DNA from: Klebsiella phage Sugarland
Strand: one strand, 5' to 3'
Length of the DNA: 64,000 bases
Sequence record: NC_042093.1
Shown: piece after piece, positions 1 to 64,000 of the stretch
How positions within the stretch are numbered: the stretch's first letter is position 1
How the letters are laid out: the number at the start of each line of letters is the position of its first letter
Made by a program: the position numbers and the translations under genes
Notes under the pieces: generated by a model
What the model saw: only the letters and a program-made list of their open reading frames with translations
Told to the model about the DNA's origin: nothing
Database searches by the model: none

Positions 1-93
1 GCTTAGAGGGTCGGGGGGTGGTATGGTAGTCCGATTACCCCCCTAGCTAACTATTAGTACCCTAACTATTTCGCTAGGGTACTATTAACTTTC

Positions 94-810
94 TTATGAT
101 GCGATGGCTAACGATTGAATGAATTGTTGCGGCTTAATTCCGTAGTCGCTTCTTTCTTCTTCGGTCATACCTTCCCAGCAATGAGCTAAACGCTCGCAAA
201 GATATTGATAATCATTATCATCATCCAGCGCTTCATCTATGAATGACTCACCCGCAAGGCGCACACCAATAGATAGAATGTCATTGATTGCGGTAGCGTC
301 CATCGTTTGAAGGCCAGCAGCAGCAGCAGCAGCCAACACGCCTTTATTATCGTCAATCATAGTGATAGTAGCGTTCGGATATTCAGCTTTAAGCATTTCA
401 AAATAATGCGTTTTATAGATACCGTCTTTTGCATAGTACACCTCTTTGTAATCAGCATCGCCAATATATCGGTGCAATACATCGCGGGATAGTATCTGGA
501 TATTACCACCGCGCCCCGCCCTGATACGTTGTTTCCGTAGGAAATAGTAATCGCTTTTGCTCATATAACGAGCGGTAACAACGATGTTTAATACAGTGGG
601 ATCATTAAGTGATGCCCGCATATATTCAACCAGCGGTAAAAGAGTGTCGGTCATAATTGCATCATGAACGCAAGCCTTTTCCCGGTACATGTTTAAATCT
701 AAGTTACCTTTCTCATCCATACACGGGAACACACGGGCAAAGGAATTAATAACAGTCCCGTCTAAATCCCATAACTTAATTGCCTTAATTGCCAGTTTAT
801 TAAAAGCCAT
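94..810 (-). CDS. dmp: 5'-deoxyribonucleotidase, HAD-family phosphatase (T5 dmp-like)
   Basis: N-terminal DxDGT motif (LWDLDGTV) typical of HAD hydrolases; position at the genome left end ahead of A1 as in T5. Confidence 0.7.
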   Translation of the reverse strand: MAFNKLAIKAIKLWDLDGTVINSFARVFPCMDEKGNLDLNMYREKACVHDAIMTDTLLPLVEYMRASLNDPTVLNIVVTARYMSKSDYYFLRKQRIRAGRGGNIQILSRDVLHRYIGDADYKEVYYAKDGIYKTHYFEMLKAEYPNATITMIDDNKGVLAAAAAAGLQTMDATAINDILSIGVRLAGESFIDEALDDDNDYQYLCERLAHCWEGMTEEERSDYGIKPQQFIQSLAIAS

Positions 811-879
811 TTTTCATTTCTCCGGTTTCGGGGTTGTTGGTAATCAAGCGAGCTATATTATAACTCGCTTTGTTAATTA

Positions 880-1332
880 TCAGAAGAATAAAGTTAAGGC
901 ATCGGCTAATTCAGCCGGTTTAATCCGGGTAGCCATTACCGGGACAATTGCGAGGGGCGGGGTATATTCGCTAGAAGAATAATCCATTACATCGCCTAAC
1001 AGATAAGTATCATCATAATCATTTTCGCTTACGACGATAAACATAAGGCCAGCGGCGGCGGCGTCAATCTCTACGATCTCGTAAATATCAGCTTCATAGA
1101 GAATAGAATCAGCGGCGACTAATTGCGACACAATGCCGGATTCTTTAAAATCAGCGGGGCGCGGGAGGATAGCGGCTAGAGCTTTTAAAACGGTGTCGCC
1201 GTCCACCGTGTTAACTTTCTGGTAGCTAACATGCGGGCGCCCTTCGCTATCGCGGGAAATAACAAGGCTATTTTCTACGACGTTGGACGCGGTGAAAGAT
1301 TTACGATTGTTATAGATGAAAGTAAGTTTCAT
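880..1332 (-). CDS. hypothetical pre-early protein
   Basis: 150-aa ORF with SD GGAGAAACAA upstream of ATG; same orientation as neighbours. Confidence 0.5.
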   Translation of the reverse strand: MKLTFIYNNRKSFTASNVVENSLVISRDSEGRPHVSYQKVNTVDGDTVLKALAAILPRPADFKESGIVSQLVAADSILYEADIYEIVEIDAAAAGLMFIVVSENDYDDTYLLGDVMDYSSSEYTPPLAIVPVMATRIKPAELADALTLFF

Positions 1333-1395
1333 TTGTTTCTCCAGCTTATTTATTTATGGGTTATTTATTGCCGGGGCAATTGCCCCGGCTTTTTG

Positions 1396-3078
1396 TTATG
1401 CAAAGAAAGCGCCGTCTTTAAAGTCAATCAAGGTACGTTGACCGTTTTCATAGGTGATTAGATGAGTCTGTGACCAGCTAGACGCGCCAATGTTGTAACC
1501 CATATCGAGGGAACCAGCGACGCCAGCAGTATAAACGCCGCCGTAAATGCTAGGCGTATGCGTATGGCCAGTGTTCATCTTACCGAGCTTGCGGAATCCT
1601 TTTGGATTGCCACGAGCGCCGTTAATGCCGTTGTGACCGTGGGAACCGCATTCAATGCCCGCGATTTTCATCGATTCATCCGTGGTTAGGAAGATCGCAG
1701 CAAAATCGCAGCCAGCAACATTGCGCAGGGCGTAATCTAGTACGTTAAAAGTATCGTCTTTATTTTCGATTGCCTCATAAATCGCAGCATTCAGGCGATA
1801 ATAAAGATGGCCGTTCGCCGGGTCTTGTTGAATGTTAGCTTTGCTATCATCCAGCCAGCGAGAAAGCGCCAGATCGTGATTAGACTCAACGATGACCGTT
1901 TGACTAAATTCACGTTCCATTTGCTCCAATACGCGCCCGGTATCGATCAGGTCGTCAATTACCTTGTCACGTCCGGCGGCATATTGTTTCGCAAGGAAAA
2001 CGCCACTAGCGCGGTTGTGATGGTTGCGCGACGTGAAATCATGCACATCATGCACAATCTGGTAACGAGGGCGCAGGATATCTACTAGCGCGGTTCCGCT
2101 AGGGTTATATTCCCAGCTTGCCGCCGCGACAGCGTGATCCAGCTTTTCGGCGTGAATGTCACCATATTGCAGCGCGGCAACATGCCCGGTTACTTCTTCG
2201 CCACCGTTAACAGTAAATTTATGATTAAGATCGTAAAACATCCCGCTTTCGTCCATCGTTTCAAGCTGGCGAGCAAAGAAGTTGCCGTTGTCGTCGATCT
2301 CTACCAGCAAAGCGCCGTAATTATGCAGCGCTTCGGCTTTTTGGCCCGCTTTTTGCTGAATATAATTTTTCAGCGTCGCTGTGCCAGTTGAATACATACG
2401 GCGCACAATGTCGCCCTTCATTGCCGGGACACTTTCAGCGGTGATTTTAGCGTGACCAATAGCCAGCCCTTTCAGGCCGTAGGCGGTCGCAGTCTCGCCA
2501 AAGCCGGACAGCGGAAAATCAGCAGTAGGCAGAATGTTAATTTCCGCCATGAATGCGAATCCTGTTTCACGGCTGCCCAAAAACACGTTTTCATTACAAA
2601 TGAAATCTGAGAAAGCATCATCATATTTCAGATCATCGTTGCCTTGCCCATTCTGGAAGCCTTTTTTGTTGTAGGCATATTTGCTAACCAGCAGGGTTGC
2701 GCCGAGGTATTTCGCGGCCTCCTGTAAGGTTTTCCAGAAGTTAGCATGAGGGAAGGTATTATTCTGAATCGACGTTAACAGAAAACGCTTACCCGGAATT
2801 ACCTTCCAGCTTTCGACGCTGGAATTAAGCTGACCAGCGGCAACGGGGCGGGAATCTTCCACCGCAACACGTTGAGCACGCTTTTCGGCAGCAGGTTTAA
2901 CAGGCTTGTTACTATCCAGCCAATCACAAATTTCGCTGGAATGTTTCGCCGTCCCGTAATGCTCTTTGCTCAATTCGTCGCAGATCTCCAGCTTTTTAGC
3001 GCGCAGACGTTTACCCCAAAAATTGAGGTTAGTTGCAGCGGTTAAAATAGCTTTTTGTTTCTCAATTGCAATGATCAT
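1396..3078 (-). CDS. A1: A1 pre-early protein with calcineurin-like metallophosphoesterase motifs
   Basis: 560 aa; motifs GDIHAE, ESNHD, GSHGHNG and NTGHTHTP resemble the D-x-H/GD/GNHD/GH/GHxH phosphoesterase signature; SD CTGGAGAA; size and position match T5 A1. Confidence 0.75.
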   Translation of the reverse strand: MIIAIEKQKAILTAATNLNFWGKRLRAKKLEICDELSKEHYGTAKHSSEICDWLDSNKPVKPAAEKRAQRVAVEDSRPVAAGQLNSSVESWKVIPGKRFLLTSIQNNTFPHANFWKTLQEAAKYLGATLLVSKYAYNKKGFQNGQGNDDLKYDDAFSDFICNENVFLGSRETGFAFMAEINILPTADFPLSGFGETATAYGLKGLAIGHAKITAESVPAMKGDIVRRMYSTGTATLKNYIQQKAGQKAEALHNYGALLVEIDDNGNFFARQLETMDESGMFYDLNHKFTVNGGEEVTGHVAALQYGDIHAEKLDHAVAAASWEYNPSGTALVDILRPRYQIVHDVHDFTSRNHHNRASGVFLAKQYAAGRDKVIDDLIDTGRVLEQMEREFSQTVIVESNHDLALSRWLDDSKANIQQDPANGHLYYRLNAAIYEAIENKDDTFNVLDYALRNVAGCDFAAIFLTTDESMKIAGIECGSHGHNGINGARGNPKGFRKLGKMNTGHTHTPSIYGGVYTAGVAGSLDMGYNIGASSWSQTHLITYENGQRTLIDFKDGAFFA

Positions 3079-3161
3079 TATTTAAATTCTCCAGTTAATG
3101 GGATATAGGCAAAATTGCCAAATATAACGCCGTGTTGCTAGTGGCGTTATAATTTGCGACT

Positions 3162-3389
3162 TTAAACTATTGCGGGAATAATACTAGCTGATATTCCAAA
3201 AGCTACGGCTAGAATAATAAAGATTATTGACCAGCGGCGGCAAATATTCGCTTTCTTAAACCAGAAATCACGGCGGAATAAATCCATTTGTTCACTGCCT
3301 ATTTCCATGAAATTATAGTATCCATAGAGACAAGCGGCGGCGAAAAAGCCAGCGATAAGAATTAAGGATTCAGTAGGGAAAAAGATCAT
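3162..3389 (-). CDS. small membrane protein (2 TM)
   Basis: 75 aa with two hydrophobic stretches; ATGA overlap with upstream ORF. Confidence 0.45.
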   Translation of the reverse strand: MIFFPTESLILIAGFFAAACLYGYYNFMEIGSEQMDLFRRDFWFKKANICRRWSIIFIILAVAFGISASIIPAIV

Positions 3390-3655
3390 TTTACAACCTC
3401 CTTTTCTTCTACGCTGAAAGCGTAATTAAGAAGGTAAATTTCGCGGGAAGATAATTCCAACATTTCCGGCTTAAATACTTCGCGGTTAATAGCCATCCCG
3501 AAAGTATCCGCGTCAGGGTTAACCCACAAAACAATATATTCAGGTACTTTGACGCTGGGAGGCGTCATTACGGCGGCATCTTGATAACCCGTTTGGATTA
3601 ATTCATCCACAACAGTTCCCGTTAATTTAATAACGGCACCTTTAATCAAAGCCAT
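3386..3655 (-). CDS. hypothetical protein
   Basis: 89-aa ORF with SD AACTGGAGAAATAAA-ATG. Confidence 0.5.
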   Translation of the reverse strand: MALIKGAVIKLTGTVVDELIQTGYQDAAVMTPPSVKVPEYIVLWVNPDADTFGMAINREVFKPEMLELSSREIYLLNYAFSVEEKEVVK

Positions 3656-3721
3656 TTTATTTCTCCAGTTATGGGGGACAAAATATTTAATTATGCGCCC
3701 CGCTAGGGAGGCGCATTATAA

Positions 3722-4126
3722 TTATTCTGCCGACTCTTTTACTTCATCCTGAACGCCAACCATACGGGCGATAACGTCCAGTTGGTCGAGCTTCATTTGT
3801 TCCAAACTTGCCAGGCCGTCGGCATCTTCGATCAGGCCGTCGGCAATAGCGTGCTGAGTGAGAACGCGCACATAGTGAGCTTTACGCAGGGAGGAACCGC
3901 CGCCGACTTTGCGCGGCTTATCGGACTTCTGATAAACCTTTGCGCTAACCAGTTTAGAACGCACTTTAACATGCGATTCAGCACCGACAGCCTTTGCAAT
4001 ATCGATAAGACCTTGCGAGTTAGCCACCTCCAGACCTTCGGCAGCAATAATACCTTCATACATAGAAATCGCAGTTGCGGCGTTTGTTTCGTTCCATGCA
4101 AATTTTTCGGTTTTAGTAGCAGTCAT
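3722..4126 (-). CDS. A2: A2-like pre-early protein
   Basis: 134 aa, basic central region, SD AACTGGAGAT; position downstream of A1 as in T5. Confidence 0.5.
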   Translation of the reverse strand: MTATKTEKFAWNETNAATAISMYEGIIAAEGLEVANSQGLIDIAKAVGAESHVKVRSKLVSAKVYQKSDKPRKVGGGSSLRKAHYVRVLTQHAIADGLIEDADGLASLEQMKLDQLDVIARMVGVQDEVKESAE

Positions 4127-4464
4127 GATATATCTCCAGTTTTATTTAAGGGGTTAGGCCAGAAAGTTAGCCGCTATATATTCTAGCTAGAATATATAAC
4201 GAAAACTCTTTATTTTAGTTTTCAATTTAAAGCTATTTAAAGCGGCATTGTATATATACGCTGCCTTTAATAATTACGCTATTACGTCTATTTCACGCTA
4301 TAGATTCGTGTTAACTCACGATTGCCGTTCAAAGCATGATATAAGTTCCAGCACATAAGTTTAATTTGCGCACCATAACATAGCTTGCGCTGCATGGGAT
4401 ATACATCGGAAGTCTAACATAGGGGAAGCATCCCATTATTTACCGGGGTTAAACTTATTGGCTA

Positions 4465-4725
4465 TTAAGCGACAGCCAACCATTTATCATCTTTGCGAAT
4501 GACTTTCACCACGTCGCCGGAATCTACCCGGACGCTGTAAATCCTCGCGTCGCTGTTTTTTGCTTTTTCCGTTTCGGCGTAAACCGCATTAATTTTATCA
4601 AATGGGATCATCGCCGCCCCTTTGATATATCCGATTTTTTCATTTTCGCCCGGCTTACTTACGTCGCCAGTAACGAAAGGAATAAAAACGGAATCACCGA
4701 TCATTGGGGTTTTAACGTTTTGCAT
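4465..4725 (-). CDS. hypothetical protein
   Basis: 86 aa, SD AACTGGAGTAAG. Confidence 0.5.
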   Translation of the reverse strand: MQNVKTPMIGDSVFIPFVTGDVSKPGENEKIGYIKGAAMIPFDKINAVYAETEKAKNSDARIYSVRVDSGDVVKVIRKDDKWLAVA

Positions 4726-4891
4726 GTTTCTTACTCCAGTTTAGTTTATTGGGTTATCCGGTTAACACTCTGATATTTTAGAGTGTTAACAGAAAACTCA
4801 ATTACCCTTACTGAGAGAATCGACTTTTCCAAATTTTTAAAGAGCGGTGTTGCTTATTGAGATTCTATAATAAAGCGTTATCGGCAGATTG

Positions 4892-5080
4892 TCAAACGTT
4901 ATTTTGTAAAGATTTTAGATAACGCATCATGTTATCCCAAATCATCGGCAAGCCTTGCTGGCCTCCGCGCTGGTAAGAACGGTAACGCCGCGCCATATCG
5001 CGCTGCATTTTGACCAATTCCGAGCTTGCCATTTTGTTCAATTTTGCTGCCGGTTTAGATGATATTACAAAGCGTTTCAT
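4892..5080 (-). CDS. small basic hypothetical protein
   Basis: 62-aa ORF. Confidence 0.35.
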   Translation of the reverse strand: MKRFVISSKPAAKLNKMASSELVKMQRDMARRYRSYQRGGQQGLPMIWDNMMRYLKSLQNNV

Positions 5081-5095
5081 GTTGTCAACCTTTAA

Positions 5096-5263
5096 TTAGT
5101 GGAGTGTATGATTTCGTTTAGTTTGCATAATGATTTGACCGTCTCTATGGATGAAGGCTAAATCTACGTCGTACACTTCTTTATAAGTCTTAATGAAGTA
5201 TTCAGCGTCTGCTACTGTGAACTCGTTTACAATCTCGCTACTCATTACGTTTTCTTTTAACAT
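5096..5263 (-). CDS. small hypothetical protein (55 aa)
   Basis: ORF MLKENVMSSEIVNEF... below the 60-aa track cutoff. Confidence 0.25.
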   Translation of the reverse strand: MLKENVMSSEIVNEFTVADAEYFIKTYKEVYDVDLAFIHRDGQIIMQTKRNHTLH

Positions 5264-5690
5264 GTTTTCGGTTCCCTTATAAAGTAAAGAAGCCGATAAC
5301 GCTTTTTATAGAATCCCAAATTTTTAAAGAGCAGTGTAGGGCGGGGGCAGACTATACTTGTTTCGGCCTTTCCGTTCGGGGTAGTCGGGGCTATGTTACC
5401 GCCTCCTGATACCTGACTACTAGTGAAACGCTTTCGTGTTTCCCGTTTCGTCTTGCCGCCCTACGAGATAAATAATAACACAATGACGTTTAGCCGCAAG
5501 CGCAGAATTGTAAAGAAGTGTAAAGAGAAAACAGGCCCACGATAGATAGGAAGCGCGCGCGCACGTGACACAATATTTAAAGAAAGTCAACGAATATTTT
5601 TACTATTTTTCTTCAAAAGGGGTTGACAAAATCTATTTCACACGAGGTGAGGAGATCGCCTCATACCCGGTATGATTCATCGGCTTTTAT

Positions 5691-5720
5691 CTAAAACCGC
5701 TTAGAATCGATTCTAAGCGG
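5691..5720. repeat. 30-bp perfect palindrome AAACCGCTTAGAATC/GATTCTAAGCGGTTT
   Basis: read directly; flanked by T/A runs; bidirectional terminator-like or protein-binding site. Confidence 0.6.
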
Positions 5721-5859
5721 TTTTAGACCCTGTTAATAACTTATACAAAAAGCAAAAATGAAATTTAATTAGTTATCCACTAGACAAATGATTATTTTTA
5801 TGAAAACGCAAAATAATGCTTGCGTTTATTTTATGCTGTACTCCTGTTTTCCGGGCAAG

Positions 5860-5868
5860 TTATCCACA
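5860..5868 (+). promoter_or_regulatory. DnaA box TTATCCACA (exact consensus)
   Basis: exact 9-mer. Confidence 0.6.
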
Positions 5869-5920
5869 GCACAAAATAACTTGACAAGCTGAGAAGCGGT
5901 ATAACGAGATATCCCCAGAC

Positions 5921-5956
5921 TTATCCACAGGTTATCCTACTGTATATTTATACAGT
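5921..5956. repeat. left arm of long-range inverted repeat carrying DnaA box TTATCCACA plus GTTATCCTA and an 18-bp palindrome ACTGTATATTTATACAGT
   Basis: reverse complement matches 9872-9919 apart from a 10-bp insertion. Confidence 0.65.
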
Positions 5957-6069
5957 ATATTCCAGCAGCGGTAATACTCTAATATACCCCTAGAACGCTC
6001 TATAACGCATTCTGAGCGCTTTAAATTTAGAGGCCATATTAAAGGCCATTGCTAGAGGGGCGCAGAAAA

Positions 6070-6110
6070 ACAAAAAGCCCGCTCATTATAAGCAGGCTTT
6101 TAATTCGTTT
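6070..6110 (-). terminator. intrinsic terminator (minus strand)
   Basis: on the minus strand, stem AGCCTGCT/AGCGGGCT followed by TTTTTGTTTTTCTG; downstream of gene 6116..6358. Confidence 0.5.
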
Positions 6111-6115
6111 GCTAA

Positions 6116-6358
6116 CTATTCCGTATAGGTAATGTTATCATGGTCAGTAAATGAAAACGGCGTTTCATCCGTACTCCATTCATCCCATAATTTAGCAGAC
6201 TCATGATTTCGCAGTTTAGCAATAGCAGGCATAATACTAGCTTGCTCATTATTAACAATAGGCGCGGCTAACTTTGCATACTCCTCCGGGGTTAATTCCA
6301 CCTCATAGGTGAGATTAGTAACCCTTTGCGTACTAACTAATACACGTATCTTTTCCAT
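6116..6358 (-). CDS. hypothetical protein
   Basis: 80-aa ORF. Confidence 0.45.
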   Translation of the reverse strand: MEKIRVLVSTQRVTNLTYEVELTPEEYAKLAAPIVNNEQASIMPAIAKLRNHESAKLWDEWSTDETPFSFTDHDNITYTE

Positions 6359-6705
6359 TATCGGAATACCGTTTCAATTGTTTCGCCGCTAGAGCATACC
6401 GACCCGCCGCGATAAAACAGGCGTTCGGTTTTATATTTGGTTAGCAGATCATAGAGATCCAGATCATCGGAAAGCGGGTAAGACTCCCCCAGCGCGGAAA
6501 CGGAAACAGGTTTACCCTCTACCAGATCACGGCAAATTAGAATCAGCAAAGGCCAACTAATATTGATAGCATCGCCTCGCAATCCGATTTTAAGTGTAGC
6601 CACTTCATCAATATGCCTTGCATTCTGGCGGCTAACATATTGGATCACGGTCTCCATCGTTTTATAGTGAGCCAGAAAATATTTGTTGACATAGATGTAA
6701 ATCAT
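6358..6705 (-). CDS. hypothetical protein
   Basis: 115-aa ORF, start overlaps upstream stop. Confidence 0.45.
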   Translation of the reverse strand: MIYIYVNKYFLAHYKTMETVIQYVSRQNARHIDEVATLKIGLRGDAINISWPLLILICRDLVEGKPVSVSALGESYPLSDDLDLYDLLTKYKTERLFYRGGSVCSSGETIETVFR

Positions 6706-7238
6706 AGGTATACGACCCCGCTAACCTTCCAACCGGATTTTAAACCTTCCTCAATATGAAGGATAGTTTCAGCATCCGGGATATAGATAAACGTTTTCAA
6801 TTCGCGCAGATTAATAACTGCCTTTCCGTCAGCTATCTGGATGTAACCCAAATAGATTGCCCGCTCTAGAACGGAATGAAGGGGCGAACCACCATTAACG
6901 AGGTTGCAGGAATGACCGGGCCAGTACATATAAAACGACCCTTCTACCCCAGCATTACAGTATTTTTCGTCGTCGTCTTCTTCCCAATCATCCTCGCCTA
7001 ACATACTTTCGGCATGTTCGCAAGCCTTTTCCCAGGAAAGGGAATCGACGTCAATTCCACGACCTAAAAAATGAAGGTCAGTCCAGCCAGTACCGCAAAC
7101 GTTAGTATCACATTTGAGGACGGCGGCGACTTCCTGAGACTCAATTCGCCCGCCCTCTAAATATAAACCTTCTTCCGCTTCTACCGTACAATTAATGCCC
7201 GGTACGCAAGATTTCATATGAAACATGGTTTTCTCCAA
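6702..7238 (-). CDS. hypothetical Cys-rich protein
   Basis: 178 aa, SD GGAGAAAACC. Confidence 0.5.
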   Translation of the reverse strand: MEKTMFHMKSCVPGINCTVEAEEGLYLEGGRIESQEVAAVLKCDTNVCGTGWTDLHFLGRGIDVDSLSWEKACEHAESMLGEDDWEEDDDEKYCNAGVEGSFYMYWPGHSCNLVNGGSPLHSVLERAIYLGYIQIADGKAVINLRELKTFIYIPDAETILHIEEGLKSGWKVSGVVYL

Positions 7239-7279
7239 TAATGGGGGCGGCTAGAGATTCAGCCGCCGGGAAGGGGATT

Positions 7280-7774
7280 TTACAGCTTATCGCGGAAAGT
7301 ATCAAGCCGGTTGTTTAGCTCTTTAATCGCGTCGGCATGGATTTCGTCATACGTTGACACGATATCCGCCAGCTCATCCATAGTTAGCGAACTAACAATA
7401 ACGGACGTTTTCACCTCCAGCTTTTCCGGTTCCGGTTCCGCTGGTGGCGTATCCAAAAACGTTAGCGAGCCTAAATTAATTAGGAATACTTCGATTTCGG
7501 TAGCGCCGGATTCGCAGTCTATTTCAAAACTGCTATCCCCAATACAGATATCAAAGCCATAGCCATATACCCCGATAATCCGCAAGGGGATTCCCAGCAT
7601 ATCGTCGGTGTCCGGGTAGCAGTCCCGGCGGTCAATCTGGCGGGCCAGATTATCCAAGTTTTTTGGCTCGATGAAAATAGCAAAATTGCCACGATCACCA
7701 TTCTGGCGCAGGCGCTGCCATACATTAGCGATCGTCATCTTTTCGCCTTCGAAAGTAGCGGTTAGCCGTTCCAT
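7280..7774 (-). CDS. hypothetical acidic protein
   Basis: 164 aa, SD AACTGGAGAATGTT. Confidence 0.5.
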   Translation of the reverse strand: MERLTATFEGEKMTIANVWQRLRQNGDRGNFAIFIEPKNLDNLARQIDRRDCYPDTDDMLGIPLRIIGVYGYGFDICIGDSSFEIDCESGATEIEVFLINLGSLTFLDTPPAEPEPEKLEVKTSVIVSSLTMDELADIVSTYDEIHADAIKELNNRLDTFRDKL

Positions 7775-7839
7775 AACATTCTCCAGTTAGTTAGCAGGGT
7801 AATTATTATAGCGCCCCATTATAGAGGCGCTAAATATAA

Positions 7840-8805
7840 TTATTCTGCTACGTCGTTTTCAATCAGGCTAGAAAGATTGACGCCTTTTAATACCTCGTCA
7901 ATCATTTCGCCGACGTTGAAACTTTGTACCAGTTCCAACATGGCGGCTTGCATTGCAGCGTCAGCCGCAATCACCGCTTTGCGGTTGTTCGGCGCATACT
8001 GGCTAACCGCAAAATTCAGCAGGTTAGCAATTACCACACGGCCTACCGCCGTGTCAACATAACCGCGAACCATAAACGGCGCTTTGCTGGCGGCGATGCC
8101 GGAAACTTTTTTCAGGACGATAGAACCAGCTTCCAGTTTAGCGGCGTTTACAGCAGCGTTTTTGTTAGCGGCAACGATAGCGGTAGCAGTAGATTTGATA
8201 GTATTCATTTGTAAAACTCCAGATTCAAAAGTGTTAGGGGTAACTGCATTTTCAGTAACAGCCGGGGCAACATCTTCCAGCTCGCCATCATAACGATAAT
8301 TTCCAGTCCTTGCCCCTTCTTCGATATCAATATCGTAGAAGTTACATGGTAACAGGATACTCCCGTCCTTGTCAAGCACAAAAATCATCATTTCGCTAGA
8401 AATGCGTGCTGGTGGTAGTTCCAGATGATCACAAAGATTTTTAATCCATGCGCGGGCATCAGTGAAAGCGAGCAGTTCGCTTTCATGGTAGCAAAAACGT
8501 CTCGACGCTTGCTTACCCTCGGACGCTTTATACAAATAAGCGTCCGAAGTAGTAGACACTATCAGATCAATAGGCTGGCTGTCAACCAAATATTGATCAT
8601 CGTGATAAATAACAATCGCCGCTCCGGGGGTGGCTAGAGCGTAGTCACGGCAATGCTCAAAGGCATAGCCGGATCTACTTTCCATATTTGCGCGATAAAC
8701 GGCCAAAATATGACCAATAGAGGCGCACTTACTGCCATCTAACAGGTTGCGAGCGCCACCGCGAACCATCGGCAAATTAGCAACGGGGGTAAACTTCTGT
8801 AACAT
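7840..8805 (-). CDS. hypothetical protein
   Basis: 321 aa; SD AAGGAG; preceded by PN25-like promoter. Confidence 0.55.
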   Translation of the reverse strand: MLQKFTPVANLPMVRGGARNLLDGSKCASIGHILAVYRANMESRSGYAFEHCRDYALATPGAAIVIYHDDQYLVDSQPIDLIVSTTSDAYLYKASEGKQASRRFCYHESELLAFTDARAWIKNLCDHLELPPARISSEMMIFVLDKDGSILLPCNFYDIDIEEGARTGNYRYDGELEDVAPAVTENAVTPNTFESGVLQMNTIKSTATAIVAANKNAAVNAAKLEAGSIVLKKVSGIAASKAPFMVRGYVDTAVGRVVIANLLNFAVSQYAPNNRKAVIAADAAMQAAMLELVQSFNVGEMIDEVLKGVNLSSLIENDVAE

Positions 8806-8837
8806 TTTCTGTTACTCCTTTGTTTGGCTGAGAATCT

Positions 8838-8867
8838 ATTATAGCAAGATTCCCAGCTTTTTAGCAA
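8838..8867 (-). promoter_or_regulatory. sigma70 promoter TTGCTA-18-TATAAT with TATAATAGATTC downstream context
   Basis: hexamers read on the minus strand; T5 early-promoter architecture. Confidence 0.55.
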
Positions 8868-8877
8868 GTATTATTTT

Positions 8878-9216
8878 CTAGAAACAGATGCCACGGCCCC
8901 GGCCTACCTCATCCCGATTTTCATCGAAAATGATCACATTGGCATCAAACGTGCTACGGCTAACGATCATTTGAATGCCATCCTTCCCCGGTTCTGGTTC
9001 CACCATAAATCCCCATGTACCGGAATCGACTGTTACAGAATCAAAATCCTGATTCCGTAACAATGCCGTAACAGTTCCCTCTTTTGCAAAGGTTACAGAA
9101 ACACGGCACTCAATAGGCCGAACCTTTTCAGGGGTAACGATAGCCGGGGCGCTAACCTCCGCAAGGGCAGCACCGGAAAGCATAGCAAGGCCAAAGCCAA
9201 TAACGGCAAGTTTCAT
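8878..9216 (-). CDS. secreted/periplasmic small protein
   Basis: start chosen at MKLAVIGFGLAMLSGAALA (signal peptide) with SD CTGGAGAATGTT; track ORF extends 15 codons upstream. Confidence 0.45.
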   Translation of the reverse strand: MKLAVIGFGLAMLSGAALAEVSAPAIVTPEKVRPIECRVSVTFAKEGTVTALLRNQDFDSVTVDSGTWGFMVEPEPGKDGIQMIVSRSTFDANVIIFDENRDEVGRGRGICF

Positions 9217-9303
9217 AACATTCTCCAGTTTTAGGGGTTGTTCCCGTTTGAGAGATTGCATTATGCAGGAATCAGATCTGACTGTCTACCACTAAAAATA
9301 GTA

Positions 9304-9331
9304 GTTGCTTCCTGCTAGAGTTATGGTATTA
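9304..9331 (+). promoter_or_regulatory. candidate sigma70 promoter TTGCTT-16-TATTAT
   Basis: upstream of three-peptide operon. Confidence 0.35.
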
Positions 9332-9360
9332 TTATGACTCTAGACAAAGGAGATCGAAAA

Positions 9361-9474
9361 ATGACTTTTTCAATGTTGGCGCTCGGTTTAGTCGGTTCTA
9401 TGATGGTTTTGGGCTTTATCGCTTTTTGCGGGTATGCCCTTTATGACGTATTATTTAATAAGGAGGCTTTTTAA
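9361..9474 (+). CDS. tiny hydrophobic peptide 1 (37 aa)
   Basis: SD AAAGGAGATCG; MTFSMLALGLVGSMMVLGFIAFCGYALYDV...; TAATG coupling to next ORF. Confidence 0.4.
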   Translation: MTFSMLALGLVGSMMVLGFIAFCGYALYDVLFNKEAF

Positions 9475-9638
9475 TGAGAACTTTGCGCGGTGGTAGCCCC
9501 AAAAGCCGTAGCCACAATACTTACCAATTGAACGTTATTCGTGATGGTCAGAAGAAAGGCGGTGGCGGCGGTGAGTGGGGTTTTCGTGTCATCATGGTTA
9601 TTATTATGACCCTAATCTTTTTGCAGAGTTGCCAATAA
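9474..9638 (+). CDS. tiny peptide 2 (54 aa), basic N-terminus, Gly-run and C-terminal TM
   Basis: SD AAGGAGG; TAATG overlaps on both sides. Confidence 0.4.
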   Translation: MRTLRGGSPKSRSHNTYQLNVIRDGQKKGGGGGEWGFRVIMVIIMTLIFLQSCQ

Positions 9639-9748
9639 TGAGCGGCCTAATGTTTTTGGGCGTGATAGTTATTAGCGCAATCATTACCCTGGTAATAGTT
9701 TCAGTTGTAAACCATTTTTGGCCTGAGTGTTTCCACGGCGATATGTAG
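9638..9748 (+). CDS. tiny hydrophobic peptide 3 (36 aa)
   Basis: MSGLMFLGVIVISAIITLVIVSVVNHFW...; translationally coupled. Confidence 0.35.
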   Translation: MSGLMFLGVIVISAIITLVIVSVVNHFWPECFHGDM

Positions 9749-9871
9749 GAATGTCGCCGCCCTCCTCCACCGCGTGACCCCTTACTAAAATACCTCCACG
9801 AAAATTAAATCGCTTAGAACGCTTCCTAGACCCCTTAAAATCGACATTAGTAGAAAGTGTTGCTGGGAAAT

Positions 9872-9919
9872 ACTGTATAAATATACAGTAGGATAACCTG
9901 TTAATAAGTCTGTGGATAA
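9872..9919. repeat. right arm of inverted repeat with DnaA box TGTGGATAA and palindrome ACTGTATAAATATACAGT
   Basis: mirror of 5921-5956; further DnaA-like GGGGATAAC at 9973. Confidence 0.65.
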
Positions 9920-10012
9920 CTCGTCTGCGACCTTCTCAAGCGTCAATCTAATTTACAATTTTGTATAACTCTGGGGATAACTTAAATGGTAGTGTTTCTC
10001 ACTTCCTTTTAG

Positions 10013-10108
10013 AAATGCGAATCATTCTCATTCGCATTCAGCTTATCAAACGAGAATAATTATCATTCGCATTCAACTTCTCAAATGCGAATCATTCTCA
10101 TTCGTATT
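10013..10108. repeat. three copies of hairpin repeat AATGCGAATCATTCTCATTCGCATT (9-bp arms, 7-nt loop)
   Basis: copies at about 10013, 10052 (partial) and 10083. Confidence 0.6.
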
Positions 10109-10140
10109 TGCATTTCCGACCCCCGGCCCTTCCTGCGCTT

Positions 10141-10710
10141 ATGTGCGAATCCGACAATTTGTCAAGCAAAATATTACGTGAGGCTGCTAGGGTATGTGCA
10201 AATCCGATGAAAATTTATTTTTACCGCCCTGGGGGCATGTGCAAATCCGACACTAATATGTGCGTATCCGACAATAATTTTTAGGGGGAAGGCGCGCAGT
10301 TTGCTGCGGCGCAGCGGTGGGCGCGAGTCTGGGTGAGTATGTGCAAATCCGACGGGTATTTTTGGAGGAGGGATAAACGGGGTTAATTGGGGCAATTCGG
10401 GGATGATGGGGGCAGGGGGCAGATAAGGGAAAATATTATGAGTTAAATGGGGGTAAAGGGGTTGACACAGAAAAAATTCCTGTGGCTCTAAAAAACAAGC
10501 GAACTCACGGTGACACACCGTGTAAAAAGGCTTGAAATTTCAGGAGATATTTTATATTCGCAGAATCGAAGATTTTGATCCACAGCTACCGTTTGCTAGT
10601 ATATATGTGCATATCCGATAGTAGTTTTTATATGTGCATATCCGATAGTAGTTTTTATATGTGCATATCCGACATAGCTAGAGGTTAGTGCAAATCCGAT
10701 GATATTTTGT
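10141..10710. repeat. array of about 10 direct repeats with core ATGTGC(A/G)(A/T)ATCCGA(C/T)
   Basis: copies at 10141, 10195, 10238, 10258, 10339, 10604, 10631, 10658 and 10688; variable spacers; no credible ORF. Confidence 0.65.
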
Positions 10711-10714
10711 GACG

Positions 10715-10870
10715 CTTAGAACTTAGGCGAATGACGTGAGTTTGTGTGGGAACTTCGTGAGGACTTTGTGGAGTGACGCTTAGGACTTGGGAAGCTAGCG
10801 TTTTAATATGGGGATGTGTGAGGACTTCGTGGAATATGTGAAATGGCGTGGAACTTTGTGCAATTCTAGA
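10715..10870. repeat. degenerate direct repeats GACGCTTAG(A/G)ACTT and GGAACTTCGTGAGGACTTTGTGGAG
   Basis: 2-3 copies each, read directly. Confidence 0.5.
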
Positions 10871-11244
10871 AAAAGGCTTTCCGAAAAAGTGAGTTGGAAA
10901 ATAACCGCCCTCCCCTTAGGTGTATGGAAAGAACCGCCCTGTATAGAAAGATGACTAGAGTTCAACCCTAGAGCCGCGAAACGATGGTGTGTAAGGATTA
11001 CCTACTTTTAAACGTGAGTAATCGTGAGTTCATTCCCACGTTTCCTTTGTTTTCTTTATTGTGTCTTTTATTTTAGTTATAGATCCCCCTATTTCTCCCG
11101 ATGTAGCCGTGCTAGGCATCGCAGATTGTATCGTATGGCTGGTCACTCTTTGTACTCGCTTCGGAACTCCGCGCTACTAAAGTTAGCCATGATAATCTGT
11201 GCCTAGCTACATAAATTTATGAATTGTATGTAATCTATGAGATT

Positions 11245-11274
11245 ATTATAACACGGGCATAAAATAACTGTCAA
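11245..11274 (-). promoter_or_regulatory. near-consensus sigma70 promoter TTGACA-18-TATAAT pointing leftward into the ORF-free repeat region
   Basis: minus strand TTGACAGTTATTTTATGCCCGTGTTATAAT. Confidence 0.5.
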
Positions 11275-11290
11275 GAACATTTTGTAAGAG

Positions 11291-11328
11291 TTTGAAAAAG
11301 TGACAGGGACTTGGCGAGAGTCCCTGTG
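11291..11328 (-). terminator. intrinsic terminator
   Basis: minus strand ACAGGGACTCTCGCCAAGTCCCTGT then CACTTTTTC. Confidence 0.55.
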
Positions 11329-11334
11329 ATTAGC

Positions 11335-12072
11335 TTAGAGTTGATCTTTCCTTATGAATCTACCTTGGCTTAACATTGCGATATACAATGCTTCCGGGGA
11401 AGTCTCTAGGTGGTCTAACTCTTTAATGTCGAACGAACCTTTTGGTAACTCGCCAGGCTCGTCATGATCATATAAATACTCGACAGCATCTCCTAGCATG
11501 AGAGCATTCCCGATCTTCTTGATCTTTGAATATCTCTCTTTTACTAATGCTATTAACGCTAAATCCTCTTTGGTAAGGTTTAACTGCCTAGAGAGTTTTA
11601 CTGTCGTCTTCGTTATCTGTACAGCAATATCCAGAACTGAGGCTTGGTAATCTTTCCAGTCCTCAACCTTTTGAGCATCCCGTTGAAGATGTGGAAAATC
11701 GATATAGTCCTGGCATTTTCCATCAGGAATATGGTAACTGGGGAAGTCTTCCACTGCCTGCTGCCACGTAACTGTCTTCACCTTATCATGCGGATATGGC
11801 TCATCCATTATAACGTGGAAGGAGTTAACCATGAACTTCTTCTCAGTAACCGGATACATCTTGTGAACTTTATTCAAGTCCACGTAACCAGGAGCTAACG
11901 TTGTTTTCTTAGCATCCTTAGAATAAACAGGCTTGCCATTCTTCATCTCCGCTGGTCTTAGCTCTCCGGCTATTAGCACAGCGGATTTTTCTTCAAATGT
12001 TAGCTCTGAGAAGTTTTTACCTTTGGACTCCTTGGCTAGGGTGAATATAACCTTCAGCTTCTCTAGATTCAT
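11335..12072 (-). CDS. hypothetical protein
   Basis: 245-aa ORF. Confidence 0.5.
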   Translation of the reverse strand: MNLEKLKVIFTLAKESKGKNFSELTFEEKSAVLIAGELRPAEMKNGKPVYSKDAKKTTLAPGYVDLNKVHKMYPVTEKKFMVNSFHVIMDEPYPHDKVKTVTWQQAVEDFPSYHIPDGKCQDYIDFPHLQRDAQKVEDWKDYQASVLDIAVQITKTTVKLSRQLNLTKEDLALIALVKERYSKIKKIGNALMLGDAVEYLYDHDEPGELPKGSFDIKELDHLETSPEALYIAMLSQGRFIRKDQL

Positions 12073-12506
12073 AGGTCACGTCCTGCTGGTGCCTTAGGGG
12101 CTTTCCCATAAAGGATTTCAATCGCATCTTCCTGAGTTAGCTGACCACCTATAATATCCAGCAAACGAACAGCCTCGTCTTGGAAGTCCTGTATCAGGGA
12201 TGCCTTAAACATACGTTTATTGGTACCTGCAACTTTAGTCAGACGTCTAACCGTACTAACTAATGCGTAGAGCAAATAGTTCTCTTCTAGAGACTCGCCT
12301 TCTGCAGCCCAATCAGACGCGGTTAACGTCCCTGTATTGGTGACGTCAATAATCTCCCGAGAATGCCCGTCTCCGTTGGTGGTGATTAGATGTACTTCTG
12401 CGTACAGATCCTCATTTTCAATGTTGTAATAACTGAAGACACAAACACGGGTTGCAGAGGTTAACATTTCGTTTAAGTGCATTACTTTTTTGATTTCATC
12501 AAACAT
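12069..12506 (-). CDS. hypothetical protein
   Basis: 145 aa, ATGA overlap. Confidence 0.5.
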   Translation of the reverse strand: MFDEIKKVMHLNEMLTSATRVCVFSYYNIENEDLYAEVHLITTNGDGHSREIIDVTNTGTLTASDWAAEGESLEENYLLYALVSTVRRLTKVAGTNKRMFKASLIQDFQDEAVRLLDIIGGQLTQEDAIEILYGKAPKAPAGRDL

Positions 12507-12554
12507 TTTATTTACCTTATCGTCGCCACTTTCAAAGGGCAGTGGCCATCCTAT

Positions 12555-12875
12555 CTAACTTTCTTCACTCCACCTAGAGTGTGAGAACGGCTCTCTACCT
12601 GTCAAGCGTTCAATCATCCTCCGGTGCTCCCGCTCTCTGTGTTCCTTAAACACCTGAAGAGCGGCGAAACTGTCCACTGGCGTGTACGGCACGCCGTTAA
12701 CTTTGAGGATATCCTCGCCTCTGATCTTGAATAGCGGGTTGTCCTGCTGGGCCTTAGCGTGGCATTCGCTCAAGTACTCTGCGAAAGGTTTGCCATCTTC
12801 CCGAGTACACAGGGTGCGAAGAAGATAGCTACAGTTCTCTCCAACCGGAGTCCATACTTCATATTTCTCGTTCAT
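12555..12875 (-). CDS. hypothetical protein
   Basis: 106 aa. Confidence 0.5.
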   Translation of the reverse strand: MNEKYEVWTPVGENCSYLLRTLCTREDGKPFAEYLSECHAKAQQDNPLFKIRGEDILKVNGVPYTPVDSFAALQVFKEHREREHRRMIERLTGREPFSHSRWSEES

Positions 12876-12887
12876 TGTGTTATCCTC

Positions 12888-13397
12888 TTACATAAAGAAA
12901 TCTTCATCGGATTCAGCTATTTCTTTATAAAAGCCGTGATATGCGGCAGCTGCCTCGCTAGGTGCTGCCATGTCGAATAAGCGTGCTCTTTGTTTTAATT
13001 CTGCTTTATTTTGGCACTGCCTAATCATTTCTTCGACTTCTTGCTGCAAGCGTGCATCTACCCGAACCACTAGCTCACCGTCGTGAATCGCCCCGACTTT
13101 GTAAGTTAACATCGTGAGATAGCCCGGGTGCTGTCGAGACTTCTTGAGAACCACGTTAGTATACGCTGTTAACTCATGGACGAATACTGCACCTGGGAAC
13201 ACATAAGGAGTTAGCTTCTTACGAGCTTTTACTGCCTTAATATCTATTAAATGAAAGAAGTCTTTCGGAGTCTTGGATATGTCGTCCGGTACTTCTAATT
13301 GGAACTGATTCCAGAGGATACGTACTTTGCTTTCAGACATACCGTAAACAATGTACGTTTCGTTAGCTTCTTCAAAATCAACTGTACAGAATAACAT
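12888..13397 (-). CDS. hypothetical protein
   Basis: 169 aa. Confidence 0.5.
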   Translation of the reverse strand: MLFCTVDFEEANETYIVYGMSESKVRILWNQFQLEVPDDISKTPKDFFHLIDIKAVKARKKLTPYVFPGAVFVHELTAYTNVVLKKSRQHPGYLTMLTYKVGAIHDGELVVRVDARLQQEVEEMIRQCQNKAELKQRARLFDMAAPSEAAAAYHGFYKEIAESDEDFFM

Positions 13398-13409
13398 ATC
13401 CTAGCCCTC

Positions 13410-13811
13410 TTACTTGTTGTAGAACTCAGTAGCACGATCCCACTTCTGGATGCTCTCGATATTGCTCTGATCCCAGAAGTTTCTGGTATTGGTCAGTGCA
13501 GAAACATGCGGCTGAATAAGTTCGAACTTACCAACGGTAGCCCCACTAGTCAGCAGTAACGAGGTTAACGCTTCGAACTTAACGGTATCGCTACCGGACA
13601 GCTCACTTACTGCTTTAACCTTGTCAATTATAGAGATCATCTTAGCCTCTTCACCCACGAATGTAAAGCGCAGGTTACGGAAGCGGAAAGAGATAGCTGC
13701 TACACTCGGCTTGCTAGAGTCCGGGGAGTAGTTCGGATGGAACTTGATCTCAGATACTGACTGGTCTGTCAGATAGTTGGTGCTCGGATTATTCAGGGAA
13801 TCGTATTTCAT
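13410..13811 (-). CDS. hypothetical protein
   Basis: 133 aa. Confidence 0.5.
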   Translation of the reverse strand: MKYDSLNNPSTNYLTDQSVSEIKFHPNYSPDSSKPSVAAISFRFRNLRFTFVGEEAKMISIIDKVKAVSELSGSDTVKFEALTSLLLTSGATVGKFELIQPHVSALTNTRNFWDQSNIESIQKWDRATEFYNK

Positions 13812-14265
13812 CTTTAACCTCCAAAGGCTTTATCAATTTACTGGAGTTATTATACCAAATAATGGAGTCTCCGTCAATTGAAAATTTGTGATAGTATGCT
13901 GGCACGGTGTAACTTCCATAATCCGTAACTCTAGTAACCATGCGGTGTCTGCATTTTTGGCAACCATTGCCCTCTAGGTGACTTCTAGCAGTTTGCATGA
14001 AGTAATCCTGATGGTCTGGGCACCATATTTCCACCAGCTGATTTAGGCTGTGAAATACTAGCTTCTCATATCCGAAGAATACTCCATGAGCGTCTAGAGC
14101 ACGGTTAATAAAGATGAGGTTCTTAGCATCTTGCCTGAAATCTGGCCTTAGCTGCTTTATTTTATTATGGTTGATCGAACCGTCGCGTTTAAGGAACTGA
14201 TTAATGGGGAAGGATTTAGCTTCCCATACTAGTTCTTGATTTATCTTCTGTCTTAATTCTTCCAC
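13789..14265 (-). CDS. hypothetical protein with Cys/His cluster (possible Zn-binding or HNH-like)
   Basis: 158 aa; CPDH...H...GNGCQKCRH. Confidence 0.4.
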   Translation of the reverse strand: MEELRQKINQELVWEAKSFPINQFLKRDGSINHNKIKQLRPDFRQDAKNLIFINRALDAHGVFFGYEKLVFHSLNQLVEIWCPDHQDYFMQTARSHLEGNGCQKCRHRMVTRVTDYGSYTVPAYYHKFSIDGDSIIWYNNSSKLIKPLEVKDEIRFPE

Positions 14266-14453
14266 TACTCAAATTCCTTTTTCAACCTCTCGTATAGGTC
14301 TCTGGATTGCTTCCAGTTAAGGTATACTCGATTAGGCTGATTGCCGCCTCCACGTTGAGTAAGTATAAAACACTCTTTCCTAACCTTCTCAACAGTAACT
14401 GCTGATTGATCTACAGGATTTTCTCCCCGTAAATAGTTGTCTATAGATTTCAT
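14265..14453 (-). CDS. small hypothetical protein
   Basis: 62 aa. Confidence 0.4.
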   Translation of the reverse strand: MKSIDNYLRGENPVDQSAVTVEKVRKECFILTQRGGGNQPNRVYLNWKQSRDLYERLKKEFE

Positions 14454-14471
14454 TTAACATCCTTAAACCAC

Positions 14472-14500
14472 GAAAGGCCAGAGCAATTAGCCCTGGCCTC
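14472..14500 (-). terminator. intrinsic terminator
   Basis: minus strand GGCCAGGGCTAATTGCTCTGGCC then TTTCGTGGTTT. Confidence 0.45.
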
Positions 14501-14504
14501 TTTG

Positions 14505-14792
14505 TTAGGTGAACAGATCCAGAAACTCCTCTGGATAATCGGAAGGATCTCCAAAGTCGATGTGATCTGCGTTAATCGGGTAGCCTTCCTTCGTCTTGAT
14601 GCCCTGAAGAACATGGGCCAACACATCAAAGTCTACGCTGCTGTTGTTAGTGCAGCTTGCCCAGGCTTCCTGACGGTGGACGCATTTGCCGTCCACCATA
14701 ACCTCAACACCGTAGCCAGTATTCCAGCAACCGTATTCGCAATCCCCAGAATCTTCTTCCAGGAAGTTTACCACAACGTGTTTCTTAGCCAT
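14505..14792 (-). CDS. hypothetical acidic protein
   Basis: 95 aa. Confidence 0.5.
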   Translation of the reverse strand: MAKKHVVVNFLEEDSGDCEYGCWNTGYGVEVMVDGKCVHRQEAWASCTNNSSVDFDVLAHVLQGIKTKEGYPINADHIDFGDPSDYPEEFLDLFT

Positions 14793-14803
14793 TTGTCACC
14801 CTC

Positions 14804-15235
14804 TTAGTGAATAGTACCGTCGATGCCTTCCACATGGATATCAATTGCCATTTTCAGCATTGACTCCGATTTATCAAACTCTTTCTTTGAAGCCAAGAGA
14901 GCTTCACCACGAGCTTTCCCATACTCTGCAATAGCGTTCAGCGTGTGTTTCAGGATATCATCGGTAGATAAGCCCTGGGTTTGCCAATGGACTTGAGCTG
15001 TGGCGATGTTCACCATAAACTTACTCAGCTCAACACGTTCTTCGTCTAGTGCCTGCATTACATGAGTTTTGCAGTTATAGAAGGAGTTCAGACAAATGTC
15101 TTCTTCGGTCAGACCTTCAACCAGAAGCATCTTCTCTACTTGCGCCAGGCGATCAAGCCACGGATTTTGGAGCATCAAATTTTTCACTTGCATGGTATAA
15201 GTTCCCGTCGTTAATTGGTGCGAATGATTTTGCAT
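14804..15235 (-). CDS. hypothetical protein
   Basis: 143 aa; true start may be an internal Met. Confidence 0.45.
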   Translation of the reverse strand: MQNHSHQLTTGTYTMQVKNLMLQNPWLDRLAQVEKMLLVEGLTEEDICLNSFYNCKTHVMQALDEERVELSKFMVNIATAQVHWQTQGLSTDDILKHTLNAIAEYGKARGEALLASKKEFDKSESMLKMAIDIHVEGIDGTIH

Positions 15236-15620
15236 TGCGTTCAGGACGTTGTTTAGCGATCCAGCCCAGCATCATTTGTCGAGGTAAGACAACTGCTGTG
15301 TTCAGCAGCACTTCGTAGATCCAGTAGCGTGCGTTCTGATACTTACCGAACTCATACGCTTTCTTGAACAAGCCCCAAACCACGCTAAGCTCTAGCGTCT
15401 CTGCATTTGCAGTCTGCCGGAATGGTATCACTTTGGAGCCAATGAGTTCTTTCAGAGCGGAGTTGATATCCTGATGGCTGAACGTGGTCTCATGGAACTC
15501 GTTGAAGAAACGATAATCCAGGGCGTTATTAGCGTTGACAAACATCTGGATGAACAGATCGCTGAACTCTTGGTGCTCACGATTAAAATATTGATTTAAA
15601 ACTTCAGTTGATGCGGCCAT
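15153..15620 (-). CDS. hypothetical protein
   Basis: 155 aa. Confidence 0.5.
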   Translation of the reverse strand: MAASTEVLNQYFNREHQEFSDLFIQMFVNANNALDYRFFNEFHETTFSHQDINSALKELIGSKVIPFRQTANAETLELSVVWGLFKKAYEFGKYQNARYWIYEVLLNTAVVLPRQMMLGWIAKQRPERNAKSFAPINDGNLYHASEKFDAPKSVA

Positions 15621-15831
15621 CTTTCCACCCGTTAATTGCTACGAGATACATCTCGTAAATGAATACAGTGACTGGTTGAATTGCTTCCATGTAGAACGTC
15701 GCCGGGACGTTATGGAAGACTGAAACCACCATGGAGAGGAACAATGCCCAGCCTAGGAAACGGCTGGGGAGTTCTCGCCAGACCTGGAAGTTACAATCCA
15801 GGAAGTTATAGATTCGAAGCTGATTAAGCAT
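15604..15831 (-). CDS. small membrane protein
   Basis: 75 aa, hydrophobic core. Confidence 0.4.
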   Translation of the reverse strand: MLNQLRIYNFLDCNFQVWRELPSRFLGWALFLSMVVSVFHNVPATFYMEAIQPVTVFIYEMYLVAINGWKDGRIN

Positions 15832-16165
15832 TGGTCAGTCTCCAGTAATAGTGACGAGTATTAAACTCGAAAGGTTCGTCGGTGATCTTGGTGTGCAGAG
15901 TGATGATATCTGGAGAGTAGGACTTTGCCAGATCTCTGCGAACCATCACAGTGTTAAACGGAGCGCCGTCAGCACGCTGAACCACGATTGCCAAGCCTAG
16001 AGGAGGAAGCTCACTCAAAGGACGCCATGAGTCCTTCTCAGCAAGCTCAATTTTGGCGATTAAGGCAATTGACTCAACGATATCTTCATCACAAAGCAAA
16101 TCGTGGTCTACTACCTGACGCAGAGCATCTACTAACACTTGGCGTTCTTTGGAGTTAAGATTCAT
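15824..16165 (-). CDS. hypothetical protein
   Basis: 113 aa. Confidence 0.5.
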   Translation of the reverse strand: MNLNSKERQVLVDALRQVVDHDLLCDEDIVESIALIAKIELAEKDSWRPLSELPPLGLAIVVQRADGAPFNTVMVRRDLAKSYSPDIITLHTKITDEPFEFNTRHYYWRLTNA

Positions 16166-16410
16166 TTTTCTTCCTTCTTAATGGTGTTTTCAATATCGTC
16201 CAGCAATGCTGTGCAGTTATCGTAGTTAACTTTGCCCCGGCCAAAGATTCTTAAAACACAGGCGTAGTACCCGGTTAACAGAATTGCCAGAGGATACAGA
16301 GGAACCAGCATTGCTGCCTTGATAGTACCTTTTAAACCGAAGCCGTGGTACTTCCCGGACAGGTAGCCAACAACTACTAAGTAAAGTGCTGCTACAATTG
16401 GTGAGATCAT
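16162..16410 (-). CDS. small membrane protein (2 TM)
   Basis: 82 aa. Confidence 0.45.
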   Translation of the reverse strand: MISPIVAALYLVVVGYLSGKYHGFGLKGTIKAAMLVPLYPLAILLTGYYACVLRIFGRGKVNYDNCTALLDDIENTIKKEEK

Positions 16411-16688
16411 TTCTTAATCTCCGTGATCAACCGCATTTTGGTTGTCTTCGACATTGTGGAATCCTGACCGATAATCTCTTCAATCTTAGCCAGGCGAACT
16501 AAGAGTCGTTCAGCCGCAGCAGAGAACTCATCGGCGTCCTGTACTTGACTCATCAACTTCTCATGGAGTCCGTTATTGGTCAATCTCATTCTGCGATTAT
16601 TTTCCCGCAGTATTGATACCCAAACCGCCAGACCCGTTCCAGTTACGAGGGCTGCTATTAACAGCCCGGAGAGAATTTCTAGTACCAT
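16407..16688 (-). CDS. membrane-anchored protein (N-terminal TM)
   Basis: 93 aa. Confidence 0.45.
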   Translation of the reverse strand: MVLEILSGLLIAALVTGTGLAVWVSILRENNRRMRLTNNGLHEKLMSQVQDADEFSAAAERLLVRLAKIEEIIGQDSTMSKTTKMRLITEIKK

Positions 16689-16993
16689 TACTTTTTCTTC
16701 GCCTTTTCACGTTTCAGGTCACGTTCGAAGCTCTCAGCACGACGCTCAGCAACCTGCTGGTGTTCTTTGGCCCAACGTGCCTCATTTTTAGCGAGGTTGT
16801 AGGCCGCAGCATTTTTGTTAGTACCTTCGTACAGAGCACGAAGTGCCGGGAGAGACAGTTTAGCAAGCTGACCTTCGAACCCATCCATATCCAGCAGGAT
16901 TACCAGTACCGCAACCATTTCGTCTTTGGTCAGGGTGTTAGCTTGTTCGTCAGCAGTTTTACCAGTGGTGTAAGAGATAGTGTTCTTAGCCAT
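16688..16993 (-). CDS. hypothetical protein
   Basis: 101 aa; promoter at 17028-17056 just upstream. Confidence 0.5.
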   Translation of the reverse strand: MAKNTISYTTGKTADEQANTLTKDEMVAVLVILLDMDGFEGQLAKLSLPALRALYEGTNKNAAAYNLAKNEARWAKEHQQVAERRAESFERDLKREKAKKK

Positions 16994-17027
16994 AATGATT
17001 TCCGTCCGTTTCGTTAATTTATGCGTA

Positions 17028-17056
17028 TATTATACCGAAATTCTAACTACTTAGCA
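17028..17056 (-). promoter_or_regulatory. T5-type early promoter TTGCTA-17-TATAAT
   Basis: minus strand; AT-rich UP region. Confidence 0.55.
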
Positions 17057-17075
17057 AGTGAATTTTTTAAACTTT

Positions 17076-17504
17076 TTACCAATCGATCCGGTAAGCGTAA
17101 ACTTCAGAATGGATGTGTTCTTCTACCAGTTTCTTAATTTCCGGCCAGTTCTTTTGAATCTCGTCTAGAACATAGTCATTCGAAGCGTCTTCCCATTCGT
17201 CAGGAGTGCGCATGAAAGAGTTCGCATACTCCAGTACACTCTCCAGAACATCGGTCAGGTAAACTATTTCCCCACGATTGCAGTAGGCGTGCTGATAATC
17301 CCGGCGACTTTCATTAAACGGGGAGTCGCTGAGGTAATCTCCCATATGAAGGAGTTCATCGGCGAACTCCTCAAATGCCTTGACACGAGCGGACAGCGGT
17401 ATGCTTTCATCGCGCATCAGCAGGTTAAAAGAAGCACGGGCAGTGTTAACTGCGTGGCGAAGGGATTCCATATTTGCATTCAGTTCGATCATTGCGTTTT
17501 TCAT
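17076..17504 (-). CDS. hypothetical protein
   Basis: 142 aa. Confidence 0.5.
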   Translation of the reverse strand: MKNAMIELNANMESLRHAVNTARASFNLLMRDESIPLSARVKAFEEFADELLHMGDYLSDSPFNESRRDYQHAYCNRGEIVYLTDVLESVLEYANSFMRTPDEWEDASNDYVLDEIQKNWPEIKKLVEEHIHSEVYAYRIDW

Positions 17505-17532
17505 ATTTGCTTCCTCATCAATTTATAAAGCT

Positions 17533-17561
17533 ATTATACAGAAAAATTGGCTCGGAAGCAA
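17533..17561 (-). promoter_or_regulatory. T5-type early promoter TTGCTT-17-TATAAT
   Basis: minus strand. Confidence 0.5.
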
Positions 17562-17567
17562 CTGAAT

Positions 17568-17687
17568 TTAAAATACAAATGCTACGAGCGCCCAGATTCC
17601 GCCTACAATTGCTGCACCGACTAACGCAGCCAGGATTAAAAGGCCAATAAACATCTTGGCCATATCATTTCCCATTCCAGTATACAT
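17568..17687 (-). CDS. 39-aa single-TM peptide
   Basis: MYTGMGNDMAKMFIGLLILAALVGAAIVGGIWALVAFVF; SD GGAG; TAA-CC-ATG coupling to upstream gene. Confidence 0.4.
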   Translation of the reverse strand: MYTGMGNDMAKMFIGLLILAALVGAAIVGGIWALVAFVF

Positions 17688-17689
17688 GG

Positions 17690-18058
17690 TTACTCCTCGA
17701 TTACCAGTCTTCTCATGTAGTCGTTCCACCCTGCACAGAATGGAGAAATACCCCGGAGTAGTTCGGTGGACTGGTGCTGCTTATAGTGATCTTCTGCAGC
17801 CTTAGCCCCGCGTTTCTTCTCCGCCCTTTTATTAAACTCTTCCAGCACGATACGTCCTTCTAGGGCTTCTTTAGCGATAGGATACTCCGGCCAATCCTCC
17901 TCTAGAACGAGGTAGTTTGGAAACCCTACCTTACCGTCAGCTTCCCGACCTTTATAAATCAGGGATAAGCTGTCGTTTATTTCCCGAATAGCAGTGCTGG
18001 TTAGATACTTAGCGGCATCTGACTGCTTAAATACAATATAGCGAGATTCGAGTTTCAT
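17690..18058 (-). CDS. hypothetical protein
   Basis: 122 aa. Confidence 0.5.
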   Translation of the reverse strand: MKLESRYIVFKQSDAAKYLTSTAIREINDSLSLIYKGREADGKVGFPNYLVLEEDWPEYPIAKEALEGRIVLEEFNKRAEKKRGAKAAEDHYKQHQSTELLRGISPFCAGWNDYMRRLVIEE

Positions 18059-18066
18059 GATTTACC

Positions 18067-18300
18067 TCAGGCAGTGAATAGAATGTCGTCCAGTAGATCG
18101 CCCATTGGGCGATCTTTATGGATCTCCCAGAACTCTTTAGGTTCCCAGGTTTCAGTGTCCGGGGCAACCAGAACCGAGATATTCGCGTCATCTGTAAACA
18201 CGGAGTTGCCGTTGTCCAGCATTGCGACACATTTCTGCAACTCGAAACCACCAGCAACTACGAATACTTCACCTTCTTCCAGATCTTTGAAAAGTTTCAT
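18067..18300 (-). CDS. hypothetical protein
   Basis: 77 aa. Confidence 0.45.
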   Translation of the reverse strand: MKLFKDLEEGEVFVVAGGFELQKCVAMLDNGNSVFTDDANISVLVAPDTETWEPKEFWEIHKDRPMGDLLDDILFTA

Positions 18301-18310
18301 GCTTCACCTA

Positions 18311-19141
18311 TTAAATAATGTCAGCGGAACCACATGGATCGTCACGATCTGTGGTGAATGTGTATAATTGACCTAAAACCGGCGACGCCACGGTCATGCG
18401 ACCGTTAAAGGTGCCACCTGTGTCAAGATAGACGCGGTTCTTCCAGCGAATTGGGAACGGGACACCAGTATGGCCATGAAACGTGTAGTCTACTCCCACG
18501 ATTTCAGGAACATCGACTGCGCACTCCTTGGAGAAGCTAGAGTAGCGATCGAAGTACGGATGCTTTTCCCCACTACGATACAGGTTAAACCCAACTTCCT
18601 GGATTACATCACGATCCCACAGCAGTACACCCAAACGATGTAGAACTGGGGCAGATTCGTGTTCATGCACAATATCGTCCCACACCGGTACATTTACACC
18701 CATACCTTGAGACTGGTAGCGCAGAGGGATACCAGCATGAACTACCCCGTAACGCTTGCCACGGTGTTCAACGGTCATCATGTACGGCATCTTGCTGTCC
18801 ATGTCCTCTGCAATACCTTTCAGGGTGTCCGTATCGAAACCTTCCGTGATAGTCCAGCTGCCGCCATTATACATCCAGTTAGCATAATCGTCTTGGATCA
18901 TGAACTCGTCATGATTCCCTCGGACAGAACGGAATTTCGGGTTGTACAGGAACTTCGCTAGAACCTGTAAGTTTTTCGGGCCACGGTCGATAAGATCCCC
19001 TACACAGAACACGTAGTCACGACCTTCTTCATACCCAGCAAGTTTCAGGGCATCCATCATCATATCGTACTCGCCATGAATATCTCCGATGAAGAAGATA
19101 TTAGCACTGTCGGGCACGGTAACTGTTTCATGAACGTTCAT
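18311..19141 (-). CDS. Ser/Thr protein phosphatase (lambda-PPase-like metallophosphoesterase)
   Basis: GDIHGEYDMMMDAL, GDLIDRGP, GNHDE motifs. Confidence 0.85.
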   Translation of the reverse strand: MNVHETVTVPDSANIFFIGDIHGEYDMMMDALKLAGYEEGRDYVFCVGDLIDRGPKNLQVLAKFLYNPKFRSVRGNHDEFMIQDDYANWMYNGGSWTITEGFDTDTLKGIAEDMDSKMPYMMTVEHRGKRYGVVHAGIPLRYQSQGMGVNVPVWDDIVHEHESAPVLHRLGVLLWDRDVIQEVGFNLYRSGEKHPYFDRYSSFSKECAVDVPEIVGVDYTFHGHTGVPFPIRWKNRVYLDTGGTFNGRMTVASPVLGQLYTFTTDRDDPCGSADII

Positions 19142-19512
19142 TAATACCTCGTCTCTAAATAATAACGTTTTGGCAGCGAGAAGTCTGTGGGCTGCTGCCT
19201 GTGATCCCTTACATATTCCCCTCTATAGGGGTCGTATATTACGTATTGCACTAGACCTTCGGGTTCCCAGGCAATCAGTATTTCATTGCCTATTCGTTTA
19301 AATGCGTACCCATTCTGCTTAGCCCACATTATGCACGAGTAGTCCAGGCTTCTAGCGTCTACTTTTATGCCAGAAAAGCCCCTCTCTACATTGTAGGTGA
19401 TGCCCTTTATTAACTTATCGAGCTGTATTTTCTTATTATAGTAGGCAGCAGCTCGATTTTTACGGGCCATATCAGAAGACCAGTCTCTAGAGAATTTTTG
19501 CATTATGCACAC
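19141..19512 (-). CDS. hypothetical protein
   Basis: 123 aa. Confidence 0.5.
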   Translation of the reverse strand: MCIMQKFSRDWSSDMARKNRAAAYYNKKIQLDKLIKGITYNVERGFSGIKVDARSLDYSCIMWAKQNGYAFKRIGNEILIAWEPEGLVQYVIYDPYRGEYVRDHRQQPTDFSLPKRYYLETRY

Positions 19513-19925
19513 TCCACGTCGTCGTGTTCATAGCCATAGTTAGTGCAGGTGTTGGCTCCATCATCGTCCTTACAGAACGCAACGTAGCAGTCTACAACTT
19601 CCCAGAACGCTTCGTTGATCAAAGCATTTTGGTGGGTTAGATCTAATTCATCCCACTCTTCTTCGCTCTGGAAGTCAGTATGTACGTGAGCATCACAACC
19701 TACGGCACCAAGGGAAACGACAATAACTAACTCGTCATCTACCATTTCCACATAGGCTTCTGCGTACTCCCAGGCGGCTTCATTAACAAGCTGATTCTTT
19801 ACTTCGGGGCTGAGAGCTTGCCACTCTTCTTTTGTATACCCCAGATCAACGAAGGTAGTGCCGACCGCAAAACCGTTATTCAGGATAAGATATGCTTGCT
19901 TAGTCATTATGTAATCCTCTCTCAA
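19503..19925 (-). CDS. hypothetical acidic protein
   Basis: 140 aa. Confidence 0.5.
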   Translation of the reverse strand: MREDYIMTKQAYLILNNGFAVGTTFVDLGYTKEEWQALSPEVKNQLVNEAAWEYAEAYVEMVDDELVIVVSLGAVGCDAHVHTDFQSEEEWDELDLTHQNALINEAFWEVVDCYVAFCKDDDGANTCTNYGYEHDDVECA

Positions 19926-19937
19926 TTCAATATAAAT

Positions 19938-19966
19938 ATTATATCAAAATTTTAAGCGTTTAGCAA
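19938..19966 (-). promoter_or_regulatory. T5-type early promoter TTGCTA-17-TATAAT
   Basis: minus strand. Confidence 0.5.
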
Positions 19967-19971
19967 ATAAT

Positions 19972-20000
19972 AAAAAACCCCGGTCTCGTATTGAGCCGGG
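19972..20000 (-). terminator. intrinsic terminator
   Basis: minus strand CCCCGGCTCAATACGAGACCGGGG then TTTTTTATTATTT. Confidence 0.6.
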
Positions 20001-20008
20001 GTTAGGTA

Positions 20009-20293
20009 TTATTCTTCTACGTAGTCGATAAAGTCTTGGATAGCTTTACTAACTACCGCAGAACGGAGCGTGGCACCACTCAAGATATGGTGTGCTTCTT
20101 CACGTCCGTTCTCCACGTCTACCAGGACTACTGCGGGTACAGTGCGAAGGCCGAACTTACGTAGGGAATCTACGTCGTCCGTGCGTTTTTCAACGGGCAG
20201 GTTGAACTCAGCGGTGAGCTTATCAAAAACAGGTTCAAACTGCTTACAAGGGGCACAGTTAGAACCTTTAAGGAATACAATCTTCTTAGACAT
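20009..20293 (-). CDS. thioredoxin/glutaredoxin-like protein
   Basis: CAPC redox motif (GSNCAPCKQF), 94 aa. Confidence 0.7.
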   Translation of the reverse strand: MSKKIVFLKGSNCAPCKQFEPVFDKLTAEFNLPVEKRTDDVDSLRKFGLRTVPAVVLVDVENGREEAHHILSGATLRSAVVSKAIQDFIDYVEE

Positions 20294-20690
20294 TATTAAT
20301 ACTCTCCAATAGTGTTTTCATTGTTTTTACGGTTGCGGTATCTAGGTCTAGCTTTTCTCCGAAAGCTTCCATTACAGCTTCCTGATACGGCTTTTTCAGA
20401 CGACCCTCAGGCACTGCTACTTTTTTAACATCTCCTGCCTTGACTTTTGCCAAAATAGTGGTTAAAGTTGGCATAGAAAGTTTCTGGCCCTCAATGTTAA
20501 CGCCGAGCAGTTCAGTTAGCGCATTGTTAAGGTCAATTCGGGTCATTTTCTTACCGTTGGACATAACACCCTCCGATTTCTTAGCAATTTTCTTAAACTC
20601 CGGTGACTCACGATCCCGCAGAGCTATATTTAACTCGTAGGGAGCTACTTTAAAATGCTCGCACATCTGAGTGTAGAATCTGTCCGACAT
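20286..20690 (-). CDS. hypothetical protein
   Basis: 134 aa. Confidence 0.5.
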   Translation of the reverse strand: MSDRFYTQMCEHFKVAPYELNIALRDRESPEFKKIAKKSEGVMSNGKKMTRIDLNNALTELLGVNIEGQKLSMPTLTTILAKVKAGDVKKVAVPEGRLKKPYQEAVMEAFGEKLDLDTATVKTMKTLLESINNV

Positions 20691-20721
20691 TTTGTATCTC
20701 CTCTCTCGAATTTATAAATAT

Positions 20722-20751
20722 ATTATACGCTAAATCGAGCGGAAAGTCAAT
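20722..20751 (-). promoter_or_regulatory. early promoter TTGACT-17-TATAAT
   Basis: minus strand. Confidence 0.5.
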
Positions 20752-20762
20752 TGAATTTTTCA

Positions 20763-21185
20763 TTAATTGCAGTGCTTACCCCTTCTTACGAAAAACAGTG
20801 TAATTGGGTAGACTGAGTACATCAACACAGGGGAAGTTAGGGTTAGAATAGATGTCACCCCACCAGCGTACATTAGGGGTATAAACGCCAGCGTTATAGC
20901 TAGGACTATCATACCAAATAGTAGTGCCAAGGATAATGAGAAGCAATTCTCTAGCTCTAGCCAGAGCCAGCAGAACCCTGTACCCTTCTTTTTATCACAC
21001 GGGCAGCGAAACACGCCAAAAATACCAAATACGAAGTGTAAGAGCCATCTAGCAACCCTAGCTAAGCGTGTTCTGCGAAAGTAAATGGCACCGCGTATTA
21101 AAATCCATGTTGCGGAAAAGAATACTATACCGAATTGAAATATCTTGAGTAGCATTATAGTTACTAAACTTGCAAACATAACCAC
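20763..21185 (-). CDS. polytopic membrane protein (about 4 TM)
   Basis: 140 aa, strongly hydrophobic. Confidence 0.5.
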   Translation of the reverse strand: MVMFASLVTIMLLKIFQFGIVFFSATWILIRGAIYFRRTRLARVARWLLHFVFGIFGVFRCPCDKKKGTGFCWLWLELENCFSLSLALLFGMIVLAITLAFIPLMYAGGVTSILTLTSPVLMYSVYPITLFFVRRGKHCN

Positions 21186-21238
21186 CTCCTATTTGCTTGC
21201 TCCATACAAAGAAGGGGAGCCTAAAGCTCCCCTTAATG

Positions 21239-21652
21239 TCACAGTAACTCTACGTGTCCGCCGTCATACGTTCCGCGTTGGATTTCATCACGGTAGTCGC
21301 CAGAGTTGTTCCAATCCGCTCCGAAACGAACGGCGATGTTCATCTCATTTGCGGCCTTTTTAAATGCACCGACAATAGCCCAGAATGCTTCTAAGTCGTT
21401 CCAGTCAATCTTACCATTGATATACGGAGCGAAATCAATGGCCTTTCCAGTAACATGCTTAGACTTGCTAGGGTCTTTTAAAAATGAGGTGCCATTGGCA
21501 ATATTCTGGGCACTCTGTTCTACAGTACGTTTGCCCTGAATGATGGTAAAATCGTGTGGTGAGAGTTCCAGAGCACGAATAGCCAGAGCCTTAAGTTTAG
21601 GATCTACAGTATCGAGCTGCTGGAGACTACGGTTTCCAAATCTGAAACTCAT
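21239..21652 (-). CDS. lys: endolysin, L-alanyl-D-glutamate peptidase (M15/VanY-like)
   Basis: 137 aa; HVTGKAIDF and DGGHVEL zinc-ligand motifs. Confidence 0.8.
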   Translation of the reverse strand: MSFRFGNRSLQQLDTVDPKLKALAIRALELSPHDFTIIQGKRTVEQSAQNIANGTSFLKDPSKSKHVTGKAIDFAPYINGKIDWNDLEAFWAIVGAFKKAANEMNIAVRFGADWNNSGDYRDEIQRGTYDGGHVELL

Positions 21653-22311
21653 ATTGATCTCCCTAGTGATCTCTGCGGCGATGCGCAGATTTTTGCCATA
21701 TAGTCATTAAACATACCCATGTCCTCGTCTTGTAGGGGGTACTTCTCCCACGCGACGGCGACATACCCAGCGTAGATGTTATTAAGGTTAAAATATGGGC
21801 ACGTGTACACATACTCGAAGTTTGCACTCTTAAACGGCGGCAAACCCGTTCCAGACCACTTCGATAAACCTTGTTTATTCCTTGCGTCGATCGCAAAGTT
21901 TAGACCGTCTAAGTGAGCTCGGTAGAGCATAGACGTCTTGTCAACTGCTTTGTCGGATACATCGGATTTATCCAACTGAACGTTGCTTTCCCAAGCTATG
22001 ATAGTTTGGTAATCATTTATAGCCTCAGGCTTGTACTTAACCACGAAGACGGCATCAGCTCGAGTCTGTGAGAATAGGATCATTGCCTTCTCTCGTGCCA
22101 CATTTGGAAACTCTAGTGTGCGTTGTATTTTAACATCTTGTAGGACCGCCGAAGTAGAGAAAGTCTTTAAGTACGACATGACTTCACTCGTATTAGCTAT
22201 AAAGAGGTAGATAACTAGACCAACCAGTAAGGTTAGCAAACGTTTAAGAAGAGAAGCTGGATCCTTCGCTTCTTGTAGTAACAGCGATATCAACTGTATA
22301 AATTTATCCAT
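21649..22311 (-). CDS. holin (T5-type)
   Basis: 220 aa with N-terminal TM, immediately upstream of the endolysin, ATGA overlap. Confidence 0.65.
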   Translation of the reverse strand: MDKFIQLISLLLQEAKDPASLLKRLLTLLVGLVIYLFIANTSEVMSYLKTFSTSAVLQDVKIQRTLEFPNVAREKAMILFSQTRADAVFVVKYKPEAINDYQTIIAWESNVQLDKSDVSDKAVDKTSMLYRAHLDGLNFAIDARNKQGLSKWSGTGLPPFKSANFEYVYTCPYFNLNNIYAGYVAVAWEKYPLQDEDMGMFNDYMAKICASPQRSLGRSI

Positions 22312-22336
22312 TAAGAACCTCCTCTAACCATTTATA

Positions 22337-22365
22337 ATTATACCCTTTATTGGAGGAAGTTGCAA
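22337..22365 (-). promoter_or_regulatory. early promoter TTGCAA-17-TATAAT
   Basis: minus strand. Confidence 0.5.
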
Positions 22366-22435
22366 TAAAATTTTATAGTTATTGCTCGGATCATACTTTG
22401 GGACAAATGTCAAGTAGAATTTAGATAAAGAAAAA

Positions 22436-22462
22436 GGCCAGAGCTAAAAAGCCCTGGCCTAC
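22436..22462 (-). terminator. intrinsic terminator
   Basis: minus strand GGCCAGGGCTTTTTAGCTCTGGCC then TTTTTC. Confidence 0.55.
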
Positions 22463-22468
22463 TTAGTT

Positions 22469-23080
22469 TTATTGACCCGCAGCCTTACGAGCTTCTTGCT
22501 CTCGGTGCGCCGCCATACGATCTACACGTTCGTTGATCTCTTTGGAGGTCAGCCAAATATCCTTACCACCTTCTATCATCTCAGTGATCTCTTCTAGAGA
22601 GAAGAACGGGTAGTACAGGTCTAACATCATATCCTCAAAGAATGAGTTGAACTGATCTGCATAGTGCTGGATCTCGTTTTTACCCTTACCATAGTGTGCA
22701 CCACGATAGGTATGGCCCATCAACATAACGTAAGGGTGCACCAACCAGCCGTGGCAGGCTAGGAAGATTGAGCAGGCAGCTGATGCTGATGGCCCAACCA
22801 GATGCCCAATAACGGTTCCCTGGCAGTTCATGATAAGGTTGCACAACTGAACTGCTGTATCAACGTACCCGCCGGGACTATTAATATAAAGATTAAGAGT
22901 GTCTCCCTCTTGCATAGTTGCCAGAGTGACTGATAGGTCGCGGTAGTAGTCTACATCGACTATCGGCCCATCGAGATGATAGTGGTAAATATTATACTCT
23001 GCCTTAGTCGCCACCAGGGAGGCGAAGTAATTAGGAGTCTTATTGCCACCTTTCTGCTCTACGTTATTAATTTGTCCCAT
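22469..23080 (-). CDS. ClpP-like serine protease
   Basis: SPGGYVDTAVQL and GPSASAACSIF (ClpP Ser motif context), 203 aa. Confidence 0.7.
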   Translation of the reverse strand: MGQINNVEQKGGNKTPNYFASLVATKAEYNIYHYHLDGPIVDVDYYRDLSVTLATMQEGDTLNLYINSPGGYVDTAVQLCNLIMNCQGTVIGHLVGPSASAACSIFLACHGWLVHPYVMLMGHTYRGAHYGKGKNEIQHYADQFNSFFEDMMLDLYYPFFSLEEITEMIEGGKDIWLTSKEINERVDRMAAHREQEARKAAGQ

Positions 23081-23089
23081 ATTGTTACC

Positions 23090-23851
23090 TTATATAAAGA
23101 GAATCCTCTCGTCGCAAAACGCGTTTACATTTTTACGGAAATTTTCCAGTCCGTCAAAGTTATTTGTGACCACATCATCAATAAACTCGGGTGCAACACC
23201 TCTAGCAGAGGCATGAGTAGATTGGATAGCGTGGATGTTGTTAGGGGCGTGAACTTTAAGAATACTAGAGTTCTGCGCACCGGGGAAGTTCCGAACTAGA
23301 GCGGCTTCATTATCAAAACGAACATCAGAAATAATACTAATGTCAGCTTTGGTAGCAGTGATACGATCGACCACAATATTTAACCACAAGTTCTCATCCA
23401 CCAGAGCGCGTCCTAACTCCGTGCCAACAAATTCTAGCATTTTACGAGGGGACGTGTATAATGGGTACAGCGGGGTCTCGTGACCCTGATAAAAGTCTGG
23501 AGCAGTCTTAGCAACCAACGGATATAGCGTTGACGCTTCAAACTGAGGCCAAACGTAAGAGAAATCGGCGTACTTGTCGATCCCAAAACGCTTCCAGACG
23601 TTAGCAGTACGCTCAAGGGCTTCCTGAGTCACCCAAAACCACTGCTTAATCTCTTTTGTCCTGCGCTCTGCCAGCTTTTCTGGCGTGACTCCAAGGATTA
23701 CAGCCGCGAGTTCGTAAACTGGAGCCGCAAAACTGAATTTACTGATAGAATACTCCGGACCGAGGACTTCCCAGGCCCAAACCTTAGCCATGTCAGCAAA
23801 GGTGTCTTTGCCTGCACCGGCATCACCAACTAATCCTAAAACGTATTTCAT
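23090..23851 (-). CDS. dnk: deoxynucleoside monophosphate kinase
   Basis: N-terminal P-loop GDAGAGKDT; 253 aa. Confidence 0.75.
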   Translation of the reverse strand: MKYVLGLVGDAGAGKDTFADMAKVWAWEVLGPEYSISKFSFAAPVYELAAVILGVTPEKLAERRTKEIKQWFWVTQEALERTANVWKRFGIDKYADFSYVWPQFEASTLYPLVAKTAPDFYQGHETPLYPLYTSPRKMLEFVGTELGRALVDENLWLNIVVDRITATKADISIISDVRFDNEAALVRNFPGAQNSSILKVHAPNNIHAIQSTHASARGVAPEFIDDVVTNNFDGLENFRKNVNAFCDERILFI

Positions 23852-24177
23852 TTTGTTTCCTTATTGAACGGTTTGCAACGATATTCATTAAGTGACACGC
23901 GATAGGTACACGTTAATGCAGTCAGATTGGCAATGTAGGTGTAGACCTGCTCATTACATTTGCCCATTGTGATCCAATCTTGGTAAGGTATGCGAACATA
24001 CACTTTCCCTTCTTCGTTTATGAACTCAAAATTAAACGGGCAAGTCTGTAGGCTTGCTGGCCACGGTAGGTGTTGCGGCTCTATCCCCGTTACTGTACTA
24101 CTTGGGTCTGGCCGTTCTGCACACCCGGATGCGATAATTGCAGCCGAGAGCAGGAGTCCATATTTCCAGTTACGCAT
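23848..24177 (-). CDS. o-spanin-like outer-membrane lipoprotein
   Basis: lipobox LSAAIIASGC; 109 aa; out of frame inside the 3' end of the upstream coiled-coil gene. Confidence 0.55.
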   Translation of the reverse strand: MRNWKYGLLLSAAIIASGCAERPDPSSTVTGIEPQHLPWPASLQTCPFNFEFINEEGKVYVRIPYQDWITMGKCNEQVYTYIANLTALTCTYRVSLNEYRCKPFNKETK

Positions 24178-24551
24178 GAAAGTCTCTCCTGGAATTCATT
24201 AACTTTGTCTTTTGCCACCTTAGTAGCAAGTTTAGGTTTAGCGGCAACCACGCCCTCTTTGGCTCTAGCTGCATCCAGTTTATTAATACGTCCATCCAGC
24301 TCTTCCTGGTTCTTGGCTAGGTTGGTTATGTAGGTAGTGGTGTTGCGATCTCGATTTCGAATCTCTGTTTGGAGATTACCAACTGTCTTTTCTAGTTGTT
24401 CATTACGGTTTGATAGGGACTGTAAAGAACTGGACATATCTGTTAGCTTATTGGTAATGTAGTAGGCACCCCCGAAGGTGCCTGCTGCAATTGCCAGAAA
24501 CAGAATTGCTCCAGTCTTACCGCTCCATATTCCTGAAAGAAACTTTAGCAT
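24090..24551 (-). CDS. i-spanin-like protein (N-terminal TM plus coiled coil)
   Basis: start moved to internal Met (MLKFLSGIW...); TM then long Q/E/K/R helix. Confidence 0.5.
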   Translation of the reverse strand: MLKFLSGIWSGKTGAILFLAIAAGTFGGAYYITNKLTDMSSSLQSLSNRNEQLEKTVGNLQTEIRNRDRNTTTYITNLAKNQEELDGRINKLDAARAKEGVVAAKPKLATKVAKDKVNEFQERLSCVTGNMDSCSRLQLSHPGVQNGQTQVVQ

Positions 24552-25215
24552 CGAAGCCCTTAGCAATTAACCGATCACGATCAGACGTAGATTCGGTCTT
24601 TGGTTCCCCTTGACCCAGCACACCAAAGATATATGATTCTAGGGTCTGGTGCCAGCGATACAGGTTTGGATCGATCTCCTGCCACGGGAAATCTTCCGCA
24701 TGGAAGTTGAAATCAGTTTTAACGGTAATGTTTACCGTTGGGTCAGTCTCGGACTTTGAAGCATCCCACGCCATAGCAATGGGTTTGTTGAAAGTCTCTA
24801 GGAAGCTGGAAGCCGTGGTAGTTGCGTTACGAACACGAGCGTCGATCTTCTCAATCGTATTCATGTCCCAACCCATCCGCAGGTAGTATCCTTGTTCTTC
24901 CAGTACCTCTTTTACTTTAACTGGATCGAAAGTCTGGATATGCACAGCATCTGCCCCTAGGCCAGTGTGATAACCGTACAGCCAGCGTAGTGTACCACAA
25001 ATCAATACTGGACGAACTTCCAGAGTTCCCATATTAACACCCCCATATCCAGAGGAAGTACGGTTACGCAAGATTTCAGCGTAGAAAATAATTTGTTCGA
25101 AATCAGCGGATACGTTTACAACCTTTTTCACCTCTTCGCGATACCATGCTCTTTCTGCATCATACATAGTACCTTGTAGATCATATACGTCCTTTAATTT
25201 AGAGATAATACGCAT
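24517..25215 (-). CDS. hypothetical protein
   Basis: start at MRIISKLK with SD GAGGAGAA; track ORF over-extended. Confidence 0.5.
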   Translation of the reverse strand: MRIISKLKDVYDLQGTMYDAERAWYREEVKKVVNVSADFEQIIFYAEILRNRTSSGYGGVNMGTLEVRPVLICGTLRWLYGYHTGLGADAVHIQTFDPVKVKEVLEEQGYYLRMGWDMNTIEKIDARVRNATTTASSFLETFNKPIAMAWDASKSETDPTVNITVKTDFNFHAEDFPWQEIDPNLYRWHQTLESYIFGVLGQGEPKTESTSDRDRLIAKGFDAKVSFRNMER

Positions 25216-25242
25216 CTTTGTTCTCCTCTCATTTATAAAACC

Positions 25243-25271
25243 ATTATACAACATTTTAAGCGAGAGTGCAA
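25243..25271 (-). promoter_or_regulatory. early promoter TTGCAC-17-TATAAT
   Basis: minus strand. Confidence 0.45.
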
Positions 25272-25281
25272 GTAATTTTTA

Positions 25282-25312
25282 AAAAAGAAAAGCCCAACAC
25301 CTTTCGATGCTG
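25282..25312 (-). terminator. intrinsic terminator
   Basis: minus strand AAGCCCAGCATCGAAAGGTGTTGGGCTT then TTCTTTTTT. Confidence 0.55.
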
Positions 25313-25323
25313 GGCTTGGATAT

Positions 25324-25716
25324 TTAGCGATTTAGCGGGTGTTTTTCAACACAATAATTATTAAAGATCTGTGCCCTTTTGAGGCTGTCCGGTTTAGGCT
25401 TAGCAAATGGGCCTTTCAAAGCGCCTTGTACAATGAAAATCCCTTTGCAAATTCTGCCGATGATCTTACGATCCATACAGCGGATCTCCGCAGCATATTT
25501 ACCACTACGAAGCTCCAGGAGCTTGTCGAAGGACTTCAAGACACCTTCTGCGTCTTTGGCTCCACCCCTGGCGATTATGGCCTCGATATCTTTACGGGTG
25601 GCGAACTTAGCCAGAAACTCGAAGGCTTTAGCTGACATTACCTTAGCGCAATCCAGACCATGATTGATACCAACTGCCATCCACGCTGCTACTGCCAGTA
25701 AAAATAAAGTAAACAT
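25324..25716 (-). CDS. secreted protein (signal peptide)
   Basis: MFTLFLLAVAAWMAVG; 130 aa. Confidence 0.5.
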   Translation of the reverse strand: MFTLFLLAVAAWMAVGINHGLDCAKVMSAKAFEFLAKFATRKDIEAIIARGGAKDAEGVLKSFDKLLELRSGKYAAEIRCMDRKIIGRICKGIFIVQGALKGPFAKPKPDSLKRAQIFNNYCVEKHPLNR

Positions 25717-25835
25717 TTTGCTTCCTCAGTTTGTCTTTGAATTAGTTAATGGTCAGCGACCAACTCACCACTTCGTTCATCGCGGGCACGACTCCGGATA
25801 GGAACAGGAAGGTGACTCCTATAACGGCCCTACCG

Positions 25836-26285
25836 TTATACGTGTGGATTCATGTTACACATCATCCGAGTCTTCTCTACTTCCCGTCGTGCTCTGCGAC
25901 GTTCCCGCCGTAGTTTGTATTCATTTTCAATAACCTTATGAAAGTGGTCATTAATGTTATCCTCTGGTAACATCAGGCGAATTGTTGCCAACTGCTCGAT
26001 CTGAACCCGAAGGTGGGAGTTAGGCATACAGAGCTCTTGCATCTCCACGAACCCGGATAATCCTAGAGCGGTCATAGAGGCTTTAGCGTATACTTTATCC
26101 TCTTTTAGGCTTAGTTCAACGGTTATCCGGTAGCGATTATCAAACACAGTACACCACTCCGAGGGGGCTGCACCAGCTCTTGCCCAGACACAGTAAGGAG
26201 CTTCCTCAAAAGCACACTCTTCATTAATCCAGTCTAGGGTCTCTTGAAGTTTAGGGTGAAGATTACTCATCGCTATCGTCCTCAT
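25836..26285 (-). CDS. hypothetical protein
   Basis: 149 aa. Confidence 0.5.
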   Translation of the reverse strand: MRTIAMSNLHPKLQETLDWINEECAFEEAPYCVWARAGAAPSEWCTVFDNRYRITVELSLKEDKVYAKASMTALGLSGFVEMQELCMPNSHLRVQIEQLATIRLMLPEDNINDHFHKVIENEYKLRRERRRARREVEKTRMMCNMNPHV

Positions 26286-26589
26286 CTTCTACTTGACGAC
26301 CATAGCGATCCAGTGTCACAGCGGGCTTGCCGTAGGTTTTGTTCGTGTAGATCTTAGTTTCCCCAAAACGGGTTTCAGATTTACGAAACTTACCAGCTTC
26401 TTTAGTAATCCCATTCGTTGTTACACGAACCCGCCCGTTATCAGAGATCTCTACTTTGTTACGCTCTGCGGCCAGAGATACTCCAGAGTACAGCATACTG
26501 AATACGATGATTGCTGCAATTGAACGCTTACTCATAGTCTTCACCTTCGTTATCTTGTTCGTCAACTTCGCCTTCGAGGTCTGGCTCAC
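26263..26589 (-). CDS. secreted protein with signal peptide
   Basis: hydrophobic IAAIIVFSMLYSGVSLAAE segment; SD AAGGTGA. Confidence 0.45.
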   Translation of the reverse strand: MSQTSKAKLTNKITKVKTMSKRSIAAIIVFSMLYSGVSLAAERNKVEISDNGRVRVTTNGITKEAGKFRKSETRFGETKIYTNKTYGKPAVTLDRYGRQVEDEDDSDE

Positions 26590-26851
26590 AGTCCCGGCAG
26601 ATTTCCTCTATTTGGTTCTCCGCCCTTTCAAAAGCAGGACACCACCACCCACAATTCACGCACCGAAAGATCTCCATATCTTCCGCGGTCTGCCAGAAGA
26701 GATCCTCGATAACACCTTCGTGAAGGTTATACCCGTTAGCCACAAGCTCTTCTTCGATAACATTGAGAGCTTCAGTTTCGCTTACACAGGAACCTTGTAC
26801 ATACCCGTGCATCAACGGGCGGATAATGCTTTCAATACTTAGTTTGCTCAT
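26528..26851 (-). CDS. Cys-rich acidic protein (possible zinc ribbon)
   Basis: CVNCGWWCP...CRDCEP. Confidence 0.5.
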   Translation of the reverse strand: MSKLSIESIIRPLMHGYVQGSCVSETEALNVIEEELVANGYNLHEGVIEDLFWQTAEDMEIFRCVNCGWWCPAFERAENQIEEICRDCEPDLEGEVDEQDNEGEDYE

Positions 26852-26891
26852 GAAGCTCTCCCTATCAATTTATGTAACTATTATATCGAAA

Positions 26892-26920
26892 AATCGCCTA
26901 CAATGCAACTGAATTTTTCA
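26892..26920 (-). promoter_or_regulatory. early promoter TTGCAT-17-TATAAT
   Basis: minus strand. Confidence 0.5.
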
Positions 26921-27335
26921 ATTCTTTGGCTTCGGCACGCTTTCTTTTGTATTCGGCAGCTCCCTTTTCGAGTTCCGAATTAAGGTAGTCAACCATGGTA
27001 TCCCACTTACGGTTTATCCAGTGACGAGTACCATAATGCGAGAATACCTGTACGGTATAGTCTACCGGACTGGCGTCTTTGACGCTATACCAGGCCTCAG
27101 GACTAAACTGCTTGAGATCGTCCAGCTGTGGAGTTGGCATATCCAGAGCTTTTTGATGGTACAGTTTTGTCAGGTCAAATACTTTCTGCTGGTAACGTTC
27201 ATGGTCACGATAGTAGCCAGAGAGTCGCTCCACTAGTGATTGGGCCGCTTCCAGATTACGAGAGGTTACAACGCAAATACGATCCGGCAACCCCTGCTCC
27301 ATGAATTCATGTACTACACAATATCCTAGATCCAT
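26898..27335 (-). CDS. hypothetical protein
   Basis: start moved to MDLGYCVVHEF with SD GGAG. Confidence 0.45.
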   Translation of the reverse strand: MDLGYCVVHEFMEQGLPDRICVVTSRNLEAAQSLVERLSGYYRDHERYQQKVFDLTKLYHQKALDMPTPQLDDLKQFSPEAWYSVKDASPVDYTVQVFSHYGTRHWINRKWDTMVDYLNSELEKGAAEYKRKRAEAKELKNSVAL

Positions 27336-27336
27336 A

Positions 27337-27546
27337 TTAACAGCTCCAGCTACACTTAGGACACGGGCAGGACAGTGCGTGTACGCACATCTTGCCGTTT
27401 TTATCAACACCAGTACCGTGACACTTGGTACAGGCAGCATGTAAACACACCGGTCGTTGCTCTTCGACTAACTTCTTAATAAACGGAGCGCTTTCAACCA
27501 TTTTGCATAATTCTTCGTGAGAATATCCAAATCCTGTAGTAATCAT
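27337..27546 (-). CDS. small Cys-rich zinc-binding protein
   Basis: 69 aa; CTKCHGTG...CPCPKCSWSC. Confidence 0.45.
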   Translation of the reverse strand: MITTGFGYSHEELCKMVESAPFIKKLVEEQRPVCLHAACTKCHGTGVDKNGKMCVHALSCPCPKCSWSC

Positions 27547-27875
27547 TTTCTACCTCTGCGTTTCGGAGTGGGCCAGGAATTAGTCTTGCCGTGAGTAACC
27601 TCCTGGTGGGAGCTACGTGGCATAAAGTTATTACCAATCGGATGTTCGTGTTCCATTTCCCGAGCGTAGGATTCTAACTCTAGAAAGCTGGCTTGGGACT
27701 CTCGTTCCATTCTTTCTAGGTCAGTGAAGCTGGGAAATCCGCCGATGCCGCCGTAGCCAATAAGCATTATTTTCGGCACCTCGACATTACGTTCTTCCAG
27801 TCGTTTACGAACAAGTTCTATTGCTTCCCGAGCAATTTTATCGTCCATTGCGTTCCTCCTTCGGTAAGTAATCAT
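27543..27875 (-). CDS. hypothetical protein
   Basis: 110 aa. Confidence 0.5.
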   Translation of the reverse strand: MITYRRRNAMDDKIAREAIELVRKRLEERNVEVPKIMLIGYGGIGGFPSFTDLERMERESQASFLELESYAREMEHEHPIGNNFMPRSSHQEVTHGKTNSWPTPKRRGRK

Positions 27876-28104
27876 GCAGCTCTACATAAGAGATGTTCTT
27901 TCTTTCTTTATACTCTGGCTTACCATACATACCGTGCACTTCTACCACTTTGGCGCGACGAGGATTATTAAACATAACGTTCCCAGGTATGACCACTACA
28001 TCACCTATTTCCGGGGAGTATTTCCAATAACTAGGTACGCGGTAAACATATGTTCTGTTACTGTTGGAGAACTTAATTCCAACGTGGCGAGTAGTTGAAG
28101 CCAT
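27838..28104 (-). CDS. hypothetical protein
   Basis: 88 aa. Confidence 0.45.
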   Translation of the reverse strand: MASTTRHVGIKFSNSNRTYVYRVPSYWKYSPEIGDVVVIPGNVMFNNPRRAKVVEVHGMYGKPEYKERKNISYVELHDYLPKEERNGR

Positions 28105-28453
28105 GATATAAAGCCTTAGCCGCCTGCCGCGGCATGTTAAGTTTTTCAGCCAGTTCAGACCAGAAGTCTTTACCGCTTACCATGTTATATGCTACGATGT
28201 TCCCATCGAAATCTTTGAGACGCTCGGCCTCTGCCTCTAGAGCCGGTCGGTTCTTTTCAACTTCGAGCTGGAACTCATTCAGACGCATGAAGTTACTTTT
28301 GTCGCCTAGAAAACGGACGTAGGCTCCGGCAACACCATCTATTGAGGAGGCACCGCATTTACAGGTCTGCATTTTGTGGTCGACCAGCTCCAGGGTGTCA
28401 CGGCAGCATTTTACGAAATATACAACTTTACTCATAATCATTATATCCTTCAA
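28073..28453 (-). CDS. hypothetical protein with Cys cluster
   Basis: 126 aa. Confidence 0.5.
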   Translation of the reverse strand: MKDIMIMSKVVYFVKCCRDTLELVDHKMQTCKCGASSIDGVAGAYVRFLGDKSNFMRLNEFQLEVEKNRPALEAEAERLKDFDGNIVAYNMVSGKDFWSELAEKLNMPRQAAKALYHGFNYSPRWN

Positions 28454-28655
28454 CTGTAAACCAGCGTTTAACTTGTGTGAAGCTCACCCAAATGCCCTCA
28501 TTTGCGTCGCTTCGTACTTTGTAGCCTGCTCTACTATCGTGTAGCTCGACGAAATAGAGCTTACCCGGGGTGAAGTATTGGAACTTGTGCCCCCCAACAA
28601 TTTTATACTGGAGGCCAACTCCAGGAGTGAAGCGTAAGAGACTAGCTTTCACCAT
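28428..28655 (-). CDS. small hypothetical protein
   Basis: start moved to MVKASLLRF with SD CTGGAGAAGAAAT. Confidence 0.4.
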   Translation of the reverse strand: MVKASLLRFTPGVGLQYKIVGGHKFQYFTPGKLYFVELHDSRAGYKVRSDANEGIWVSFTQVKRWFTVEGYNDYE

Positions 28656-29184
28656 ATTTCTTCTCCAGGCGTTTTTCACGCAGTTCGGCTTTTCTCTTGG
28701 CCACACGTTCCCGCAGTGTGCCGTGTTCTTTCTCATAGCGCAGGTGATGCTTGTTAAAATCACGCTTCATACGAACAGTATGCCAGTACTCTTGGCTAGC
28801 AATGAAGATAGCCGGGCGAGACAGCCTAGGAACATCGTATAGCTCGAACATGCGCTTCATTTCTTTATATTCGGCATAGTTCATAATACGATCACCGGGA
28901 GCAATCTGCTTGTCCCAAACCCACTTTTCGTGCTCCCAATCCGTATAGAACGCTCTGATAACGCCAGGAGTTACTTCAATTTCGTACCACGCCGTCTTAG
29001 ATACACGATCGTGATACAGCCCTGGGCGGCTGAATACGGGGTTTCGCTCTTTTTCTCGCCAATCATAAAACGTACCGTCTAGTGCTTGCTCAACAGTGCG
29101 TCGAGTTGCCTTGCCCCAGATATAGAAGGAATCAACAAGGCTAGAGCGAAAGACTCGGATACCACGTAGAGATTGCTTATTCAT
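28642..29184 (-). CDS. hypothetical basic protein
   Basis: 180 aa. Confidence 0.5.
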   Translation of the reverse strand: MNKQSLRGIRVFRSSLVDSFYIWGKATRRTVEQALDGTFYDWREKERNPVFSRPGLYHDRVSKTAWYEIEVTPGVIRAFYTDWEHEKWVWDKQIAPGDRIMNYAEYKEMKRMFELYDVPRLSRPAIFIASQEYWHTVRMKRDFNKHHLRYEKEHGTLRERVAKRKAELREKRLEKKYGES

Positions 29185-29456
29185 TATTTGATCCCCAATG
29201 CGAGAAGATGGTTGGACAGCTTATCCAGGGCTTCCAGAGCAGCTTTATTGTTTTCGCTCAAGTTGCTAATAGTCTTCTGGAGACTATCAATAACAAAGTC
29301 CCGAACTGCTAACTCCGCAGCAATCGCAGACTTACTATTAAGCCCTTCGGCGGTCATTGCGTTGACGTGTCGGGTATAATAACCACCAGCGAAATCCAGC
29401 TCGTCAATAGCACGTTCAGCGTAATGCAATTCATTCAGTTCATTGAGTTCGTTCAT
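29184..29456 (-). CDS. hypothetical protein
   Basis: 90 aa. Confidence 0.45.
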   Translation of the reverse strand: MNELNELNELHYAERAIDELDFAGGYYTRHVNAMTAEGLNSKSAIAAELAVRDFVIDSLQKTISNLSENNKAALEALDKLSNHLLALGIK

Positions 29457-29459
29457 TGA

Positions 29460-29678
29460 TTACTCCTTATCCATCATTTCGAGGCGTTCTTTGACGTACA
29501 CCAGCCTGTTGTGTTGTTCTTTAGCTAACTCTGCTAATCTGTAGATATCCGCCACTAACTGCATTGTATGGTCGTCCATACCCTCAGGTGGAAGCGTATC
29601 TGCATACGCAGTACAGATAGCAATAAACTCTTCTGTGTTTTCCATTGTTACTTTCATCTTGGAAATCTCTCTCATCAA
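29460..29678 (-). CDS. hypothetical protein
   Basis: 72 aa; promoter just upstream. Confidence 0.45.
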   Translation of the reverse strand: MMREISKMKVTMENTEEFIAICTAYADTLPPEGMDDHTMQLVADIYRLAELAKEQHNRLVYVKERLEMMDKE

Positions 29679-29689
29679 TTTATAAATCT

Positions 29690-29718
29690 ATTATACGGCA
29701 AAATTGGCATTTTTGCAA
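29690..29718 (-). promoter_or_regulatory. early promoter TTGCAA-17-TATAAT
   Basis: minus strand. Confidence 0.5.
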
Positions 29719-29739
29719 GTGAATTTATAAAGAAAAAGC

Positions 29740-29775
29740 CCCTCGCTCAAAGAGACAAGGGGCTTTTATTTAGAG
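29740..29775. terminator. bidirectional intrinsic terminator
   Basis: AAGCCCCTCGCTCAAAGAGACAAGGGGCTT with T-runs on both strands. Confidence 0.55.
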
Positions 29776-29958
29776 GTCAGGAGGTGCCTCAGTGTTCTTT
29801 TCTAAGGATTTTTGTGCCCTCAGAACAATCTGGTTTATTTGCTCCAGAGAGTCGAAGGAAAGTTGCAGGCCATGACCTTCATCGGTGGCTTGTATGAATA
29901 AAACTCTCTTAGAGGCGTCTACGAAGACTTGAAATTCTTGTTCCACTTTACTCTCCAA
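29770..29958 (-). CDS. small hypothetical protein
   Basis: 62 aa. Confidence 0.35.
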   Translation of the reverse strand: MESKVEQEFQVFVDASKRVLFIQATDEGHGLQLSFDSLEQINQIVLRAQKSLEKNTEAPPDL

Positions 29959-30328
29959 AAATAATTACAGGACACTGGTTTTCTCTGGCTATACGAACCA
30001 CGTAAGCGTTTACGCCATATTTAATAGCTAAGCTAGGCTCGTCAAACATGATGCAGCTGAATCGACGACCTATGCGGTAGGTTTCTAGCATGCTATACGT
30101 TGTAATTTTAACGTGAGGTTGAAGTTCATTATACTTCTTCTCTAGGCGTGCCATCTCACGGACGCCGGATGCTACATATACTGCTTGAATACCTTTAAAT
30201 ACTGCAAACTCATAGGCTGTATTAATAGCCTCAAACGTCTTGCCAGTAGCTCGTCCCGGATCTACTGATAGAGGCCAACGAAGGTCAAGTTCTAGGAACC
30301 TGAATAGTTGGTTACGATCTATGTACAT
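29948..30328 (-). CDS. mini P-loop NTPase-like protein
   Basis: Walker A DPGRATGKTF and Walker-B-like CIMFDEP in 126 aa. Confidence 0.5.
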   Translation of the reverse strand: MYIDRNQLFRFLELDLRWPLSVDPGRATGKTFEAINTAYEFAVFKGIQAVYVASGVREMARLEKKYNELQPHVKITTYSMLETYRIGRRFSCIMFDEPSLAIKYGVNAYVVRIARENQCPVIIFGE

Positions 30329-30681
30329 GCTGGCTCCTTAAACCAAACAATGCGAAAACCTGTCTCGTCCTCTAGAGCCTGTACTATTTGCTCTAGTGTC
30401 AGAACCTTATCGGACGAGAATGTCCAGAGAAACTGTTGGAGTTCATTCCAAGACTCGGCCTCCATAATCGGAACACCGATTTCCTGGCCGAAATACTCAT
30501 CAGTACCACGAACGTCAATGCGACCACCGGCATATCGTTTGGCAAATACTTTTCGAGTTAGTTGCCCGCCATCTGCAAAACGATTCGGCTCGGTTACTTC
30601 CGTATACGGAATACCCATACGGGTGTACCAATTGTTGGAGACTGGCCCCATAAAATTGGTGCTATAAGTGATCATGATCAC
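30319..30681 (-). CDS. hypothetical protein
   Basis: 120 aa. Confidence 0.5.
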   Translation of the reverse strand: MIMITYSTNFMGPVSNNWYTRMGIPYTEVTEPNRFADGGQLTRKVFAKRYAGGRIDVRGTDEYFGQEIGVPIMEAESWNELQQFLWTFSSDKVLTLEQIVQALEDETGFRIVWFKEPACT

Positions 30682-30691
30682 TCCTTTAAAC

Positions 30692-30767
30692 TGGCAAACC
30701 CCAGGAGACTCGAACTCCTACTGCACGGTTTTGGAGACCGGCGTGCTGTCCAGTAACACTCGGGGAA
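30692..30767 (-). tRNA. tRNA-like, probable pseudo-tRNA (Trp-like loop CTCCAAA, anticodon CCA); 5' acceptor strand does not pair
   Basis: T-arm AGGAG-TTCGAGT-CTCCT, D-arm and 3' CCA present; abutted on 5' side by ORF 30773..30964. Confidence 0.35.
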
Positions 30768-30772
30768 TAGAA

Positions 30773-30964
30773 TTAGCTGCCGTGGTAGACAGATACTGTC
30801 TTACCGTTCTGATTCATAACGTAAGCTACCTCATCCTCTTTCAAGAAGATATGCTGATCAAGACCGGCAATAGAGATGCTCTTCTGCTTAGGATTAAACC
30901 CAACGCTTGAACCATCGTGAATTTCTTCGCCACCGTTAGGTGACATTACTTTAACTGTTAACAT
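30773..30964 (-). CDS. small hypothetical protein
   Basis: 63 aa. Confidence 0.4.
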   Translation of the reverse strand: MLTVKVMSPNGGEEIHDGSSVGFNPKQKSISIAGLDQHIFLKEDEVAYVMNQNGKTVSVYHGS

Positions 30965-31162
30965 TTGCTTCTCCTATAGTTTGCCATCTCTGGCTGTTAA
31001 GTGACGTCCTAACTACTGTAGAGTCGAGTTCCAGGCAGACGTCGGCACCCTGGACTACATTGGCTCTAGAACAGAGAAATTAGATCGATAAAACGGCCTT
31101 ACCGGCTCCCAGTTCCTTGTTTAATTCCCCGCAACGTCAGGGGACGGTCATTTTATCGAATT

Positions 31163-31238
31163 TGGAGCGACTAGGGGGAATCGAACCCCACTCAGTACCG
31201 CTTGGAAGGCGGACGCTGTAACCCGTACAGTTAGTCGC
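31163..31238 (-). tRNA. tRNA-Gly (anticodon TCC)
   Basis: acceptor GCGACTA/TAGTCGC, T-loop GGTTCGATTCC, loop CTTCCAA, CCA encoded. Confidence 0.7.
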
Positions 31239-31242
31239 GAAA

Positions 31243-31316
31243 TGGTGCCCCTTGATGGAATCGAACCACCAAAGGCTGCTTACAAGGCAGCTGTTATGCC
31301 ATTTAACTAAAGAGGC
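31243..31316 (-). tRNA. tRNA-Thr (anticodon TGT)
   Basis: acceptor GCCTCTT/AAGGGGC, stem GCTGC/GCAGC, loop CTTGTAA. Confidence 0.65.
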
Positions 31317-31321
31317 AAAAT

Positions 31322-31399
31322 TGGTCTCCCCGGTAGGATTTGAACCTACGACCCGATGCATCCAAGGCACCCACGCTGACCAGGCTGCGCTACGGAGAG
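31322..31399 (-). tRNA. tRNA-Pro (anticodon TGG)
   Basis: acceptor CTCTCCG/CGGGGAG, T-loop GGTTCAAATCC, loop CTTGGAT. Confidence 0.6.
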
Positions 31400-31909
31400 T
31401 TATCTGTAAACTGCAAGTTCTTTCATCTTACGGATGATTAATTCTTTAGGAGCGGAAATCCACTCATTGGAGTGTTCAAAACTATCCAGCACCAATTTTT
31501 CATCTCGTCTACGATCGAAGCTAAAGAAGTAAAACTCCAGGGTGTAATCTCGTGCAGGAGAGTACGTCTGGTAAGAATTTAATCGATCTATTACGTCAAT
31601 AGCGGAACCTACTTTAAAACTGTCCCAGGCAGGGTTAGATACTAAGTAAACATACCCGGCATTCAGCCCCTTAGCCTGATTTTCCTTATGGTAAAACTTT
31701 AGTAGGTCTCTAGCCACAATTTGGCAGAAATGTTTTGTATTTCTACGGTATGAACTAGAACCTTTCACATGGGAGGTAGTACGGAAGTACTCTTTATTCG
31801 TAATATTCTCTACTATGAATAGTACGTTTTCCTCGGTAATATCCGGAGTTATAAACCCCGCATCAATAAGCTCTTTTAGCTTATTGGACTCCCCTTTACC
31901 ATGCTTCAT
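31400..31909 (-). CDS. GIY-YIG homing endonuclease
   Basis: GYVYLVSNPAWDSFKVGSA...R...Y...N motif pattern; stop codon directly abuts tRNA-Pro 5' end. Confidence 0.65.
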   Translation of the reverse strand: MKHGKGESNKLKELIDAGFITPDITEENVLFIVENITNKEYFRTTSHVKGSSSYRRNTKHFCQIVARDLLKFYHKENQAKGLNAGYVYLVSNPAWDSFKVGSAIDVIDRLNSYQTYSPARDYTLEFYFFSFDRRRDEKLVLDSFEHSNEWISAPKELIIRKMKELAVYR

Positions 31910-31928
31910 ATTTCTAACCCTATAAAAT

Positions 31929-32051
31929 TGGATACGGGAGTAGGACTCGAACCTACCATCACCTGTGCGGAATTACGAGACCATTTATTTACGGAATCGA
32001 ACCGTATCTCAACCCAAGCCAGGCCGGCTTCCCCATCAGTCGTGCCCCGTA
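31929..32051 (-). ncRNA. anomalous 123-nt tRNA-like element with two T-arm motifs and terminal acceptor pairing TACGGGG/TCCCGTA plus CCA
   Basis: contains GGTTCGATTCC and GGTTCGAGTCC; too long for a single tRNA. Confidence 0.35.
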
Positions 32052-32054
32052 ATT

Positions 32055-32132
32055 TGGTACCCACTCCCGGACTCGAACCGGGAACCCTGAAGTCTTAAGC
32101 CTCATGCCTCTACCAGATTGGACCAAGTGGGT
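32055..32132 (-). tRNA. tRNA (anticodon loop CTTAAGA, possibly Leu-TAA; assignment uncertain)
   Basis: perfect acceptor ACCCACT/AGTGGGT, T-arm CCCGG-TTCGAGT-CCGGG, CCA. Confidence 0.55.
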
Positions 32133-32282
32133 ATTAATCGTTATCCAAGTAGGCTTCTATAGCCTCTAGGGCTTCTAGAGTAGAGATATTGAATCTCTCT
32201 TTAAGCACTACCACTAGAGTTTCCTGATTCCAGGAATCTACGGAATTAATGTAATTCTCGATGAAATTAGAGTAGCCACCCA

Positions 32283-32621
32283 TTATCGAATCTCCAGACC
32301 TTGGAAATACCGCGGGAATGGGCTGCCTACCTCAAAGTTGATGCCCCAGTTGAGTTCCACCAGCTCTGACTTGTCTAAAAGCAGATCATTGCCTTCAAAG
32401 ATGTAACCATATACAGTTGGGAACATCGCCGCTAGATCCTCCATATTGGAGTAAGCATTATGCTCTTCACGGAATTGCTCAAACTCTTCAAAGAACTTCT
32501 CAAGGAAGAACTCTGGTACAATGAACGTTACAACGTCAGTGCTGTCATCAATACGATAGACCGTTGCCTGGAATAGGCCGACACCGACCAGGTTGATAGC
32601 AGGAGTAGTAAAGATATCCAT
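32283..32621 (-). CDS. hypothetical protein
   Basis: 112 aa. Confidence 0.5.
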   Translation of the reverse strand: MDIFTTPAINLVGVGLFQATVYRIDDSTDVVTFIVPEFFLEKFFEEFEQFREEHNAYSNMEDLAAMFPTVYGYIFEGNDLLLDKSELVELNWGINFEVGSPFPRYFQGLEIR

Positions 32622-32623
32622 TA

Positions 32624-32818
32624 TTAATATACCTTGATTAAAGTATTGTCAATGGTGTTCAGGAACTTAACTGCTGCGTCTCTATTAGAGAATGTCTCCA
32701 GCACGATAATGTTGTTCTCAGGATCACCGTTACGCACTCGTACCTGGTACGATACAATCACTTCCCAGCGGAACCATAAAGCTCGTGGATTATATCGCAT
32801 AAGAATTTTTTGATTCAT
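32624..32818 (-). CDS. small hypothetical protein
   Basis: start moved to MNQKILMRY (SD GAGAGGG) because promoter 32840-32868 lies inside the track ORF extension. Confidence 0.45.
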   Translation of the reverse strand: MNQKILMRYNPRALWFRWEVIVSYQVRVRNGDPENNIIVLETFSNRDAAVKFLNTIDNTLIKVY

Positions 32819-32839
32819 TTGGTAAGCCCTCTCATCAAT

Positions 32840-32868
32840 GTATATAAACATTATACAAGAAATAAGAG
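32840..32868 (-). promoter_or_regulatory. early promoter TTGCTA-17-TATAAT
   Basis: minus strand. Confidence 0.55.
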
Positions 32869-33123
32869 CGTTTAGCAAATGAATTTTTCGAACTTTCGGG
32901 AAAATGCCACCCTAAGTCAATGCCACTACTTGAGACGTTATAGGCAATCTATCTCAAGTTGTCTGCCCCATTGCTTTCAGTGATTTCTGCACGCAGAAAT
33001 TCTTCTTGACTGGAGGACTTTACCACGTCAAACGGCCGGAAATCGGTGGCTTATTTTATCCTGTCACCCATCACCTGCTTGTCTGAGTTTAATCAGAGAG
33101 CCTGTAACGGGCTACTTGGGATT

Positions 33124-33258
33124 TGGAAGTATCAGTTGGATTCGAACCAACGCACCGGCTAACCTAGAGATCACCAGACGTTTCCAAGTCTGCTCACTAA
33201 CGGCCAGCTGCTTTACCGTGAGCTTTAGGACTATTCAGCTCCATAAGCTATTGATACT
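33124..33258 (-). ncRNA. tRNA-like 3' half (T-arm GTTGG-TTCGAAT-CCAAC, CCA); 5' partner AGTATCA lies 135 nt away
   Basis: D-arm-like AGCT/AGCT near the distant 5' end; structure unresolved. Confidence 0.3.
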
Positions 33259-33265
33259 ATTAATT

Positions 33266-33343
33266 TGGTGCAACCGGTTCGATTTGAACGAACGACCCCT
33301 GGACTTTCAAACCAGTGCTCTCACCTCGCTGAGCTACAGTTGC
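33266..33343 (-). tRNA. tRNA-Phe (anticodon GAA)
   Basis: acceptor GCAACTG/CGGTTGC, D-arm GCTC/GAGC, T-loop GTTCGTTCAAATCGAAC. Confidence 0.65.
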
Positions 33344-33518
33344 GTAATTCGTGCCTGCTCCTTTGAATCAAGAAGTCCACCCCGGTCTTTGGGTCTTTGC
33401 AGTACATCACGCTGCTCTGATGTTTGGTGGAACTTGGGAGACTACGTGCTACTCCCCTCACAGACCGGGATTCCCCGCTATCTATGATGCTTAACCGATT
33501 AGCTGAAGTCCCATAATG

Positions 33519-33594
33519 TGGTAGACCGCCCGGGACTCGAACCCGGAACCTATCGCTTAAAAGGCGAGTGCTCTAACCATTGAGCTAGCGATCT
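33519..33594 (-). tRNA. tRNA-Lys (anticodon TTT)
   Basis: acceptor AGATCGC/GCGGTCT, D-arm GCTC-AATGGTTA-GAGC, loop CTTTTAA. Confidence 0.6.
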
Positions 33595-33824
33595 AAAATA
33601 GTGTTTACTTCCCATACATGAGCATAGCAGCTTTTCGATACTATATGGGTTTCCGCCTCTGTTAAAGCGGCTTCAAATGTATCATGTAACGTTGTACCTT
33701 CGAATTTAATACTTGAATCTCCTGTTTGGGACTCTCTTGTTACAAACGCCTTATACTTAATCATGAGTACCTCTGGTAATTGGAGCACCATCATGGATTT
33801 TAACCATGCTGCGAGGGTTTGCAA
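33585..33824 (-). CDS. small hypothetical ORF overlapping tRNA-Lys 5' end
   Basis: 79 aa; alternative start MIKYKAFV at 33764 with SD AGAGGT. Confidence 0.3.
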   Translation of the reverse strand: MQTLAAWLKSMMVLQLPEVLMIKYKAFVTRESQTGDSSIKFEGTTLHDTFEAALTEAETHIVSKSCYAHVWEVNTILDR

Positions 33825-34082
33825 GCCTCTGCCTAGTCACTCGGCCAATGATGCATTGTTTAATTAGGGCGCACCGGAGTTCCACCGATTGCTAACGCTT
33901 CACTGCAACCTAAGTCGCTGTTCTTACCCTAATACTGTATTACTGACTAGGATTTTCACCTAGACGGAGTTAGCACCGTAGCGTGTAGCGGCATACCTCT
34001 CCAAACCGGGCCACATCTTTCAATTGCGGTGGCAGTATTCCTACGCGTGCCTAGGTTAATTAAATAACCTTTTCAGTAAAAT

Positions 34083-34160
34083 TGGCGGTTCCTGCTGGAC
34101 TTGAACCAGCAACCCTCAACTTAACAAGATGCCGCTCTAACCAATTGGAGCTAAGGAACC
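34083..34160 (-). tRNA. tRNA (possibly Asn, anticodon GTT; anticodon stem imperfect)
   Basis: acceptor GGTTCCT/AGGAACC, D-arm GCTC/GAGC, T-loop GGTTCAAGTCC. Confidence 0.55.
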
Positions 34161-34627
34161 ATAAATTGTTTTAAGCTCTCATCGTTGAGAGAAGTCAACA
34201 ACGAGGCTAAGCTCTGGTCTAGAGTTACCCATTCATGGTCTGCTTTTAATAGACCGTGGAAACTCTTTTCTGCCTTACGAACATCTAACCAAAAAGACCA
34301 GTGGTACATTTTGTAATCTCTTAAAGGTGAGTAAGTTTGATATTGAGCCAACCTTTTGTGTGGCTGAGTGGATAAGCCTAACTTAACCCTGCCCGGCCAG
34401 GCTGGATTTGTGATCGCGTAGAGGAACCCTGCTGTTCCGTCTTTGTACCCAATAGATCTGTTATACTTAATTAGCGATAAAGCAGACAGCTTTAAGCTAT
34501 AGAGCATGTTAGATCGTTTACCAAAGTTGCCAGTACCACACTTTAAACTTTCTAACAGGACTTCTCTCGTTATTTCTATAGGTTGTCCTATTAGGTTAAG
34601 ATGTTGTGTTATTTTATCTGAAAACAT
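34151..34627 (-). CDS. GIY-YIG homing endonuclease (second copy)
   Basis: GFLYAITNPAWPGRVKLGLS...Y motif pattern; 3' end overlaps tRNA 5' end by 10 nt. Confidence 0.6.
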   Translation of the reverse strand: MFSDKITQHLNLIGQPIEITREVLLESLKCGTGNFGKRSNMLYSLKLSALSLIKYNRSIGYKDGTAGFLYAITNPAWPGRVKLGLSTQPHKRLAQYQTYSPLRDYKMYHWSFWLDVRKAEKSFHGLLKADHEWVTLDQSLASLLTSLNDESLKQFMVP

Positions 34628-34643
34628 ACCTATTACCTTAAAT

Positions 34644-34724
34644 TGGTGGGAGATGGAGGACTCGAACCTCCGTGTGGTATACCCGGTCTACAGCCAGGCG
34701 CCGTCGCCGCTGAGCCAATCTCCC
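34644..34724 (-). tRNA. tRNA-Tyr (anticodon GTA), long variable arm
   Basis: acceptor GGGAGAT/ATCTCCC, stem CCTGG/CCGGG, loop CTGTAGA. Confidence 0.65.
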
Positions 34725-34862
34725 GTATTTGAAGAAGCTCTCGTGAGAACCTCTTCAAATACCTCGTCGAAACGAGATATTTGCTAACTTATTGTAACTA
34801 GGGCTGACCCTTGTGTCCGAGGATACCTCTAGACGGTCATATCTCTTAGCCCAGAGAGAATT

Positions 34863-34939
34863 TGGCGCGGCTAACGGGATTCGAACCCGTGGCTCCGACG
34901 TGACAGGCCGGTATGTTGACCGCTGAACACCATAGCCGC
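34863..34939 (-). tRNA. tRNA-Asp (anticodon GTC)
   Basis: acceptor GCGGCTA/TAGCCGC, T-loop GGTTCGAATCC, loop CTGTCAC. Confidence 0.65.
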
Positions 34940-34947
34940 TTAATTTG

Positions 34948-35061
34948 TTATTCCGGTTCGTACTCCATCAGATCATCTGACTCACACGTCGGACACTCCC
35001 AATGGCATTCACTTAACTCACCGCAATCGGAACAAATGTATAACTTAACTTCATCTTCCAT
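34948..35061 (-). CDS. 37-aa zinc-ribbon peptide (CxxC-N8-CxxC)
   Basis: MEDEVKLYICSDCGELSECHWECPTCESDD...; SD AAGAGGAAAAGCAA; own promoter at 35092-35120. Confidence 0.4.
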   Translation of the reverse strand: MEDEVKLYICSDCGELSECHWECPTCESDDLMEYEPE

Positions 35062-35091
35062 TTGCTTTTCCTCTTTCGTTTCAATATAAAT

Positions 35092-35120
35092 ATTATACTA
35101 AATTTCAGGGTACTAGGCAA
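35092..35120 (-). promoter_or_regulatory. early promoter TTGCCT-17-TATAAT
   Basis: minus strand. Confidence 0.45.
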
Positions 35121-35132
35121 ATGAATTTTTCA

Positions 35133-35348
35133 TTAATCGTCTTCTTCGTCCCATGAAAGGGAGTGCATGAAGATCGGTAGAACTGTAGGTTCTACGTCAA
35201 GCGACGGGTAGAAATAAGTTTTACCTTGAGACAGGTCAATGAACGTAGGAGTTCTACCCTCCTGCATGTGTTCATCAACCTTGTCTAGGGCGTCGTTTAA
35301 CAGTTCGAAGCAGTCAGTATTCGCTCCGCAAACAACGATAAAATCCAT
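35133..35348 (-). CDS. small acidic hypothetical protein
   Basis: 71 aa. Confidence 0.4.
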   Translation of the reverse strand: MDFIVVCGANTDCFELLNDALDKVDEHMQEGRTPTFIDLSQGKTYFYPSLDVEPTVLPIFMHSLSWDEEDD

Positions 35349-35725
35349 TAACGACCCCCGTTCGGGAAACCGGAGGCAAGCAGGAAGCGAACAACGTCTT
35401 CCAGCGACGGGCCTTCGCCATCTTCTTCTTCCAGATGGAAAGGCAGAATAGCGTACTGCATGTCAGCTGGTGCTACCGGGGTGAAAGTAGGCTCTGCGGG
35501 AGCTTCCGCCATGAACACTGCGGTTCCGTCAACCAGACGATCGATCGCTTCACAGACTTCTAGCTGCTCTTCGATCTTGGCCTCGCGTTCGCGCATCAGA
35601 GCCAGCAGTTCAGTGCGGTACTCTTCGATACGGCGGTCTAGAGACTCGATGTTATTGGACAGGTTATCCTGTACAATCATCAGGCGGACTACAGCAGAAT
35701 TTCCATTAGTTGGTCGTGTAAACAT
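35348..35725 (-). CDS. coiled-coil hypothetical protein
   Basis: 125 aa. Confidence 0.5.
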   Translation of the reverse strand: MFTRPTNGNSAVVRLMIVQDNLSNNIESLDRRIEEYRTELLALMREREAKIEEQLEVCEAIDRLVDGTAVFMAEAPAEPTFTPVAPADMQYAILPFHLEEEDGEGPSLEDVVRFLLASGFPNGGR

Positions 35726-35745
35726 GATATTTCCTCAGTTAATTG

Positions 35746-36018
35746 TTAGATAAAGTCGCCGGTAGAAACTACCAGTTTAATGCTTTTACGGAAGATTTCG
35801 TTCATACCGTCGTGAACCATTACTGTCCCGACCATTTTTGGAAGATAGACTTCCACGTCAATAGTTCCGTAGGGCATAGCGTGCTCGTCAGTAAGTTTAG
35901 TCCATAACTCCGGCTGAAGCTCGCAGTTATAGAACACCATCCACTCATGATCGCCATCCCATCCGTCCCAGTTAAGAACCAGTGCGGATTCAATACCTGT
36001 TGCAGTAACCTTTGACAT
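35746..36018 (-). CDS. hypothetical protein
   Basis: 90 aa; PN25-like promoter upstream. Confidence 0.5.
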   Translation of the reverse strand: MSKVTATGIESALVLNWDGWDGDHEWMVFYNCELQPELWTKLTDEHAMPYGTIDVEVYLPKMVGTVMVHDGMNEIFRKSIKLVVSTGDFI

Positions 36019-36049
36019 TTGCTAACTCCTCTCATTAGTTTATGAATCT

Positions 36050-36078
36050 ATTATAGCAATTATAAGAGCGTTTAGCAA
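36050..36078 (-). promoter_or_regulatory. PN25-like early promoter TTGCTA-17-TATAAT followed by TATAATAGATTCATAAACTAATGAGAGGAG
   Basis: minus strand. Confidence 0.6.
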
Positions 36079-36652
36079 ATGAATTTTTGAATTATCCGCT
36101 CCGAAGAGCGGTAATCCAGGCTTGCAGCTGTTAGTTACACTTGGTTTGAAGTTTGCGAGTCAAAGCGAAAGGGGGTCTATTCCTTACGGACGAAAGAGTT
36201 CCAAGCGCTGAGAGCTTTCAGGGACTGAAGGTTGATAGCCTCCCCGTTTCTGCAACTAACAAATCTTAACTTGAACGTTTAACGTGGGGATTGATTAGCC
36301 CCACTACACGCTAACCCCGGAAGGGATCGAACCTTCACAAGATAGACCATTTATCTCAGCCTCGTTTTCGGGTATCTTATGCAGAGTGGATGTTCTGCTT
36401 ACGCCCTTTAGGAAGCCCCGTATACCGATTCCGGCACGGCATCAACGCGCTAGGGCAATGACCGTCTAAAGTCCTAGCTTCTACATTTATACTCCTGGAC
36501 GGCATGGAGTCGATTCCCTAGACTTTTACTCAGCATTGCGCCAAAACCTGTAAAGGTAAGGATGGGGTATTCTTACGAATCTGGGATCGTCCCCATCAGA
36601 AATTACAGCTTCTCGGACGTTTGACGGCCCTGACTGAAGTCTCACTGTAAAT

Positions 36653-36728
36653 TGGTACTTGCTACTGATTTTGCACCAGCTACCATCGACGTGTAAAGAC
36701 GATGATCTCCCGATTGAGCTAAGCAAGT
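36653..36728 (-). pseudogene. pseudo-tRNA-Val, degenerate copy of 37227..37302
   Basis: same acceptor and anticodon TAC, but T-loop mutated to TGCAAAA and D-stem GAGC changed to GATC. Confidence 0.5.
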
Positions 36729-36732
36729 ATTT

Positions 36733-36810
36733 GGTGGTCAATAGGGGGCCCGAACCCACTGGTAATGGAATCAAAGGGCGTTATGTTAACCGTTGCACTA
36801 CTCTTAAAAA
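36733..36810 (-). pseudogene. tRNA remnant (3' end CTATTGACCACCA identical to tRNA-Met 37306..37382; 5' part unrelated)
   Basis: part of a 130-bp segmental duplication. Confidence 0.4.
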
Positions 36811-36815
36811 TGCCA

Positions 36816-37052
36816 TTAACTAGGTGCTATTTCTATCGGCTGAGATACATTAGGCTGTTCTAATGTATCTGGTGCTGATACAGAGAAAAGAGCCTGTAAT
36901 GCTGCAATATCGCGCTCGTAGGTATCAATACGAGTAGTAAGAGTATCTACCATTTGTTTATGGTGGGCTAAGTTATTTTGAGACTCATCTCGAAGAGCCT
37001 GAAGTTCTACAAGACGTGTTAACATAATTTCACTAAGTAAAGCATTACTCAT
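36816..37052 (-). CDS. coiled-coil hypothetical protein
   Basis: 78 aa. Confidence 0.4.
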   Translation of the reverse strand: MSNALLSEIMLTRLVELQALRDESQNNLAHHKQMVDTLTTRIDTYERDIAALQALFSVSAPDTLEQPNVSQPIEIAPS

Positions 37053-37226
37053 TTATTTCTCCTAAGTTTTCGGGTTCTTCTAAACGTTTGCCTTCATGAT
37101 CTACTCGAATAACTCCGCATCCTTCGCAAATCACAACTGCACCATAACCTTCTTTGACTTCGGCTTCTATAATCAAACCAGAAAGATCACCAGTATCTCT
37201 GCTTTAACCGAAGTCTCACTGTAAAT

Positions 37227-37302
37227 TGGTACTTGCTGCTGGTTTCGAACCAGCTACCCTCGCCGTGTAAAGACGATGCTCTCCCGATTGAGCTAAGCAA
37301 GT
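37227..37302 (-). tRNA. tRNA-Val (anticodon TAC)
   Basis: acceptor ACTTGCT/AGCAAGT, D-arm GCTC-AATCGGGA-GAGC, T-loop GGTTCGAAACC. Confidence 0.7.
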
Positions 37303-37305
37303 ATT

Positions 37306-37382
37306 TGGTGGTCAATAGTGGACTCGAACCACTGTAGTCTCACGTATGAAGCGAGTGCATAAACCATCTCTGCCAACTGACC
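37306..37382 (-). tRNA. tRNA-Met (anticodon CAT)
   Basis: acceptor GGTCAGT/ATTGACC, T-loop GGTTCGAGTCC, loop TTCATAC. Confidence 0.6.
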
Positions 37383-37539
37383 CAAAGAATTTGCCTCAAG
37401 AATCTTACGCTACTATTCTTCTCCTACCTATACCTGTTTTGCCCACAAAGTAAATTTGTCTAGGCCTAACAGGTAAGTACTATACTACGTACCATCGCTG
37501 GAGGATATTCCGATGAAATATCCTATAGGGGGCAAAAAT

Positions 37540-37615
37540 TGGTACTCCGAACTGGACTCGAACCAGTGTTTGGCGATTATCGGTCGCCTGTTCTAACCAA
37601 CTGAACTATCAGAGC
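37540..37615 (-). tRNA. tRNA-Ile (anticodon GAT)
   Basis: D-arm GTTC-AGTTGGTTA-GAAC, stem GGCGA/TCGCC, T-loop GGTTCGAGTCC. Confidence 0.6.
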
Positions 37616-37616
37616 A

Positions 37617-37775
37617 TTATTGTTCTTGCTGACGGACGCAGATTTCCTCGTCCGGGTGTATTTGAGCTATTCTAGCATCGTCCTCAGCTTCCTTGTACGT
37701 GTCATGAAAAGCCGGTGCCCAAAATACGATCTCTTTTGTGTGGGTATTAATTAGCATACCTTGATAGCGAATCAT
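37617..37775 (-). CDS. small hypothetical protein (52 aa)
   Basis: start moved to MIRYQG with SD GAGGT; avoids 71-nt overlap. Confidence 0.35.
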   Translation of the reverse strand: MIRYQGMLINTHTKEIVFWAPAFHDTYKEAEDDARIAQIHPDEEICVRQQEQ

Positions 37776-37782
37776 GATTACC

Positions 37783-37977
37783 TCAACGTTTACCGTTTCG
37801 TGGTGCTCCTGGACGTCTAGCAGCCTCTGCCATTCGTTTCTTGATTTTAGCAATGTTCTCTGGTGTTTGTTCTGACTTGCGTAAGCCTGTCACGTTACAC
37901 CAGTTATCGCCATCCCAGGAAGTAATTAGCATTACTCCAGTACCCAGTACTCGTTCTGTAAAAGAGATTTTCATCAT
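37783..37977 (-). CDS. small hypothetical protein
   Basis: 64 aa. Confidence 0.35.
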   Translation of the reverse strand: MMKISFTERVLGTGVMLITSWDGDNWCNVTGLRKSEQTPENIAKIKKRMAEAARRPGAPRNGKR

Positions 37978-37990
37978 CTTCTCCTAGAAT

Positions 37991-38067
37991 TGGATGCTCC
38001 GGCAAGATTCGAACTTGCGATCTCCAGCTTATGAGACTGGCGAGGACGGCCTCTCCTCTACGGTGCA
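37991..38067 (-). tRNA. tRNA with CAT anticodon (Met, fMet or Ile2)
   Basis: T-arm GCAAG-TTCGAAT-CTTGC, loop CTCATAA, CCA. Confidence 0.55.
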
Positions 38068-38069
38068 AT

Positions 38070-38144
38070 TGGCAGGGGCAACAAGAATCGAACTTGTGAC
38101 CTAAGGCTTCAGAGACCTCCGCTCTACCTACTGAGCTATACCCC
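38070..38144 (-). tRNA. tRNA-Gln (anticodon CTG)
   Basis: D-arm GCTC-AGTAGGTA-GAGC, T-loop AGTTCGATTCT, loop CTCTGAA. Confidence 0.5.
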
Positions 38145-38274
38145 AATTATGCGCACTCTGCTGAGTACAACGTTGTGTCTAGGGCCAGAACATAAATGCT
38201 TGCATTTATGGGAGGCGGCTAGAAGAGGGATGTGACCCAGAGGGCTAACCTCGTCACTCTCAGCAGAGATTTTA

Positions 38275-38349
38275 TGGTACACCATCGAGGAATCGAACCT
38301 CAACCATAGAGTTCGTAGCTCTATATTCTATCCATTAAACTAATGGTGC
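38275..38349 (-). tRNA. tRNA-Arg (anticodon ACG)
   Basis: acceptor GCACCAT/ATGGTGT, stem TAGAG/CTCTA, loop CTACGAA. Confidence 0.65.
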
Positions 38350-38356
38350 AGTAACC

Positions 38357-38433
38357 TGGAGGGATATCTTGGACTCGAACCAAGATAGACTCGATCCACA
38401 ATCGAGGTCATTATCCAGTTATGATAATATCCC
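38357..38433 (-). tRNA. tRNA-His (anticodon GTG)
   Basis: acceptor GGGATAT/ATATCCC, stem CTCGA/TCGAG, loop TTGTGGA. Confidence 0.65.
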
Positions 38434-38590
38434 AAATTTGAGTACCATCGAGGGCTGATCAGACCTCCACAAATAGTATGTACATCGCACACACTATCCG
38501 GTTAGACCGCGTATTGGTACGTTGCACTTCGTGCAGCATATAACTCCAACAGGCGACTCATCGAACGATGATACTCAAATTTGGTGGCCC
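38431..38590. repeat. 160-bp element bounded by 20-bp inverted repeats CAAATTTGAGTACCATCGA / TCGAACGATGATACTCAAATTTG
   Basis: read directly; no ORF and no tRNA fold. Confidence 0.45.
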
Positions 38591-38815
38591 TAAGAAACTC
38601 TTCCCACTAACAACTAGTTGATTACTTCTGGATTTTCGCCCAGAAAATTCTCTAGAAAGGGGCAACCGTTACTCGTCGGGCCATTGTGAATGGGCTGGTC
38701 TCTCAGCCCCGGTTACTACTTGATCCTTACGATCTGACGGCAACCACGTGCAGCGACCCTTCATATATTGTATAGTGCTCAGAAGGTCATTAGAAGCACT
38801 ACAACTTTCGTTGTT

Positions 38816-38902
38816 TGGCGGAAAGCGAAGGACTTGAACCTTCATGCCCTTTCGGACTCATCATTAGCAGTGATGCGTGGCTACCAGTTTCACCAGCTTT
38901 CC
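38816..38902 (-). tRNA. tRNA-Ser (anticodon GCT), type II
   Basis: acceptor GGAAAGC/GCTTTCC, stem CATCA/TGATG, loop CTGCTAA, long variable arm. Confidence 0.65.
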
Positions 38903-38909
38903 AGTTGTT

Positions 38910-38994
38910 TGGCGGAGAATAAAGGAATCGAACCCTCACCGTTTCCGATGGCGACTGATTTCAAGTCAGCTTGCTCCCATGAGCACTACTCTCC
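38910..38994 (-). tRNA. tRNA-Ser (anticodon TGA), type II
   Basis: acceptor GGAGAGT/ATTCTCC, loop CTTGAAA, long variable arm. Confidence 0.6.
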
Positions 38995-39225
38995 AGTTAA
39001 TATTTGCTCTACTTCTTTACGGAGTTCATCAGGATCGGCATGATACGTGATTTCCCAGACGTACAGAACTCCGTTAGCACAAGCTAAGTCGAAGATCTCG
39101 CTTTCCGGTAGCACCAGCCCCATACACTTAATATGAAACTCTAGGGCTTCCTTACTCGGAAAGGTATGGACTTTACGGAACTCATTTTTCTTACGATCCA
39201 ACTGCATAATTTCTATGTTCATCAC
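38986..39225 (-). CDS. hypothetical protein; 3' end overlaps tRNA-Ser 5' end by 9 nt
   Basis: 79 aa. Confidence 0.4.
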   Translation of the reverse strand: MMNIEIMQLDRKKNEFRKVHTFPSKEALEFHIKCMGLVLPESEIFDLACANGVLYVWEITYHADPDELRKEVEQILTGE

Positions 39226-39239
39226 GAACTCCTGTTATT

Positions 39240-39326
39240 TGGTAGGGATGGAGGGGGTCGAACCCACACGGATATTTCACCACTAGAACCTAAATCTAGC
39301 GCGGCTGCCAATTTCGCCACATCCCC
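39240..39326 (-). tRNA. tRNA-Leu (anticodon TAG), type II
   Basis: acceptor GGGGATG/CATCCCT, stem CTAGA/TCTAG, loop TTTAGGT. Confidence 0.55.
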
Positions 39327-39333
39327 ATTTGTT

Positions 39334-39412
39334 TGGTGGAGGATAACGGATTTGAACCGTTCTGATTCCCGCATTGCAAGTGCGGTGTCCACTCCCAGCA
39401 GACCCATCCCCC
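39334..39412 (-). tRNA. tRNA-Ala (anticodon TGC)
   Basis: acceptor GGGGGAT/ATCCTCC (G-U), stem CCGCA/TGCGG, T-loop GGTTCAAATCC. Confidence 0.55.
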
Positions 39413-39637
39413 AATAATTTGTTAAGGCAATTAATCCGGTGCGCGTAATACCCTGAGCAATTAGCCATGCGAGGATATCCGCTCTTCACAAATACAATAC
39501 ACTCTACGCTTACCAGGCGTTTCGGAGAGCCACTCCGCTATTCTTGCAAACCCTCAGTTCAATTACCGAGCAAGCTGCAAGCGTGTTTTTTGGTTCCGGC
39601 TCTGTATCAGATTAATTCCTTAACAAACTATATAAAT

Positions 39638-39666
39638 ATTATATCAATTTGTTAAGCATTTAGCAA
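39638..39666 (-). promoter_or_regulatory. early promoter TTGCTA-17-TATAAT driving a 180-nt leader then the tRNA-Ala/Leu/Ser operon
   Basis: minus strand. Confidence 0.55.
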
Positions 39667-39685
39667 CTGAATTTTTCGGTAAATT

Positions 39686-39762
39686 TGGTACTCCCGACGG
39701 GGTTCGAACCCGTGTTCCCACTGTGAAAGAGTGGTGTCCTAACCAGCTTAGACGACAGGAGC
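39686..39762 (-). tRNA. tRNA-Glu (anticodon TTC)
   Basis: stem CCACT/AGTGG, loop CTTTCAC, T-arm ACGGG-TTCGAAC-CCCGT. Confidence 0.6.
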
Positions 39763-39772
39763 ATTTTAAATT

Positions 39773-39848
39773 TGGCAAGGGAAGGAGGAGTTGAACCTAC
39801 CGATCTCGGAGTCAAAGGCCGATGCCGTAACCACTTGGCTATTCCCTT
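39773..39848 (-). tRNA. tRNA-Gln (anticodon TTG)
   Basis: acceptor AAGGGAA/TTCCCTT, loop CTTTGAC, T-loop GGTTCAACTCC. Confidence 0.5.
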
Positions 39849-39859
39849 TCAATACAAAT

Positions 39860-39888
39860 ATTATCTCAAATTCTAGAGCATTTAGCAA
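39860..39888 (-). promoter_or_regulatory. early promoter TTGCTA-17-GATAAT
   Basis: minus strand. Confidence 0.45.
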
Positions 39889-39942
39889 TTGAATTTTTCA
39901 AGTATTTTGGTAGTGACCCGGCAACGCAGGTCACTATGCAAA

Positions 39943-40437
39943 CTACTCGCCGTGGTCTACACGAATGAGCGGACAAAGTTTGTCCTTCTTGTAGATTCGC
40001 ATCTTTTGGTAGATGTTACCGAAGCGAAGCTCTTCATCGCGAGCATTATACTCTTTCTGTGCTCTTTCAAAGGATTTACTCGCGTTCCATTCCTGGATCC
40101 GATCCCCTATCTTAGCGCAGGCCCAGCCGATCCCAGCTATCGCCAGCAGAATCGCTACTATCGTAGATAGTCCTGCTAGACTTAACCCTACAAGCATGTA
40201 CCAGGGAGTAATTCCCAGCTCAAAGGTGAGGCCCAAGAACGTAGATAAGATACTTCCCATCCCCAAGGAGAAGAGTACAGCAATAGCAGTTACGCCAATC
40301 TGTAGCAGGAAATACCACACTGAGTGCCAAAATAGGCTACACAAGGTGACTCTGTTGTCGTTCAGCCGATAGGTGAAAGACGCGGAAGAGAAATTAAGCC
40401 ACTTGTAGAAAAAACCTTTACGTTTAATATTCAGCAT
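39943..40437 (-). CDS. polytopic membrane protein
   Basis: 164 aa, 3-4 TM helices. Confidence 0.55.
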   Translation of the reverse strand: MLNIKRKGFFYKWLNFSSASFTYRLNDNRVTLCSLFWHSVWYFLLQIGVTAIAVLFSLGMGSILSTFLGLTFELGITPWYMLVGLSLAGLSTIVAILLAIAGIGWACAKIGDRIQEWNASKSFERAQKEYNARDEELRFGNIYQKMRIYKKDKLCPLIRVDHGE

Positions 40438-40447
40438 ATTTAGCCTA

Positions 40448-40669
40448 TTACTTGAGTTGATTGATTAGGAAAACTTGTAGCGCGATAATGAATGCGGCAT
40501 AGGAGTCAGAGCCTTTACCACCTTCGTTCTCATTAACTTCTTTTAGTAGGGCTTCAAAAGCTGCTTTGTGACGCTCATAGTGCCCTCTGACTGTCGGGCC
40601 AGCATCCTCTAACATGCCTAAAAGCATATAGTACTGGGTTTGTAATTGGGCGTCCATTAGTCCTCCCAC
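40448..40669 (-). CDS. small hypothetical protein
   Basis: 73 aa. Confidence 0.45.
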   Translation of the reverse strand: MGGLMDAQLQTQYYMLLGMLEDAGPTVRGHYERHKAAFEALLKEVNENEGGKGSDSYAAFIIALQVFLINQLK

Positions 40670-40854
40670 ACGATTTTAATCGAGAGAAGACGATTTACAG
40701 GAATGACCAGCATAGTCTCAGACCGTTTATTAAGAATTTCCAGGATATCCCCATCACGATGGAGCAGACGTTTAGGACTGATATCTGTTACTGTGGACTC
40801 TAGGACGATACCACTGTCATCCACGAAGGATACGATTGCGTTTTTAGTAGACAT
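40657..40854 (-). CDS. small hypothetical protein
   Basis: 65 aa; SD AACAGGAGACTAAA. Confidence 0.45.
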   Translation of the reverse strand: MSTKNAIVSFVDDSGIVLESTVTDISPKRLLHRDGDILEILNKRSETMLVIPVNRLLSIKIVWED

Positions 40855-40875
40855 TTTAGTCTCCTGTTATGAAAT

Positions 40876-40950
40876 TGGTGGGCCAGGGGAGACTCTAACT
40901 CCCACTCGTTGGCTTATGAGGCCACTGCTTTAACTTTAAGCTACCGGCCC
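40876..40950 (-). tRNA. tRNA with CAT anticodon (third CAT tRNA)
   Basis: acceptor GGGCCGG/CTGGCCC, loop CTCATAA, T-loop TTAGAGT, CCA. Confidence 0.5.
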
Positions 40951-40976
40951 AGAGAAAGGCTATTTCTAACCCTTAT

Positions 40977-41250
40977 TTAGTTATACTGCTGCTTCGTCTT
41001 TCGGAGTACCTTCAACTGGGGTTCCTCAGTTGGAGTATCTTCAACCGGCTCAGGATCTTTCACGAAGGCTGCTTCTTCATCGGAGATCGGAGATCACATA
41101 CAGATCCTGAATATCCTCTGTATTGATCATACGAGCTACGCTACCATCTTTATAGAAGATGGATTTAGTGCCCTCGTTGCGAGCCATGTTCGCATCGATA
41201 ACCAGCTCAGTAAGAACCCCTTTCTTTAAATATTCAATTTTGTAAGCCAT
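40977..41250 (-). pseudogene. small acidic protein gene disrupted by a 7-bp tandem duplication (GATCTCC x2)
   Basis: frame 0 gives 57 aa ending DLR*; deleting one GATCTCC copy restores a continuous ORF to TAA at 40977. Confidence 0.45.
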
Positions 41251-41284
41251 TTTATCCTCTACTTTCTCTTTGATTTAAAGAACT

Positions 41285-41313
41285 ATTATACAAAATTTCT
41301 GACAGAATTGCAA
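41285..41313 (-). promoter_or_regulatory. early promoter TTGCAA-17-TATAAT
   Basis: minus strand. Confidence 0.5.
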
Positions 41314-41378
41314 GAAAAATTTTGTAGAATCAATCTCAGTCTGCGCTCTGCGGGCTTTTTAGCGATGGCCACAACAAA

Positions 41379-41888
41379 TTACGTGTGACCTTTCGCTGCT
41401 TGTGGAGGTAGGCCAGTTAGCTTAGTAAATCGCTTTCTAAGCCCATTATCCGATAACCCTAGCTCTTTAGCTGCCCTTGTCCATGAGTAGTTAGATACCC
41501 AATATCTAATGTCCTCCTCTGTTATTTCAGGGAATGATAGGGGTTTGCGGGTTTTGGGTATTACTCTAGTCCTGCCCAAATCTTCTAGGGTTTTATCTAT
41601 GTGGGCTTCTTGCGATAGAACCTGGAGATTACTTAGTGCAAAGTCTGTTCTTACCCTATTAATGTGATCCACTTCTAGTGGTGAATCTAATGTAGGTAAA
41701 TCTTTGAATATAAAGGCTAGTAATCGATGTACTAATAAATTTCTTTGCACACCTTTCTGCTGTAATTTGTAGCAGGGGTACCCTGCTGTATTTATAAAGT
41801 ACTTGAGGTACTTGTTAGACCTGCGAGAGAAGATACTCCCGTCTTCTCGAAGGAAGTATCCTGGGTACTGAGGTATTTCTATTAGCAT
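41379..41888 (-). CDS. HNH homing endonuclease
   Basis: EVDHINRVRTDFALSNLQVLSQEAH (HNH motif) and C-terminal HTH-like region. Confidence 0.7.
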   Translation of the reverse strand: MLIEIPQYPGYFLREDGSIFSRRSNKYLKYFINTAGYPCYKLQQKGVQRNLLVHRLLAFIFKDLPTLDSPLEVDHINRVRTDFALSNLQVLSQEAHIDKTLEDLGRTRVIPKTRKPLSFPEITEEDIRYWVSNYSWTRAAKELGLSDNGLRKRFTKLTGLPPQAAKGHT

Positions 41889-41897
41889 AGTTTATGT

Positions 41898-41980
41898 GGC
41901 CGAGGCGGCAGGATTCGAACCCGCATACTCCAATTACTCGATTAACGACGGGTTAGAAGCCCGTTGAGATACGCCCCGAA
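41898..41980 (-). ncRNA. aberrant tRNA-like element (Arg-like arm ACGGG-CTTCTAA-CCCGT; T-arm GCGGG-TTCGAAT-CCTGC; CCA) without canonical 5' acceptor/D-arm
   Basis: adjacent to the HNH gene. Confidence 0.3.
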
Positions 41981-41992
41981 TAATTCGTTTGG

Positions 41993-42169
41993 TTAATAAA
42001 GTTTAAGCGTTTTTACAACCAGATCGTGAACCTGTTCAGAATACCGGCCAACGCTCTTATGCAGCGACTCTTTAAACTCTAGAGTACGTCTAGCGATTAG
42101 CTGCTTCTGTTCAGGTGTCAGATTAGGTGCCGGACGCTCATACGGAGGAGTATGCACAGATGCCACCAT
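41993..42169 (-). CDS. small hypothetical protein (58 aa)
   Basis: TAATAATG coupling to upstream gene. Confidence 0.3.
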   Translation of the reverse strand: MVASVHTPPYERPAPNLTPEQKQLIARRTLEFKESLHKSVGRYSEQVHDLVVKTLKLY

Positions 42170-42171
42170 TA

Positions 42172-42498
42172 TTATACCTTGATAGAGTTTTTGAGACGAT
42201 CACATTCAGCGGCGAACTGTACGTTTAGGGTTTTGATTGCATCCGTACACTGATCTATTTGTTTGTCTAGAGCTTTGATAAGCCCTAGCTTCACCATATC
42301 GTAACAGGATTTCATTTCGAATGTGTAATCTCGGGTTAGCTCCCCACACAGATCAAATGTAAGATCTCCGGCGCGTAGTGTAAAGCGCTGTTGCGTACCG
42401 CCGCTGATGATTTGTTTAGCCTTAGTCAGCTCACTACGACGAGAGACCATAGACTGAATATCAGAGCGTATCTTAGTTAACATACTTAAATCGTTCAT
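42172..42498 (-). CDS. hypothetical protein
   Basis: 108 aa. Confidence 0.5.
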   Translation of the reverse strand: MNDLSMLTKIRSDIQSMVSRRSELTKAKQIISGGTQQRFTLRAGDLTFDLCGELTRDYTFEMKSCYDMVKLGLIKALDKQIDQCTDAIKTLNVQFAAECDRLKNSIKV

Positions 42499-42499
42499 A

Positions 42500-43800
42500 T
42501 AGACCTCGTCAATTAGTATCTTTAAGAACTCTCGTGAAAGCTCTTAAAGATACCGCCAGTAGCGAAGGACGAATCCCCTCATTAAGCGTCTCATTGGTAC
42601 GCACTACTGTCAGACGTATCTTCCAGTTATAGTCAAGGTGACTAATATACCTTGCCAGATCCCGGCCAACAGATATCCGTTGGCTAATGCGGTCTAGGCG
42701 AGGGCACACTCCAAACAGGGGCACTTCTAGCCTGTGTAAGGGTGCTATAAATAGTGGTTATGCTTTCGCTCGGGGTGACTCCGGTCATGACTCCATTGTC
42801 ACATGCTTACACAGGGTATACGAGCTTCCGCGGAGCTGTATACTCAACCGTGTCCCACTTAGGTCTCGGAGCGACCGCTTGTACGAACGGTTATCCGAAT
42901 ACTCTTTCCCACTTAGAGTCAGGCGAGATCCCACCTCGCCAAAGTTCATACGATCATCATGCCGTATTTAAGGACTAGTTTTGGCACTTCTGGAGAGCCA
43001 TCCTCCACGCGGTCTGTTAAAATCACACCTCCGAATTTTCGATGTGAAGTTTGGCTATCTCTAGCCTTCCAGCGTATGGTCGCTTCGCACCTGCCACTCT
43101 TACGTTCAAATCGGTTTAGGTGGTGGCAACCCTCCGAAGTTCCGAGTTTGGTTGAGGCCGTCAGGTTTCCTCGTGGTTTAGCTGTTTCGTTCCCGCGAGT
43201 CTCCCAAGTCTTTCCCTGGGAGGGGAGGAGGTACTCCAGCAGCGAGTGGTTCGACAATAGAACCATCAGTTATCTAGCTCTTTCCGACCGCAGGATTCGA
43301 ACCTGCACTTTCCGCATCTGGGGATAGCTCCCCGCGTGCAGAAGTCTACCAATTAACTTAGGACGGCAGTGTTGCTACATAAGTGATTTCGACACCCCAC
43401 TATGGTGGCAATAACCAGCACCAGACGCTATACACATGTCTCCAATTTGCAACCTAGGCAGGTCAGCGTGGGAGCTATACGAGTTTCTCAGGCTCAGCTC
43501 CCCACCTCTCCGGCAGGCCACGCACCATGCTTCATTCTGGTCGAACAAGTTAAAGTGAGATTCCACCATTTTTCTACAAATTAGAAGAAGAGTTTAGGAG
43601 AGTGGTTTCAGACGCCACATTTTACAAGAGATCTCTAACCTACGCCCGTCCAATACGCTCCCTGGCCGGTATCCGGACTGGATGCACGAACTTTGTCAGG
43701 TGATCACTCTTAACTCACCGATTCTATTCAACGAATCTTAATGATCGACGAGTCTTACATTAAAACAAGTTCAGCGTAATCGGCCCGCTGTTCTCTCTAA
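42500..43800 (-). ncRNA. 1.3-kb ORF-poor, GC-richer structured segment (candidate ncRNA or decayed tRNA genes)
   Basis: only short Ser/Arg/Pro-rich ORFs on both strands; strong hairpin GTATACGAGCT-tccgcgg-AGCTGTATAC at about 42817; T-arm motif GCAGGTTCGAATCCTGC at about 43285; promoter at 43812-43840 upstream. Confidence 0.3.
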
Positions 43801-43811
43801 TTTATGAAACT

Positions 43812-43840
43812 ATTATATCAACTTTTTAAGCATTAGGCAA
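43812..43840 (-). promoter_or_regulatory. early promoter TTGCCT-17-TATAAT
   Basis: minus strand. Confidence 0.45.
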
Positions 43841-44287
43841 CTGAGATTTTAATTTATAGAACACATGGTTGCCAATTTTACTTGTTCTTTTGAAGTCCTT
43901 GTCTTTTGTCCAGTAAGGTTTAGTATCTTTACTGTGAAAGTACAAAGCTCCCTTCGTCGGATCTACTGGAAGATCCATATAGTAAACTAGTCTAGCTATC
44001 TCTTTAGCCTGTTTCCACTCTTCGTCTTTACGATCGAGTTTCTGTTTCTTTTTACCAACCCAGCTAAATTGCCCTGGTTGATAGACTACTTTACAATATG
44101 TGGACGGGAATTTTCCATAGTTAACACGATTTTTCGTTACTTGTGCAACTGCGGTCATTCCTTTAACTCCTTCCCCTCTAGCTTCAAAGTACGCATTTTT
44201 AGCTATGCACTCTATCTCATGCGCATCAATCTTTGCCTGCGCATGGAAGCTGGTGAGGATGGAGATCATTAGAATGGCTGCTTTCAT
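43826..44287 (-). CDS. secreted cell-wall hydrolase (SleB-like)
   Basis: signal peptide MKAAILMISILTSFHAQA; motif AYFEARGEG...GMTAVAQVTKNR...VVYQPGQFSW. Confidence 0.65.
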   Translation of the reverse strand: MKAAILMISILTSFHAQAKIDAHEIECIAKNAYFEARGEGVKGMTAVAQVTKNRVNYGKFPSTYCKVVYQPGQFSWVGKKKQKLDRKDEEWKQAKEIARLVYYMDLPVDPTKGALYFHSKDTKPYWTKDKDFKRTSKIGNHVFYKLKSQLPNA

Positions 44288-44320
44288 TATTTCTCCTTTA
44301 CTCTTTGATTCAAGAATAAT

Positions 44321-44350
44321 AGTATATCAAGAAATCAGCCATTTAGTCAA
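44321..44350 (-). promoter_or_regulatory. early promoter TTGACT-18-TATACT
   Basis: minus strand. Confidence 0.4.
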
Positions 44351-44351
44351 A

Positions 44352-45356
44352 TCAAATTTTCAATTTCGATTCGATAGTTTTAATACAGTACGCTTCTACC
44401 AGGGCGTCAAACACCGGATCATGTTTCGACGGGTAGACTCCCTCAGGGATCAGGTTGTAACGCTCGATTACGTCATGTGCGTATACTTCAGCACAACGTA
44501 CCAATGCTTTCCAGTCTCCTCCGAGAGCCTCAAAATAGTCACGTGGGTTACGGGCGCTAGAAATATCCCAAAACTTCCACGGAACGATCGCAGGGTCAGA
44601 GGGAGAAAAGACGTTAGCCTGAGCTGCCACTGTTTCGTAGATGGACATGTCGAACTGCGGGCCGTTGCCATAATGGCGCAGAGAACGAGTGTCGATGCCC
44701 TGTTCGTCGATAATGCCTTCGATTACCTGTTTCGCCTCTACGAATGGGCAAATCAGATCCATGAACGTATGCTTGGATACGGGTGATTCATGGGTCGGAT
44801 TGCAGACTAGAACGGTAGACTCACCGTCTTTAGCGTTCAGGGCTTCAATAATGGACAGCGACGGAGCACTACCAGCACGGGCCTCGTTCATCCAGAATGC
44901 AATAGTTCCGGCGGACACTTTAGCACCGAGGGCCAACTGCTGGGCAATGTTCGGGGTGCCTAAAACGATATACGGGTCTAGCGATAGATCTTTCAGCAGT
45001 ACAAAAGCGAAAGACGGCATAGCGATAAAGGTGCTCTTGCAGTCTCCCGGAGTTCCCAGAGATTCGATATCGCAAACAGAGATCCAGCGGTCTTGTAAGT
45101 TTTGCATATTGTTTCCTTTGTTATTAAAGTTGCTTCTAGATGTGCTACCACATTTAGAAGCCACCTCCGGTGGTGGCTTAGTCATATCTTCGGACACATC
45201 CCAGTTTTCTTCCATAGACGGCCAGTCAGCCGCCCAATCTTCAAGTTCTTCGTAGCACGAATCCATCAGTTCCCGGGAGTTGACCCTAGAGTAATCTAGG
45301 GCCGACTTATGTGTCGCTGCACGATTGAAATCGTTTTTAGCTACAAAATTTCGCAT
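44352..45356 (-). CDS. hypothetical protein
   Basis: 334 aa. Confidence 0.5.
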   Translation of the reverse strand: MRNFVAKNDFNRAATHKSALDYSRVNSRELMDSCYEELEDWAADWPSMEENWDVSEDMTKPPPEVASKCGSTSRSNFNNKGNNMQNLQDRWISVCDIESLGTPGDCKSTFIAMPSFAFVLLKDLSLDPYIVLGTPNIAQQLALGAKVSAGTIAFWMNEARAGSAPSLSIIEALNAKDGESTVLVCNPTHESPVSKHTFMDLICPFVEAKQVIEGIIDEQGIDTRSLRHYGNGPQFDMSIYETVAAQANVFSPSDPAIVPWKFWDISSARNPRDYFEALGGDWKALVRCAEVYAHDVIERYNLIPEGVYPSKHDPVFDALVEAYCIKTIESKLKI

Positions 45357-45766
45357 TATGCCTTCTTAGCGGGTTTGCGTTTTTGATTACGGGGTTTATT
45401 TGCCTTGCCCGTAAATTTAATACCTACGCCGTAGCACAGAGCGCGAACATTCTCACGGCTGTACTCGCAGCCAAAGATATTCGGCTTGACGCTACCGAAA
45501 CGGCCCTGGGTCTTACGCAGGACTTCTTTGGTGTCCGCCTTATCCGGCGTACTCCAGCCAACGATCTTCGAGACGTAGCCAGAGGTAGAACCCTTAGTTA
45601 CCGGCTTCTTACGACGCGGGGCCGGTTTGCCTACAGCTGATGCTGCTTGAGTATCAGCCGGATGTTTACGCAGATGACGCTCCAGACGTGCTTTGCGATT
45701 CGCTTCAGTTTTGGGAAAAGTTGCAACTTTGGTTTCTACTGCTTTTTTAGAGGTCTGCTTAGCCAT
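45356..45766 (-). CDS. basic Lys/Arg-rich protein, possibly DNA-binding
   Basis: 136 aa. Confidence 0.5.
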   Translation of the reverse strand: MAKQTSKKAVETKVATFPKTEANRKARLERHLRKHPADTQAASAVGKPAPRRKKPVTKGSTSGYVSKIVGWSTPDKADTKEVLRKTQGRFGSVKPNIFGCEYSRENVRALCYGVGIKFTGKANKPRNQKRKPAKKA

Positions 45767-45811
45767 GATTTATTTCCTTTGTTTTGATTGGTTTCGTTAA
45801 TTTATGAATCT

Positions 45812-45840
45812 ATTATACGTTAATTTTTAGCGTTTAGCAA
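45812..45840 (-). promoter_or_regulatory. early promoter TTGCTA-17-TATAAT
   Basis: minus strand. Confidence 0.5.
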
Positions 45841-46170
45841 CTGCGTTTTTTCATTTTCATCTACAAGCTCATCGAAGATGATGAACTCGTACCTGTTACC
45901 GCCCGATGTGCTTCGCTTGCTCTTCCGAGCTGATGTACTGGTACCCGCCTTTGTTGTACGCTGGGGCGGTACAGAGTTTCTTTCGCTCAATTTCTTTAAG
46001 AGCGGCTCGTTCTCTTTCAGCCATCTCAGGATCCAGGATTTCCCGTGCCTGCGGTCTTGGTGGTAGACGCGTAGAGGGTTCCCCGATTTTGACGCTTCCA
46101 GAAACGCGGCGTAGAGATCGAGCTGGTACTGTGGTACGTTTGGGAACAAATCCCTCAAATCTGGTGCCAT
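45820..46170 (-). CDS. hypothetical protein (frame chosen because of TAATG coupling)
   Basis: 116 aa; alternative frame 45896..46186 cannot be excluded. Confidence 0.35.
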   Translation of the reverse strand: MAPDLRDLFPNVPQYQLDLYAAFLEASKSGNPLRVYHQDRRHGKSWILRWLKENEPLLKKLSERNSVPPQRTTKAGTSTSARKSKRSTSGGNRYEFIIFDELVDENEKTQLLNAKN

Positions 46171-46331
46171 TATAATTCATCTCCACCCCTCAGAGCTTTC
46201 CACTCCGCTTCAAAGATTTGGGCTTCCATACGTGCGATTCGCAGTTTCATTACTACTCGATCCACGCCAGGCTCCATCAGGAGCACCTCATATTTCATTT
46301 CGCTAACTAAGCGGCGTAAATTCTCCAACAT
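46170..46331 (-). CDS. small hypothetical protein (53 aa)
   Basis: SD GGAGGATATGTG; TGATG coupling to rnh. Confidence 0.35.
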   Translation of the reverse strand: MLENLRRLVSEMKYEVLLMEPGVDRVVMKLRIARMEAQIFEAEWKALRGGDEL

Positions 46332-46813
46332 CACATATCCTCCATTTCCAGTTCGGTCATGCGAACATTTAGCAGGTTATCTGCAGCCTCATTACCCTCT
46401 ACACCGGAGTGACCCTTAACCTTAACGAAAGTTGGGATCTCATTATGGTTGAGACGATACTTCTTGAGTTCGTCAATAATCCACTTCCACTGGTCTAAGT
46501 TCAGAGGTGTATCACCATCTGCCTTCTTCCAGCCTTTACGTTCCCAGCCCCAAACCCAGGACTCACAACCATTCTTAACGTAGGTTGAGTCCAGATAGAT
46601 TGTCATTGGTCGGCCAGGGTTTTTGTTAGACCATAGCAGAGCCTCTAGGACTGCTTGAAGCTCCATCTCGTTGTTAGTTGTGTTGCGTTTGGGAGCAGAC
46701 TTGGTGCCGATTTGCTCTTCGCTGGAGTTGTAAACTACCATAGCCCAAGCACCAACGTTGTCTACCCCACGGGTATTACCGCGGCAACCACCATCAGTAT
46801 AAACATGAAACAT
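46331..46813 (-). CDS. rnh: ribonuclease H
   Basis: N-terminal YTDGGCRGN and RNase HI-like fold length (160 aa). Confidence 0.8.
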   Translation of the reverse strand: MFHVYTDGGCRGNTRGVDNVGAWAMVVYNSSEEQIGTKSAPKRNTTNNEMELQAVLEALLWSNKNPGRPMTIYLDSTYVKNGCESWVWGWERKGWKKADGDTPLNLDQWKWIIDELKKYRLNHNEIPTFVKVKGHSGVEGNEAADNLLNVRMTELEMEDM

Positions 46814-47088
46814 TATGCGTGCCCCCAGGAAATGGTAATTGATTCAGTATCACGTTGGTCAAACGGATGATTTACTTTTACTTCATAGCCCGCGTCCTTT
46901 AGGTCTTCCATAATCTGAGACCGTGCGGCGATAGGCAGACCATTCAGTGCGTAAGAATCTACTTCTGTTTTACCTGAGGAAGCTGACCCATCAATATTTG
47001 ATATAATAGATCTGCGAGCTGCTATAACTGCCATATCGTTAGACCTTTTGGCTTTAGCTGCCATTGCTTTTGCATCAGTAAAAGACAT
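46813..47088 (-). CDS. hypothetical protein
   Basis: start set to MSFTDAK, 8 nt after SD AGAGAGGA. Confidence 0.45.
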   Translation of the reverse strand: MSFTDAKAMAAKAKRSNDMAVIAARRSIISNIDGSASSGKTEVDSYALNGLPIAARSQIMEDLKDAGYEVKVNHPFDQRDTESITISWGHA

Positions 47089-47118
47089 ATTCATTTCCTC
47101 TCTCAAATTTATGAATCT

Positions 47119-47147
47119 ATTATATTAGAAATTCACGTGGTTTGCAA
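47119..47147 (-). promoter_or_regulatory. PN25-like early promoter TTGCAA-17-TATAAT plus TATAATAGATTCATAAATTTGAGAGAGGA
   Basis: near-identical to the classical T5 PN25 -10 and initial transcribed region. Confidence 0.65.
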
Positions 47148-47185
47148 ATGAATTTTTAATATAAGTGGCCCGAAGGCCACCTTAG

Positions 47186-47419
47186 TTATAGTAATTTAGC
47201 TGGAGGAACCAGTAAATTACTGTTATAGTCCCGCTTGGCTGTAGGGTTTTCTTTAGGCGGTTTAGGGGCAAACTGACGCATTAGTGCGTCCATGCCCTTG
47301 TACTTTACCATCCCTAGGATAACATCTATGTGCAATCCTGAGGATTGAACCAGAAACTTCAGCTGAGACTCCTCCCTTTCGGAGAAGGTTATTTTGGGGC
47401 GTCTGTTAAATAATCCCAT
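47186..47419 (-). CDS. hypothetical protein
   Basis: 77 aa. Confidence 0.4.
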   Translation of the reverse strand: MGLFNRRPKITFSEREESQLKFLVQSSGLHIDVILGMVKYKGMDALMRQFAPKPPKENPTAKRDYNSNLLVPPAKLL

Positions 47420-47425
47420 AAGTCC

Positions 47426-48280
47426 TCACGCGGTGAACGGATATGCAATAGGGTCATGAGACTTATACCCCACGATTTTAAAGTCGTCCTTAGAAACCCA
47501 GGTGAGTACGTCCTCTAGGGTTTTTATCTCCGGGTTGATCTCTAGACGGGGGGCCGGGAAAGGTTTGCGGTCGAATTGACCATGTTCCATGAGAACCTTG
47601 TACTGATTCTCGTAGATGTGCATATTTACTATACGTTGGTTTGCTCTGATTGCCCGGTTCCCTGTGATCTGGGCCATAAGCGCAAGAAACGTGTAGCATT
47701 GGACCATGTTAAAGGCTTGTCCCAATAGGAAGTCATTGGATCTCTGGAAGGAGTCGAGATACAGATTTCCATTGAGTAGCGAGAACTGGTGGGTATGCAT
47801 GCACGGTCGTAAGCATCCTTGATCAAATTCGCCAGGGTTCCAGAAGGTGAGAATCTCTCCGCGGTCATCAATGCCTCGTCGTAAATTCTCATAGATCTTA
47901 TAGAGTTGGTCAAAGTGGGAGCCATCCGGTCGAAGCCACGTTCTGCCCTGTACTCCATAGACTCTACCCATATCGTCGGTTCCCTTTCTGTTAGGGTTGA
48001 CCAGCCACGCCTCGTTTTCGTTGGCGTTAGCGTTCCACGTATTGCAGCCGATAGCACGGAATTGCTCTGCGGAATCATATCCTCGCAGATATCCGATAAG
48101 CTCCATGATGGCCTGAAGGGCATACGCTTTACGAGTTGTAATAAGTGGGAATTTCTTTCCGAGTACATCATATTCAAAGTTTGACCCTATTACGGTTAAA
48201 CAACGAACCCCCGTTCGAGGGTTCTCCAGCCAGACACCTTCTTCGAGAATGCGTTTGCCTTCATTAATATAGTGAATCAC
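47426..48280 (-). CDS. thyA: thymidylate synthase
   Basis: 284 aa; active-site region [10 protein letters not shown] and FWNPGEF resemble ThyA. Confidence 0.75.
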
Positions 48281-48840
48281 AGATAGACTCCCTCCATAAC
48301 AAAACGATAGCGCTCATTTTCCCCAGAAGCTACATGAGTTACTACAGCATCCGGAGGAGTGGACGTAAGTATCGGGTGCTCCAGATACATAATGTGGTCT
48401 AGGCTTGGTACTGTACCAGCCTTAGGATAAATAGTGGAGCGATAGATCGCATCCAGACAGCCCATAGTTGCTAGAGTTTCTAGCAGAGCTTTCCCTCCTA
48501 TGCAGACTACCTCAACTTCATTACAGAAGTCCCGAATTTTGGGACCCAAGTGGGTGATAAACCGCACATTACGAGGCGGGTTTTTTATCAGAATTGGGGA
48601 TACCGAACCTACTACGTACACCATGGATTTCTTCTCCAGTGCCTTTTTCAGTCGGGGAGGGGCCGTTGTGTAGGTATTATGGCCCAGGATAACAACCTGG
48701 TAGGTATCCAGGATTTTGTAGAACTGTTCTAGCTCCTCGGGAATGGAGCCCCAGGGAAGTTCCCCGTAGGCATCCAGTGTGGCCGGATTAAAAATCCCGA
48801 AGGCTCCATCAACTCGCATTGCGTATAAAGCTGTAATCAT
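48277..48840 (-). CDS. frd: dihydrofolate reductase
   Basis: 187 aa; N-terminal [15 protein letters not shown]; position between thyA and nrdB, ATGA overlaps. Confidence 0.55.
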
Positions 48841-49997
48841 TACAGAAACTCTCCAAATTCGTCAGACAGATCGTCCGGGTTAGCCTGAGATGTTGCACCA
48901 ACACGATAGTTGGTAATCTGTGCTTCTTGTGGTGCTACCTGCTGGTTCTTGGTGTTCAGCCAACCTTTCATCCAGCCAATCGGGTCTTCCATAATTACCG
49001 GGAGATCTTCCGGCCACGGAATGTTGATTGCCATAAACGCCAGGCGTGCGTTGTAATACAGGTACTCTACCAGCAAATCGGCGTTCAGACCCGGAATATC
49101 TTCGCCTTCCGGGAAAATATAATGCGCCCAGTTAATTTCTGTCTCCAAAATGCTGCGCAGGATCTTGGGAGCGTTAGCCTGAGCTGCTGCTACAACATGG
49201 GGAGGAAATTCTCCGCTCTGGATAATACGCAGAACTTCCATCGCCATAACGGTGTGGAGCGCTTCGTCTTTCGCGATAAGCTGTAAGTTCTTAGCGATAC
49301 CCGTCAGAATATCGTTCTCCGCCAGAGCAAAGGTACATGCAAATGATGCGTAGAACATAATGGCTTCTAGGGCGTATACAGCGTAGTAGAACTCCAGGAT
49401 TTTCTGCTGTAATTGTTCGGTCAGCTCTTGGAATTCATGCGGCGACAGGCACATGACGTCATCTTCCTGGGCCAGCTCAATTGCCTCTCGTTCTTTAAGC
49501 CAAATCTCTGCTAGTTCGGCCAGCTCATCGATAACAGAAACCGGCAGTGCTAGACGTGCAAATGCTTCGTCGTTAGCCTGTACAGTCGCAATGAAGTCGC
49601 CCGGATTAGGGAGAACGTTGCGAATAATGTTGGAATACGCACGACTGTGAATATTCTCAAAGTAGCTCCACTGAATAAGCATACCTTCCAGCTCAGGACG
49701 AGATACCAGTTTCAAAATAGCATCTTCTGGAGCACGGGTGATAATGGAGTCGGCTTGAGTTTGCCAGGCTAAGTTCAGCAGGGTCTTGTTTTTAATATGC
49801 TGAGGCAGATTAGGCCATTGTTTTTTGTCGTTTTCCAGGGAGATTTCTGTTTCTACCCAGAACTGAGAACGCTGTAGCAGCGCTAAGTCTTCTAAGCGCT
49901 GGTATTTTACGTTGACATAGTCGGCAATCCCAAGCTCTTGACCCAGGAATAGTTTAGATTCCTTGTGATCCCATTCGCGATTAAATACTGTAGACAT
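48840..49997 (-). CDS. nrdB: ribonucleotide reductase small subunit
   Basis: 385 aa; di-iron ligand motifs (DEALHT..E..). Confidence 0.8.
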   Translation of the reverse strand: MSTVFNREWDHKESKLFLGQELGIADYVNVKYQRLEDLALLQRSQFWVETEISLENDKKQWPNLPQHIKNKTLLNLAWQTQADSIITRAPEDAILKLVSRPELEGMLIQWSYFENIHSRAYSNIIRNVLPNPGDFIATVQANDEAFARLALPVSVIDELAELAEIWLKEREAIELAQEDDVMCLSPHEFQELTEQLQQKILEFYYAVYALEAIMFYASFACTFALAENDILTGIAKNLQLIAKDEALHTVMAMEVLRIIQSGEFPPHVVAAAQANAPKILRSILETEINWAHYIFPEGEDIPGLNADLLVEYLYYNARLAFMAINIPWPEDLPVIMEDPIGWMKGWLNTKNQQVAPQEAQITNYRVGATSQANPDDLSDEFGEFL

Positions 49998-50488
49998 TAG
50001 ATTTCTCCGTTATTTGCAAATTCTCCATGAAGTTCGGCTAACTTGGAGTCTCTCCACTTTATAGCCTCTTCAAGAGTTTTCAGTGTTTTTGTGTATGATT
50101 TGCCCTGCTTCCCGATTCGTACTTGGAATGAATTGCCTTTAGGTCTTATATTTTTCATACCAAATTCGTTGTCACTACGCACCCTAGAGTTCATAGAATT
50201 TTGGGAGCTGGTGGCTTTTCTCAAGTTATCCCACTTACAGTTACGTGGGTCATTATCTTTGTGGTCTATCTTGCCTTCTGGTAACTCTCCAGTCATGTAC
50301 AGAAAAGCTAGGCGATGAGCTAAATACTGAATCCCGTCCACTTTAATGCGTAAGTACCCTAGATGGTCGTAAGTTCCGGCCTCAGCACCCCAATACATCT
50401 TTGGCAGCATCTTTCTAGGTTTCCACGTGAAAACTCCAGTAGAGGGATCGTAGGAGATTAGCTCTTTAAGTTCTTCTCTCGATTTCAT
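49997..50488 (-). CDS. HNH homing endonuclease between nrdB and nrdA
   Basis: IDHKDNDPRNCKWDNLRKATSSQN HNH motif; start set to MKSREEL because the promoter -10 lies 6 nt upstream (leaderless). Confidence 0.65.
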   Translation of the reverse strand: MKSREELKELISYDPSTGVFTWKPRKMLPKMYWGAEAGTYDHLGYLRIKVDGIQYLAHRLAFLYMTGELPEGKIDHKDNDPRNCKWDNLRKATSSQNSMNSRVRSDNEFGMKNIRPKGNSFQVRIGKQGKSYTKTLKTLEEAIKWRDSKLAELHGEFANNGEI

Positions 50489-50494
50489 GTGAAT

Positions 50495-50524
50495 ATTATA
50501 ACAAAAAATCCAACCTACTTGCAA
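50495..50524 (-). promoter_or_regulatory. sigma70 promoter TTGCAA-18-TATAAT immediately abutting the HNH start codon
   Basis: minus strand TTGCAAGTAGGTTGGATTTTTTGTTATAATATTCACATG. Confidence 0.45.
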
Positions 50525-50557
50525 ATAAAATTTTGCTTTCGGTTGGATCGAGCTTAA

Positions 50558-52882
50558 TTATAGAGTACAACCGCCACTGGAACAACCCTGCTCTGCTGCA
50601 GAGCCTCCGGTATCTACGTCAAAGTTTGCGTAGTAGAGGTTCTTAATCCCATATTTAGTGGAGTTAAGGAGATCTTTGATAATCTCAGTACCCGGAATAA
50701 TACCTCCAGGATATTTGTTAAAGTCGTAGTACAGGTTGGCGCTAATAGCCTGATCCGTGAACTTCTGCAGAACCGCTAACCACTTGATGTGCTCAGTACG
50801 GTCAATATCGAACGCATACTTATAGGACTGCATGGTGTCCCAATCGTCTAGACCCGGAGCTACAGTAATTACTTTGTTAACGCCCGAAGTCTTGATAGTT
50901 ACTGCACTGCGAGGAGGCTCTACTGCGTTGGTAACACCAATCAGAACAGAGCTAGACTCTCCCGGCATACTTGCAGTCAGGACAGAGTTGCGCATACCAT
51001 GAGTTTTGATCTCTTCACGGAGGCTCTCCCAGTCCATTTCTAGACCTACGGAAACCAGGTCATCCACAGTCTTCTTGTAAGTATCGATTAATAGCGTGCC
51101 ATCAGAAGTGTGAGTACGGTGGAACCATTCACATGGGCCAACTTCTTTTGCCAGACGTACAGACGCTTTGTGAAGGAAGAACGATGCCTTCTCTGCCTCA
51201 CGGTGGATCCAGTTACGGGCTTCTTCGCCTTCGAATGCCAGGCCTTCAGCGGCCATCGCTCCTGCGGCGTTCATCAGTCCAATACCTACGTTACGGCGGC
51301 GTAATGCCGTGTACTTCATAGCTGGGAACGGATAGTGCTGAATCTCGATAATGGTATCAACGAACTTCAATAGGATGTAGGAGATCTTCTCCCATTCTTC
51401 CAGGGTTTTGATACGACCTAAGGCGAATCCACCTAAGTTGCACAGAGATACTTCCCCATACTCTGAAACATCCATTTTATCCAGTTCTTCGTCTGTACGG
51501 TACAGATCTACTACATGAGGGATCGGGAACGTTGGCTGTACAATCTCAACACAAAGGTTGGACATACGCACCGGATCTTTGTAGCGGCTGTTGCGGTTCA
51601 CTTCACCAGCATCCATAGTGTACAGGCGACCAGTTTCCATACGTACAGTTTTCCAGAACTCAATCAGTTCTGCGGCAGGGATCACCGGGGCTACAGGTAG
51701 AACTTCACCCTTGAAACCACGTTTGGTAACACCCGCTAGACGTTTTTCGGCTGCGATGTATAGACGTTCAAATTCTGCTACGTCGCCAGAGTCAAACGCT
51801 GCGTATACTTCGGGAGCGTACAGGAAACTCATCAGTGTGATGTTCTCTTTACGCAGGAAGCGTTTCAGGAGAATACTGTTAAACTTCAGGTTGTAGTCCA
51901 TCTTATCGATTTTCTTTTCATCAGGGGAACGGTTGCTCTTAGCTTCCATTACCTGAATGATTTCCGGATCGAAGAACGCAGTGTAAACAGTTGCAGAACC
52001 ACCACGAGACTGCTGAGTGTTAGCTTTTACGGAGCGGTCGATGTGTCGATAATATGGCAGTTTTCCAGAGTGTGGGAACGCGCCTTTTCGCACCGGATCA
52101 GCAATTGATCTACTCTCAAGATGATAGCCGATCCCTGCTCGGGCAGCGACCATTTTGAAGACGACGTGCTCTGCTGCGTCAATGGAGTCCAGGGTGTCAG
52201 TACCATCAACAAGACAGCAAGAAGCGAAGCCCCTGTCAGCGCTCCGAAGGCCCACGAGCGGCGGAGTTGGGACGTTGATTTTCTGTAGCGACAGCGCGTT
52301 ATAAAGGTCGATTGCATCGAGCATACTCCAGTGAGGTTGAGAAAGCATTGCCATTGCCATACCCATGTAGGCAAACTGCGGAGTTTCATAGATCTCTTCC
52401 GTATAAATATTACGTCTAGAGTATTTATCCATGAACTGCTTCAGACCAGCATTAGTGAACAGTTCGTCACGGCTATGGTCGATAACTTCGTTTAGAGCTT
52501 CAAACTGGTCGTCAGAGATCCAGCCGCTCATATCTTCCCACGCTCCCAGCTCTACCATGTGGTCGTGGAAGAAACGCAGAGATGGTGGGGTGTAAGAATC
52601 AAACAGGTTCTTACGGAGCTGGGCTAAACGCAGCTCTAGGGCGAATCGGTCGTAACGATGATCACGCTCGATCATTGATTCGGCAGACTTAATCAGCATT
52701 GTTTGCAGATCGTCTGAGTGTACATCACCTTTCGGCAGGTTCTTAACTGCGGCTACCGCTACCGGAGACCACGGCACATCGCTTCGGATTCCGATGTATT
52801 TTGCCCAGTCATTCAGCTTCTGGGCCATGAACGGTTCTTTTGTACCGTCACGCTTGATAACGTATTCAATACGTTGGGTCAT
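50558..52882 (-). CDS. nrdA: ribonucleotide reductase large subunit
   Basis: ATP-cone start MTQRIEYVIKRDGTKEPF with SD AAGGAG; C-terminal CSSGGC; track start extended 20 codons. Confidence 0.85.
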   Translation of the reverse strand: MTQRIEYVIKRDGTKEPFMAQKLNDWAKYIGIRSDVPWSPVAVAAVKNLPKGDVHSDDLQTMLIKSAESMIERDHRYDRFALELRLAQLRKNLFDSYTPPSLRFFHDHMVELGAWEDMSGWISDDQFEALNEVIDHSRDELFTNAGLKQFMDKYSRRNIYTEEIYETPQFAYMGMAMAMLSQPHWSMLDAIDLYNALSLQKINVPTPPLVGLRSADRGFASCCLVDGTDTLDSIDAAEHVVFKMVAARAGIGYHLESRSIADPVRKGAFPHSGKLPYYRHIDRSVKANTQQSRGGSATVYTAFFDPEIIQVMEAKSNRSPDEKKIDKMDYNLKFNSILLKRFLRKENITLMSFLYAPEVYAAFDSGDVAEFERLYIAAEKRLAGVTKRGFKGEVLPVAPVIPAAELIEFWKTVRMETGRLYTMDAGEVNRNSRYKDPVRMSNLCVEIVQPTFPIPHVVDLYRTDEELDKMDVSEYGEVSLCNLGGFALGRIKTLEEWEKISYILLKFVDTIIEIQHYPFPAMKYTALRRRNVGIGLMNAAGAMAAEGLAFEGEEARNWIHREAEKASFFLHKASVRLAKEVGPCEWFHRTHTSDGTLLIDTYKKTVDDLVSVGLEMDWESLREEIKTHGMRNSVLTASMPGESSSVLIGVTNAVEPPRSAVTIKTSGVNKVITVAPGLDDWDTMQSYKYAFDIDRTEHIKWLAVLQKFTDQAISANLYYDFNKYPGGIIPGTEIIKDLLNSTKYGIKNLYYANFDVDTGGSAAEQGCSSGGCTL

Positions 52883-52960
52883 TGGTAACTCCTTTTGGAA
52901 GTTGTCAGGATTTAAAAGATATTCTACTTTGTTTTCGGCCATTTTGCAAATGAGATTTTA

Positions 52961-52996
52961 CAGACAAAAACAGGCAACCCCTTTCGAGGCTGCCTG
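52961..52996 (-). terminator. intrinsic terminator
   Basis: minus strand CAGGCAGCCTCGAAAGGGGTTGCCTG then TTTTTGTCTG. Confidence 0.55.
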
Positions 52997-53010
52997 TGTG
53001 TCGGTCTACT

Positions 53011-53220
53011 TTAATAAAAGTGTAATTTTTTCATTCGACTAACTAACTCTTTAGTACCGAGGGGTTGGTTAGGAAACTCGTTTGCTATCTTGAAAGCGGC
53101 ATGGTGTCGCCGCTCATCCTCAGGATAGTTAGCATTGTATTTATTGACTGTTGCCAGGGATACTGGATGCACTTTCGTTTTACGAGTGCGGAAGTTGTTC
53201 AGTGTAAATACGTTGTTCAT
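53011..53220 (-). CDS. small hypothetical protein
   Basis: 69 aa. Confidence 0.4.
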   Translation of the reverse strand: MNNVFTLNNFRTRKTKVHPVSLATVNKYNANYPEDERRHHAAFKIANEFPNQPLGTKELVSRMKKLHFY

Positions 53221-53235
53221 ACGCGCTCCTAGAGT

Positions 53236-53348
53236 TAGAGGTCAGGACGTTCGTCGTGAGAAGTGATACCTTCACCGAAGCCTACGAAGCCACAGTTTTC
53301 TTCAGAGGTAATACCCTCACCATAACCAATGATCAGTTCAGTAACCAT
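53236..53348 (-). CDS. 37-aa repeat peptide MVTELIIGYGEGITSEENCGFVGFGEGITSHDERPDL
   Basis: internal duplication G(Y/F)GEGITS; weak SD. Confidence 0.2.
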
Positions 53349-53349
53349 A

Positions 53350-54099
53350 TTAGATTCCCATATCGTTAAAGATTGCCTGGAATGCTTTGGATTCAGCGGA
53401 ACGCACGTTATCATGCAACTCTACTAAGGAGAATGGCACATGTTCGTACTGATCGTAGATATCCATGATCAGTTGCAGACCAGAGTCGGATTTAATGTCT
53501 TTCTGCGCTACGTCGCCACAGATTACTAATTTGCAATCCTGACCTACGCGGGTTAGAATACACTTCATTGCTTCTACGGAGATATTTTGAGCTTCGTCAA
53601 CAATTACATAAGAATTGTTGAAGGTACGACCGCGTGCATGTTCGATAGCAAGGTATTGGATTGCCTTGCGTTCAACCAGCCCCTGATAAGAACGTTCCCC
53701 CAAGGCCCATTTAAAGCCATCGGCGATGGGTTCTAACCACGGTGCCATTTTCTCGTTCAGATCCCCTGGCAGCATCCCTAGAGATTTGCCAAGCGGTTCG
53801 TTAGGTCGAACAAGAATGAACTTCTCGTACACAGAACCCGGCTTTGCCAACTCTTGAGCAGCGAGGACAGATGGGATAAACGTTTTACCCGTACCTGCTT
53901 CCCCAATACCAACTGTCACCGTAAAGTTACGGATGGTGCTGATATAGTGCTTTTGCTCAGCGTTCTTCGGCTTGAGTTCTTTTGCGGTTGGTTGAAAACG
54001 CTCCCGTGCTTCAAAATCAACGGGGATGACGTTTTCGTGACGTTCACGTTTTGCGCTACCGTTACGGCGCGACTCCTTACGACGTGCTGCTTTTCTCAT
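53350..54099 (-). CDS. phoH: PhoH-like ATPase
   Basis: Walker A GEAGTGKTF; 249 aa. Confidence 0.8.
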   Translation of the reverse strand: MRKAARRKESRRNGSAKRERHENVIPVDFEARERFQPTAKELKPKNAEQKHYISTIRNFTVTVGIGEAGTGKTFIPSVLAAQELAKPGSVYEKFILVRPNEPLGKSLGMLPGDLNEKMAPWLEPIADGFKWALGERSYQGLVERKAIQYLAIEHARGRTFNNSYVIVDEAQNISVEAMKCILTRVGQDCKLVICGDVAQKDIKSDSGLQLIMDIYDQYEHVPFSLVELHDNVRSAESKAFQAIFNDMGI

Positions 54100-54162
54100 T
54101 GCGATCTCCTTAGAGGTCTACAGAGGGTCAAATTTCGACCATGTTTATCAATTTAGAATACC

Positions 54163-54191
54163 AGTATACCAAGTTTTGGCGTGGATTGCAA
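54163..54191 (-). promoter_or_regulatory. early promoter TTGCAA-17-TATACT
   Basis: minus strand. Confidence 0.45.
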
Positions 54192-54357
54192 CTGAAATTT
54201 TCTAGGATGATATGGAGGACGGATCCTTTCCTTTATTCGCGCGATGCGCGGGCGCACACGAATAATATAAAATGAGGGAGATAAGCAAATAAAATTTTCC
54301 AGTTTTTATTGTTTTGATGATCCAGATCAAGTTACTGTTGATTATAATAAAATAAGG

Positions 54358-54386
54358 TTGACATGGCTGTGTCTATTTGATATAAT
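54358..54386 (+). promoter_or_regulatory. perfect-consensus sigma70 promoter TTGACA-17-TATAAT
   Basis: plus strand, 20 nt upstream of SD CTGGAGGAA of nrdD. Confidence 0.65.
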
Positions 54387-54408
54387 ATATGCCTAACTGG
54401 AGGAATAT

Positions 54409-56238
54409 ATGAACGAATTAGACCTGATTGATAATATCTATAGTATCCTTGATAATGAGGGTGAAGAAGACCTTATGTTTAATAATGCTAATAAGGCAAG
54501 CGAGCAGTTTCCTACACAGAGGGACATGATAGCTGGAGAGGTTTCTAAATATGTGGTAGCACAGGAGCTTCCAGCATACCTATTGACGGCGCATAATAGA
54601 GGAGAGATACACATTCACGATATGGACTACCGCGCACAAGGGTATACTAACTGCTGCCTAGTGGATCTAGCGGGGATGTTTAAGAATGGAACTAAAATTG
54701 GTGGAGCAGAGATTGAAACTCCAAAATCTATCTCTACTGCAGCTGCGGTAACTGCCCAAGTTATTGCCCAGGTAAGCTCGTGTCAGTATGGGGGTACGTC
54801 TATCGATCGTATTGACGAGGTCTTTGCCCCGTATGTCCGTAAGTCCTACGATAAGCACTTAGCTATTGGCCAGCGTTGGCTGCACGATAGTAAGAAGGCA
54901 GCAGTGTATGCTACTGAGATGACAGAAAAAGAAGTATATGATGCGTGCCAGGGACTAGAGTACGAAGTTAATACACTATTCAACTCTAATGGTCAGCAGC
55001 CATTTGTGACATTTGGGTTTGGTCTAGGAGAATCCTGGGAGGCACGCATGTTGCAGAAAGCTATGCTGGAAGTTCGTATAAGAGGCCTGGGTGCTTCAGG
55101 GCATACTGCTGTATTTCCTAAACTTATTTTCGCAGTTAAGGAAGGACTCAATAAGTCCCCAAGTGATCCTAACTACGATATCAAACAGCTGGCGCTCATC
55201 TGCACTTCTAAGAGAATGTACCCGGATTACGTGAGCTATGAAAGAGTATCGGCTGTTACGGGCGATTTTAAGTTCCCTATGGGTTGTCGGTCTTTCCTTT
55301 CGGCTATTGAATCAGGGGAAACTGCTGGGCGCAATAACCTAGGAGTTGTATCCATTAACCTGCCGCTAGTTGCTGTAGAGTCTGAGGGATGCTTCGATAG
55401 GTTCTGGAAGTTGTTGGATGAATACATTGATAAAGCGATGGCTGCCCACGATTGGGCTATTGAGCGGTTGAAGCGTGTTCGTGCTAAACAGGCACCAATT
55501 CTCTATATGCACGGAGCTTTTGGGGTACGGTTGAAAGCCAATGATCTTGTATGGCCCATCTTTGAAGGCAGGGCATCAGTGTCTTTGGGATATATCGGTA
55601 TTAACGAGGTGATTGAGGTAATGTTTGAAGATACCGACCCTATGTCTCCACCTGCGGTTGAATTTGCAGTACGGGTTCTTAATCACATGAAAGACCGTTG
55701 CAACAAAAAAGCTGAGGAAACTAATCTAGGATTCAGTCTTTATGCTACTCCTAGCGAATCCTTATGCAATAGATTCAACACTAAAATTGCCGAACAGTAT
55801 CCGGAGTATGACTGGCTAACGGATAAAGGCTACCTGACTAATAGTCACCACCTGGATGTCCGTACAAAAGTTGCCCCTAACGTGAAGTTTGACTATGAAG
55901 CTAATTTTACTACCATCGCCAATGGGGGTAATATATCCTTTGTAGAACTTCCTGAGATGCGTAAGTTTATCTCTGCACTAGAGTGGGTTGTTGACTATGG
56001 ATTAAGTAAGTCCCACTACATAGGGGTCAACATTCCAGTTGATGAATGTGAGGAGTGCGGGTATTTAGGCGAATCCGTATCCGGAGAGCATGGTTTTGTA
56101 TGTCCCCAATGTGGGTCGGGGAATATCTCAGTTACCCGTCGTGTTTGTGGGTACTTAGGTAGTCCTGGTAGTAGACCCTTTAACCCTGGTAAGCAACAGG
56201 AAGTAATGCAAAGGGTCAAACACATGAATTTGAAATAA
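54409..56238 (+). CDS. nrdD: anaerobic ribonucleoside-triphosphate reductase
   Basis: 609 aa; C-terminal glycyl-radical motif TRRVCGYLGS and CxxC...CxxC zinc site. Confidence 0.85.
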   Translation: MNELDLIDNIYSILDNEGEEDLMFNNANKASEQFPTQRDMIAGEVSKYVVAQELPAYLLTAHNRGEIHIHDMDYRAQGYTNCCLVDLAGMFKNGTKIGGAEIETPKSISTAAAVTAQVIAQVSSCQYGGTSIDRIDEVFAPYVRKSYDKHLAIGQRWLHDSKKAAVYATEMTEKEVYDACQGLEYEVNTLFNSNGQQPFVTFGFGLGESWEARMLQKAMLEVRIRGLGASGHTAVFPKLIFAVKEGLNKSPSDPNYDIKQLALICTSKRMYPDYVSYERVSAVTGDFKFPMGCRSFLSAIESGETAGRNNLGVVSINLPLVAVESEGCFDRFWKLLDEYIDKAMAAHDWAIERLKRVRAKQAPILYMHGAFGVRLKANDLVWPIFEGRASVSLGYIGINEVIEVMFEDTDPMSPPAVEFAVRVLNHMKDRCNKKAEETNLGFSLYATPSESLCNRFNTKIAEQYPEYDWLTDKGYLTNSHHLDVRTKVAPNVKFDYEANFTTIANGGNISFVELPEMRKFISALEWVVDYGLSKSHYIGVNIPVDECEECGYLGESVSGEHGFVCPQCGSGNISVTRRVCGYLGSPGSRPFNPGKQQEVMQRVKHMNLK

Positions 56239-56298
56239 ATCACTTGCTAAATACCTCCGTTTTTGATAAGATAGTTGTAATTGAGAAACGGAGGATTT

Positions 56299-56511
56299 AT
56301 GAAAATCCATAAAACTGATGAAAAGCGTATCTACTTTATGATGGACTCTGGAGCATACGGATCTATTTCCCGAGAAGACGTGGTAAAACTTCTGCGATGC
56401 CGTAACCACTTGTGGAAAGATAAAGTCGATCCCAGAACCTCTGAGTGCTTGTCCGAAAAGGCTGAGCAGTTGCGGAAAGAAGAAATGAGAAACTATATGG
56501 AGTTCCTGTAA
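56299..56511 (+). CDS. small hypothetical protein (70 aa)
   Basis: start at MKIHKTDEKR with SD GGAGGAT; TAATG coupling to the Sir2 gene. Confidence 0.45.
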   Translation: MKIHKTDEKRIYFMMDSGAYGSISREDVVKLLRCRNHLWKDKVDPRTSECLSEKAEQLRKEEMRNYMEFL

Positions 56512-57344
56512 TGCGTAGATTGATTATCGTAAGTGGTGCTGGATTGAGTGCTGATAGCGGAGTGCCAACGTTCCGTAAGGGTGCCATCACTCCCCTGTGG
56601 GATAAATACAAGCTAACCGAAGTATGCAACATTCAGGCATTCGATAAAGGGTTTCACTATCTGGACGACCCTATGCCTCCGTTAGAAGCCCTTTCTGAGG
56701 GATCTGATGATGAGCCTAGTCGCAACCTGTACGAGCTAACCCATGAGTTCTACAACATGCGGCGGCAGGAGCTGGGTACGGTGGAGCCTAACATTGCTCA
56801 CCTGAGAATTGCTGAGTGGTATGAGCGCTTCCCTGGTCAAGTCGTTAACTTTACTACTAACGTGGATGATCTGCTAGAGCGTGCTGGCATTCCCCATGAT
56901 GATGTGATCCATGCTCATGGCTACCTTACGGAGATAATGTATCGCCGAGGTAAGGATGTGATCGTGGAAGATATCGGGTATACTGCGGTTGATTACCGTA
57001 AGTATGAGTGGGTTAAGCCTGCGATTACGTTCTTCGGGGAAACCGCTCCGTGGTATATGGGGCAGATCAACCTGTTTGATACCTTGACAACCCAGGATCT
57101 GGTAATCGTTGTTGGTGCCAGTAACCAAGTAATCGATTTTAATTGGGAGCTATTTCCGGCCCATAGTCGAGGTACTAAAGTGTGGGTAGTAAACAACGGT
57201 ATTAACTACCTGGAGCAGAGTTTGTACGAAGAACGCGGGATCCCCGTTTGGTATGATACTGCTGCCAATGTATTTAGCAACAAACATTTCATAGGTCAAG
57301 TTGAGGCTTGGCTGGAGGAGAAAATTTATGTACCATCCCGATGA
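56511..57344 (+). CDS. Sir2-family protein lacking the zinc-ribbon cysteines
   Basis: GAGLSADSGVPTFR, TTNVDDLLERAG, IHAHG, VVGAS motifs; no Cys between the HG and GAS motifs. Confidence 0.65.
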   Translation: MRRLIIVSGAGLSADSGVPTFRKGAITPLWDKYKLTEVCNIQAFDKGFHYLDDPMPPLEALSEGSDDEPSRNLYELTHEFYNMRRQELGTVEPNIAHLRIAEWYERFPGQVVNFTTNVDDLLERAGIPHDDVIHAHGYLTEIMYRRGKDVIVEDIGYTAVDYRKYEWVKPAITFFGETAPWYMGQINLFDTLTTQDLVIVVGASNQVIDFNWELFPAHSRGTKVWVVNNGINYLEQSLYEERGIPVWYDTAANVFSNKHFIGQVEAWLEEKIYVPSR

Positions 57345-57492
57345 TATCCTGTTATGGCCCAACGGTAGTTGGTGTTATCGCAGTGATGTACAAGATATGA
57401 GTCACCTATCGGACGACTATCAGGTTTTACGAGCGGACTCTGAGCAGTGGCACGAATTCATCCAAATGGGGGAAGAATATGCTGGTCAATGA
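57328..57492 (+). CDS. small hypothetical protein
   Basis: start at MYHPDDIL with SD GGAGGAGAAAATTT. Confidence 0.35.
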   Translation: MYHPDDILLWPNGSWCYRSDVQDMSHLSDDYQVLRADSEQWHEFIQMGEEYAGQ

Positions 57493-57880
57493 AAAGGTTG
57501 TTAATCAAGGGGTTGGGCTAGTTCCCTGGGCTGAAATTCCTCTGGACGTAAAAGAGTCTCTTCTGGACCATCTTCGTGTGTGGTGCGATAATATGGAGGT
57601 CTACTTCGATTATGACAACATGCACCTGGGGCTATGGGTTCCTATGGACGAAGATCAAGATGAAGTCCTAGACTGGGGCGATCTGACTGAGATGGGGCTG
57701 GTATTTGCGCTAGGCTACGTGTGTCTGCTGCGTGAGTCCTATATCCCGGTTGGTGTTACAGGTGTTTCAGCAGGTATTTGGGTCGGACGTAATGAAGATT
57801 ATTATGCTCCGGAAAATATTAACGGTTGGATCCAGGTGCTGCGTCGCTTCGGTTTCCAAGTTGAAGGGTTAACTAAATGA
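57479..57880 (+). CDS. hypothetical protein, paralogue A
   Basis: 133 aa; shares W(A/E)(E/D)IP, DW(G/D)DL(T/S)(E/D)(M/L)GL and YAPE motifs with the next ORF. Confidence 0.5.
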   Translation: MLVNEKVVNQGVGLVPWAEIPLDVKESLLDHLRVWCDNMEVYFDYDNMHLGLWVPMDEDQDEVLDWGDLTEMGLVFALGYVCLLRESYIPVGVTGVSAGIWVGRNEDYYAPENINGWIQVLRRFGFQVEGLTK

Positions 57881-58272
57881 GTATTCCTAAAATGGAACGT
57901 ATCTCCTGGGCGGATATCCCCAAGGAATTGATTGATGTAGCAGAGAATCTGCTGCGAGCCGCGTTGAGGGACGAGGAGCTTTGCTTCATCATCCAGCATG
58001 ACGTGTGTGTAGGCTTGTCCAAAGGCAGTTTGGCCCAGGATTACGAGATCCTCTTTGATTGGGATGACCTCTCGGACTTGGGGCTAATGGTTCTGGTGAA
58101 CAACGTTGTGTTCCACCCCTCTAATTTTGCAGCATTCCGTGAACCGGGGGCAGGTATTTCTCCGGGGTTCTTGGTAGCTGACGAGCCTTGGACGTATGCT
58201 CCAGAGGTTCTTCGTGAGGGCAAACAAAATGCCTCTTCTAACTCGATTAATATTATGGGTTGGAATGCCTAG
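57877..58272 (+). CDS. hypothetical protein, paralogue B
   Basis: 131 aa; ATGA overlap with paralogue A. Confidence 0.5.
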   Translation: MSIPKMERISWADIPKELIDVAENLLRAALRDEELCFIIQHDVCVGLSKGSLAQDYEILFDWDDLSDLGLMVLVNNVVFHPSNFAAFREPGAGISPGFLVADEPWTYAPEVLREGKQNASSNSINIMGWNA

Positions 58273-58282
58273 TTGAACACTT

Positions 58283-58312
58283 AGACCAGGGGATTATCCT
58301 CTGGTCTTTTCT
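58283..58312 (+). terminator. intrinsic terminator
   Basis: AGACCAGGGGATTATCCTCTGGTCT then TTTCT. Confidence 0.5.
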
Positions 58313-58354
58313 ATGCTTAAACCCAGTTACCTACCACGTATTTAAATATTTTAC

Positions 58355-58383
58355 TTGCAATCTCGCCACGATTTTTATATAAT
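58355..58383 (+). promoter_or_regulatory. early promoter TTGCAA-17-TATAAT with AT-rich UP element
   Basis: plus strand; 480-nt leader follows. Confidence 0.6.
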
Positions 58384-58870
58384 ATATTCATAGGTTGAGA
58401 GAAATGATGTGAGTTACAAAACTGACATAATTCCTCTCATTCACTTCCGAGCATACAGAACAGTCCGGCTGCTACATGCTTGGTTGGGTTTGGCTTATTG
58501 GGAAATTGATTCCGAACGGAATTATAGATAATTGATCTAGAATGCGGGTAAGAGAGGTTGGCATCGCGAGGCTCTCAGATATTTGTTCGTTAGTCATGTG
58601 GAGCAAATAGCACCGCGGTCTGAAATGACCAAGAAGTGAAGCTGTAAGTAGCAACGTGCCTCTGCGCAATAGCGACGAATAGGGGTCAACCACATGGAGC
58701 TTAGCGGCGATTACATGCTGTGTGGGAGTTGTGCGAAGCGGCCAGTTCTAGCAATGAGGAAGTGACCACCCCTCCATCTATAAGGAAATTTGTTGAGTCA
58801 GTGGACTTTTAAGCTGTTCTATCCTTGATAGTTCGAGATCGCTTTATTCTTCAACATAGGAGAAAACGTA

Positions 58871-61660
58871 ATGTTTTCTATTCTAGAAGGACACGCGGGT
58901 TTTTCCCGCGATCCCGCTTCCGGCAACTGGAAGGAAGTGAAAACAACTGATTACCTTTTTGCGAAGGAGTTTTCTAACGAGCATCCAGAAGGTAAACCAG
59001 CCTCAATGCCCTACAAATTTAACGTAGTGGATACGGTTGACCCCAAAAATCTTAATGAAGCGTATGAGCTGATGGTTCAGCTCACTCAAGATCCACATCT
59101 CGTAGCAGTACGAGGTACATGCTTAGTTGCAGAGAAGGCCGTGCGTCGTAAACGTACTAACTTCAAAATCGACCATAAGAGCAATATTATTGCTATGGAC
59201 GTCGATGGAATCTCTGATACCGGAGGATGCGGCAGGTTTGACATTGTGGGTATGGGACGTCATGTCATTAAGTTATTAAACAGCATCAGCGAGGACATGT
59301 TCCCGCTTAACGCAGGGTTTATTGCCCATGCGTCGTCTTCGGCTGGGATTAAGCCGGGGATTCGTATGCACATGCTATTAGAGAGTAATATTCCTGTTAC
59401 TCAGGGTCAGTTAAAGTTTCTATTTACGTCCCTCAATGATAGCTCTCGGCAGAAGTATGGTTTTGATATTGCCGACTTAGCTTATTATTCATCTGTACAG
59501 CTACACTATTTCGCTGACCCGATTTTTCGGGATCAGTTTACCGATCCGTTTAAAGCGGAGGGTAAGCCACGTCTGGTTAAAGTTAACGGTGCTAGGATTG
59601 AACTGCCCAATACTATGCCAGATTATGAAGCCACTCGCGGGGAGTTTAAAGAAGAGTTTCTATCTCTGCTCAATCAGATTAAAGGAAAGCGTGTAGCCTC
59701 TGAAAAAGTGGAACAAACCATTGCAGAGCTGGAAGAAGCAGAGGATGGTGTTTATCTGCGTATTATTCCTAAACTGTACCACAGAGCGCTGGAGGACGGT
59801 GTTGATTTCGCCTGGCTTGAGAAAGAGATTACCTCAGCTCTGTCCGATTATATCAACACGAAGGACAACTCCCGTAGTCTTCAGGATTATTTTAATAACG
59901 GGCGTAAGCAGGCGTTAAAAGCGTTTGTGAACAACTCTATGCGAGATATTCCTGAGTCTAATGTTAAAGGCGTTCCTGTGCACAAGTTGACCTCTGATAG
60001 CCCCGATGGGATGAACTATTTGAAGATCAACCGTCCACCACCGGAAGGTCATTTAACATTTATCAAGGCTTCCCTAGGTACTGGTAAAACCACCGCAGTG
60101 ACGAAGTGGCTAGAACGTGATCAGCTGAAAGGTAATTTCCTTGCAGTTACGAACACACGTGCCCTTGTTTCATCTAACGCCAAGAAGTTTGAAGCCGGAC
60201 AGTATGATAAGTCTGTAGATATGTTAAACTTCAAGCGCGGTGCCATTGATCGTATGTCTACTACTATTCACTCAATCCACAAGTTTAAAAACTTTGTTGG
60301 GCAGATCGATGTTATCTTTATCGATGAGTGCGATGCAGTCATGAATGATCTGTTATTCGCCCCAGTTGTTAAACAACGTCGTGAGTGTATCTCAGTTCTT
60401 CGTGAAATTCTGCTATCTGCAAAAGTAGTTATCCTGTCTGACGGGGATATCAGTGCAGAAACCATTGAGGCATATGGATCTCTCATAGATTTTGACAAGC
60501 CGGTCTCTTATTATAAACACCATCGTAAGATGCTCTCGGATGCTCAGGCGTATGAGTTCCCGGATGAATCCAGTATTTGGGTTGCTCTCCAAACGTCCCT
60601 AGAGATGGGGGAGAAATCTATTCTGGTATCCGACTGTGGGCCAGATGAGTTAAACGAGAAAGGCCTGACGCTAAGAAACAATACAGGTGCGATTGTTAAA
60701 GAGATTCACTCAAACTCTACCTCTGATATAGATATTCGTCGTATTTTGGATTATACAACGAATGAGTTAATTGAGCAGCAGATTGATTGCCTGCTGTGTA
60801 GTCCGTCAGTAACGAGCGGCGTTGACTTCAACTACTTCGATAACGTGTTTGTTATCACTCGTACCGCTAACCAGGCGCCGAACATGCGCTTCCAGGCAAT
60901 CAGGCGCGACCGAGGAGCTAAGAATATCTTCTATTTCATCGATAAGTCCACCAGCGGATTCTCTGCGGGTTCGGAGCAGTATAACATCGATGAGGGTTGG
61001 CTAGACTTAGCTCAGCAGCTGTATGTTAAACGTCGTGAACTAGAGTCCCGTAACTTTATCAGCACATTACGATACTATCTGCTAGATCAGGGGGCAACTA
61101 TCGATATCTTCAGTGAAAGCTGGGGCAAGATTGATAGCTCAGCCGCAGAGTATACTGCCGAGCGAGTTTCTGCTATTTTGAGCAGTACCCCAGATTGGTG
61201 TGCACCCCGTCATGCGGATGCATACGAAGCCAAGCTAATGCTGGTCAAGTATTTCCACCTGGACTCTATCAAGAGTATCACACAGGAACATGCGGAGATG
61301 TGGATTAGTAAGAAACCACACAAGCGGGCGGAGTTCTTCCATAAACTCCAAGATATATTCTGGAAGGATATTAAGAAGTGTTCTAACGTGACGATTAGTC
61401 CATTTATCGAAGCCCTGAAGAAACACAAGAAGGACTTCTTTATTAGGACAGGACAGTCTGCCAACCCTAAATATGCCCGTATGTACCTAACCCAAATGGG
61501 TATTAATAAGGAAATGGAAACGGAGCAGATCGTAGACTGGTATCGAACCTACTGCTCTATCGAGGGTATCTCTGTACCGTATGAGTTTATGACGGATGAG
61601 GAGAAGGCGCTGGCTGATGAAGCGCAAAACGAACTTGGAGTACGTAATGAGCAAGCGTGA
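58871..61660 (+). CDS. SF2 helicase-like protein (putative replication origin-binding protein)
   Basis: 929 aa; Walker A ASLGTGKTT and DExx VIFIDECD in the central region; SD AGGAGAAAACG. Confidence 0.55.
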   Translation: MFSILEGHAGFSRDPASGNWKEVKTTDYLFAKEFSNEHPEGKPASMPYKFNVVDTVDPKNLNEAYELMVQLTQDPHLVAVRGTCLVAEKAVRRKRTNFKIDHKSNIIAMDVDGISDTGGCGRFDIVGMGRHVIKLLNSISEDMFPLNAGFIAHASSSAGIKPGIRMHMLLESNIPVTQGQLKFLFTSLNDSSRQKYGFDIADLAYYSSVQLHYFADPIFRDQFTDPFKAEGKPRLVKVNGARIELPNTMPDYEATRGEFKEEFLSLLNQIKGKRVASEKVEQTIAELEEAEDGVYLRIIPKLYHRALEDGVDFAWLEKEITSALSDYINTKDNSRSLQDYFNNGRKQALKAFVNNSMRDIPESNVKGVPVHKLTSDSPDGMNYLKINRPPPEGHLTFIKASLGTGKTTAVTKWLERDQLKGNFLAVTNTRALVSSNAKKFEAGQYDKSVDMLNFKRGAIDRMSTTIHSIHKFKNFVGQIDVIFIDECDAVMNDLLFAPVVKQRRECISVLREILLSAKVVILSDGDISAETIEAYGSLIDFDKPVSYYKHHRKMLSDAQAYEFPDESSIWVALQTSLEMGEKSILVSDCGPDELNEKGLTLRNNTGAIVKEIHSNSTSDIDIRRILDYTTNELIEQQIDCLLCSPSVTSGVDFNYFDNVFVITRTANQAPNMRFQAIRRDRGAKNIFYFIDKSTSGFSAGSEQYNIDEGWLDLAQQLYVKRRELESRNFISTLRYYLLDQGATIDIFSESWGKIDSSAAEYTAERVSAILSSTPDWCAPRHADAYEAKLMLVKYFHLDSIKSITQEHAEMWISKKPHKRAEFFHKLQDIFWKDIKKCSNVTISPFIEALKKHKKDFFIRTGQSANPKYARMYLTQMGINKEMETEQIVDWYRTYCSIEGISVPYEFMTDEEKALADEAQNELGVRNEQA

Positions 61661-61931
61661 TGCCCGCTGGGAAACAAGGAAGTTTCCCAAACGCGATACG
61701 AAAGCACGGAAAGCTAAAGAGATAGAATTGTGTAGAGTAATACCTATTCGCTTAGCACAGATGCCAAATATCTATGATTGGCTAGAGGCTCAGCGAAAGA
61801 CACGCCTTTCTATACGCATCAACATGGAACTAAACATGGGGTATAAGAGTCTATCTGAATTCATGCACGTTACTTTTGACCCTACGTTCTATGAAAATCG
61901 CGATTGCTTAGAAGCTAAATCTGTATTATAA
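61650..61931 (+). CDS. small basic protein
   Basis: start at MSKRDARW with SD GGAG; overlaps helicase end by 11 nt. Confidence 0.4.
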   Translation, partial: SKRDARWETRKFPKRDTKARKAKEIELCRVIPIRLAQMPNIYDWLEAQRKTRLSIRINMELNMGYKSLSEFMHVTFDPTFYENRDCLEAKSVL

Positions 61932-61932
61932 T
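61904..61932 (+). promoter_or_regulatory. PN25-like promoter TTGCTT-17-TATAAT plus TATAATAGTTTCATAAATTCGAGAGAGGA
   Basis: plus strand. Confidence 0.6.
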
Positions 61933-61963
61933 AGTTTCATAAATTCGAGAGAGGATAAAGAAC

Positions 61964-62659
61964 ATGGCAATCCGCAAAAAACTTCATGCGAATAGCATCC
62001 CGGACGAAAAGTTTAAGGAAGCGATTCAGTGGCTAGAAGATGGCAAGACCAAGAAAGGCGCTTGCGAAATCCTCGGAGTAGCATCCAACTCCACGATGGA
62101 GCGTTTGATTGAGGAATGGAAAGATAACCAGCGTGTTTCTGCTGAAATGCGTAAAAAGAAACGTGGTACTAAAATCGAAGGGGCTGAGCTGGCCAACGTT
62201 ATCGATTCGTATCTGTCCGGTGATAGTTTTGAGGCAATCGCCGAGCGTTTCTACCGTTCTGCAAATATGATCCGAATGGTTCTGTCTGCTCACGGTGCTC
62301 TGCTTCGTGTTAATGGTGAGGTTGACCCACTCTTTCCGCCTGCGATTCCAGAAGAATCAATGAAAGAGGTATTTGAAGTAGGCGAACACGTTTGGGTTCC
62401 AGGATACCAGTGTATCGGCGAAGTTAAAAAAGCTCTGGACAATCCGGTAGGCGCATATCGTGTTTACCTGCTATCCGAAGCCCGTCAGCAGTATGTTAAC
62501 TACATGTATTGGGATCTGGCGTCTGTTGAGCATCTGGTAGCACTTGGTGTTGATATCAAGTCTCTGGGATTCAAGTGGGGCAAAGAAGACGTAGCTGAAC
62601 TGGTTAATAACGCTGTTAAAGCAGCCCTGAAATTAGAGAAGAGAGGTAAAGGTGAGTAA
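61964..62659 (+). CDS. hypothetical early protein
   Basis: 231 aa; SD GAGAGAGGATAAAG. Confidence 0.55.
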   Translation: MAIRKKLHANSIPDEKFKEAIQWLEDGKTKKGACEILGVASNSTMERLIEEWKDNQRVSAEMRKKKRGTKIEGAELANVIDSYLSGDSFEAIAERFYRSANMIRMVLSAHGALLRVNGEVDPLFPPAIPEESMKEVFEVGEHVWVPGYQCIGEVKKALDNPVGAYRVYLLSEARQQYVNYMYWDLASVEHLVALGVDIKSLGFKWGKEDVAELVNNAVKAALKLEKRGKGE

Positions 62660-62870
62660 ATATCAACTCTTGAACCTATTCCAGATTTATTCCGAAGGCG
62701 CTACAGCTATCCGGGATCTGCATTATGCAGTTCCTATGGACGAAGCGGAAGATAATGGCTGGCTTACCAAATACGATCGTGGTTTGCTGAAGATGTATCG
62801 TTTGTCCCCCAATGGTTTGGTAGCTGTTAACCAAATCCTAGAAAATTCTGTTTGCTTTGCAGCTCAGTAA
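62652..62870 (+). CDS. small hypothetical protein (GTG start)
   Basis: 72 aa; SD AGAGAGG. Confidence 0.4.
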   Translation: MSKYQLLNLFQIYSEGATAIRDLHYAVPMDEAEDNGWLTKYDRGLLKMYRLSPNGLVAVNQILENSVCFAAQ

Positions 62871-62881
62871 CTTGTTATAAT
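62852..62881 (+). promoter_or_regulatory. early promoter TTGCTT-18-TATAAT
   Basis: plus strand. Confidence 0.5.
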
Positions 62882-62944
62882 ATTCTCATAGTTTGAAACA
62901 AAACTTAAAAACTCTTTTTAACAATAAATAAGGAAGTAATAAAT

Positions 62945-63349
62945 ATGTCTACTCCAACTCAATGGTCTCCTGAACTCGAAGCTGAACTGACTTCTGCCTA
63001 CGTCGCCAAAATCGAACTCTTCCCGGAAGATGAGCGTCCTGGTGTCTCTATGGAGATCGTAGCTGAGATCGCTAAAGAACACGGTGTTTCCCCGAACGGC
63101 CTTCGTATGAAGCTGTCCAAAGCTGGCGTATACGTCAAGAAAGAAGCTGGTAAGTCTACCGCTAAAACTGGTGGTGATGCCCCTAAAGCTGGTGGCCGTA
63201 CTTCTAAGTCTGATGCTCAGGCTGAACTGCGCGCTGCATTTAACGACGCTGGACTGGAAGATGGCTTCCTGGACGAATCGATCGTTGACAAACTGACCGG
63301 TAAAGCTGCCTCTCACCTGGCTGAAGCTATCCGTAAAATCACTAAATAA
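62945..63349 (+). CDS. abundant-type early protein (strong codon bias), function unknown
   Basis: 134 aa; SD AAGGAAGTAATAAAT; uniform highly-expressed-type codon choice. Confidence 0.55.
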   Translation: MSTPTQWSPELEAELTSAYVAKIELFPEDERPGVSMEIVAEIAKEHGVSPNGLRMKLSKAGVYVKKEAGKSTAKTGGDAPKAGGRTSKSDAQAELRAAFNDAGLEDGFLDESIVDKLTGKAASHLAEAIRKITK

Positions 63350-63361
63350 GAGGGTATTGCA

Positions 63362-63658
63362 ATGAATAAAGCACAAGTCGTAGCTATCTGTGAGAAACAC
63401 GGTGAGTTTTGCATGCAATACACCAAACTGCGTACCAAGGGGGTAACTTACCTCTACGGTACGACTGAGTTCGATCCTAAGCAAGATAAATACCTTGCCG
63501 AGCGAATCGTCCGTGAAGGCCTGGAACCCGCTGACAAAGATCATATCCTGGTCTTTAGCCGCTCTAGCGATAAATTCCGCTATATTCCGATTGCGAATAT
63601 TAAGCGCATCACCAGCCTCAACCAAGAACTTGATCGAGCTACTCCAGTAGGTCGTTAA
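63362..63658 (+). CDS. hypothetical protein
   Basis: 98 aa; SD AAGAGGGTATTGCA. Confidence 0.55.
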   Translation: MNKAQVVAICEKHGEFCMQYTKLRTKGVTYLYGTTEFDPKQDKYLAERIVREGLEPADKDHILVFSRSSDKFRYIPIANIKRITSLNQELDRATPVGR

Positions 63659-63667
63659 GACGCAATC

Positions 63668-63690
63668 AGCCCCTTCGGGGGCTTTTTGTT
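63668..63690 (+). terminator. intrinsic terminator
   Basis: CAGCCCCTTCGGGGGCTG-like stem with GNRA-like loop then TTTTTGTTT. Confidence 0.7.
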
Positions 63691-63708
63691 TATCTGAGAA
63701 CAATAAAA

Positions 63709-64000
63709 ATGAATCAAAACATTTGTCAGGATTACGAAGGACATTCGGAGGAACAATCCATTGTAGTATTTGAAGATCCAGGTAGGCAAATCCGTATGAC
63801 GGTATCCGAGTATCGAGGTAATTTATATCTAGGATTTAGGCTCTGGCTATTGGATATCCTAGATAATTGGTTTCCAACAAAATCCGGTTTTTCCTTTCCG
63901 TATACGCTAGAAACCACCTCATCTATGTTTCAAGCCTTTACGAAGATTTTAAGCAAGTCTGAGGTATTACATGAAGTGTACAAACACTCCCAAAACTCTG
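63709..64000 (+). CDS. hypothetical protein (3'-truncated by window end)
   Basis: MNQNICQDYEGHSEEQSIVVFEDPGRQIRMTVSEYRGNLYLGFRLW...; no stop before window end. Confidence 0.35.
   Translation, partial: MNQNICQDYEGHSEEQSIVVFEDPGRQIRMTVSEYRGNLYLGFRLWLLDILDNWFPTKSGFSFPYTLETTSSMFQAFTKILSKSEVLHEVYKHSQNS

Follow-up and report, generated by a model that had tools for sequence, protein, structure and literature searches.

A covariation-supported, predicted RNA fold in the leader of the helicase gene of T5-like phages

Results

Organization of the helicase locus

In the window, the 64,000-nt stretch of the Klebsiella phage Sugarland genome (NC_042093.1) analysed here, an intrinsic terminator, a sigma-70 promoter, about 487 nt without a gene and the gene for a 929-aa helicase follow one another along the plus strand (Table 1). 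The sequence of this locus is 100% identical to that of Klebsiella phage Spivey, a T5-like Sugarlandvirus, and the gene-free segment is referred to below as the Spivey leader. The same layout of terminator, promoter, gap and helicase gene is found in the annotations of Spivey and T5, both of which carry an annotated terminator at the equivalent position. In Eos, the terminator stem is kept through compensatory changes (ACCAGGGG/CCTCTGGT versus ACCGAGGG/CCCTCGGT). A preliminary description of this DNA had called the leader GC-richer than its surroundings, but its GC content is 0.446, against 0.452 for the window, 0.482 for the upstream genes and 0.450 for the helicase gene; the sole AT-rich part of the locus is the 110-nt spacer between terminator and promoter (GC 0.351).

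The early promoter of the preliminary description is indeed present, and the 487 nt that separate its -10 hexamer from the ATG at 58871 agree with the leader of about 480 nt described there before a 929-aa SF2 helicase. The promoter has been annotated independently in T5 and AKFV33. Its block TTTTACTTGC...TATAATAT is kept upstream of the start codon, at a distance of about 480-506 nt in Eos, Tequintavirus, My1 and DU_PP_V and of about 600-625 nt in DT57C, phiR201 and L223/L224. We infer a transcription start near 58390, as we do read-through and RNA processing. No promoter-like or terminator-like site was predicted within the Spivey leader, so that 58355-58383 is the sole predicted promoter for the helicase gene. 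It had been considered that transcription might instead begin close to the helicase start codon, but no promoter-like site lies near that codon in Spivey.

The helicase, which is carried by about 900 phage records, has a Pfam Herpes_ori_bp domain at residues 395-534. Its T5 homologue, T5.108, is a characterised bipolar helicase and has been proposed as the replication initiator (PMC3632103). A primase reading of the N-terminal domain, suggested by the motif IIAMDVDG, was rejected after Pfam and PDB sequence searches came back blank, and the label "RNA-binding protein" attached to the upstream gene is without support.

Table 1. Features of the helicase locus, with positions in the window
Feature	Positions	Strand	Basis or remark
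Intrinsic terminator	58283..58307	+	11-bp stem then T-run; closes upstream operon nrdD-Sir2-DUF7415
Sigma-70-type early promoter, TTGCAA-17-TATAAT	58355..58383	+	10/12 consensus matches
Whole leader, predicted structured non-coding RNA domain	58390..58870	+	87 modelled base pairs, 17 helical segments
P0, long 5'-terminal hairpin	58396..58439	+	Directly after inferred transcription start; detected as inverted repeat
Pb, hairpin with conserved core AUACAGAACAGUCCGGCUGCUACAU	58447..58483	+	Core nearly invariant in 8 lineages, -406 to -432 from start codon
P1, outer long-range helix	5' strand UGGCUUA 58491..58497; 3' strand UAAGCUG 58810..58816	+	Per-lineage helix of differing sequence
D1, hairpin AUUCC-GAAC-GGAAU	58509..58522	+	Clear in Spivey and Eos (GAAAUC/GAUUUC), weak in other lineages
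P2, inner long-range helix	5' strand CUAGAA 58537..58542; 3' strand UUCUAG 58746..58751	+	Covarying partners
P2a, hairpin GAGAG...CUCUC	58552..58576	+	Eos GAGAU...AUCUC at equivalent place, compensatory
P3, hairpin UUUGUUC(GUUAGUCAUGUG)GAGCAAA	58582..58607	+	Inverted repeat; holds first 10-mer (see text)
P4, hairpin GGUC-UGAAAU-GACC, then conserved unpaired AAGAAGUGA...GUAAGUAGCAACG	58617..58656	+	Covarying stem
P4b, hairpin CCUCU...AGGGG	58659..58685	+	MFE fold; Eos CCUCC/GGGGG, phiR201 CCCU/AGGG
P5, hairpin	58690..58725	+	Invariant CUUAGCGG (58700-58707) in mini-hairpin closed by U.G; holds second 10-mer (see text)
Conserved junction GAGUUGUGCGAAG	58726..58738	+	Invariant Spivey-Eos; similar in phiR201 and L223
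D3, hairpin (U)GAGG(AAGUGACCACC)CCUC(C)	58755..58775	+	Stems by lineage
D4, hairpin CUAUC-CUU-GAUAG within conserved GUUCUAUCCUU motif	58819..58831	+	Stems by lineage
Shine-Dalgarno AGGAG of helicase gene	58858..58862	+	Annotated ribosome-binding site
929-aa SF2 helicase, homologue of T5.108 ("D2", "replication origin binding protein")	58871..61660	+	Homology, Pfam

Helices of the leader

The leader is predicted to fold into about 12 helices, two of which are nested long-range helices. P1 and P2 enclose about 320 and 205 nt, respectively, around a multi-hairpin core formed by P2a, P3, P4, P4b and P5. D3 and D4 are located 3' of P2, with D4 the last hairpin before the ribosome-binding site. A structure comparison across homologous leaders, which the preliminary description had suggested as a check, finds that these roughly 12 helices persist with compensatory changes.

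At the 5' end, pairing in P0 is 88%, and both bases have changed in 7 of its pairs (helix-presence test, p = 7e-4). Pairing in Pb is 100%, with both bases changed in 5 pairs, and its outer stem covaries, reading CCGAGCAU/AUGCUUGG in Spivey and ACAAUCC/GGGUUGU in T5. The outer long-range helix P1 is found in 8 lineages (helix-presence p = 1.4e-8) and has a constant span of 312-332 nt. P2 spans 200-214 nt across lineages, in which its two strands read CUAGAA/UUCUAG, UUGGGU/AUCCAA, CUGUGU/GCACAG, CUGCGU/GCGCAG, CUACAU/GUGUAG, CCAUAU/GUAUGG and CUACAC/GUGUAG.

Within the core, P3 has equivalents in Eos (CGUUC/GAGCG), in the T5 type (AGCUC/GAGCU) and in phiR201 (a 12-bp stem), and the P4 stem takes the forms GGUC/GACC, UGGC/GCUA, GGAG/CUCC, AGAG/CUCU and AGGG/CCCU. 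P4b is the only stretch linking Spivey to phiR201 by blastn. The CUUAGCGG motif of P5 is invariant in 11/11 aligned lineages, while a pair of the mini-hairpin has gone from G-C to A-U in My1; when 14 distinct sequences are realigned with the covariance model, 91% pairing is obtained for P5, and 8/8 of its pairs have changed on both sides. D3 is the statistically weakest helix (66-73% paired, helix-presence p = 0.2), with the stems GAGG/CCUC, UGGGG/CCCCA, AGUGG/CCACU, AUAUG/CAUAU, UUAGG/CCUAG and AAGGG/CCCUU in different lineages. The stems of D4 include CCAUC/GAUGG, CUAUUC/GAAUAG and CUUUCC/GGAAAG (helix-presence p = 5e-4). A kissing interaction between the loops of P3 and D3, which are complementary in 5 lineages, is unsupported (individual p = 0.03-0.36).

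The preliminary description also drew attention to repeated segments in the leader. The 10-mers CATGTGGAGC and CACATGGAGC exist (58595-58604 and 58691-58700, 8/10 identical), but they are at chance level: the window holds 33 matches to the 10-mer with at most 2 mismatches, where 42 +/- 7 are expected, and the pair is absent from the output of a repeat search of the locus. The two copies sit in different hairpins, one in the loop and 3' strand of P3 and the other in the 5' strand of P5.

Covariation and strand

The fold was assessed in an unguided MAFFT alignment of the whole leader. In this alignment 86.6% of cells are paired, compared with 72.5% in shuffles; 42 of the 67 pairs have changed on both sides (22.7 +/- 3.0 when shuffled); and the covariation score is 0.502, against 0.251 for shuffled and at most 0.148 for slid controls. 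None of 500 shuffles equalled the observed value for pairing, double changes or covariation score. The P5/D3 subdomain behaves in the same way, with a covariation score of 0.564 versus 0.206 shuffled (0/500). Both of these alignments are unbiased, whereas the 100% pairing seen in a third, assembled from hand-picked helix excerpts with artificial spacers, is biased by construction.

RNAalifold returns -28.6 kcal/mol and 67 pairs for the plus strand versus -17.5 kcal/mol and 36 pairs for the minus strand, and the alignment contains 83 G.U cells as opposed to 14 A.C cells, some U.G pairs being invariant. The asymmetry between strands in whole-leader folding energy (-140 vs -113 kcal/mol) was discarded as evidence, as flanking coding windows are equally biased, with differences up to -48. 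The MFE z-score of the whole leader, taken as a single sequence, is only -1.04; consequently, single-sequence folding alone would not flag this region. Judged from the aligned sequences, it is very likely that a conserved plus-strand RNA fold exists in the leader.

The preliminary description had left the choice between a replication origin, a cis-regulatory RNA and a small RNA. The RNA options are strongly favoured by conserved position, length and structure and by plus-strand compensatory changes, although "small" does not suit a domain that spans about 430-480 nt and has about 12 helices. The tests run lent no support to the origin option; they revealed no iterons and placed the GC-skew turning point 4 kb upstream, at a flip in gene orientation.

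Covariation cannot separate RNA from single-stranded DNA of the same strand. The hairpins could thus form in single-stranded plus-strand DNA, for example when this strand is displaced, and provide the helicase with a landing site, as has been proposed for the HSV oriS* hairpin and UL9, with the RNA playing no role. The match of the helicase domain to Pfam Herpes_ori_bp would suit such a DNA element, as would the reverse complement of 58731-58738, CTTCGCAC, which resembles the UL9 box I core, although the probability of a 7-mer match arising by chance is about 0.06. However, G.U (or G.T) pairs, which are strong in RNA and weak in DNA, are abundant and partly invariant, and long-range helices of 200-330 nt would require extensive unwinding. 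The conserved promoter at a fixed distance, together with a 5' hairpin that begins at the inferred transcription start, also points away from DNA, and we regard this reading as highly improbable.

Coding potential and known RNA families

As described before, the leader lacks a convincing ORF: the longest on the plus strand have 40, 30 and 23 codons and none is credible. In Eos these ORFs are disrupted by a frameshift or stop, and the substitutions in them favour no codon position (16/15/19, 7/16/13 and 7/5/3). A peptide shared by Spivey and Eos, MELSG(D/G)YMLC(G/T)SCAKR, shows no codon-position signal and is missing from T5-type leaders. Dozens of therapeutic-phage records list ORFs of 30-40 codons in this gap, and these calls are almost certainly spurious. 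The present analysis corrects this annotation and supplies a seed alignment for a new RNA family.

That the leader is nothing functional, either a decaying spacer or the small protein genes annotated in some GenBank records, has next to no probability in our view. Three ORFs of 30-40 codons are annotated in several records, and the z-score given above is unremarkable. The lack of ORF conservation and of codon-position bias speaks against this reading, however, as do covariation far above shuffled and slid controls and the retention of length, landmarks and helices across phage genera.

The leader was also compared with known RNAs. Rfam 15 (4227 models) gave no match at E <= 1 between 57000 and 60000 and no relevant match at six related loci; for the leader alone at E <= 10, it returned only SNORD41, a meaningless match of 14.5 bits. 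ARAGORN detected no tRNA or tmRNA genes in 57500-59500. RNase P and permuted RNase P, for which there are look-alikes (ACAGAAC..CCGGCU, AAUAGGGGU, GGUAAGAG and GAGGAAGU), were rejected, with no Rfam RNase P match at E <= 10. The CR-V-like block forms its own local hairpin (Pb, helix 2, 100% paired), and, by direct reading of the sequence, it has no complement in the CR-I-like loop with which it could form a P4 pseudoknot.

Distribution among T5-like phages

The arrangement of terminator, promoter and leader recurs in T5, AKFV33, DT57C, phiR201, Eos, My1 and DU_PP_V, and a long gene-free gap precedes the helicase gene in every T5-like phage examined. Leader identity between Spivey and T5-type phages is about 45-50%, with helicase proteins about 78% identical. 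The leader, whose conservation the preliminary description had left in doubt, has kept its position, length and secondary structure, and in leaders with shown homology two landmarks lie at fixed distance from the start codon (-406 to -432 and -170 to -186).

Searches with the Spivey leader by blastn recovered Sugarlandvirus and Eos only, with no match in plasmids or E. coli genomes. The covariance model finds a single match in the window (58686-58793, 89.6 bits) and detects the element once in each genome, solely on the plus strand. A pattern scan of a viral contig collection recovered the same T5-like contigs, and a metagenome scan yielded 2 genuine leaders among the 120 matches listed; the other 118 of those listed do not have CUUAGCGG at the distance where it should lie, and they resemble chance matches.

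Further afield, the covariance model R1 gave no convincing detection in L224 (E = 0.03-0.16), L223 (E = 0.2) or the Proteus phage (E = 1.8), and the best score in a Vibrio phage (E = 0.004, in L235) comes from the minus strand and is not credible. Vibrio leaders show no similarity to each other by blastn. Homology of the leader is therefore supported for Markadamsvirinae, Sugarlandvirus, My1 and DU_PP_V, and is unproven beyond these. A longer leader, of about 760 nt, is found in the Proteus phage, and Vibrio phages have gene-free gaps of 800-1070 nt at the same position that may be counterparts. Literature searches found no description of the leader.

Discussion

Possible functions of the leader

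Our best explanation, which we put forward tentatively, is that the leader is a cis-acting RNA domain controlling expression of the helicase. This reading fits a conserved, structured 5' untranslated domain that lies on the sense strand immediately before the helicase gene. The transcript from the promoter would pass, with no predicted terminator in its way, into the helicase mRNA, which the P0 hairpin at its 5' end would stabilise. The folded core could then serve as a platform to which a ligand or a protein binds; the protein could come from the phage or the host and might be the helicase itself. Such binding would set the amount and timing of helicase and thereby gate the start of phage DNA replication.

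Several observations sit less well with a cis-acting domain. A conserved expression platform, whether a terminator or a pairing in which the Shine-Dalgarno sequence or the start codon is masked, was not found: in Spivey most of the Shine-Dalgarno sequence is predicted to be paired, but the predicted partner differs in all 8 lineages, and a clear alternative pairing of this region is seen only in DU_PP_V. A fold of about 12 helices is also far more elaborate than known translational operators. In L223/L224 and the Proteus phage, 100-230 extra nt separate the conserved core from the start codon. Finally, between the long leader of Proteus phage 1 and its helicase gene, 36 nt before the latter, lies a second perfect promoter, from which the helicase could be expressed without the leader, at least in this phage.

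That second promoter, which parts the leader from the helicase gene, would suit a free-standing large non-coding RNA, processed from the primary transcript and acting in trans as a ribonucleoprotein scaffold, a host-defence decoy, a ribozyme or a self-assembling "ornate" RNA. Adjacency to the helicase gene would then be mere kept gene order. The size and complexity of the fold, with its nested long-range helices and invariant unpaired blocks, recall GOLLD and ROOL (PMC12286853, PMC5737381); the central domain is swapped as a module among closely related Tequintaviruses; and the Proteus leader and, if homologous, the Vibrio gaps are much longer. We nevertheless consider this possibility somewhat unlikely. 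In Spivey, T5-type phages and Proteus alike, the stretch from the fold to the helicase gene contains no predicted terminator or other defined 3' end, the distance from fold to start codon is tightly kept in the Markadamsvirinae and Sugarlandvirus group, and there is neither an Rfam match to a large RNA family nor an adjacent tRNA gene.

The transcript could also be an origin-associated RNA that activates or primes the main origin of T5-type phages, as a pre-primer or R-loop former of the kind seen in ColE1 RNA II or at the promoter-dependent origins of T7 and T4, with the adjacent helicase recognising or loading onto it. The T5 element lies at 48.5-48.9% of the 121,750-bp genome, and Bourguignon et al. 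(1976) reportedly placed an early bidirectional origin of T5 near the genome middle by electron microscopy. A promoter about 500 nt upstream together with a structured transcript recalls ColE1 RNA II, which has both. In the Proteus phage the helicase gene has a promoter of its own and yet has stayed linked to the element, as would be expected of a cis-acting replication element more than of a translational operator. The element is, moreover, always immediately beside the gene of the proposed replication initiator (PMC3632103). However, iteron-like repeats were not found, the only direct repeats being two-copy and of low identity, and no minus-strand promoter-like site for an antisense RNA of the RNA I type is predicted in 58384-58870. 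The GC-skew turning point and gene-orientation flip at 54.1-54.4 kb are off the leader (cumulative skew bottoms out at about 52-54 kb, and the leader is flanked on either side by positive skew), and the promoter-dependent origins described for phages are not known to need an elaborate RNA fold. An origin-associated RNA is consequently unlikely in our judgement. Its more specific form, in which the fold is the RNA component of the T5-like primary origin, an early-promoter pre-primer or loading RNA recognised by the D2-type helicase for bidirectional initiation near mid-genome, is more doubtful still. If true, it would be an RNA-guided initiation mechanism of a kind not known from any tailed phage.

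Although T5 is a classic model phage, the start of its replication is poorly understood, with the helicase proposed as initiator (PMC3632103). Whether or not the favoured reading of a cis-acting domain is correct, a large covariation-supported fold before the helicase gene offers a concrete mutational target, kept from Klebsiella Sugarlandvirus to T5, Yersinia phiR201 and Pectobacterium phages. Any outcome would be new for T5-like phages, whether the leader proves to be an origin RNA, a new large phage non-coding RNA or a means of controlling an initiator helicase after transcription. Few RNA folds exceed 400 nt and contain nested long-range helices, and earlier examples turned out to be biologically or structurally unusual.

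Comparison with known systems

The leader can be set beside several characterized elements. Like riboswitches, T-boxes, ribosomal-protein leaders and the operators of T4 genes 32 and 43, it is a conserved 5' untranslated fold on the sense strand before a gene, and like stabilised phage and bacterial mRNAs it has a 5' hairpin. However, it is two to ten times larger than the former elements, no conserved terminator or anti-Shine-Dalgarno platform was found in it, and the gene behind it encodes a helicase, unlike the metabolic and ribosomal genes behind riboswitches and ribosomal-protein leaders.

As for ColE1 RNA II, the promoter lies about 500 nt ahead of the site of action, the structure of the transcript is conserved and replication functions are encoded alongside. 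The leader differs in having no predicted promoter for an antisense RNA I, in a transcript that runs into a protein gene and in showing no sequence or Rfam relationship. In HSV-1, UL9 recognises a structured hairpin form of its origin. The protein adjacent to the leader has a helicase domain of the UL9 SF2 type (PMC3632103), but the leader, unlike oriS, lacks a palindromic origin, an AT-rich spacer and repeated binding boxes, and its one-strand signal fits RNA pairing.

The leader has no covariance-model match to GOLLD, ROOL, OLE or HEARO, is not beside tRNA genes, precedes one particular gene as its 5' leader and is found only in T5-like phages. Nevertheless, like these RNAs (PMC5737381, PMC12286853), it is phage-borne, exceeds 400 nt and combines many helices with nested long-range pairings and conserved unpaired blocks.

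Genomic setting of the leader

The 651 bases around the leader match Klebsiella phage Spivey (MK630230; Demerecviridae, Sugarlandvirus) at 100% identity and 77 further Klebsiella phages at 95% or more. Window coordinates equal those of record MK630230.3 plus 254; the window therefore begins elsewhere than at base 1 of the deposited record and may derive from a copy permuted or assembled differently. In that record, the final gene of an operon (class III ribonucleotide reductase, Sir2 and two small genes) is followed by an annotated terminator, a stretch bearing no feature and the ribosome-binding site of the helicase gene. In most lineages a pair of DUF7415 paralogues (57479-57880 and 57877-58272; T5.106 and T5.107 homologues) immediately precedes the leader. 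The second is labelled "RNA-binding protein" in the Spivey record, a label unsupported by Pfam, PHROGs and PDB sequence searches. In AKFV33 (locus L004, 1015-1467), a homing-endonuclease gene is inserted 3' of the T5.107 homologue and 5' of the leader promoter, and the leader is intact.

The helicase matches Pfam Herpes_ori_bp over residues 395-534, while its N-terminal ~380 residues have no Pfam or PDB sequence match. Within this N-terminal domain (58871-59300), IIAMDVDG resembles the archaeo-eukaryotic primase motif hhhDhD, and the annotation "DNA primase" appears in some records. The T5.108 protein has been characterized as a bipolar SF2 helicase, "D2", and proposed as a replication initiator, in a study that notes T5 replication as poorly understood and makes no mention of the region upstream of the gene (Wong et al., PMC3632103).

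The early promoter of the preliminary description, TTGCAA-17-TATAAT, is present at 58355-58383 with 10/12 consensus matches, and site prediction finds no further plus-strand promoter-like site and no terminator-like site between it and the start codon. The upstream terminator stem (58283-58307) is retained in Eos via compensatory changes, and the terminator-promoter pair is therefore conserved as a unit. As also described, the gap holds no convincing ORF: the longest on the plus strand (40, 30 and 23 codons) are broken in Eos, substitutions between Spivey and Eos are even over the three codon positions, and by these sequence criteria the ORFs are not genes. Many Sugarlandvirus GenBank records carry hypothetical proteins of 30-40 codons at 58260-58382, which overlies the terminator and promoter, and at 58409-58531 and 58720-58812, which lie inside the RNA fold and lack coding signal; these annotations are probably spurious. 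Two compositional claims fared less well. The leader is not GC-richer than its surroundings (0.446, versus 0.452 for the window and 0.45-0.48 for flanking genes), and the repeated 10-mers, although both exist (58595-58604 and 58691-58700), are no more frequent than chance (33 near-matches versus 42 +/- 7 expected). One is part of helix P3 and the other part of P5.

Conservation of layout

A long gene-free gap precedes the helicase homologue in every T5-like phage fetched: about 600 nt in Eos, about 495 nt 3' of the annotated promoter in AKFV33, 717 nt in DT57C, 713 nt in phiR201, 820 nt in Proteus phage 1, and about 1100, 840 and about 860 nt in Vibrio phages JSF10, KIT04 and D420, the last with ORFs of 29-55 codons only. 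The T5 record annotates a terminator and a promoter, then 472 unannotated bases up to T5.108, a gap at 48.5-48.9% of the genome length (121,750 bp). The promoter block TTTTACTTGC...TATAATAT lies ~480-506 nt 5' of the start codon in Spivey, Eos, two Tequintavirus leader types, My1 and DU_PP_V, and ~600-625 nt 5' in DT57C, phiR201 and two IMG/VR phages (L223 and L224). Two landmarks keep a constant distance from the start codon, AUAC(G/A)GAACAGU..GGCUGC at -406 to -432 and the invariant CUUAGCGG at -170 to -186. The preliminary description had allowed that the leader might not be conserved; its position, landmarks and helices are kept across lineages.

A covarying RNA fold

The Spivey leader shares 67% identity with the Eos leader but only 45-50% with those of the remaining lineages, versus ~78% for the helicase proteins. 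Structure prediction over homologous leaders, a check proposed at the outset, reveals conserved helices with abundant compensatory changes. From an ordinary MAFFT alignment of eight lineages, RNAalifold predicts ten helices comprising 67 pairs, of which 41 show compensatory changes. On the same alignment, paired cells (86.6%, versus 72.5% shuffled), pairs changed on both sides (42/67, versus 22.7 +/- 3.0) and covariation score (0.502, versus 0.251) were each reached by none of 500 shuffles, and control structures slid by 1-3 columns scored at most 0.148. Folded as a single sequence, the leader is unremarkable (z-score -1.04).

The long-range helix P1 reads UGGCUUA/UAAGCUG in Spivey, UGAUCUG/CAGGUUG in Eos, UAACUAUUAC/GUAAUAGUUG in T5, UAACUGUUAC/GUAACAGUUG in DT57C-type leaders and GGUUAUUAUAU/AUAUAAUAACC in My1 (helix-presence test against shuffles, eight lineages, p = 1.4e-8). 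P2 occurs as seven different sequences; in nine lineages P1 closes 312-332 nt and P2 200-214 nt. P5, its mini-hairpin and D3 score 0.564 in the MAFFT alignment versus 0.206, reached by 0/500 shuffles. A covariance model built from this alignment finds exactly one plus-strand match per T5-like locus and one in the 64-kb window (58686-58793, 89.6 bits). When 14 distinct sequences were realigned to the model, P5 was 91% paired, with double changes in 8/8 pairs. An alignment of helix excerpts served only to list pair types, since its 100% pairing is biased by hand-chosen pieces. The fold is, in our view, very probably real and conserved.

Terminator, modelled elements of the Spivey leader, and helicase gene
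Feature	Position	Description
Intrinsic terminator	58283-58307	upstream of promoter, good quality
P0	58396-58439	5' hairpin; begins at inferred transcription start
Pb	58447-58483	conserved hairpin
P1	58491-97 / 58810-16	long-range helix, outer
D1	58509-22	hairpin
P2	58537-42 / 58746-51	long-range helix, inner
P2a	58552-76	hairpin
P3	58582-58607	hairpin
P4	58617-30	hairpin
Unpaired block	58631-56	conserved; AAGAAGUGA...GUAAGUAGCAACG
P4b	58659-85	hairpin
P5	58690-58725	contains CUUAGCGG
Junction	58726-38	conserved
D3	58755-75	hairpin
D4	58819-31	final hairpin 5' of ribosome-binding site
Shine-Dalgarno	58858-62	
Helicase gene	58871-61660	929 aa; "putative replication origin binding protein" in Spivey record; T5.108 homologue

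With its 87 pairs enforced, the Spivey model has an energy of -126 kcal/mol (unconstrained optimum, -140). The motif (G)UUCUAUYCU just 3' of P1 (58810-58828) reappears at helicase codons 2-4 (58869-58887; 74% over 19 nt), a duplication also visible in T5-type phages. It could represent a shared protein-binding site or the remnant of an old gene-start duplication.

RNAalifold favors the plus strand (-28.6 kcal/mol and 67 pairs, versus -17.5 and 36 for the minus strand), and the plus-strand structure has 83 G.U cells versus 14 A.C cells, with several U.G pairs invariant. Strand asymmetry in whole-sequence MFE was dropped as evidence because neighboring coding windows are biased alike. Together, the strand energies, G.U excess, conserved promoter and hairpin at the inferred transcription start point to a plus-strand RNA, while covariation by itself fits a same-sense single-stranded DNA equally.

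Family reach and excluded identities

Sequence and structure both firmly support homology across Sugarlandvirus, Eos, Tequintavirus, Epseptimavirus phiR201, My1 and DU_PP_V. In L223 and L224 (helicase 59% identical), the leader spans 615 nt and contains the Spivey-type core GCUUAGCGGCGAAUCAUG...GUGCGAAG. A similar hairpin, CCACGUAUG-CCUUAGCGGG-...AUAUCGUGG, is present in Proteus phage 1 but has a weak model score. The long Vibrio phage leaders, unalignable to the others or among themselves, are candidate relatives by position.

Near-identical Tequintaviruses (loci L005/L010 versus L004/L020/L026) carry two versions of the central ~300 nt enclosed by P2. These variants (roughly -400 to -100 relative to the helicase start) have ends 88-96% identical and do not align in between; the DT57C version is similar to that of My1 and DU_PP_V, and the T5 version to that of phiR201 and Spivey. 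This pattern suggests that the central domain has been exchanged as a module through recombination.

Rfam contains no match for the window, the leader by itself or six related loci. The leader region has no tRNA, tmRNA or iterons, and no leader-like sequence was found in plasmids or E. coli genomes. RNase P RNA, suggested by several motif look-alikes, was rejected: the block resembling CR-V pairs within a hairpin of its own, and the RNase P models give no match. The reverse complement of conserved GUGCGAAG, CTTCGCAC (58731-58738), resembles the box I core recognized by HSV UL9. The likeness is probably coincidence: the chance probability of such a 7-mer match is ~0.06, and conservation of the motif does not extend to T5-type leaders. 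The literature searched, including the T5 helicase paper, holds no description of the leader, which we regard as a new family of large structured leader or non-coding RNA.

Possible functions

The modelled anatomy is consistent with three readings, and any single mechanism is far less probable than the fold itself. We rank first a cis-acting domain that would set helicase expression, because the fold would share a transcript with the gene, no terminator is predicted between them and most lineages keep a constant spacing to the start codon. However, the Shine-Dalgarno has no conserved masking partner and the fold far exceeds known operators in size. Proteus phage 1 also counts against this reading. 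Its locus (L007) has two perfect 12/12 sigma-70 promoters (1205-1233 and 1935-1964), the first at the start of a ~760-nt leader and the second only 36 nt 5' of the helicase start, where it overlaps GUUCUAU, the motif that follows P1 in other phages.

The leader could instead act as a replication origin or pre-primer RNA, a much less secure proposal than the fold. It adjoins the gene of the proposed initiator and lies near the middle of the T5 genome, where early electron microscopy reportedly placed an origin, but no computational origin signature supports it. Cumulative GC skew gives no sign of an origin at the leader, its minimum being at ~52-54 kb, at the flip in gene orientation (minus-strand genes to 54099, plus-strand from 54409). 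The divergent intergenic region 54100-54409 is an alternative origin candidate.

The third reading, likewise held with far less confidence than the fold, is a free-standing large ncRNA. Its size, the modular exchange of the central domain between close relatives and the second promoter in Proteus phage 1 are in keeping with such an RNA, although no 3' end is predicted. Were the Spivey leader free-standing, GOLLD and ROOL (PMC12286853, PMC5737381) would be the comparable large ncRNAs.
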